Shown one piece after another: positions 1-4,580 of a DNA stretch of 4,580 nucleotides. The stretch lies in the IMG/VR virus record IMGVR_UViG_2698536312_000015; one strand, given 5' to 3'. How positions within the stretch are numbered: the first letter of the stretch is position 1; every line of letters begins with the position of its first letter. Source of the stretch: a virus (lineage: Duplodnaviria > Heunggongvirae > Uroviricota > Caudoviricetes). The notes below the pieces were generated by a model, which was not told the origin of the DNA, made no database searches, and saw only the letters and a program-made list of their open reading frames with translations. The position numbers and the translations under genes are program-made.

Positions 1-12
1 AGTGTAGCGGTA

Positions 13-1446
13 TTAAGCGCAGCTATTTAGTGAATTAAGTAAATTAGTCAGTGACCTTGTAAAGTCTGTTAAACCTTCCTGTGAACCATCGAACATTAAG
101 GCCAGATTATTATTCCATGAATTACTTAAGCGGCCTAACTGCGTCTGAGTAGAGTTAATAATCTTTTCCCATCCACCAGCTTTATCAATCATCCTTCCCA
201 TTTCAGCGGATACTTTAGGAAGAACATCTTTAGAAAGAACCTTACCGTCTTTCATGGCCTTGTCTAATTCTTCCGTAGTCATCCCAAGACTTCTGGCAAA
301 TAACTGAAAAGCACCTGCCATTCTGTCACCTAATTGACCGCGTAGCTCTTCAGCCTGAATCTTTCCTTTAGATGCCATCTGCTCGAAAGCTTTTAAAATC
401 CCGTTAATTTCATCGGTGCTTAGCCCCATTAATCTGGATGTACCAATCACATTAGAAAATAAGGATTCTTTCTGGTCTGCATTCATATCACCAGCACCAG
501 CGGAAAACTTAGCAAAACTGCTTAATGTTTCAATCTGGTCTACACCACTACTATCAGCAAGATTCTTAACAAATTCTGTAGCTCGTTTAGCACCTTCATC
601 ACCTAAAACGAATTGTGCCGCTCGTTGTGATGCTTCTTTTTTCAGACCAACCTCCATAATCCGCCTGTAAGCTTCTAAGGCTGTCTGAAAACTATAAATG
701 GCTGTACCTGCTTTGATTGCACTCGTAGCTAATACATCCAGACTATTTGAAGCATTTTCACTGTGATTATTTTTGCTGGTGGTCTTGTTAAACTTAGAAA
801 GTGTTTCACGAAGAGACTGATTTAACTTTGCTAACTCACGATTAAAAGTTTCGTTTCCAAGTGTCTTGGATTTACTGCTTAAGCTGTAATACTGGCTTTT
901 AAAATACTTCTCAAGCATAGGATTAAAGTCACGAAGCTTGCTCATATTCGCTGAGTAAGCTGCTGTGATTGCTCTGCTTCCGCTAATTCGTGGCTGTCTT
1001 GNNNNNNNNNNNNNNNNNNNNNGTTGTCTAAGTGGCTTTAAAGTATCCTCAATTTCAGTTTTAATCTTAAACGCTCTAGTGTTTTTAAGACGCTGCTCAA
1101 TCTTGGAAACAGTTTTATCGACATTTCTTTCCATTAGTTTGAGAGAATNNNNNNNNNNNNNNNNNNNNNNNNNNNNNNNNNNNNNNNNNNNNNNNNNNNN
1201 NNNNNNNNNNNNNNNNNNNNNNNNNNNNNNNNNNNNNNNNNNNNNNNNNNNNNNNNNNNNNNNNNNNNNNNNNNNNNNNNNNNNNNNNNNNNNNNNNNNN
1301 NNNNNNNNNNNNNNNNNNNNNNNNNNNNNNNNNNNNNNNNNNNNNNNNNNNNNNNNNNNNNNNNNNNNNNNNNNNNNNNNNNNNNNNNNNNNNNNNNNNN
1401 NNNNNNNNNNNNNNNNNNNNNNNNNNNNNNNNNNNNNNNCATACAA
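13..1446 (-). CDS. Tape-measure-domain protein (putative tail length tape measure protein); true start hidden in or near the N-masked block
   Basis: Long minus-strand ORF ending at TAA (13-15). Residues encoded around 190-423 (…GLSTDEINGILKAFEQMASKGKIQAEELRGQLGDRMAGAFQLFARSLGMTTEELDKAMKDGKVLSKDVLPKVSAEMGRM…) match, from memory, the conserved core of phage tape measure proteins (TP901-type / tape_meas_nterm). The frame is preserved across the 21-nt N run. The track start (TTG 1444-1446) overlaps the terminator T-tract and is not credible; the in-frame ATG at 1132-1134 has no Shine-Dalgarno, so the start is probably inside 1149-1439. Confidence 0.6.
   Translation of the reverse strand: MYXXXXXXXXXXXXXXXXXXXXXXXXXXXXXXXXXXXXXXXXXXXXXXXXXXXXXXXXXXXXXXXXXXXXXXXXXXXXXXXXXXXXXXXXXXXXXXXXXXSLKLMERNVDKTVSKIEQRLKNTRAFKIKTEIEDTLKPLRQXXXXXXXXRQPRISGSRAITAAYSANMSKLRDFNPMLEKYFKSQYYSLSSKSKTLGNETFNRELAKLNQSLRETLSKFNKTTSKNNHSENASNSLDVLATSAIKAGTAIYSFQTALEAYRRIMEVGLKKEASQRAAQFVLGDEGAKRATEFVKNLADSSGVDQIETLSSFAKFSAGAGDMNADQKESLFSNVIGTSRLMGLSTDEINGILKAFEQMASKGKIQAEELRGQLGDRMAGAFQLFARSLGMTTEELDKAMKDGKVLSKDVLPKVSAEMGRMIDKAGGWEKIINSTQTQLGRLSNSWNNNLALMFDGSQEGLTDFTRSLTNLLNSLNSCA
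1002..1022. other. N run (21 nt) inside the tape-measure-like ORF
   Basis: Directly seen. Length is a multiple of 3 and the reading frame is continuous across it; flanked by a short direct repeat (TGTCT at 995-999 and 1026-1030; protein ...RQ[mask]RQ...). Confidence 0.95.
1149..1439. other. N run (291 nt) hiding the 5' end of the tape-measure-like gene and its upstream region
   Basis: Directly seen. 291 = 97 codons. Lies between the terminator (1444-1488) and the first visible tape-measure-like codons (<=1148). Confidence 0.95.
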
Positions 1447-1488
1447 AAAAAGGGAGAGCTACCGATGTCACTCGATAATCTCTCCCCG
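1444..1488 (-). terminator. Rho-independent terminator (minus strand)
   Basis: On the minus strand: GGGGAGAG (1487-1480), 21-nt loop, CTCTCCCT (1458-1451), giving 7 Watson-Crick pairs plus one G-U, followed immediately by a T-tract (7 T including the wobble base, complement of 1445-1451). Sits 23 nt downstream of the 69-aa ORF stop. Confidence 0.6.
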
Positions 1489-1510
1489 TATTTACCCAAC
1501 CAATTCTTTT

Positions 1511-1720
1511 TTAATGTCGGACAAGATAATGTAATTCCGTTTCACCTATGATTTGAGCATCAGAAGGAATACGGTCAATACACCACTTTGGAATCTTGCG
1601 TGTTTTTGGTTTGTGTGAGGTGATAACTTGACGTTTGTTTTTAATTCTTAAGGCTGGCTTAGTTTGTAACTTTAAGTTTTCACAAACAGACCGAATAGTC
1701 TCTAAACGTTCTTCAAACAT
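1511..1720 (-). CDS. Hypothetical small basic protein (69 aa)
   Basis: ATG at 1718-1720 preceded by AGAGGTGA (1724-1731); TAA at 1511-1513. Lys/Arg-rich (…RIKNKRQVITSHKPKTRKIPKW…). No family recognised. Confidence 0.7.
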   Translation of the reverse strand: MFEERLETIRSVCENLKLQTKPALRIKNKRQVITSHKPKTRKIPKWCIDRIPSDAQIIGETELHYLVRH

Positions 1721-1723
1721 TAA

Positions 1724-1731
1724 TCACCTCT
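1724..1731 (-). promoter_or_regulatory. Shine-Dalgarno (AGAGGTGA) for the 69-aa ORF
   Basis: Complement of 1724-1731 reads AGAGGTGA, 3 nt before the ATG; matches the extended anti-SD. Confidence 0.65.
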
Positions 1732-1742
1732 TTAATTCATAA

Positions 1743-2453
1743 TCAAACAGCCTTGCTATACTTCTGAGAAATCTTCGTTAACTGCTCAATATCAGCCATC
1801 AAAGCAATCTTCTTCTGCGACTCATATTCACTAACAAGTTCTTTCATAGTATCAAGTTCTTTTTTAAGCTTTTGCTTTAACTTATCCAGTTTACCGGAAT
1901 AATGCTTAGTCAAATTAGCTTCAGCTAACTGAAGAATCTCTTCATCTGTTTTATCAGTCATCAGAATAAATTGACCAGAACCCCTTAATGCTTGTCTGAC
2001 ATCAATTAACCGGAACCCTTCAGGGATACTTTGAAGAACTTTAGGAACGTCTTCAATCGCTGTACCAAAACCATCATTAAAGTTTCCTTCATAATAGATA
2101 AACGGGTTTGACTTAATCTCGTAAGCAATATCATATTCTGAAGGTTTCGAGGTTTCTTCGAAGTTCTTAACAGCATCGTAAGCGACATCAAGTCTAAGAC
2201 GCTGTGATTTTAAAGCTGGGTAATATTCACGCTCAAGCTCAAATAGTGCTTCAGTTTTGCAGATATCAGGCATTTCTTGAGGCTCAGGAGACACAAAGGA
2301 AATTACCTTTGGTGACATCTTTAGCTCTTGCTCAAGCTCAATGCGCTTGTCATGCTCTTGACGCTGAATAGTATGTAGCGGATGTTCACCCTGTGGTGAC
2401 CAGTCTCCGAAGCTATCAACCTTTTTACCGTTAATATATAAATCGTTTGTCAT
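1743..2453 (-). CDS. Hypothetical acidic protein (236 aa) with a Lys/Glu-rich, probably helical C-terminal region
   Basis: ATG at 2451-2453, TGA at 1743-1745. Immediate upstream sequence is ATTATA then N; an identical ATTATAATG 35 nt upstream is preceded by GAGGAA, suggesting the hidden copy also carries an SD. C-terminus …KLDKLKQKLKKELDTMKELVSEYESQKK… is coiled-coil-like by composition. Confidence 0.7.
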   Translation of the reverse strand: MTNDLYINGKKVDSFGDWSPQGEHPLHTIQRQEHDKRIELEQELKMSPKVISFVSPEPQEMPDICKTEALFELEREYYPALKSQRLRLDVAYDAVKNFEETSKPSEYDIAYEIKSNPFIYYEGNFNDGFGTAIEDVPKVLQSIPEGFRLIDVRQALRGSGQFILMTDKTDEEILQLAEANLTKHYSGKLDKLKQKLKKELDTMKELVSEYESQKKIALMADIEQLTKISQKYSKAV

Positions 2454-2459
2454 TATAAT

Positions 2460-2485
2460 NNNNNNNNNNNNNNNNNNNNNNNNNN
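2460..2485. other. N run (26 nt) in the start region of the 236-aa gene
   Basis: Directly seen; flanked on both sides by the identical 9-mer CATTATAAT (2451-2459 and 2486-2494). Confidence 0.95.
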
Positions 2486-2494
2486 CATTATAAT

Positions 2495-2500
2495 TTCCTC
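2495..2500 (-). promoter_or_regulatory. Shine-Dalgarno (GAGGAA) 6 nt upstream of ATG 2486-2488
   Basis: Minus strand reads GAGGAA-ATTATA-ATG, an ideal initiation context. That ATG is out of frame with the 236-aa ORF and would give at most an 11-codon ORF ending at TAA 2453-2455. Confidence 0.5.
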
Positions 2501-2550
2501 TAAGTGTGGTTATTTCTTAATAGAGCACCTTCAACGCCAATACACTTAGA
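2499..2550 (-). promoter_or_regulatory. Possible RNA hairpin abutting the ribosome binding site
   Basis: Perfect 9-bp inverted repeat TCTAAGTGT / ACACTTAGA (plus 2499-2507 and 2542-2550), 34-nt loop. On the minus-strand transcript the 3' arm runs directly into the GAGGAA SD. No U-tract follows, so not a terminator. Confidence 0.35.
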
Positions 2551-2557
2551 AGATGAC

Positions 2558-3454
2558 TTAACGATTTATTAAAGNNNNNNNNNNNNNNNNNNNNNNNNNN
2601 NNNNNNNNNNNNNNNNNNNNNNNNNNNNNNNNNNNNNNNNNNNNNNNNNNNNNNNNNNNNNNNNNNNNNNNNNNNNNNNNNNNNNNNNNNNNNNNNNNNN
2701 NNNNNNNNNNNNNNNNNNNNNNNNNNNNNNNNNNNNNNNNNNNNNNNNNNNNNNNNNNNNNNNNNNNNNNNNNNNNNNNNNNNNNNNNNNNNNNNNNNNN
2801 NNNNNNNNNNNNNNNNNNNNNNNNNNNNNNNNNNNNNNNNNNNNNNNNNNNNNNNNNNNNNNNNNNNNNNNNNNNNNNNNNNNNNNNNNNNNNNNNNNNN
2901 NNNNNNNNNNNNNNNNNNNNNNNNNNNNNNNNNNNNNNNNNNNNNNNNNNNNNNNNNNNNNNNNNNNNNNNNNNNNNNNNNNNNNNNNNNNNNNNNNNNN
3001 NNNNNNNNNNNNNNNNNNNNNNNNNNNNNNNNNNNNNNNNNNNNNNNNNNNNNNNNNNNNNNNNNNNNNNNNNNNNNNNNNNNNNNNNNNNNNNNNNNNN
3101 NNNNNNNNNNNNNNNNNNNNNNNNNNNNNNNNNNNNNNNNNNNNNNNNNNNNNNNNNNNNNNNNNNNNNNNNNNNNNNNNNNNNNNNNNNNNCCTTGAGA
3201 TATTTTTCAGGGCTAACGCTGTATTTGTTCGTTTCTTCGATAATAAGACGCTTCATGTTTGAGTCGGTAACAGGAAACATAAAACGCGGTTCACCAGTTT
3301 CAATTTCCTGAATAAAGTCTTCAATTTCTTCTGAGTTTTCAGCCATTAGCTTTAGTAATTTATCAAGGTCAATTGATACACCGGAATCAGCGAAAGCCTG
3401 CACCATCATAGCAGTGTCGCTATCAATGAAAATCTGTAATTCATATTCGTTCAT
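2558..3454 (-). CDS. Hypothetical protein with strongly acidic N-terminus; only the first 87 codons are visible, the rest is N-masked
   Basis: ATG at 3452-3454 with AAGGAG 9 nt upstream; the track's TTG 3485-3487 start is rejected. Visible N-terminus MNEYELQIFIDSDTAMMVQAFADSGVSIDLDKLLKLMAENSEEIEDFIQEIETGEPRF… has 19 D/E vs 8 K/R in 87 residues. The ORF then enters the N block at 3192; the end at 2558 is only the first stop after the mask and is unverified. Confidence 0.5.
   Translation of the reverse strand: MNEYELQIFIDSDTAMMVQAFADSGVSIDLDKLLKLMAENSEEIEDFIQEIETGEPRFMFPVTDSNMKRLIIEETNKYSVSPEKYLKXXXXXXXXXXXXXXXXXXXXXXXXXXXXXXXXXXXXXXXXXXXXXXXXXXXXXXXXXXXXXXXXXXXXXXXXXXXXXXXXXXXXXXXXXXXXXXXXXXXXXXXXXXXXXXXXXXXXXXXXXXXXXXXXXXXXXXXXXXXXXXXXXXXXXXXXXXXXXXXXXXXXXXXXXXXXXXXXXXXXXXXXXXXXXXXXXXXXXXXXXXXXXXXLINR
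2575..3192. other. N run (618 nt) hiding most of the acidic-protein gene, possibly more than one gene
   Basis: Directly seen. 618 = 206 codons; content unknowable from this window. Confidence 0.95.
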
Positions 3455-3462
3455 TTTTAAAA

Positions 3463-3470
3463 TCTCCTTT
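3463..3470 (-). promoter_or_regulatory. Shine-Dalgarno (AAAGGAGA) for the acidic-protein gene
   Basis: Complement of 3463-3470 reads AAAGGAGA, 9 nt before ATG 3452-3454; a second SD-like GAGGAGG lies at 3479-3485. Confidence 0.65.
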
Positions 3471-3482
3471 TTACCAGACCTC

Positions 3483-3588
3483 CTCAATCGCTCTGTAACG
3501 AGCTAAACAGTCTTTTTCAGGGGTAGCCTGTACAGTGGTATTACCCACCCTAAAATAAGATAGTTTTTTGCGTTAGAATGCGATTGAG
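3483..3588. repeat. 9-bp inverted repeat pair (CTCAATCGC at 3483-3491, GCGATTGAG at 3580-3588) separated by 88 nt, with palindrome CTGTACAG (3528-3535) near the centre
   Basis: Read directly from the largest visible intergenic region (3455-3632). Rough chance expectation for a 9-mer inverted match in a region this size is a few percent. Confidence 0.4.
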
Positions 3589-3632
3589 AGCGTCTGATAA
3601 GCTGTTTTTCTAATTTCTCTTAAAGTCTCGGA

Positions 3633-3833
3633 CTACCAATAACCTAATTCCGCTTTATTTCGTTCAAACCATTCCGCTGTAACTGCTGTCTTTAGTGTTG
3701 CGTTTGGGCTGGTGGCATGAATGAAGATATCTTTTGGATTGCAAGCATCACCGAAACCACCTTCTTTGATGAGCAGGTCTGATACATGCTTAATCATTTT
3801 ATCTGTCAAATATTCGAATTTAATACATAACAT
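3633..3833 (-). CDS. Hypothetical small protein (66 aa from ATG; 77 aa if the upstream TTG at 3864-3866 is used)
   Basis: ATG at 3831-3833 overlaps the stop of the upstream ORF in a TAATG arrangement, with GGAGA 4 nt upstream; TAG at 3633-3635. No family recognised. Confidence 0.5.
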   Translation of the reverse strand: MLCIKFEYLTDKMIKHVSDLLIKEGGFGDACNPKDIFIHATSPNATLKTAVTAEWFERNKAELGYW

Positions 3834-4105
3834 TAAATCTCCAGGAGTAAATTGTTTGGGTGGCAATTTCTTTTATTACCATCCCTGAAGATAATCTTTT
3901 TAGTTGCCTGAACTTCATGATGCAAAAACCAGATGACATACTTCAGATAATAATCACGAGTGCCATAACGAATCATTGGATTACCGTAAGCATCATCTCT
4001 TGTCTTAACCTCTCCACCATCAATCCATTCAAGCATTCCTGTCTCATAATTAATCATGAAGTAAGTTGCAAAGAACCGTTTAATATCATCTCGCCATTGC
4101 TTCAT
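3833..4105 (-). CDS. HNH_3-like (homing-endonuclease-like) small protein, apparently lacking the catalytic histidines
   Basis: ATG 4103-4105 preceded by a perfect SD AGGAGGT (4112-4118, 6-nt spacer); TAA at 3833-3835. C-terminal half …YLKYVIWFLHHEVQATKKIIFRDGNKRNCHPNNLLLEI resembles the HNH_3 core as I recall it (…HRLVW…DHIDGNK.NN…NL…), but with F/R where the His of H-I-D-G-N is expected, and it stops right after the NL motif. Confidence 0.5.
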   Translation of the reverse strand: MKQWRDDIKRFFATYFMINYETGMLEWIDGGEVKTRDDAYGNPMIRYGTRDYYLKYVIWFLHHEVQATKKIIFRDGNKRNCHPNNLLLEI

Positions 4106-4107
4106 AA

Positions 4108-4386
4108 TCAGACCTCCTGAGACAGTTTGTGAATTTTGATACTTAGTAACCTTGCTAAATCCAGTCCAAAAGCATTTAAGGATTTCAGACTATCAAGGTC
4201 ATCTTGCTTAATCCTGATATGGTGTCTTGCAGCCTCTAAGCGACTATTAAGCAAATCCTGTTCGTTAATATCACGGTTAATTGCAAGCTTCATCACTGCT
4301 GAGTGTGGCAGACCTGTAATGTTTTTGATTCGGTTCAGTTCATCAAAGGCTGTCTTTGTAACTCTGGTTAATGTGTGTTTATTCAT
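4108..4386 (-). CDS. Ribbon-helix-helix (CopG/Arc/MetJ-like) DNA-binding protein, 92 aa
   Basis: ATG 4384-4386 with AGAGGA (4394-4399) 7 nt upstream; TGA at 4108-4110. N-terminus MNKHTLTRVTKTAFDELNRIKNITGLPHSAVMKLAINRD fits the RHH pattern (beta-strand, helix A, G-x-x-x-S-A turn, helix B; compare CopG …MGLSKSAMISVAL…). A ~50-aa C-terminal extension follows. Confidence 0.6.
   Translation of the reverse strand: MNKHTLTRVTKTAFDELNRIKNITGLPHSAVMKLAINRDINEQDLLNSRLEAARHHIRIKQDDLDSLKSLNAFGLDLARLLSIKIHKLSQEV
4112..4118 (-). promoter_or_regulatory. Shine-Dalgarno (AGGAGGT) for the HNH_3-like ORF, embedded in the 3' end of the RHH gene
   Basis: Complement of 4112-4118 reads AGGAGGT, 6 nt before ATG 4103-4105; overlaps the last codons of the RHH ORF (…Q E V stop). 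Confidence 0.7.
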
Positions 4387-4580
4387 TTAAAAATCCTCTG
4401 TAACTAAATAGGGGTCAAACTCGAAATCTGGTTGCTCGTTTTCCATTGGCTCAATATTCCCAACGGCAATATGATGTTCAACAATGCCAATTAATTTCGC
4501 GCACATCACAGCAAGCAAAGCGCAATATTTATCGCTTGGTAATTCGTAACTGGATTTGCCCCTATATTTCCAGACATCTG
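4387..4580 (-). CDS. Partial CDS (C-terminal 63 codons; start lies beyond the window edge)
   Basis: Open minus-strand frame from the window edge (4578) to TAA at 4387-4389, ending …NIEPMENEQPDFEFDPYLVTEDF. Its stop directly abuts the ATG of the RHH gene (TAAATG) and its last codons contain that gene's SD. Absent from the ORF track because it has no start in the window. Confidence 0.5.
   Translation of the reverse strand, partial: DVWKYRGKSSYELPSDKYCALLAVMCAKLIGIVEHHIAVGNIEPMENEQPDFEFDPYLVTEDF

Follow-up and report, generated by a model that had tools for sequence, protein, structure and literature searches.

A predicted Rho-independent terminator preceding the tape-measure gene of an Escherichia coli integrative island, and its probable role in gating tail gene expression

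The hairpin and T-tract at window positions 1487 to 1445 on the minus (coding) strand probably act as a functional Rho-independent terminator that gates a small tail cassette, with the tape-measure gene being expressed by read-through; we give this reading a probability of about three in four. The window is the whole stretch of 4,580 nucleotides analyzed, and all of its genes lie on the minus strand. The structure exceeds chance expectation and is conserved, with compensatory changes that preserve pairing in the minus-strand RNA, and many variants of the locus have no room for a promoter downstream of the T-tract. From the sequences we infer termination itself, its efficiency, and any regulation of read-through. 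An intrinsic terminator at this site had been proposed in an earlier note on this DNA, and it is supported by the anatomy of the site, by the chance test (0/120), and by conservation in 64/64 variants.

The minus-strand RNA from 1493 to 1440 reads AAAUAC-GGGGAGAG-A-UUAUCGA-GUGACA-UCGGUAG-CUCUCCC-UUUUUUU-GUAUG. Its elements and the neighboring genes are as follows.

13 to 1148, minus strand: visible part of the tape-measure gene (ORF and match to the TMP_3 domain), with its start masked
1149 to 1439, minus strand: masked block, which by homology would hold a spacer of ~130 nt, the Shine-Dalgarno (SD) sequence GAGGTG, and roughly the first 55 tape-measure codons
1440 to 1444, minus strand: GUAUG, where the unmasked sequence ends; nearly all homologues have GTAT after the T-tract
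1445 to 1451, minus strand: U7 tract, immediately 3' of the stem (sequence); T5 to T8 in 64/64 distinct homologous intergenic regions
1452 to 1458, minus strand: 3' arm of the basal stem, CUCUCCC, with pairing kept in the variants UUCUCCC, CCUCCCC, and CUUUCCC
1459 to 1465, minus strand: 3' arm of the inner stem, UCGGUAG (sequence and fold)
1466 to 1471, minus strand: hexaloop GUGACA (fold), which varies freely in homologues (GUGAUA, UAUUAU, AUAAAA, and others)
1472 to 1479, minus strand: A1479, which is bulged, followed by UUAUCGA (1478 to 1472), the 5' arm of the inner stem (sequence and fold)
1480 to 1487, minus strand: 5' arm of the basal stem, GGGAGAG at 1486 to 1480; G1487 can form a G.U pair with the first U of the tract
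1494 to 1503, minus strand: TTGGTTGGGT, a conserved motif in the non-coding stretch that separates stop codon and hairpin
1511 to 1720, minus strand: gene for a 69-aa basic protein (ORF), the last before the terminator
1743 to 2453, minus strand: gene for a 236-aa protein, separated by 22 nt from the 69-aa gene downstream; PGAP calls the protein a 'transposase', but it has no family match

The G+C-rich basal stem contains 7 to 8 bp, formed by pairing of 1487/1486-1480 with 1458-1452; above the bulged A, a 7-bp inner stem (1478-1472 with 1465-1459) closes the 6-nt loop, and the whole hairpin is a stem of ~15 bp interrupted by that single nucleotide. The 8-bp GC stem followed by seven Ts in the earlier description is borne out as a basal stem of 7 to 8 bp and a T7 tract, but what had appeared to be a 21-nt loop is a 7-bp stem with a 6-nt loop. 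The hairpin begins 23 nt past the stop codon of the 69-aa ORF (1513-1511) on the same strand; in homologues this distance is 6 to 76 nt. The TTGGTTGGGT motif occurs in a single copy per locus, always between the stop codon and the hairpin, and has no resemblance to boxA or boxB; the most divergent lineages are without it yet keep the hairpin and T-tract. A role for it as a repeated operator was rejected, as there is one copy per island and none in the divergent lineages.

The two genes preceding the hairpin resemble no known tail genes. Neither the 236-aa nor the 69-aa protein has a tail-family match, and together with the 107-, 66-, 92-, and 184-aa proteins of the island they gave no match in Pfam, PHROGs, NCBIfam, PADLOC, or PDB sequences. 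The 69-aa family is confined to Escherichia, Shigella, Citrobacter, and Kluyvera; its AF2 model has a pLDDT of 79, and no Foldseek match in the PDB was better than E = 0.18. The model of the 236-aa protein (pLDDT 51) was too poor for a structure search, and neither this protein nor the leader has a phage match. The possibility that the two genes encode tape-measure chaperones was rejected, there being no similarity to the chaperones of Ounavirinae. Upstream of the 236-aa gene, at a distance of 331 to 487 nt, 17/19 distinct leaders carry a near-consensus promoter, TTGACA-17-(TG)CATAAT, and each leader contains 2 to 4 further hairpin plus T-run sites. Rfam, searched at E <= 1 with the whole island, gave no match at the terminator and only weak chance matches in the leader. 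No Q-family, N-family, or other antiterminator was matched among the island proteins in Pfam, PHROGs, NCBIfam, or PADLOC, and no nut-, qut-, or put-like site was identified in the island.

Downstream of the hairpin, when aligned with its 688-aa counterpart in strain H2, the tape-measure gene of the window probably starts ~130 nt past the T-tract, near 1311, within the masked block. The terminator lies between that gene and the 69-aa ORF, as the earlier note describes, but the start is probably at this greater distance and not directly next to it. In the homologues, 99 locus sites from E. coli genomes, IMG/VR, and metagenomes yielded 64 distinct intergenic sequences of 81 to 218 nt, and in eight distinct variants only 18 to 21 nt separate the end of the T-run from the tape-measure ATG, with the SD beginning 4 nt past the T-tract. 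These 18 to 21 nt are filled by GTAT, GAGGTG, and the spacer to the ATG; therefore they leave no room for a promoter, which argues that expression occurs via read-through. The regulated or partial read-through that the earlier note had offered as one of its possibilities is, on these grounds, the reading favored by the sequences. As 65/74 distinct tape-measure ORFs are intact (679 to 726 aa), the downstream gene would be worth gating.

It is unlikely that the hairpin instead marks a hard operon boundary, beyond which the tape-measure and tube-initiator genes would rely on a promoter of their own in the spacer, either a sigma70 promoter or one specific for a helper phage. The masked spacer of the window, inferred to be ~130 nt, would offer space for one, long spacers do hold variable cassettes, and phage-specific late promoters would be invisible to a sigma70 scan; against this, the eight short variants have that interval fully occupied, the cassettes are not conserved across variants, and no sigma70-like site was found in the long spacers of two variants (L017 and L005). 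A promoter within 1149-1439, as the earlier note had envisaged, thus finds no support in the homologues, although the masked spacer of this particular copy might hold one. A weak site matching sigma70 at 9/12 positions, ATGAGA-16-TATAGT (TATAAT in some variants), is present in the GATAG cassette of some variants, but its position is upstream of the hairpin, the window does not have it, and shuffled sequences give sites that are just as good.

The same homologues bear on the possibility, which we consider quite improbable, that the hairpin functions mainly in RNA stability or processing, either protecting the 3' end of the 236/69-aa mRNA or structuring the 5'-UTR of the tape-measure message, with termination being incidental. 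The stem is long (~15 bp) and very stable, the short variants place it very near the tape-measure SD, and its 3' arm CUCUCCC is anti-SD-like. However, no predicted fold has the hairpin sequestering the SD, and an uninterrupted U5 to U8 follows the stem in 64/64 variants, a feature needed for termination and not for stabilization or translational control. Terminator hairpins also stabilize 3' ends, so that an effect of this kind would largely be a by-product. The long spacers themselves fold no better than shuffled sequences (z = -0.4 to -1.1), giving no second RNA structure. T6 is the usual length of the T-run (n = 51), with T5 in nine variants, T7 in three, and T8 in one; in the nine with T5 the run is followed by C, which is expected to weaken termination.

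All 64 distinct intergenic regions keep the hairpin, at -14.9 to -22.3 kcal/mol, upstream of the T-run. They contain 21 distinct hairpins with ~8 different inner stems, and many have 15 contiguous bp in place of 7 + 7 bp with a 1-nt bulge. MAFFT alignments of these hairpins were out of structural register and a covariance model was used instead; the resulting alignment has 32 distinct rows, with canonical pairs in 98.2% of cells and changes on both sides in 6/15 pairs. Double-sided cells number 39, relative to 11.3 +/- 2.5 in column shuffles, and 0/500 shuffles reach 39, a significance that the control overstates because the sequences share ancestry and the structure itself guided the alignment. 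When read on the minus strand there are 75 G.U cells and just 6 A.C cells; this large excess of G.U on the coding strand indicates that selection acts on the minus-strand RNA. Judged from these alignments, it is the structure and not the sequence that is conserved, and the pairing is selected on the RNA strand.

This pattern makes it highly improbable that the site is purely a DNA-level element, that is, a protein-binding palindrome or a recombination hot spot at a module junction (compare the T4-type PeSL), with no role in RNA. The family is highly mosaic: differing types of 69-aa gene and of tape-measure N terminus are combined across the hairpin, and some E. coli megablast matches cover the hairpin region only. 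Strand-specific pairing of the kind seen in the G.U and A.C counts is nevertheless a property of RNA, the free replacement of inner stems and loops is incompatible with a sequence-specific binding site, and the T-tract is one-sided, with one copy of the element per island. The site could still serve as a recombination junction in addition to being a terminator.

RNA folding, which the earlier note had put forward as a check, also favored the terminator. The 71-nt region around the hairpin has a minimum free energy of -22.1 kcal/mol (z = -3.4), and 0/200 shuffled sequences folded as well, while the opposite strand folds at just -13.4 kcal/mol; the hairpin alone gives -19.7 kcal/mol. With our own terminator scan, which accepts any hairpin no longer than 55 nt that closes beside a stretch of 8 nt with 6 or more T, the hairpin at 1487-1445 ranked best in the window, the runner-up being at -12.0 kcal/mol, and in two complete islands no other coding-strand terminator was as strong. 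A consensus terminator scan found no sites in the window because its rule demands a contiguous stem and a loop of 3 to 8 nt, and the stem here is bulged and bipartite. That the hairpin is a chance inverted repeat beside an A/T run in AT-rich intergenic DNA is effectively refuted: under the permissive hairpin model 28/120 dinucleotide shuffles of the 3,624 unmasked bases give a site at -15 kcal/mol or below, but none of the 120 reaches -19.7, and the site has the correct strand, the correct position after a stop codon, and compensatory conservation in all 64 variants.

We propose that the terminator works as follows. One or more promoters upstream in the island would transcribe through the 236-aa and 69-aa genes, the transcripts would fold into the ~15-bp interrupted hairpin against the U6-7 tract, and most would be released there. 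The tape-measure and tube-initiator genes, having no promoter of their own, would be expressed only by polymerases reading through, and the terminator, as an insulator or attenuator, would hold expression of the tail cassette below that of the upstream genes or shut it off. Plain leakiness might suffice to set the stoichiometry, as the terminator ahead of the chaperone and tape-measure genes in FelixO1-like phages appears to do; alternatively, and with less certainty, a processive antiterminator might override the terminator during phage infection.

The locus belongs to an integrative island of ~11 kb (~11.2 kb) that encodes a large serine recombinase and splits yecE in strain H2; a copy of similar size (~11 kb by annotation) in strain A0 34/86 lies between tonB and yciI, so that the island has at least two insertion sites in the chromosome. 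Of 5,426 complete E. coli genomes, 433 (~8%) carry it, as do many gut metagenomes; the GTDB species genomes gave one locus only, cut at the tape-measure gene. Among 50,697 phage records there was no close relative, barring a 35-nt IS2 end, and plasmids gave IS2 matches only. Metagenome contigs of 11 to 12 kb were considered as possible circles, and this was rejected: the one examined, of 11.5 kb, is an integrated copy with yecE flanks and no terminal overlap. Only integrated copies were observed, with no sign of excision, replication, or packaging. The copy in the window is decayed; its tape-measure ORF ends early, at about residue 472, where unrelated sequence (window positions 1 to 27) interrupts it, and IS2 is present at the far end. 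Because of this decay, the terminator may be vestigial in the window copy.

The tail genes of the island are the tape-measure and tube-initiator genes only, which are related to those of FelixO1-like (Ounavirinae) phages (34% and 47% identity, respectively) and stand in the same order; there are no sheath, tube, chaperone, capsid, terminase, or lysis genes. The tape-measure gene is preceded by neither tube nor frameshifted chaperone genes, and by its gene content the locus is not a conventional tail operon. The earlier suggestion to that effect is borne out by the upstream 236- and 69-aa products not being tail proteins and with the restriction of this ~11-kb island to two tail genes. A search of the literature yielded no description of the island and no satellite carrying its own tape-measure and tube-initiator genes, and we know of no described satellite that has them.

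A wider reading is possible, although we hold it tentatively and think it unlikely: the terminator would be the last of a series (the 2 to 4 in the leader and this one) that silences a hijacking module, and the island would be an undescribed satellite-like or defense element of Enterobacteriaceae that parasitizes or sabotages virulent FelixO1-like (Ounavirinae) myophages, its tail genes being unlocked only when a factor makes polymerase terminator-resistant during infection. The island would then supply the phage with its own shorter tape-measure protein (679 to 726 aa vs 763 aa) and its own tube initiator. The unlocking factor could be encoded by the helper or by the island. The terminator itself is ordinary and the surrounding island is the more interesting object: of the tail genes of a virulent phage lineage it has just those that determine length and nucleate the tube, and both stand behind a strong promoter and several terminators in series. 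If phage infection does switch on read-through, this would be a simple regulatory gate in a new kind of tail-directed satellite or defense island. The site is in addition a clean example of a terminator that simple scanners miss through its bulged, bipartite stem, and of one placed 4 nt from the ribosome-binding site of the next gene.

Several known systems can be compared with the island. Like the satellites P4 (~11 kb) and Vibrio cholerae PLE (which have large serine recombinases), it is an integrative element of ~11 kb with a large serine recombinase, and it has structural-gene homologues of a virulent myophage lineage with no capsid, terminase, or lysis genes; unlike P4, PICI, cf-PICI, and PLE, it has none of their hallmark genes detectable in Pfam, PHROGs, NCBIfam, or PADLOC, and it is known here as integrated copies. 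In phage lambda the late operon is controlled by antitermination, with Q acting at PR'-tR', and N acts at tL and tR. The island resembles these systems in its near-consensus, constitutive-looking promoter, its short structured leader with terminators, and a further terminator inside the operon, ahead of the structural genes; it differs in that no homologue of Q, N, or another antiterminator and no qut-, nut-, or put-like site was found, and we offer dependence of the island on antitermination as a hypothesis only.

With canonical Rho-independent terminators of E. coli and its phages the site shares a G+C-rich stem base abutting a U6-7 tract, a location on the coding strand after a stop codon, an energy of about -20 kcal/mol, and compensatory substitutions. 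It departs from them in its long stem, which is bipartite (7 + 7 bp around a 1-nt bulge) or, in many homologues, an unbroken 15 bp, and in preceding the ribosome-binding site of the next gene by 4 to 130 nt, with no intervening promoter. Phage T7 has a partial terminator, T-phi, after capsid gene 10 and before tail genes 11 and 12, which acts on T7 RNA polymerase. The predicted behavior of the island terminator is like that of T-phi, an internal leaky terminator lowering the expression of downstream tail genes below that of the genes before it, with no new promoter needed; T-phi, in contrast, serves the polymerase of a complete phage, and the island is a small element presumably transcribed by host polymerase.

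A further comparison is with the Ounavirinae themselves. Tape-measure genes had been taken in the earlier note to be normally co-transcribed with upstream tail genes; in these relatives a terminator before the tape-measure block is normal. Those lying after the tube gene and ahead of the chaperone/tape-measure block have energies of -22.3 kcal/mol in Hafnia phage Zyzzx and -14.9 kcal/mol in Salmonella phage ST-3. The phage terminator comes after the abundant sheath and tube genes and before a pair of chaperone genes, the second of which is followed 5 nt later by the tape-measure gene. In the island, two unrelated genes lie ahead of the terminator and the tape-measure gene comes directly behind it. 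Phage and island hairpins have no sequence homology. In both, nevertheless, the genes behind the terminator are homologous, namely those for the tape-measure and tube-initiator proteins, and the phage arrangement of a hairpin, T6, and GT(T)T 25 to 29 nt before the first ATG of the tape-measure block is like that of the island.

The window's ORFs of any length all lie on the minus strand, where the RNA from 1493 to 1440 reads AAAUAC GGGGAGAG A UUAUCGA GUGACA UCGGUAG CUCUCCC UUUUUUU GUAUG, the hairpin starting 23 nt past the 69-aa ORF's stop codon. The earlier note had described an 8-bp stem followed by seven T residues; both are present at 1444-1488, but the supposed 21-nt loop proved to be a further 7-bp stem capped by a hexaloop, and the whole hairpin is a stem of roughly 15 bp interrupted by a single bulged A. 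The folding check which that note had called for bore it out: a 71-nt context gave −22.1 kcal/mol (z = −3.4), with none of 200 shuffles as stable, and the opposite strand of the region folded no better than −13.4 kcal/mol. Terminator prediction was divided. A consensus scan called no terminator, because it requires a contiguous stem with a 3-8 nt loop; a permissive custom scan, accepting any single hairpin of at most 55 nt closed beside at least six T in eight, made this the window's best site (−19.7 kcal/mol; runner-up, −12.0 kcal/mol). The runner-up, on the plus strand at 3510-3570, falls within the shuffled-sequence range and, antisense to the genes, sits between those of the 66-aa and 107-aa type.

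No close relative of the window was found among 50,697 phage records; its matches, at 88-95% identity, lay in the chromosomes of several hundred complete E. coli genomes. The matching DNA belongs to an island, found in Escherichia, Shigella and Citrobacter and widespread there, whose features are as follows.

Island copies and features, genes in the direction of transcription
L001 (comparison locus), 11712-22883: interval listed for the island; the copy in E. coli H2 is a ~11.2-kb insertion that splits yecE
E. coli A0 34/86: island copy between tonB and yciI, same gene order
L017 (comparison locus), 16715 to about 27900, and locus L158: further island intervals
Genes 1-5: 184-aa, 92-aa, HNH (90 aa), 66-aa and 107-aa
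Non-coding gap of ~460 nt between the 107-aa and 236-aa genes
Window 2486-3192 (mostly masked), L001 17343-17705 (minus) and L017 22779-22807: promoter and non-coding leader of about 330-490 nt
After the gap: 236-aa gene, 69-aa gene, hairpin
After the hairpin: tape-measure protein, TMP_3 domain, 688 aa in H2
After the tape-measure gene: 257-aa Dit-like protein
Last in order, convergent: large serine recombinase

A third copy was found besides those in H2 and A0 34/86, and a metagenome contig holding the whole island has the yecE flanks. The island tape-measure protein is 34% identical to that of the FelixO1-like (Ounavirinae) phage Zyzzx, from the N-terminus over ~510 of 688 residues, and the 257-aa protein shows 47% full-length identity to the product of the gene that immediately follows the tape-measure gene in Zyzzx. 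In Bas63, a related phage, gp18, encoded directly after the tape-measure protein gp17, is the tube initiator (PMC12609058), and by synteny alone we regard the 257-aa protein as the island's counterpart of gp18. These two are the only recognisable structural genes of the island, which has no capsid, terminase, sheath, tube or lysis genes, and the tail cassette appears to have come from the Ounavirinae lineage. The 236-aa and 69-aa proteins gave no family assignment and no similarity to phage tape-measure chaperones. As the upstream proteins are not tail-like and the other structural genes are missing, the tape-measure gene lies outside a conventional tail operon, one of the possibilities the earlier note had raised.

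Between the last T of the run and the tape-measure ATG lie 18 to 142 nt. Eight distinct variants have only 18-21 nt, and in these the T-tract gives way to GUAU, the Shine-Dalgarno sequence GAGGUG, a 7-9 nt spacer and AUG. Such spacers leave no space for a promoter, and translation of the tape-measure and tube-initiator genes in these islands is possible only from transcripts extending past the terminator. A separate promoter for these genes is disfavoured on that ground, and also by the lack of a sigma70-like match in the long spacers of L017 and L005, a comparison locus with the window's exact hairpin, T7 and GTATG. The longer spacers are variable cassettes with no significant RNA structure; alignment with H2 indicates that the window's masked block (1149-1439) should hold about 130 nt of spacer and a start codon near 1311. 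Around the terminator, short cassettes are present or absent from one locus to the next (e.g., L001 16264-16403 and L005 7137-7345): one of ~28 nt, GAGATAGKYTTCTATCSGAAKYCTAT, with a GATAG-N3-4-CTATC palindrome, occurs upstream and/or downstream of the hairpin, and one of ~70-100 nt is bounded by GCTACGT...ACGTAGC; together they account for the spacer range. In some variants an upstream cassette places a weak promoter-like ATGAGA-16-TATAAT immediately before the hairpin.

An unbiased anchor, the family of the 69-aa protein, yielded 80 metagenome loci, to which we added IMG/VR and E. coli loci; the 99 sites that include the small gene as well as the start of the tape-measure gene gave 64 distinct intergenic sequences of 81-218 nt. 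In all 64 a hairpin (median −22.2 kcal/mol, range −14.9 to −22.3) leads into a run of T (T5, n = 9; T6, n = 51; T7, n = 3; T8, n = 1). Among the 21 distinct hairpins the basal stem showed only conservative variants (CUCUCCC, UUCUCCC, CCUCCCC, CUUUCCC); the inner stem had about eight unrelated self-complementary replacements, for example, UAUCGA/UCGGUA, UUAACC/GGUUGG, UUAUCUGGAU/AUCUAGGUAA and UCUAGA/UCUGGA, and the loop was free to vary. A covariance model built from four sequences found exactly one sense-strand match per locus (window, 51.7 bits, E = 2e-10). In its alignment of 32 distinct rows, 98.2% of cells were canonical pairs and six of 15 pairs had double-sided changes, with 39 double-sided cells against 11.3 ± 2.5 in column shuffles (0/500 reached 39), figures to be read with the caveat that fitting to the model shaped the alignment and that the sequences share ancestry. 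In the most divergent lineages the hairpin and T-tract were kept and the flanking TTGGTTGGGT motif was lost. A non-coding motif, (A)ATTGGTTGGGT(AAA), at window 1494-1503 (minus), lies between stop codon and hairpin in most island variants, once per island, and is missing from the most divergent lineages.

A role in RNA stability only is disfavoured. So is a DNA palindrome: G.U pairs were common (75 cells) and A.C rare (6 cells), an excess that shows selection on pairing in the minus-strand RNA. A chance inverted repeat is likewise disfavoured; −15 kcal/mol was reached in 28/120 dinucleotide-shuffled versions of the unmasked sequence (3,624 bases), so weaker sites alone would have been unconvincing, but −19.7 kcal/mol was reached in none, and hairpin and T run are kept in every intergenic sequence.

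We infer termination itself, and on that footing the hairpin and T-tract form a real Rho-independent terminator under selection; the kind is well known, and as a terminator it is of modest interest only. The best-supported reading is an insulator or attenuator, with the tape-measure and tube-initiator genes expressed by read-through, which could be a constitutive leak or induced antitermination.

Of 19 distinct versions of the region, 17 carry a near-consensus sigma70 promoter (TTGACA-17-TG-CATAAT, 11/12) at 331-487 nt upstream of the 236-aa gene, and all 19, including the two without a promoter match, have two to four leader hairpin and T-run sites of −10 to −20 kcal/mol. The terminator studied here is thus the last of a chain ahead of the tail cassette. 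The H2 leader (−106 kcal/mol, z = −8.1), without a match in Rfam or among phages, may be a regulatory leader or a small RNA; leader hairpins include one of ~29 bp, CAGTTTTTAAAAAGCATACTTGGCA...TGTCAGGTGTGCTTTTTAAAAACTG. At window 2450-2495, CATTATAAT stands on both sides of a 26-nt masked stretch at the 236-aa gene start (…gtcattataat[N26]cattataatttcctc…), a pattern suggestive of a small duplication in the region of the ribosome-binding site and start codon.

In the window the island is a decayed remnant, since its tape-measure ORF, which has 688 aa in intact copies, is cut near residue 472 by positions 1-27, which are unlike every homologue, and 4546-4580 are an IS2 end, so that both ends leave the island. 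Its source was possibly Shigella; the best match of the 236-aa protein is in S. sonnei (95%). The masked 21 nt at 1002-1022 fall within an RQP repeat of the tape-measure gene (LRQPRQPRISG in most homologues), where the window's gene is seven codons longer than that of H2, suggesting a short in-frame tandem-repeat expansion.

The terminators of the Ounavirinae phages Zyzzx and ST-3 lie at the junction of the tube gene and the tape-measure chaperone genes.
Zyzzx, L156 (comparison locus) 4505-4546: −22.3 kcal/mol, T6
ST-3, L159 (comparison locus) about 1711-1740: −14.9 kcal/mol, T6
Each is a strong terminator 25-29 nt before the next ATG, parting the tube gene from the chaperone and tape-measure block, and presumably lowers synthesis of low-copy tail proteins. 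This is a simpler precedent than antitermination. The island's strong promoter, terminator chain and tail cassette resemble the layout of antitermination-controlled late operons, but family searches, a motif copy search and a fold search with a model of the 69-aa protein identified no antiterminator or recruitment site in the island. The island looks like a satellite-like or defence element that targets FelixO1-like phages, with no description found in the literature searched, and it merits follow-up, being small, widespread, equipped with a serine recombinase and mostly intact in its tape-measure genes (65 of 74 distinct ORFs, 679-726 aa). The Tai systems, whose proteins are unrelated to those of the island, are a published precedent for interference of mobile elements with tail assembly (PMC11364771).

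Follow-up and report, generated by a model that had tools for sequence, protein, structure and literature searches.

An assembly gap in a Shigella sonnei genomic island very probably covers the end of a short acidic gene, a micro-ORF and a structured RNA

The large acidic gene body that seemed to lie hidden beneath a run of 618 N is an assembly artefact. Beneath the gap we place the end of a gene for a predicted tandem ribbon-helix-helix (RHH) protein, the gene of a micro-protein that lacks annotation, and a structured leader RNA without a match in Rfam. The run occupies positions 2575-3192 of the window, by which we mean the whole 4,580-nt stretch of DNA analysed here (IMGVR_UViG_2698536312_000015), and its position and length, as given in the initial annotation, were borne out by reading the window sequence. 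That annotation was right about the N run, the acidity of the readable part and the possibility of an extra small gene; the large hidden body did not hold, and the proposed role as a mimic, chaperone or scaffold found no support. The best explanation overall, and very probably the correct one, is a scaffold gap lying over the end of a short RHH gene, a micro-ORF, a promoter, an RNA and hairpins. The surrounding island appears to be undescribed and to borrow its tail-initiation genes from Felix O1-like phages.

The window equals the reverse complement of contig CXDB01000223.1 from a Shigella sonnei draft genome (GCA_001256715.1), with identical N runs; the N are part of the deposited short-read draft assembly. 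As a reference for the gap content we used the S. sonnei chromosome CP061367.1 (locus L005), which on blastn with the window displayed 100% identity across all readable segments. The readable flanks of the gap were 99.9-100% identical in five S. sonnei assemblies, in which they are separated by 491 nt instead of 618, and these 491 nt (10263-10753 in L005, at 2,875,734-2,876,224 of CP061367.1) were the same in L005, L006, L008, L009 and L010, all of them S. sonnei. The other three N runs were compared in the same way. The 291 N at 1149-1439, which cover the start of the tape measure gene, correspond to 248 real bases, and the 21 N at 1002-1022 correspond to none, being an insertion with nothing missing. 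The 26 N at 2460-2485 correspond to a length of -9, with a 9-nt overlap ('cattataat') present on both sides: in the region 2451..2494, window position 2459 equals L005 10834 and position 2486 equals L005 10842, and this duplication places the start codon of the downstream 236-aa gene in the window twice.

Because all four N runs differ in length from the complete genome with identical flanks, they represent scaffold gaps of the wrong size. Judged from these alignments they are scaffold joins with unreliable size estimates and not masked biology. GC content did not emerge as the cause of the gaps, the hidden parts having values of 0.35-0.36 against 0.375 overall, and insertion sequences were found at both contig ends. 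It should be borne in mind that the gap content was taken from sister S. sonnei genomes and not read from the draft strain itself, and that the projected coordinates given below are anchored at the right edge of the gap and transferred from L005. The remark that the window could not be fully annotated without the missing sequence proved correct. More generally, neither the nominal length of an N run in a draft assembly nor a gene hidden within it can be assumed; two of the four runs here contain no missing sequence at all, and a sister genome resolves such cases quickly.

The readable part of the acidic gene lies on the minus strand at 3193..3454 and comprises 87 codons plus 1 nt, starting at 3454 (MNEYELQIF...) behind the Shine-Dalgarno sequence AAGGAGA at 3463-3469. 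We confirmed the earlier count of 19 D/E against 8 K/R over these 87 codons, which gives the readable part a pI of 4.18. In the sister S. sonnei genomes the last readable residues (...EKYLK) are followed by AAIAILYSDNILVTDSKVVH and a stop codon, resulting in a product of 107 aa with a pI of 4.25 and 21 D/E against 9 K/R. Projected onto the window, this 3' end of 20 codons and stop occupies 3131..3192 on the minus strand (L005 10263-10324); in the genomes with identical flanks the stop codon, at L005 10322-10324, is followed by non-coding sequence. The 206 codons previously described as masked are merely 618 divided by three, whereas the real loss amounts to 20 codons and the stop.

Relatives were of the same or a similar length. 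Proteins P0002-P0006 are all 107 aa long and 100% identical over the readable 87 residues, and one of them, P0003, occurs on 322 contigs. Close relatives measure 105-109 aa, and the E. coli RefSeq homologues 102-109 aa, most having 107 aa (324 nt). Clustering at 50% identity divided this narrow family into 18 clusters, whose named sources are Escherichia, Shigella or Salmonella, and a scan of genome contigs returned one locus only. That the 618-N block is an assembly gap and that the acidic gene encodes 107 aa are, taken together, nearly certain.

Two other accounts of the gap were weighed against this one. If the N are simply read through, a formal open reading frame of 309 aa results, and the readable part is acidic, as would suit a large DNA mimic, anti-restriction protein, chaperone or scaffold with some 200 further codons in the gap. 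However, the full-length relatives all stop 20 codons past the last readable residue, and structural, chaperone and DNA-mimic families gave no match to the 107-aa protein; on the evidence of their sequences such a gene is already refuted for the sister genomes, and we regard it as exceedingly improbable. It is also very unlikely that the strain truly possesses about 618 nt at this position and so exceeds other S. sonnei by an insertion of 127 nt. Such an insertion would not be without parallel, since E. coli relatives differ in intergenic length and show insertions of 27-50 nt at three places, but the S. sonnei copies of the gap region are identical to one another and every N run of the contig exceeds the reference, two of them standing for zero or negative missing sequence.

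Sequence searches with the 107-aa protein yielded no usable match in Pfam, PHROGs, NCBIfam, PADLOC or a PDB sequence and profile search, the profile search of the PDB giving chance matches only. RHH family models, among them RHH_1, RHH_3, Arc and TraY, were not detected in Pfam at E values up to 1, nor in NCBIfam or PHROGs, and when the 87-aa fragment was compared by tblastn with 50,697 phage records, nothing was returned. No scaffold, tail assembly chaperone or major tail protein was matched in PHROG, Pfam or NCBIfam. We modelled the protein with AlphaFold2 from a shallow alignment of 124 sequences, no deep alignment being obtainable, and the model reached a pLDDT of 81.4 and a pTM of 0.73. 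The predicted elements are a strand at residues 6-11, helices at 12-24, 30-39 and 41-50, a second strand at 56-62 and helices at 65-78 and 82-104. The β-strand, helix, helix topology of the ribbon-helix-helix (Arc/MetJ/CopG) superfamily thus appears twice within one chain of the predicted model.

When the model was compared with known structures using Foldseek, no E value against the PDB was significant, the top three entries being TraY chains and the fourth AvtR. Among viral models, tandem RHH/CopG proteins of archaeal rod-shaped viruses were matched with a probability of 0.95-1.0 and a TM score of ∼0.6. The best structural matches across three libraries were F-plasmid TraY, single-chain Arc and the archaeal-virus tandem RHH proteins. 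The suggestion of a DNA mimic, anti-restriction protein, chaperone or scaffold found no support, with no family match and a predicted fold that is tandem RHH. Mimics of the Ocr and ArdA type imitate B-form DNA in fold and charge pattern; the 107-aa protein is acidic, but its structural matches include no mimic protein. In RHH proteins the two strands pair as an antiparallel ribbon that binds in the major groove of DNA; residues Q7 and R57, one in each predicted strand, were invariant in the alignment, and from the sequence and the predicted secondary structure they are expected on the exposed ribbon face together with F9, M59 and D11. A pI of 4.25 is atypical for a DNA-binding RHH protein. According to the structural model, and without the backing of a sequence model, the 107-aa protein probably adopts a single-chain tandem ribbon-helix-helix fold. 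It would then add a new member, an orphan in sequence, to a fold class already known.

Directly after the 107-aa gene, the sister genomes contain a hydrophobic micro-ORF of 21 aa (MELVIICFVLIGMIAGASIKV; L005 10324-10389), which projects to 3066..3131 on the minus strand. Its ATG overlaps the stop codon of the 107-aa gene (TAATG). The micro-ORF with this overlap was present in all 31 loci scanned and in 31 of 32 module copies, the sole exception being the second, duplicated copy in draft contig L007. Two allelic families were found, one of 21 aa (MELVIICFVL[IV]GMIAGASIKV) and one of 25 aa (for example MGLIIAWTLLGLFVGCWVGNTVNKN). Synonymous DNA variants occur in the micro-ORF, whose product has a GRAVY value of 2.21. 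In P0039 and L001 a frameshift joins it in frame to the 107-aa protein, producing natural fusions. None of the records examined annotates it. We predict from these sequences that the product is a single-pass membrane peptide translationally coupled to the 107-aa gene. The idea that the masked part might hold additional small genes was therefore sound, the number being one 21-aa membrane micro-ORF.

We aligned the DNA that separates the 107-aa gene from the 236-aa gene, first in 14 and later in 26 distinct loci, which were taken from E. coli, S. sonnei and E. albertii as well as from IMG/VR contigs. A predicted sigma-70 promoter (TTGACA-17-(TG)CATAAT, 11/12 consensus positions) projects to 3013..3041 on the minus strand (L005 10414-10442). 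It lies in a nearly invariant block, TGTTACCAATCTGTTAAAAAGCTGTTGACAAATAAC, of which a 16-mer was recovered with no more than 2 mismatches in 31/31 loci. In a consensus scan this promoter was the only strong sense-strand sigma-70 site between the 107-aa and 236-aa genes, and the same kind of scan detected no sigma-70-like site on the gene strand between the terminators described below and the 236-aa gene. No short repeats that might serve as operators were detected near the promoter.

The promoter is followed by a predicted structured RNA of ∼190 nt, projected to 2815..3006 on the minus strand (L005 about 10449-10640). It begins with a 5' hairpin in which compensatory variants occur. A second hairpin (GAAAGGU-GCAAU-GCUUUUC) is invariant, and after it come a covarying hairpin of 11-13 bp that exists in three versions and an intrinsic terminator (GCCCUAA..UUAGGGC) followed by a U-rich sequence. 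The L005 RNA folded with a minimum free energy (MFE) of -60.7 kcal/mol (z -3.46). In a comparison of 26 distinct sequences 90.9% of cells were paired, whereas slid controls reached 42-58%; both partners had changed in 10 pairs, compared with 0-4 in the controls. Because the sequences are related, shuffle controls overstate the support for the structure, and helix 2, which never varies, provides no covariation evidence. The many G-U pairs indicate that the transcribed strand is the gene strand. Internal ORFs were not conserved in the alignment, and the RNA is therefore taken to be non-coding; a candidate leader peptide starting from the invariant hairpin (MLFV...) was rejected, its length ranging from 5 to >40 codons between variants.

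A search of Rfam 15 with the RNA gave only chance matches of 16-21 bits, compared with gathering scores of 56-230, and blastn of the gap DNA against the 50,697 phage records returned nothing. An exact 20-mer of the invariant hairpin was found in 13 IMG/VR contigs, 11 of which were already known to carry the 107-aa protein. Taking these observations together, we consider it highly probable that the micro-ORF and the structured RNA are both real.

A second terminator-like hairpin (AAAGCCCU..AGGGCUUUUC), whose loop insertions vary between loci, projects together with the 5' arm of a leader hairpin to 2702..2747 on the minus strand (L005 10708-10753). The 3' part of this 22-bp leader hairpin is readable, as is the Shine-Dalgarno site downstream, at 2489..2574 on the same strand (L005 10754-10839) and includes the apical loop CUUCUAAGUG. 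The hairpin folded with an MFE of -33.9 kcal/mol (z -5.74) and showed compensatory changes in 11/22 pairs. The 236-aa gene has at its Shine-Dalgarno site the sequence CACUUAGAGG, to which the apical loop is complementary. All three sequence types preserve such a match between loop and Shine-Dalgarno region, as CUUCUAAGUG/CACUUAGAGG, CCUCUUCUAAG/CUUAGAAGAGG and UUCACCUCU/AGAGGUGAA.

The 236-aa gene (1743..2453, minus strand) lies downstream of the leader and is the first gene of a tail-like operon. The name 'transposase' that NCBI gives to its product is backed by no family model, and a weak N-terminal likeness of the protein to a phage tail assembly chaperone (E 0.15) is not evidence of such a role. 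Its AlphaFold2 model, with a pLDDT of 60.7, was too low in confidence for use, and tblastn against the 50,697 phage records returned nothing.

All genes in the window are located on the minus strand. Beyond the 236-aa gene lie a gene for a basic protein of 69 aa (1511..1720), which belongs to an orphan family and showed no similarity to the phage chaperone just mentioned, and a tape measure protein gene (13..1446; PF20155, phrog_4036), whose start is under the 291-N gap and which is cut at the left contig end by an insertion sequence (a DDE_3 transposase in L005). The upstream operon (3633..4551) consists of genes for proteins of 66 aa (3633-3833), 90 aa (HNH-like; 3833-4105) and 92 aa (4108-4386), together with the 3' part of a gene for 185 aa (4387-4551). 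Window positions 4551-4580 match L005 18082-18111, beside an IS3-family transposase gene elsewhere in L005, and megablast of the whole window against the phage records returned only a 35-nt match at an insertion-sequence border.

These genes form part of an island of ∼10 kb bounded by one small and one large serine recombinase gene. Its order is small serine recombinase, 185-aa, 92-aa, HNH-like, 66-aa and 107-aa RHH genes, the micro-ORF, the RNA region, 236-aa and 69-aa genes, tape measure, a 'Dit-like' baseplate protein and large serine recombinase. Its insertion site differs between strains: S. sonnei carries it in the yciI/tonB interval and O157:H7 inside yecE, and further strains have it at other places. 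The intergenic region was detected in 477 of 5426 complete E. coli genomes (about 9%). We found no description of the island or the RNA in the literature. Two identities considered for the O157:H7 copy were rejected: SpLE2 occupies the interval from cobU to yeeB, and the gene listed first for Sp13/CP-933T (ECs2617) is a 1-kb integrase, far shorter than the island's large serine recombinase gene of 1.5 kb. Although no annotation has ever been given to the sequence beneath the gap, few parts of the island are as well conserved.

Relatives of the tail-like genes were found in the Ounavirinae, which are Felix O1-like virulent myophages. In these phages the tape measure gene is followed by one whose product is ∼70% identical to the 'Dit-like' protein; in phage Bas63 this product is gp18, which acts as tube initiator in the baseplate hub (PMC12609058). 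The best matches of the island tape measure protein were in the same Ounavirinae phages, at 29% identity over the full length. The other island proteins had no counterpart in the 50,697 phage records.

The gap region would form the regulatory junction between an upstream operon, ending in the RHH gene and the micro-ORF, and the tail-like operon. The RHH protein may be a small DNA-binding regulator or accessory factor, and it is the obvious candidate for control of the adjacent invariant promoter. Transcription from this strong promoter would halt at one or two terminators, much as at lambda pR'/6S RNA/tR', and a pseudoknot between the apical loop and the Shine-Dalgarno site would block translation of the first tail-like gene, that for the 236-aa protein. 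The operon thereby held off (the 236-aa and 69-aa genes, the tape measure gene and the tube-initiator homologue) would be kept silent until a trigger, perhaps phage infection, permitted read-through and translation. We advance this mechanism tentatively, as a possible scheme.

Several of its components could be read differently. A somewhat doubtful alternative is that the ∼190-nt RNA acts not as a cis leader but as a free trans-acting small RNA or as an immunity RNA of the P4/P1 kind. Its own strong promoter and terminator, the invariant 20-nt hairpin and the structural covariation would all be expected of such a molecule, but duplex and k-mer searches found no conserved complementary target within the island, and the gene family downstream of the RNA is the same in every case. 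Moreover, with no sigma-70-like promoter after the terminators the downstream operon seems dependent on read-through. Trans-acting and cis-leader roles can coexist. For the 107-aa protein, its acidity leaves room for a protein-binding role, and an RHH-like scaffold that binds no DNA might serve as a protein-binding or nucleic-acid-mimicking inhibitor, with a target of phage or host origin such as a regulator of the helper phage or a restriction enzyme. The excess of acidic over basic residues and the presence of F9, M59 and D11 beside Q7 and R57 on the predicted ribbon face agree with such an inhibitor, which we nevertheless judge to be quite improbable. Distinctly unlikely, too, is that the RHH protein works together with the micro-ORF product as a toxin-antitoxin-like pair for island stabilisation or abortive infection, in which the 21-25-aa peptide would depolarise the membrane and the acidic RHH protein would act as antitoxin and autorepressor. 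The small hydrophobic toxins known to date are under the control of RNA (type I) or an RNase (type V) and not of RHH proteins, neither PADLOC nor Pfam gave a match for the 107-aa protein, and the in-frame fusions in P0039 and L001 are hard to reconcile with a free toxin. In addition, the two RHH repeats span the whole protein, and only residues 101-107 remain as a possible C-terminal toxin-binding tail.

Among known proteins, the 107-aa product most closely resembles TraY, AvtR, tandem CopG proteins and engineered single-chain Arc, which likewise have ∼100-120 residues and two β-α-α repeats in one chain. Identity to TraY-type proteins is only 9-15%, with no detectable sequence similarity and no match to the Pfam TraY or RHH models. 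The protein also differs from the TraY-type tandem RHH proteins in being acidic where they are basic, and in having an extra helix (41-50) between the repeats. TraY, an accessory protein of the F-plasmid relaxosome, is encoded next to a relaxase gene and oriT, neither of which is present beside the 107-aa gene, where HNH, orphan, tape measure and recombinase genes are found instead.

The arrangement of the 107-aa gene and the micro-ORF shares with type II bicistrons such as ParD-ParE, MazE-MazF and TacA-TacT an acidic RHH-fold protein encoded first, an overlapping stop and start, and a location on a mobile element. A single operon with this overlap was found in 31/31 loci. In type II systems, however, the second gene encodes a known toxin fold, whereas here it encodes a hydrophobic membrane peptide of 21-25 aa that belongs to no known toxin family. 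The 107-aa protein further differs from type II RHH antitoxins in carrying both repeats in one chain, and natural fusions of the two products set the pair apart from these bicistrons.

The control region can be compared with the late unit of phage lambda, in which transcription from pR' produces the 194-nt 6S RNA, terminates at tR' and is released by Q antitermination. Both have a strong, constitutive-looking promoter, a short terminated RNA of ∼190 nt and promoterless morphogenetic genes downstream; in the island these features are conserved, and the promoter assignments derive from consensus scans only. The gap region shows no sequence similarity to lambdoid phages, and, unlike the lambda late unit, it has conserved structure within the RNA and an additional hairpin that would sequester the Shine-Dalgarno site. 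We found no Q-like antiterminator or pause and binding elements, and no island protein matched an antiterminator family; such a factor might conceivably be encoded by a phage.

The island combines an integrase, the large serine recombinase, with helper-related genes, the Ounavirinae-like tail genes, as phage satellites of the PLE and PICI type do. An undescribed kind of satellite of Felix O1-like (Ounavirinae) phages, or a defence element against them, is nonetheless an unlikely identity; on that reading the island's own tape measure and tube initiator would take over or poison phage tail assembly, the terminated leader RNA and the pseudoknot within the gap sequence would form the switch that keeps the tail-like operon silent until infection, and the tandem-RHH protein with its coupled membrane micro-protein would act as a sensor or regulator. 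If the island does interact with Felix O1-like phages, this junction is the place to study its control. The PLE of Vibrio cholerae is a satellite of the virulent phage ICP1. No sequence relationship exists between PLE and the island, which, unlike PLE, carries a tape measure and a tube-initiator homologue and has no recognisable replication or capsid-remodelling genes. Their likeness lies in the overall design (for PLE, see PMC13595925): both are small chromosomal islands with a large serine recombinase and nuclease genes, and both are tied to a virulent rather than a temperate myophage.

The runs of N at window 2451-2494, 1002-1022 and 1149-1439 are, like the 618-N run, scaffolding artefacts. 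In the first of these, which includes its flanks, the same 9 nt are copied on either side of 26 N, so that no bases have been lost and the 236-aa gene has its ATG written out twice. The 21-N run at 1002-1022 lies within the tape measure gene and is purely an insertion, and the 291-N run at 1149-1439 represents 248 nt that contain the start of that gene.

Both contig ends fall at insertion-sequence borders (window 1-15 and 4551-4580; 13222-14253 and 18082-18111 in L005, the S. sonnei reference CP061367.1). In L007, a second draft of the same sequencing project, a run of N (10680-10766) lies at the same junction, where the structured RNA region is duplicated (10515 and 10957). Identical island sequence is found in S. 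sonnei drafts beside yciI/kch (L005) and beside yecN/yecE (L009 and L010), and each S. sonnei genome may carry the island twice, which would account for the assembly break at this junction. The S. sonnei tape measure gene is interrupted by a DDE_3 (IS630-like) element, and many IS copies are present throughout the island, which is therefore probably defective in this species.

The 107-aa gene, whose product is a predicted tandem ribbon-helix-helix (RHH) protein, differs among islands. In some genomes a one-base frameshift brings it into the same frame as the membrane micro-ORF, and the fused product has 133 aa (L001 7938-8262, minus strand; protein P0039). PGAP marks the L001 copy as 'frameshifted', and the fusion could reflect either decay or a tolerated membrane-anchored form. 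Some islands have, 5' of the micro-ORF, a diverged variant of 102 aa (MNNYPMTVLIDQET...) or an unannotated gene (L014 about 1000-1132; L018 824-1132), and the micro-ORF, promoter and RNA are retained in spite of this. Structural matches of the 107-aa protein also include DndE, to which the 92-aa protein encoded two genes upstream (window 4108-4386, minus strand; L006 9069-9347) has a weak Pfam match (E 0.027). The island may encode two RHH-like proteins. Cargo varies in the stretch separating the small recombinase from the 185-aa gene, with an AP2/HNH homing-endonuclease-like gene in the O157:H7 island (L020 2800-3324, minus strand) and a DNA N6-adenine methyltransferase in that of strain KV7 (L003 8724-9392, minus strand).

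Most records carry the NCBI name 'transposase' for the 236-aa protein (window 1743-2453, minus strand). It had no match among Pfam, NCBIfam and PHROG models, and was predicted with low confidence to consist largely of long helices. The label looks like a propagated misannotation.

The island 'phage baseplate / Dit-like' protein (L006 16604-17374; L020 11794-12567) is ∼70% identical to the product of the gene 3' of the tape measure gene in Felix O1-like virulent myophages (6980-7777 in phage SUSP2, L032). The Bas63 counterpart encodes the tube initiator gp18 (PMC12609058). Compared with the same phages, the island tape measure protein displayed 29% identity over its full length, and for the remaining island no phage counterpart was found. 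Possible roles for the island are those of a satellite or of a decoy in tail assembly.

In every variant, inspection by eye placed a second -10-like element (TATATA, TAATTA or TAATAG) immediately 3' of the -10 hexamer, at 10443-10451 in L005 and, by projection, at about 3004-3012 in the window. As judged by eye, this second element is similar to the signals for sigma-dependent pausing at lambdoid late promoters.

Follow-up and report, generated by a model that had tools for sequence, protein, structure and literature searches.

The window analysed here (4,580 nt in total) carries three small open reading frames which are packed head to tail on the minus strand. The 92-aa ORF (4386..4108) ends with the stop codon TGA at 4110-4108, and only 2 nt separate this stop from the ATG of the 90-aa ORF (4105..3833), whose product is predicted to be a nuclease-dead, helix-less HNH_3 (I-HmuI-type) domain protein. 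The GGAGG ribosome-binding site of the 90-aa gene can be read from the sequence (4113..4117, minus strand) and lies within the Q-E-V codons of the 92-aa gene. The last A of the 90-aa stop codon TAA is at the same time the first A of the ATG of the 66-aa ORF (3833..3633), so that both genes are joined by a TAATG overlap. We used this ATG as the start of the 66-aa gene, whereas the ORF listing gives 77 aa from an upstream TTG. An earlier note on this DNA had described a tightly coupled trio, with the Shine-Dalgarno sequence of the second gene inside the last codons of the first and the third gene coupled by TAATG, and on all these points it was correct. Neither a terminator nor a strong promoter was seen in a search inside the trio.

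The transcription unit includes four coupled genes and not three. Upstream of the 92-aa gene lies a 185-aa gene whose TAA abuts the ATG of the 92-aa gene, and the order is 185 aa, 92 aa, 90 aa (where present) and 66 aa, with the trio as genes 2-4. In the window only the 3′ remnant of the 185-aa gene is left (last ~54 codons; 4387..4550, minus strand), which corresponds in alignment to the C-terminal end of the complete 184-185-aa genes (those of L001, L002, L004, L007 and L023). The gene is interrupted at ~4551 by an IS2 element, which parts the trio from its native promoter. The left end of IS2 with its terminal inverted repeat (4551..4580, plus strand) matches annotated IS2 ends to 100%; the matching ends are from phages, plasmids and E. 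coli, in records that carry an IS2 annotation, and the related loci continue at this place with the 185-aa gene. A scan of the genome collection for the IS2 junction found nothing. The sole match of the 185-aa family is one unnamed PHROG of unknown function (E = 1e-4).

On its other side the trio is followed by a conserved intergenic block between the 66-aa gene and a 107-aa gene (3488..3632). It contains inverted repeats of 8-9 bp, ~95 nt apart, and a GGGTGGG...CCACCC hairpin; RNAalifold gave weak covariation for it (term -0.76), and no terminator-like site was seen within it. In other loci, partial copies of this block precede the 185-aa gene. The window shows the 5′ part (3193..3454, minus strand) of the next conserved gene, which codes for 107-109 aa in the related loci and has no family match; the remainder is N-masked. 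Searches of island and window with Rfam and for tRNAs returned nothing. An invertible segment, bounded by a ~140-nt inverted repeat next to a small invertase, was considered and rejected: it is seen only in L001, while the other loci have direct partial copies.

The codon changes observed in the three genes show a pattern indicative of purifying selection. For these tests distinct codon changes among 8-13 related loci were counted as synonymous or non-synonymous. The 90-aa gene has 10 synonymous and 5 non-synonymous changes, where under neutrality ~12 of the 15 would be expected to be non-synonymous (P = 7e-5, on a base of only 15 distinct codon changes in related sequences). Ten of these 15 changes fall on codon position 3, and pairwise omega is 0.04-0.30. 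For the two alleles of the 92-aa gene the skew to synonymous changes has P = 1e-11 and P = 8e-7, for the 66-aa gene P = 0.01 (omega ~0.1-0.4). An antisense ORF of 86 aa over the HNH gene was dropped, as most substitutions fall on its codon position 1 and alter its protein.

HNH_3 (PF13392) homing endonucleases of phages are free-standing or intron-encoded. HMM searches of the trio had been proposed earlier; those with Pfam, NCBIfam, PADLOC and PHROGs gave a sub-threshold HNH_3 match for the 90-aa protein: the Pfam profile scores 22.7 bits, below the gathering cut-off of 24.8 (E = 7.5e-5), and the match spans only profile positions 1-38 of 46. Three relatives (P0045, P0049 and P0054) exceed the cut-off. 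In the structure model, which is very confident for so shallow an alignment, an N-terminal beta-sheet DNA-binding domain is followed by both beta strands of the His-Me finger. Ile72-Phe73 (codons 3887..3892, minus strand) stand where I-HmuI and canonical HNH_3 proteins have the Asp that binds the metal and the His that serves as general base. This results from the profile alignment of 'VVDHKDGN' of I-HmuI with 'KIIFRDGN' of the 90-aa protein as well as from BLASTP against a canonical HNH_3-AP2 protein (174 aa) encoded in this island family, which places 'WIDHIDGD' over the same residues. We take the general-base His at the end of strand 1 to be His75 of I-HmuI in our own numbering. The chain stops with 'NLLLEI' directly after strand 2, and the model has no helix beyond residue 88. 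Compared with I-HmuI and the other HNH_3 endonucleases, including the HNH_3-AP2 proteins, the 90-aa protein thus appears to have the same N-terminal fold but Ile-Phe in place of Asp-His; with only 90 aa it has neither the alpha-helix for the second metal ligand, which is Asn or His, nor any C-terminal DNA-binding module (HTH, AP2, NUMOD). It would correspond to the DNA-binding half of these enzymes only. Judged from these alignments, the suggestion of the earlier note that the middle protein has the HNH_3-type fold, has lost the catalytic histidine and is something other than a simple, active homing endonuclease is well founded.

Among 1.84 billion representatives, 18 relatives of the 90-aa protein were found, all of which have F, Y or V at the His position except for a 95-aa paralogue, which has His. 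Distant relatives with F or Y at this position also stop at the same point, and some are tandem domains around an AP2-like segment. The 95-aa paralogue is 39% identical to the 90-aa protein, is located at another junction (AMA1167-type copies have the 92-aa gene, a 71-aa gene and then the 95-aa HNH-like gene) and keeps the truncated architecture as well as the N-terminal motif. Because of this shared architecture and motif we regard the short form as old and maintained. The purifying selection and the paralogue of the same truncated architecture together suggest that the 90-aa protein works as a small sequence-specific DNA-binding protein and not as a nuclease or toxin; DNA binding as such is predicted from the I-HmuI fold only. 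In RefSeq the protein is named 'HNH endonuclease', but it would be better annotated as a DNA-binding remnant. Inactivated His-Me finger domains reused for DNA binding are represented by Smad MH1 and NFI. These differ from the 90-aa protein in being eukaryotic, larger and zinc-stabilised, and no sequence relationship between them and the 90-aa protein was detected.

Alignment of filled and empty sites defines a facultative cassette of ~275 bp (3845..4119, minus strand), which consists of a leader and the HNH-like ORF and to which the GGAGG of the 90-aa gene also belongs. Because a direct repeat flanks the insert, the boundaries of the cassette are uncertain by ~12 nt. In the window this repeat reads GAGGTCTGA / GAGATTTAA, in other copies and at empty sites GAGGTTTAA. 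The last codons of the 90-aa gene (QEV or LEI before the stop) duplicate the last codons of the 92-aa gene. Filled sites are present in the window and in L001, L002, L009-L012, L014 and L023, empty sites without the 90-aa gene in L003-L005, L008, L015 and L018. In three Citrobacter loci (L003-L005) and in E. coli C7 (L008) the HNH gene is missing, and the 92-aa and 66-aa genes overlap each other directly. The junction alignment thus confirms a presence/absence polymorphism of the 90-aa gene at a precise site between conserved genes. Recurrence of the trio as a unit in other genomes had been named as a check in the earlier note, and failure to recur as a point against its reading. The complete trio is absent from L003-L005, L008 and the AMA1167-type copies, the content of the slot varies, and for the HNH gene the refuting case has occurred, as this gene does not travel with its neighbours.

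Copies of the 90-aa gene, 95-99% identical throughout, were found in 67 of the 5426 complete E. coli genomes, and most copies of the region do not have the gene. Among species representatives the scan of the genome collection for the HNH family found it in Escherichia albertii alone, and in tblastn searches neither the 90-aa nor the 92-aa protein matched any of 50,697 phage records. The cassette is far more uniform than its surroundings. Between copies 262-273 of 273 nt are identical, while the adjoining 92-aa gene goes down to ~60% nucleotide identity between alleles; the 90-aa gene is 96-100% identical across copies with deeply diverged flanking genes, and the gene downstream of the cassette can be unrelated. 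In about 9% of the catalogued members of the 90-aa family the gene is broken, by three distinct frameshifts, three fusions resulting from deletions and a single IS insertion, and for this reason we consider the gene dispensable in many hosts. A combination of presence/absence polymorphism with a uniform cassette at a mosaic boundary has been described for phage nuclease genes (PMC10055350).

The 92-aa gene occurs as two deep alleles. Its product had been called a ribbon-helix-helix (RHH) protein with a C-terminal extension, and for the RHH part of this description no significant HMM or structural support was obtained. The extension looks like a second beta-alpha-alpha repeat and not like a tail. 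The invariant R8 and R58 are at matching positions of the two halves, and in the hhalign internal-repeat test the halves align in register (E = 0.022, which is suggestive only). The model has helices at 11-24, 28-36, 61-69 and 75-91, with low confidence (pLDDT 47). The only family matches are to DndE, in Pfam (E = 0.027) as well as in NCBIfam (E = 0.065), and both are below cut-off; these matches cover the first unit only, with 15 bits against 25 and 14 against 72. The family profile had no RHH match and nothing relevant in the PDB. DndE is described as consisting of two RHH domains (PMC10853773). DndE and TraY of the F plasmid have ~90-130 aa and two beta-alpha-alpha units per chain, an architecture which the 92-aa protein may share, but here there is no dnd or tra context and the model is not reliable. 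Most likely the 92-aa protein is a DNA binder with tandem ribbon-helix-helix units in a single chain (DndE/TraY-like) which acts on island DNA, and its targets might include the repeated intergenic blocks of the island.

For the 66-aa protein no match was found in Pfam, PHROG, NCBIfam, PADLOC or the PDB. Its family comprises 25 clusters, all from Enterobacteriaceae and none with a domain. It is the protein most often encoded, as the default, in a variable slot that follows the 92-aa gene. Elsewhere this slot codes for a 128-aa HTH protein or for two proteins of 76 and 69 aa, and the 90-aa gene may be present or absent; in L012 and L015 the 92-aa gene occurs without the 66-aa gene. Phmmer and profile searches of the PDB with the 92-aa, 66-aa, 185-aa and 236-aa proteins gave nothing meaningful. 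In Pfam, PHROGs, NCBIfam and PADLOC the trio and the other small island proteins matched only HNH_3, TMP_3, Dit_like and recombinases.

We favour, with a probability of about 0.6, the reading that the 90-aa gene is an accessory, mobile, nuclease-dead HNH cassette which sits in a coupled operon of a serine-recombinase island and is kept as a DNA-binding protein. The earlier note had instead proposed an autoregulated addiction unit. In such a type II toxin-antitoxin (TA) system the 92-aa RHH protein would be antitoxin and autorepressor and would neutralise the 90-aa and/or the 66-aa protein. Much of the layout is indeed that of RHH-antitoxin modules (ParD/ParE, CopG-type, RelB-type): a small basic RHH-like protein comes first and is tightly coupled, by overlapping codons, to small downstream ORFs, the HNH-less copies have a TA-like TAATG overlap of the 92-aa and 66-aa genes, and the module is carried by a mobile element. 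Unlike in those modules, neither downstream partner is fixed, since the 90-aa gene is mostly missing and the 66-aa gene can be replaced by the 128-aa HTH protein or parted from the 92-aa gene by other genes. Because the same 90-aa protein (0-3 substitutions) stands beside two 92-aa alleles which are only ~61% identical, there is no co-variation of the partners. The 92/90 pair is the middle of a longer operon and not free-standing, the supposed antitoxin extension looks like a second RHH repeat, and the 90-aa protein appears to be without a catalytic centre or active toxin fold. Toxin families of Pfam, NCBIfam and PADLOC were matched neither by the 90-aa nor by the 66-aa protein, and none of the three proteins matched a toxin, antitoxin or defence family. 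We regard addiction as very unlikely, and a gene order of the TA kind does not by itself predict a TA system well.

An active nuclease would fit the homing-like signature of the locus, that is the precise intergenic polymorphism, the flanking repeat, the mosaic boundary and the cassette being more uniform than its flanks. To drive its own spread the 90-aa protein would have to use non-canonical residues (e.g. His62, His63, Glu64 or Cys81-His82) or a partner subunit, and the His retained in the 95-aa paralogue could be quoted in favour. As hydrophobic residues stand in for the general base as well as for the first metal ligand, the helix of the beta-beta-alpha-metal motif and the C-terminal DNA-binding module are missing, and frameshifted alleles persist, we regard this as very unlikely. 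A further reading, a functionless fossil of a free-standing HNH homing endonuclease which is open only because it was inserted recently, is improbable too, though to a lesser degree. It is compatible with the loss of catalytic residues and C-terminal half, the polymorphic presence, at least seven independent disrupted alleles and the very low overall diversity expected of a recent arrival. Against it speak the excess of synonymous changes, the confident structure model, the conserved short form of the 95-aa paralogue, and the distant relatives which have F/Y at the His position and the same end point, some of them in tandem around the AP2-like segment.

If the 90-aa gene is such an accessory DNA-binding cassette, its history might be as follows. 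The N-terminal half, responsible for DNA binding, of a homing endonuclease of the I-HmuI (HNH_3) type would have inserted precisely where the 92-aa gene stops and the 66-aa gene starts, with duplication of a few bases, and would then have spread, almost unchanged, among diverged copies of the island via recombination. The way of spreading we infer from the copies compared here. Homing driven in trans is possible; recent spread could also be ordinary homologous recombination between islands without any cassette-specific mobility. The locus would then be a natural example of a homing-endonuclease domain without catalysis which is still selected and still a mobile cassette at a mosaic boundary, and it bears on the domestication of selfish nuclease genes and on how these shape recombination boundaries.

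The long leftward transcription unit of a chromosomal serine-recombinase island of ~10-11 kb begins with this operon; a description of the island was not found in the searchable literature. Some part of the region is present in 381 of 5426 complete E. coli genomes (~7%), and the matches of the island in IMG/VR are predictions of prophage type and do not represent particles. Carriers of the island include E. coli 15A, A0 34/86 and KV7 as well as E. albertii NBRC 107761. Its integration is brought about by a large serine recombinase, and at its end it has tape-measure and tube-initiator genes of Felixounavirus type. No replication or packaging gene was recognised in it with Pfam and PHROGs. It has an integrase together with sequences matching a potential helper phage, as is demanded of a phage satellite, and may be an undescribed satellite or interference element. 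It resembles the Vibrio cholerae element PLE, a satellite whose phage is the virulent myovirus ICP1, in being small, in having a large serine recombinase and in its tie to a virulent myovirus. The two differ in that they share no genes and that the island carries a tape measure and a tube initiator.

More tentatively, and with a low probability, one may imagine that such undescribed islands of Escherichia, Salmonella, Citrobacter and Shigella exploit virulent Felix O1-type phages as parasites, or block them, their own tape measure and near-identical tube initiator seizing or poisoning tail assembly. The trio would be a control and accessory region, and the dead HNH cassettes (90 aa and 95 aa) domesticated homing-endonuclease DNA-binding modules of the phage-island conflict, which perhaps shield a target site from the numerous HNH endonucleases of the phage or switch on the island operon and still spread like homing genes. 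Should the island turn out to be a satellite or an element interfering with tail assembly, a PLE-like system would be at hand in model enterobacteria. In a local tblastn of all island proteins against the tail region of wV8 only the tape measure and the tube initiator matched. The tube initiator is 83% identical to gp74 of wV8 (Felixounavirus), the tape measure protein 30-33% identical to those of Ounavirinae. In addition, two noncoding blocks of 50-75 nt in the island are common to 181 records, mostly of Felixounavirus type.

The window encodes all its genes on the minus strand and is N-masked over several stretches. The ORF listing and the sequence place the 92-aa ORF at 4386..4108, the 90-aa ORF at 4105..3833 and the 66-aa ORF at 3833..3633. 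The SD of the 90-aa gene, GGAGG (4117-4113), lies within the final 92-aa codons, 7 nt ahead of the 90-aa ATG, and the 90-aa stop TAA overlaps the 66-aa start ATG as TAATG, exactly as the earlier note had described. The coupling of three ORFs therefore stands, but they do not form a module of three genes, since a fourth conserved gene of 185 aa precedes them and its TAA directly abuts the 92-aa ATG. Its final ~54 codons remain, ending at 4387, the left end of IS2 (4551-4580) cutting the gene at about 4551. No promoter-like or terminator-like site of note was seen in the interior of the trio. Intact copies have a strong sigma70-like promoter (TTGACA-17-TAGTAT, extended TG) ~50 nt 5' of the 185-aa gene; a divergent promoter adjoins it back to back. 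Because IS2 lies in the 185-aa gene and the native promoter upstream of it, the trio is cut off from this promoter here, and the island copy in the window is probably defective, its operon decapitated by IS2. Partial proteins identical to those here are on record from Shigella sonnei (related proteins P0008 and P0064), and Shigella may therefore be the origin of the window.

Family searches gave no match above threshold for any of the three proteins. For the 90-aa protein, Pfam HNH_3 was found with E=7.5e-5 and 22.7 bits, under the curated cut-off of 24.8 bits, and the match spans profile positions 1-38 of 46 only. AlphaFold models the protein with very high confidence (pLDDT 93.4), among viral models Foldseek matches it to 60 phage HNH endonucleases at E<=1e-3, and the family profile finds I-HmuI by sequence (E=9.5e-4). 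In the profile alignment 'KIIFRDGN' of the 90-aa protein stands opposite I-HmuI 'VVDHKDGN', and BLASTP puts 'WIDHIDGD' of a canonical 174-aa HNH_3-AP2 protein from the same island family on the same residues. Where I-HmuI carries Asp-His, the 90-aa protein has Ile-Phe: Ile72 and Phe73 (window 3892-3887) occupy the places of the metal-ligand Asp and the general-base His. These alignments bear out the proposal of an HNH_3-like fold without its catalytic histidine. The chain ends with 'NLLLEI*' directly past the second strand and therefore, in contrast to I-HmuI-type enzymes, is without the second-metal-ligand helix and all C-terminal DNA-binding modules. As read from these comparisons, the 90-aa protein is the N-terminal, putatively DNA-binding half of an enzyme of I-HmuI type and lacks the catalytic centre.

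An exhaustive HMMER search of 1.84 billion representatives found only 18 relatives at E<=1e-3. In these relatives the His is replaced by F, Y or V and the end point is the same; some are tandem copies either side of an AP2-like segment. Other copies of the same island encode a 95-aa paralogue (39% identity), which has the start 'MK[QP]W..D..R.F' and the truncation in common with the 90-aa protein and keeps the His, in 'IIHRNGN'. Since this paralogue is truncated in the same way and the relatives end at the same point, the short form is older than the 90/95 split and has been maintained since. Among 185,579 species representatives a family member was found in Escherichia albertii only. In the ORF-poor region of some island copies there is a full-length canonical HNH_3-AP2 homing endonuclease of 174 aa with 'DHIDGD...N' intact (related loci L003:5749-6273(-) and L007:12023-12547(+)), a candidate trans-acting nuclease; the island is therefore a hotspot for HNH genes.

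The trio does not recur as a unit. With 34 clusters, Citrobacter and Salmonella included, the 92-aa family extends further than the 90-aa family with its 10, and at least six different contents occur in the slot downstream of the 92-aa gene among the related loci. These are the 66-aa gene in direct TAATG overlap and without an HNH gene (Citrobacter L003-L005; E. coli C7, L008); the 90-aa followed by the 66-aa gene (window, L001, L002, L009, L010, L014); a 71-aa homologue of the 66-aa protein followed by the 95-aa HNH-like gene (L007, L013, L016, L018); the 90-aa gene followed by genes of 76 aa and 69 aa, the last a distant 66-aa homologue (L011, L023); the 90-aa gene followed by that of a 128-aa HTH protein (L012); and the 128-aa HTH protein only (L015). 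The commonest occupant is the 66-aa protein, which is confined to Enterobacteriaceae and has no domain, structural or family match. Alignment of filled and empty sites gives an insertion of ~275 bp, consisting of a 14-nt leader bearing the SD and the 90-aa ORF. It is flanked by the direct repeat GAGGT[CT]T[GA]A, and therefore the final 90-aa codons (QEV*/LEI*) duplicate the final 92-aa codons.

Among 5426 complete E. coli genomes, of which 381 carry some part of the region, 67 possess the 90-aa gene, every copy being 95-99% identical. Across eight backgrounds 262-273 of the 273 nt of the cassette are identical. Sequence downstream can be unrelated between copies, and in pairs with identical cassettes both flanking genes differ at dS 0.24-0.31. 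A uniform cassette between diverged flanks indicates recent spread among diverged islands, with the cassette at a mosaic boundary, a pattern reported for phage nuclease genes (PMC10055350). The neighbouring 92-aa gene occurs as two alleles, ~60% identical in nucleotides and ~61% in amino acids with saturated synonymous divergence, which are embedded in flanks of 93-99% identity. Between the alleles the predicted beta-strand residues are kept, while helices and linker diverge (window 4108-4386 vs L002:8001-8279). This resembles immunity or specificity-type allelic replacement.

For the 92-aa protein no library gave a significant match. Its only family matches are to DndE and sub-threshold (Pfam E=0.027, residues 8-48; NCBIfam E=0.065). 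DndE has two tandem RHH domains within one chain (PMC10853773), and in the 92-aa sequence two beta-alpha-alpha units, 'HTLTRVTKTAFDELNRIK...' and 'HHIRIKQDDLDSLKSL...', are predicted. Invariant residues stand at equivalent places of both (R8/R58, F14/L64, L17/L67), the halves align in the R8/R58 register at E=0.022, and the model helices (11-24, 28-36, 61-69, 75-91) are consistent with two units, at a pLDDT of only 47. A single-chain tandem RHH protein is therefore probable only at about even odds. The C-terminal extension of the earlier note would then be the second repeat and not a toxin-binding tail.

The reading we favour, at a probability of about 60%, is that a phage-related integrative island supplies the operon, and that a nuclease-dead HNH_3 cassette, mobile, under selection and by prediction DNA-binding, has inserted between the probable tandem-RHH gene and the small 66-aa gene. 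It is unlikely that the 90-aa gene is a functionless fossil. Disrupted alleles make up ~9% of the catalogued 90-aa sequences (three distinct frameshifts, three deletion fusions, one IS insertion), so the gene is dispensable in some hosts. In the window and 13 related loci (E. coli, Salmonella, Citrobacter, E. albertii), its distinct codon changes are 10 synonymous vs 5 non-synonymous (P=7e-5), where neutrality predicts ~12 of 15 to be non-synonymous, and codon position 3 takes 10 of the 15. The 92-aa gene is skewed likewise in each allele (P=1e-11 and 8e-7), and the 66-aa gene has P=0.01 and an omega of roughly 0.1-0.4. All three ORFs are real genes. A long antisense ORF over the 90-aa gene is a shadow ORF, because most substitutions fall on its first codon position and alter its protein.

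A nuclease which is still active, as the RefSeq name 'HNH endonuclease' has it, is very improbable; without a catalytic centre this name is misleading. Least credible is a toxin-antitoxin module. The layout behind this proposal is correct. However, both 92-aa alleles occur next to one and the same 90-aa protein, evidence against coevolution of a toxin with its antitoxin. The interpretation given to the layout is only partly supported, and its toxin-antitoxin part is not supported.

The island around the trio merits follow-up. It is ~10-11 kb long, occurs in E. coli, Salmonella and Citrobacter (L001:13338-24050, L002, L003-L005, L007, L008) and occupies several chromosomal sites (tonB-yciI, inside yecE (DUF72), others), with a large serine recombinase at one end and often a small resolvase/invertase at the other. 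The operon order is 185 aa, 92 aa, variable slot, 107 aa, 236 aa, 69 aa, a tape measure protein of 694 aa (TMP_3), part of whose gene is window 13-1446, and a 256-aa protein of 'Dit-like' type. The latter shares 83% identity with gp74 of wV8, a virulent Felixounavirus. From its gene standing directly after the tape-measure gene we infer a tube initiator, which in the Bas63 structure is seated on the baseplate hub (PMC12609058). The tape measure protein has only 30-33% identity to those of Ounavirinae.

Upstream of the 185-aa gene lies a conserved ORF-poor region of ~1.4-2 kb (L001:21470-23480; beyond IS2 in the window). Two blocks of 50-75 nt in it, 'AATGATATTTTAAAATTCTGCAAAGGGGGT...' and 'AGGGAACGATAAGACCAGAG.TAGTGACC', are also present in a noncoding region of 1.7 kb in 181 records, most of them Felixounavirus-type (phage loci L019:3001-3349, L020:3001-3351). 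The phage region is often at record ends, and the block order in the island is reversed relative to it. The blocks could mimic packaging, origin or promoter sequences. Among the island proteins no family for replication, packaging or defence was recognised, and we found no description of the island in the literature. The island may be a satellite not yet described, similar to PLE, or an element that interferes with tail assembly; that it would be directed against Felix O1-type phages is an attractive but hypothetical reading.

The intergenic block after the 66-aa gene (window 3488-3632; L002:7152-7255, 8786-8912; L001:22901-23045) recurs 5' of the 185-aa gene: in L002, L016 and L018 the copies are partial and in direct orientation, whereas L001 has an inverted copy of ~140 nt. 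Within the block, inverted repeats of 8-9 bp stand ~95 nt apart; they differ in sequence between two island classes but keep complementarity (GCTCTCAATCGC/GCGATTGAG vs GCTCTGTA/TACAGAGC), and RNAalifold support for a structure is weak. The repeats could serve the 92-aa or the 90-aa protein as operators, or belong to an RNA element. A conserved single-pass membrane protein of ~62 aa, 'MVNLPPELGSPDVWAGGG[IV]GLIAGLLLRY...' (L002:6955-7143(-), L007:10655-10867(+), L023:1450-1668(-)), is encoded divergently from the operon, with back-to-back promoters (L001 21548->21520, 21556->21585). It has no family match and is a candidate for a small toxin, for an exclusion protein or for a protein of holin-like type.

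A direct repeat of 71 nt, with 90% identity and an internal 12-bp hairpin (L001:15737-15807, 17995-18065; window equivalent just upstream of the tape-measure gene, ~1450-1530), precedes the tape-measure gene as well as the tube-initiator gene and may be a common regulatory or processing signal. The gap of ~550 nt between the 107-aa and 236-aa genes (2460-3192, mostly N-masked in the window; L001:19105-19652) contains in L001 a strong promoter-like TTGACA-17-CATAAT with extended TG, then two terminator-like hairpins, and could be a leader, an attenuator or a small RNA.

Follow-up and report, generated by a model that had tools for sequence, protein, structure and literature searches.

The locus considered here raises the question of whether a gene that bears the name of a nuclease still encodes one and, if it does not, what its product has become. 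The gene lies on the minus strand of a 4,580-nt stretch of DNA (hereafter the window), and its 90-residue product goes under the name 'HNH endonuclease' in the PGAP annotation of E. coli genomes (e.g. WP_000816061.1). The original prediction, made from the sequence alone, had read the ORF as HNH_3-like, with its general-base histidine replaced and its C-terminus truncated, and had proposed either a domesticated, non-nucleolytic DNA-binding derivative or a decaying homing endonuclease.

The host island is about 11.4 kb in length with a GC content of 36-41%; it separates tonB from yciI in E. coli O111:H21 15A (L001), and wrbA from ymdF in strain FORC_041 (L002). It encodes, in order, a large serine recombinase, a Dit-like 'baseplate' protein, a tape measure protein, several small proteins with no assigned function, the HNH-like protein, and proteins of 92 and 185 residues; the 185-aa gene is followed by about 2 kb without ORFs and then by a small serine recombinase. 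A serine recombinase mobilises the island. Its Dit-like protein is 82-83% identical to a Felixounavirus protein (wV8 gp74), its tape measure protein aligns along the entire length with the Felixounavirus counterpart at about 30% identity, and the order of the two genes is that of wV8 gp73-gp74. Phage wV8 also carries an annotated HNH endonuclease gene. A search of the island against Rfam returned no match, and no description of an island or satellite of this kind was found in the literature searched. The features of the window around the HNH-like gene are as follows.

3488-3632, minus strand: intergenic stretch within a highly conserved block, 95-97% identical among islands in the per-bin identity profile.
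3633-3833, minus strand: 66-aa gene (PGAP coordinates in L001), of recent ancestry in common with the HNH-like gene.
3833-4105, minus strand: 90-aa HNH_3-like ORF of 273 nt from the ORF list (ATG at 4103-4105, TAA at 3833-3835).
3834-4107, minus strand: gene-sized cassette, TT-ATG...ATT-TA, between the stop of the 92-aa gene and the ATG of the 66-aa gene.
4108-4386, minus strand: 92-aa gene, upstream in the same operon and highly variable between islands.
4113-4118, minus strand: ribosome-binding site AGGAGG, read from the sequence 7 nt 5' of the HNH-like ATG and within the end of the 92-aa gene.
4387-4550, minus strand: 3' remnant of the 185-aa gene, the first of the operon, severed by IS2; the full gene is present in L001.
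4551-4580, unstranded: 30-nt IS2 terminus, which matches at 100% the IS2 ends annotated in records of phages, plasmids and genomes.

Because the strong AGGAGG site lies inside the upstream gene and the TAA of the HNH-like gene overlaps the ATG of the 66-aa gene (TAATG), the HNH-like gene appears to be a tightly packed operon member that is translationally coupled to its neighbours. Scans for promoters, terminators and repeats around it returned nothing exceeding chance. The 66-aa gene had no family match in Pfam, PHROGs, NCBIfam or PADLOC, and the 92-aa gene shares only about 65% nucleotide identity with L002, at saturated dS. The alignment to L001 (12892-13056) breaks off at window position 4551; IS2 has thus severed the operon in this window from its first gene and native promoter, which we counted against a domesticated role.

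The assignment of the ORF to HNH_3 proved sound. Pfam PF13392 (HNH_3) matched residues 52-88 across profile positions 1-38 of 46 with E=7.5e-5 and 22.7 bits, narrowly below the curated gathering score of 24.8 bits required for membership. Comparison by hhalign of the small-family profile (A4) with that of 56 canonical HNH_3(-AP2) proteins (A5) gave a probability of 98.4% (E=7e-15) over 77 columns. An AF2 model computed from a 64-sequence alignment had a pLDDT of 94.8; as this alignment is dominated by canonical enzymes, the model does not constitute independent evidence for retention of the fold. The top solved-structure match of the model was I-HmuI (PDB 1u3e; Foldseek probability 1.00, TMq 0.61). 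Dozens of phage HNH endonucleases in BFVD were also matched with TMq 0.7-0.87 (58 viral models at E<=1e-3), several of these being short stand-alone HNH_3 proteins of 92-123 aa, which are common in phages. Elsewhere the returns were sparse: PHROGs gave weak HNH matches only, Pfam no domain besides HNH_3, and NCBIfam and PADLOC nothing for the 90-aa protein or its small neighbours. A tblastn search with the protein against 50,697 phage records found no match, and phmmer against PDB sequences found chance matches only (antibody light chains, a xylanase). With a significant hhalign alignment and I-HmuI first among the solved structures, ORF 3833-4105 is a true but degenerate homologue of HNH_3 (I-HmuI-type) proteins with an I-HmuI-like His-Me finger. 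Its parts and the residues at the catalytic positions map to the window as given below.

3947-4105, minus strand: N-terminal part, residues 1-53, modelled as a helix (6-15) and four beta-strands (16-19, 24-27, 43-47 and 50-53; DSSP on the AF2 model).
3842-3952, minus strand: degenerate HNH_3 core, residues 52-88, comprising a helix (54-63) and a beta-beta part and ending at NL (Pfam match and alignments).
3938-3943, minus strand: K55-Y56 at the H-R of 'HRLVW' (MAFFT and hhalign).
3887-3892, minus strand: I72 and F73, where I72 (codon ATC) stands at the metal-ligand Asp that precedes the His (I-HmuI D74; sequence read and alignments).
3887-3889, minus strand: F73 (codon TTC) at the invariant general-base His (I-HmuI H75; four alignments).
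3848-3853, minus strand: N85-L86, the retained invariant NL, whose N is I-HmuI N87 (invariant column).

The alignment to I-HmuI includes residues 1-53 in both the sequence profile and the structure match, and this region is predicted from the model to correspond to the small antiparallel DNA-recognition sheet of I-HmuI-type enzymes. In those enzymes the antiparallel sheet mediates sequence-specific DNA recognition (PMC3384342).

The catalytic positions were compared in four alignments: a MAFFT alignment with 60 canonical proteins, a profile alignment to the I-HmuI sequence, the hhalign alignment, and the match of a local HMM of the canonical set to the six-frame translation. All four agree. 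In I-HmuI, D74 and H75 act as metal ligand and general base, respectively, at the end of beta-strand 1 (PMC2816704, PMC3384342), and N87 hydrogen-bonds the general base (PMC2816704); the roles of HNH catalytic residues were also taken from PMC2699513. The 90-aa protein carries F73 in place of the general base in each alignment, as had been predicted, and I72 in place of the Asp ligand. Its KYVIW segment (residues 55-59) does replace the H-R of the HRLVW-like element, as the first reading had it, and K-Y at this point is common to the His-bearing sister clade described below. Downstream, C81 occupies the position of the Asn of 'DNR', and the invariant Arg after NL is L87. Canonical relatives continue after NL with 'R.AT...N..N', usually followed by an AP2 domain; the 90-aa protein stops four residues past NL, so that the 'AT...N..N' continuation, which holds the helix metal ligand, is absent, and the canonical Asn residues 9-12 positions past NL have no equivalent. 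General-base His, Asp ligand and helix ligand are thus all missing, and the central Asn (N85) is the one canonical polar signature that is retained. The C-terminal peptide reads IIFRDGNKRNCHPNNLLLEI, also given as ...YLKYVIWFLHHEVQATKKIIFRDGNKRNCHPNNLLLEI, in agreement with its earlier quotation.

Two ways of restoring a catalytic or metal site were considered and rejected. The histidines of FLHHE (H62/H63) cannot be taken as a relocated base, as they align with the His of 'FLHYG', which canonical enzymes possess in addition to the catalytic one; the profile alignment accordingly places no His at the catalytic position. A zinc site formed by H62, H63, C81 and H82 fared no better, C81 being Phe in the L003 allele and three of the positions being Y, T and R in the sister clade. 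Loss of the His is not in itself absolute proof of inactivity, since HpyAV H295A retained about 1% of activity (PMC2816704); moreover, R.PacI is a His-Me enzyme in which Tyr replaces the His (PMC3384342). Nevertheless, given F73, I72, the missing helix ligand and the lack of any AP2, NUMOD or HTH module, hydrolysis of DNA by way of the His-Me mechanism is most likely beyond the 90-aa protein.

The predicted truncation holds in part. The closest well-populated relatives are HNH_3 + AP2 proteins of about 145-175 aa, relative to which the 90-aa protein is without the end of the helix and the entire AP2 domain; with only 90 aa, it also has no nuclease domain joined to an AP2, NUMOD or HTH module, a trait of homing endonucleases. 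The protein does therefore end just past NL without a DNA-binding module. The truncation is not, however, a recent lesion: a six-frame HMM search found no remnant of the missing helix or of AP2 downstream of the gene in any frame, the independently inserted sister cassette in the island L004 has a coding sequence of its own that likewise stops directly past NL, and short HNH_3 proteins are common. The downstream 66-aa ORF was considered as a frameshifted helix/AP2 remnant and rejected, with an hhalign probability of 0.1% against the canonical family.

Of 5426 complete E. coli genomes, 67 carry the HNH-like gene, always with 96-99% nucleotide identity. Each of the 60 complete genomes listed carries a PGAP HNH endonuclease gene under the match, aligned without gaps over all 273 nt in 58. 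The only other GTDB species representative to carry it is Escherichia albertii, and an exhaustive HMMER search of 1.84 billion representative proteins returned only 18 matches for the 90-aa family. Metagenome contigs contributed 53 further loci, and the relatives form two clades. Clade A comprises 33 usable, independent copies (25 haplotypes), 32 of them intact; the orthologue comparison shows F73 in all 33, and the F-R pair is also present in the divergent L003. Clade B (P0011 type) consists of about 22 copies of a 95-aa protein 39% identical to the 90-aa protein, with a His at the general-base column in every copy. Like clade A, it has K-Y-V-x-W, an Ile replacing the metal-binding Asp, and no AP2; P0011 passes the Pfam HNH_3 threshold with 33.4 bits. 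Clade B is located in the sister island L004, whose recombinase shares 95% identity with the one in L001 and which is flanked by chromosomal sequence about 81% identical to that of E. coli. L004 also encodes a canonical 174-aa HNH_3-AP2 enzyme (27-28% identical, with the N-terminal motif K.W.[ED][ED][VI].R[YF] in common). No full-length partner enzyme was found in the clade-A islands examined (L001).

Beyond the family, the nearest matches show Phe or Tyr where the His would stand ('F-x-DGN') and consist of modules that stop right past 'NL-x-L', often as 2-6 tandem repeats. Pfam recognises these His-less repeat modules as HNH_3 (P0024 with 220 bits over 5 repeats, P0018 with 28.7 bits). Because His-less modules ending at NL are found elsewhere, and score above the Pfam threshold, the degenerate form is a recurrent, stable variant of the HNH_3 domain.

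Comparison of gene order between islands revealed how the gene may have arrived. L001 has the order 93-aa gene, HNH90 (the 90-aa gene), 66-aa gene and downstream sequence; L004 instead shows 95-aa gene, 71-aa gene, HNH95 (the clade-B gene) and downstream sequence, the 66-aa and 71-aa genes being homologous (68%). The upstream stop and the 71-aa start overlap in L004 (TGATG) with no HNH gene between them, and in L001 HNH90 sits precisely between those genes (TGA-TT-ATG...ATT-TA-ATG). HNH95 is inserted directly after the last codons of the 71-aa gene, and draws its own last seven codons (ARDFKRN*) from DNA that does not code for protein in L001. This junction comparison, which places the two genes on opposite sides of the 66-aa/71-aa gene, led us to reject P0011 as the syntenic orthologue of HNH90. 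Since P0011 is not a positional orthologue and its end is read from flanking DNA, its C-terminal Asn is not homologous to the metal ligand. A third arrangement occurs in L026 and L003, where the downstream gene is replaced and HNH90 is kept at 97% and 83%, respectively. Given the clean alternative insertions flanking the 66-aa/71-aa gene, HNH90 and HNH95 are both gene-sized cassettes of the type formed by free-standing homing endonuclease genes. Gene-sized presence/absence polymorphism between conserved neighbours, with clean junctions in L001 versus L004, lends support to a probable homing-endonuclease origin.

Since the loss of the His, purifying selection has acted on the whole 90-aa protein, its dead HNH half included. 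This conclusion follows from low dN/dS among F73 alleles, equal in the two halves: against the L003 allele (83% identical, also F-R), HNH90 has dS 0.53, dN 0.089 and omega 0.17, with the same omega for residues 1-50 and 51-90. Comparison with L001 and L002 gives an omega of 0.06-0.09, and pooled pN/pS stands at 0.27 for clade A (0.26 in its N-terminal half) and 0.17 for clade B. Disruption is nevertheless seen, as 10 of 17 distinct protein clusters of the gene consist of frameshifted, fused, IS-interrupted or prematurely ended alleles. Interruption by an IS is seen at codon 72, some alleles are fused to the neighbouring gene, and L003 bears a nonsense TGA at codon 5. The intact cluster has 189 member sequences versus 8 and 6 in the two largest frameshifted clusters. 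Individual copies do decay, while the gene as a whole is not simply decaying.

Conservation within the island peaks at the HNH-like gene. The block at 3450-4105 (intergenic stretch, 66-aa gene and HNH-like gene) is 95-98% identical among islands, compared with 72-87% for the rest of the island. Relative to L002, dS is 0.083 for the HNH-like gene and 0.025 for the 66-aa gene, against 0.70 for the 185-aa gene and saturation for the 92-aa gene; the 66-aa value is the same against L001, and the HNH + 66-aa block as a whole spans 0.03-0.10 versus 0.7 or saturated in the flanks. Because its dS is low and its identity high relative to the flanks, the HNH + 66-aa module is of recent shared ancestry among islands. 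Homing-like spread, a sweep or a recombination anchor could each be the cause of its low divergence. An actively spreading selfish gene would also be expected to give low dS in the block, and we counted this against domestication.

Taking these observations together, we favour, at a probability of about one half, the view that the protein derives from a free-standing HNH_3 homing endonuclease by domestication and loss of nuclease activity, and that it serves the island as a small nucleic-acid-binding or adaptor protein by means of the retained sheet. An HNH_3 homing endonuclease gene would have entered an operon of the 11-kb island as a gene-sized cassette; its general-base His would then have been lost, with the gene thereafter retained by purifying selection; and the protein might now use its recognition sheet to bind, without cutting, a site in island DNA or in that of an infecting phage. 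From the residues present we infer a loss of nuclease activity. DNA binding is suggested by the predicted fold and by the precedent of the SMAD MH1 domain, and has to be weighed against a net charge of only about +2 (by-eye count). The choice that the original prediction had left between domestication and decay thus leans to the former: with Phe73 fixed, 32 of 33 copies intact, a dN/dS of 0.17 and both the ribosome-binding site and TAATG kept, a domesticated derivative fits better than a decaying homing endonuclease, and decay is seen in individual copies.

The gene might instead be a selfish remnant, a dead homing cassette useless to the island that is young, carried along by island recombination or mobilised in trans by an active HNH_3 enzyme, and is heading for loss. 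Such an origin would account for the gene-sized presence/absence junctions, which are typical of free-standing homing endonuclease genes, for a block 95-98% identical between flanks at 72-87% (dS 0.03-0.10 versus 0.7 or more), and for the several frameshifted, fused and IS-interrupted alleles together with one nonsense allele; a canonical 174-aa HNH_3-AP2 enzyme that could act in trans is indeed present in the sister island L004. We nevertheless regard this as unlikely. A dN/dS of 0.17 accumulated over a dS of 0.53 after the H-to-F change, with equal constraint on a C-terminal half that would be useless in a remnant, speaks against it, as do 32 intact copies of 33 and a PGAP gene in 60 of 60 E. 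coli genomes listed, 58 of them gapless over 273 nt, and the clade-A islands examined (L001) lack the full-length partner enzyme. The cassette has spread recently among divergent islands, as would be expected of an active homing endonuclease, and the protein could in principle still be a nuclease, with catalysis by other residues (His82, His62, His63 or a Tyr) or through a metal site supplied by a partner. The Tyr-for-His enzyme R.PacI (PMC3384342), the roughly 1% activity of HpyAV H295A (PMC2816704) and the conservation of H82 throughout clade A, L003 included, are in keeping with this. However, general base, Asp ligand and helix ligand, which make up three of the four catalytic positions, have gone together, and H63 falls at a second His of canonical enzymes, distinct from the catalytic one. 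With Arg in place of H82 both in canonical enzymes and in the sister clade, and Phe in place of C81 in L003, no conserved alternative site is left. We judge continued nuclease activity highly improbable.

A different role for a dead module would be that of a decoy or inhibitor, occupying the DNA site or a partner of an active HNH_3 enzyme, whether from FelixO1-like phages, in which such genes occur, or from the lineage of the island itself. By preventing cleavage or subverting the phage it would act as a dominant-negative or immunity factor of the island. The Felixounavirus origin of the island tail genes, in wV8 gp73-gp74 order, and the annotated HNH endonuclease gene of wV8 would provide the setting; a recognition sheet that is predicted to be kept when the catalytic residues are gone would provide the means, and no segment of the island is more highly conserved than this gene. 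The reading is inferential throughout, however, with no match to the 90-aa protein by tblastn in 50,697 phage records and no PADLOC match, and we consider it doubtful, less probable than a selfish remnant. Slightly more doubtful still, and frankly speculative, is the proposal that the dead mini-HNH and the co-inherited 66-aa gene form a core part of an undescribed phage-parasitic or anti-phage island, which would insert at tonB-yciI or wrbA-ymdF by means of its large serine recombinase, with the mini-HNH recognising helper-phage or island DNA without cutting it. The mini-HNH might then trigger excision, redirect packaging or shield a target site, and would, if this were true, represent a bacterial counterpart of the homing-endonuclease-to-regulator transitions (SMAD MH1, AP2).

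To return to the domesticated derivative, what the locus adds is one more inactive His-Me finger, of a kind already known, e.g. from SMAD MH1. It offers a compact and well-sampled case, in which a homing-endonuclease module without catalytic residues is still under selection, with a His-bearing sister adjacent and the junctions preserved. With the sister cassette and the junctions at hand, the putative conversion of a selfish nuclease into a retained binding protein can be tested directly. The name 'HNH endonuclease' in 60 listed complete E. coli genomes is at odds with the sequence, and its correction would be useful. The island itself, with its FelixO1-like tail genes and two serine recombinases, may be the more important and more novel lead.

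Among known systems, I-HmuI (intron-encoded in phage SPO1, PDB 1u3e; His-Me finger group 2, Jablonska et al. 2017) is the best match both by solved structure and by PDB sequence profile. The two have in common an N-terminal antiparallel sheet (predicted in the 90-aa protein), the beta-beta part and the NL Asn (equivalent to N87). Unlike I-HmuI, the 90-aa protein has no equivalents of D74, H75 and the helix Asn ligand; it is also shorter (90 versus 174 aa), not intron-encoded, and without minor-groove helices or a C-terminal HTH. The phage and prophage HNH_3-AP2 endonucleases (PF13392 + PF00847; P0026-P0086 and the 174-aa enzyme of L004) are built on the same 'Y-x-x-TG-x-L-x-W ... G ... W-F-L-H' scaffold. 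They retain H56, D73, H74, N82, R88, N95 and N98 (A5 numbering) in addition to AP2; the 90-aa protein has kept only the NL Asn and ends short of the helix ligand. The P0011 clade (L004 and about 22 metagenome loci) resembles it in length class, operon and island family, and differs in having the general-base His and in lying on the other side of the 66-aa gene. The His-less HNH_3 tandem-repeat proteins (P0015-P0024) resemble it in having Phe or Tyr at the His column and in stopping after 'NL-x-L', but are multi-module proteins of 240-610 aa on unrelated metagenome contigs, most of which retain the first His (KHH-x-x-WE). Lastly, SMAD MH1 is a His-Me finger whose catalysis has devolved and which, as a transcription-factor domain, has kept the DNA-binding sheet architecture of I-HmuI and I-PpoI (PMC3384342, PMC5714182); being eukaryotic and of another His-Me group, it stands to the 90-aa protein as a functional analogy rather than as a fellow member.

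Almost the whole window (1-4550) is part of a genomic island, ~11.4 kb long with a GC content of 36-41%, which encodes a large serine recombinase and was found to occupy two chromosomal sites, tonB-yciI and wrbA-ymdF. No description of such an island was found in the literature searched. The relevant features are as follows.

Features of the window and of related islands
Window 1-4550: portion belonging to the island
L001 (E. coli O111:H21 15A, tonB-yciI) ~5230-16600: island
L002 (strain FORC_041, wrbA-ymdF) ~3300-14800: island
L004 ~5200-16900: sister island
Window ~1022-1439 and ~2575-3192: masked sequence, given as two long stretches of N
Window 1743-2453: 236-aa gene, located upstream of that for the tape measure protein
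Window 3450-4105: conserved block comprising an intergenic region, the 66-aa gene and the HNH-like gene
Window 4387-4550: 3' end of the 185-aa gene
Window 4551-4580: IS2 terminus of 30 nt, with which the window ends
L001 13450-15460: ORF-poor stretch of ~2 kb, lying between the 185-aa gene and a small serine recombinase
L004 10001-10288: His-bearing sister gene

Comparison of the islands revealed that the block containing the HNH-like gene is 95-98% identical among them, versus 72-87% for other island parts, with identity dropping sharply at the start codon of the HNH-like gene. Synonymous divergence (dS) is 0.03-0.10 within the block and 0.7 or saturated outside it. Homing-like spread, a selective sweep or use of the block as a recombination anchor may each account for this conservation.

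Within the window, the HNH-like gene has been split from its native upstream region by IS2, whose insertion disrupted the operon's first gene (185 aa), of which only the 3' end remains. Beyond that gene, ORFs in the ORF-poor stretch of L001 do not exceed 64 aa, and the stretch yielded no Rfam match at E ≤ 0.1. The matching region of the sister island encodes a Dam methylase together with a canonical 174-aa HNH_3-AP2 endonuclease. The sister island also carries the His-bearing gene, the final seven codons of which (ARDFKRN-stop) are read from flanking DNA, a sequence that encodes no protein in the E. coli island; because of this origin, its terminal Asn is not homologous to the catalytic metal ligand.

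Four protein clusters represent chimeric alleles of the HNH-like gene. P0003 reads on after codon 72 into the peptide GFAPIFPD..., which by eye resembles a translated IS2 terminal repeat, a candidate match. P0002 and P0010 are deletion fusions to the downstream 66-aa gene, and P0009 is a fusion to the alternative downstream gene found at another locus, L026. The catalytic His is likewise absent from proteins P0015-P0024, which consist of 2-6 tandem HNH_3-like modules of the pattern 'F/Y-x-DGN ... NL-x-L'; on contig L060 (84-2090), three genes in succession are each built of HNH_3 modules.

Elsewhere in the window, the coding sequence of the tape measure protein and the ORF at 2558-3487 are broken up by the masked runs. 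The 236-aa gene is highly variable between islands, with ~26% amino acid identity between L001 and L004 versus 77-86% for its neighbours. Its L002 homologue is named 'transposase' in one PGAP record, an annotation without Pfam support here.

A PADLOC scan of ten island proteins returned no defence-system match, and no recognisable phage genes were found on the island beyond those for the Dit-like and tape measure proteins. These two genes lie in the same order as in Felixounavirus phage; the Dit-like protein is 82-83% identical to gp74 of Felixounavirus wV8, and the tape measure protein ~30% identical to its Felixounavirus counterpart. The island is a candidate satellite or defence element directed against FelixO1-like virulent phages.
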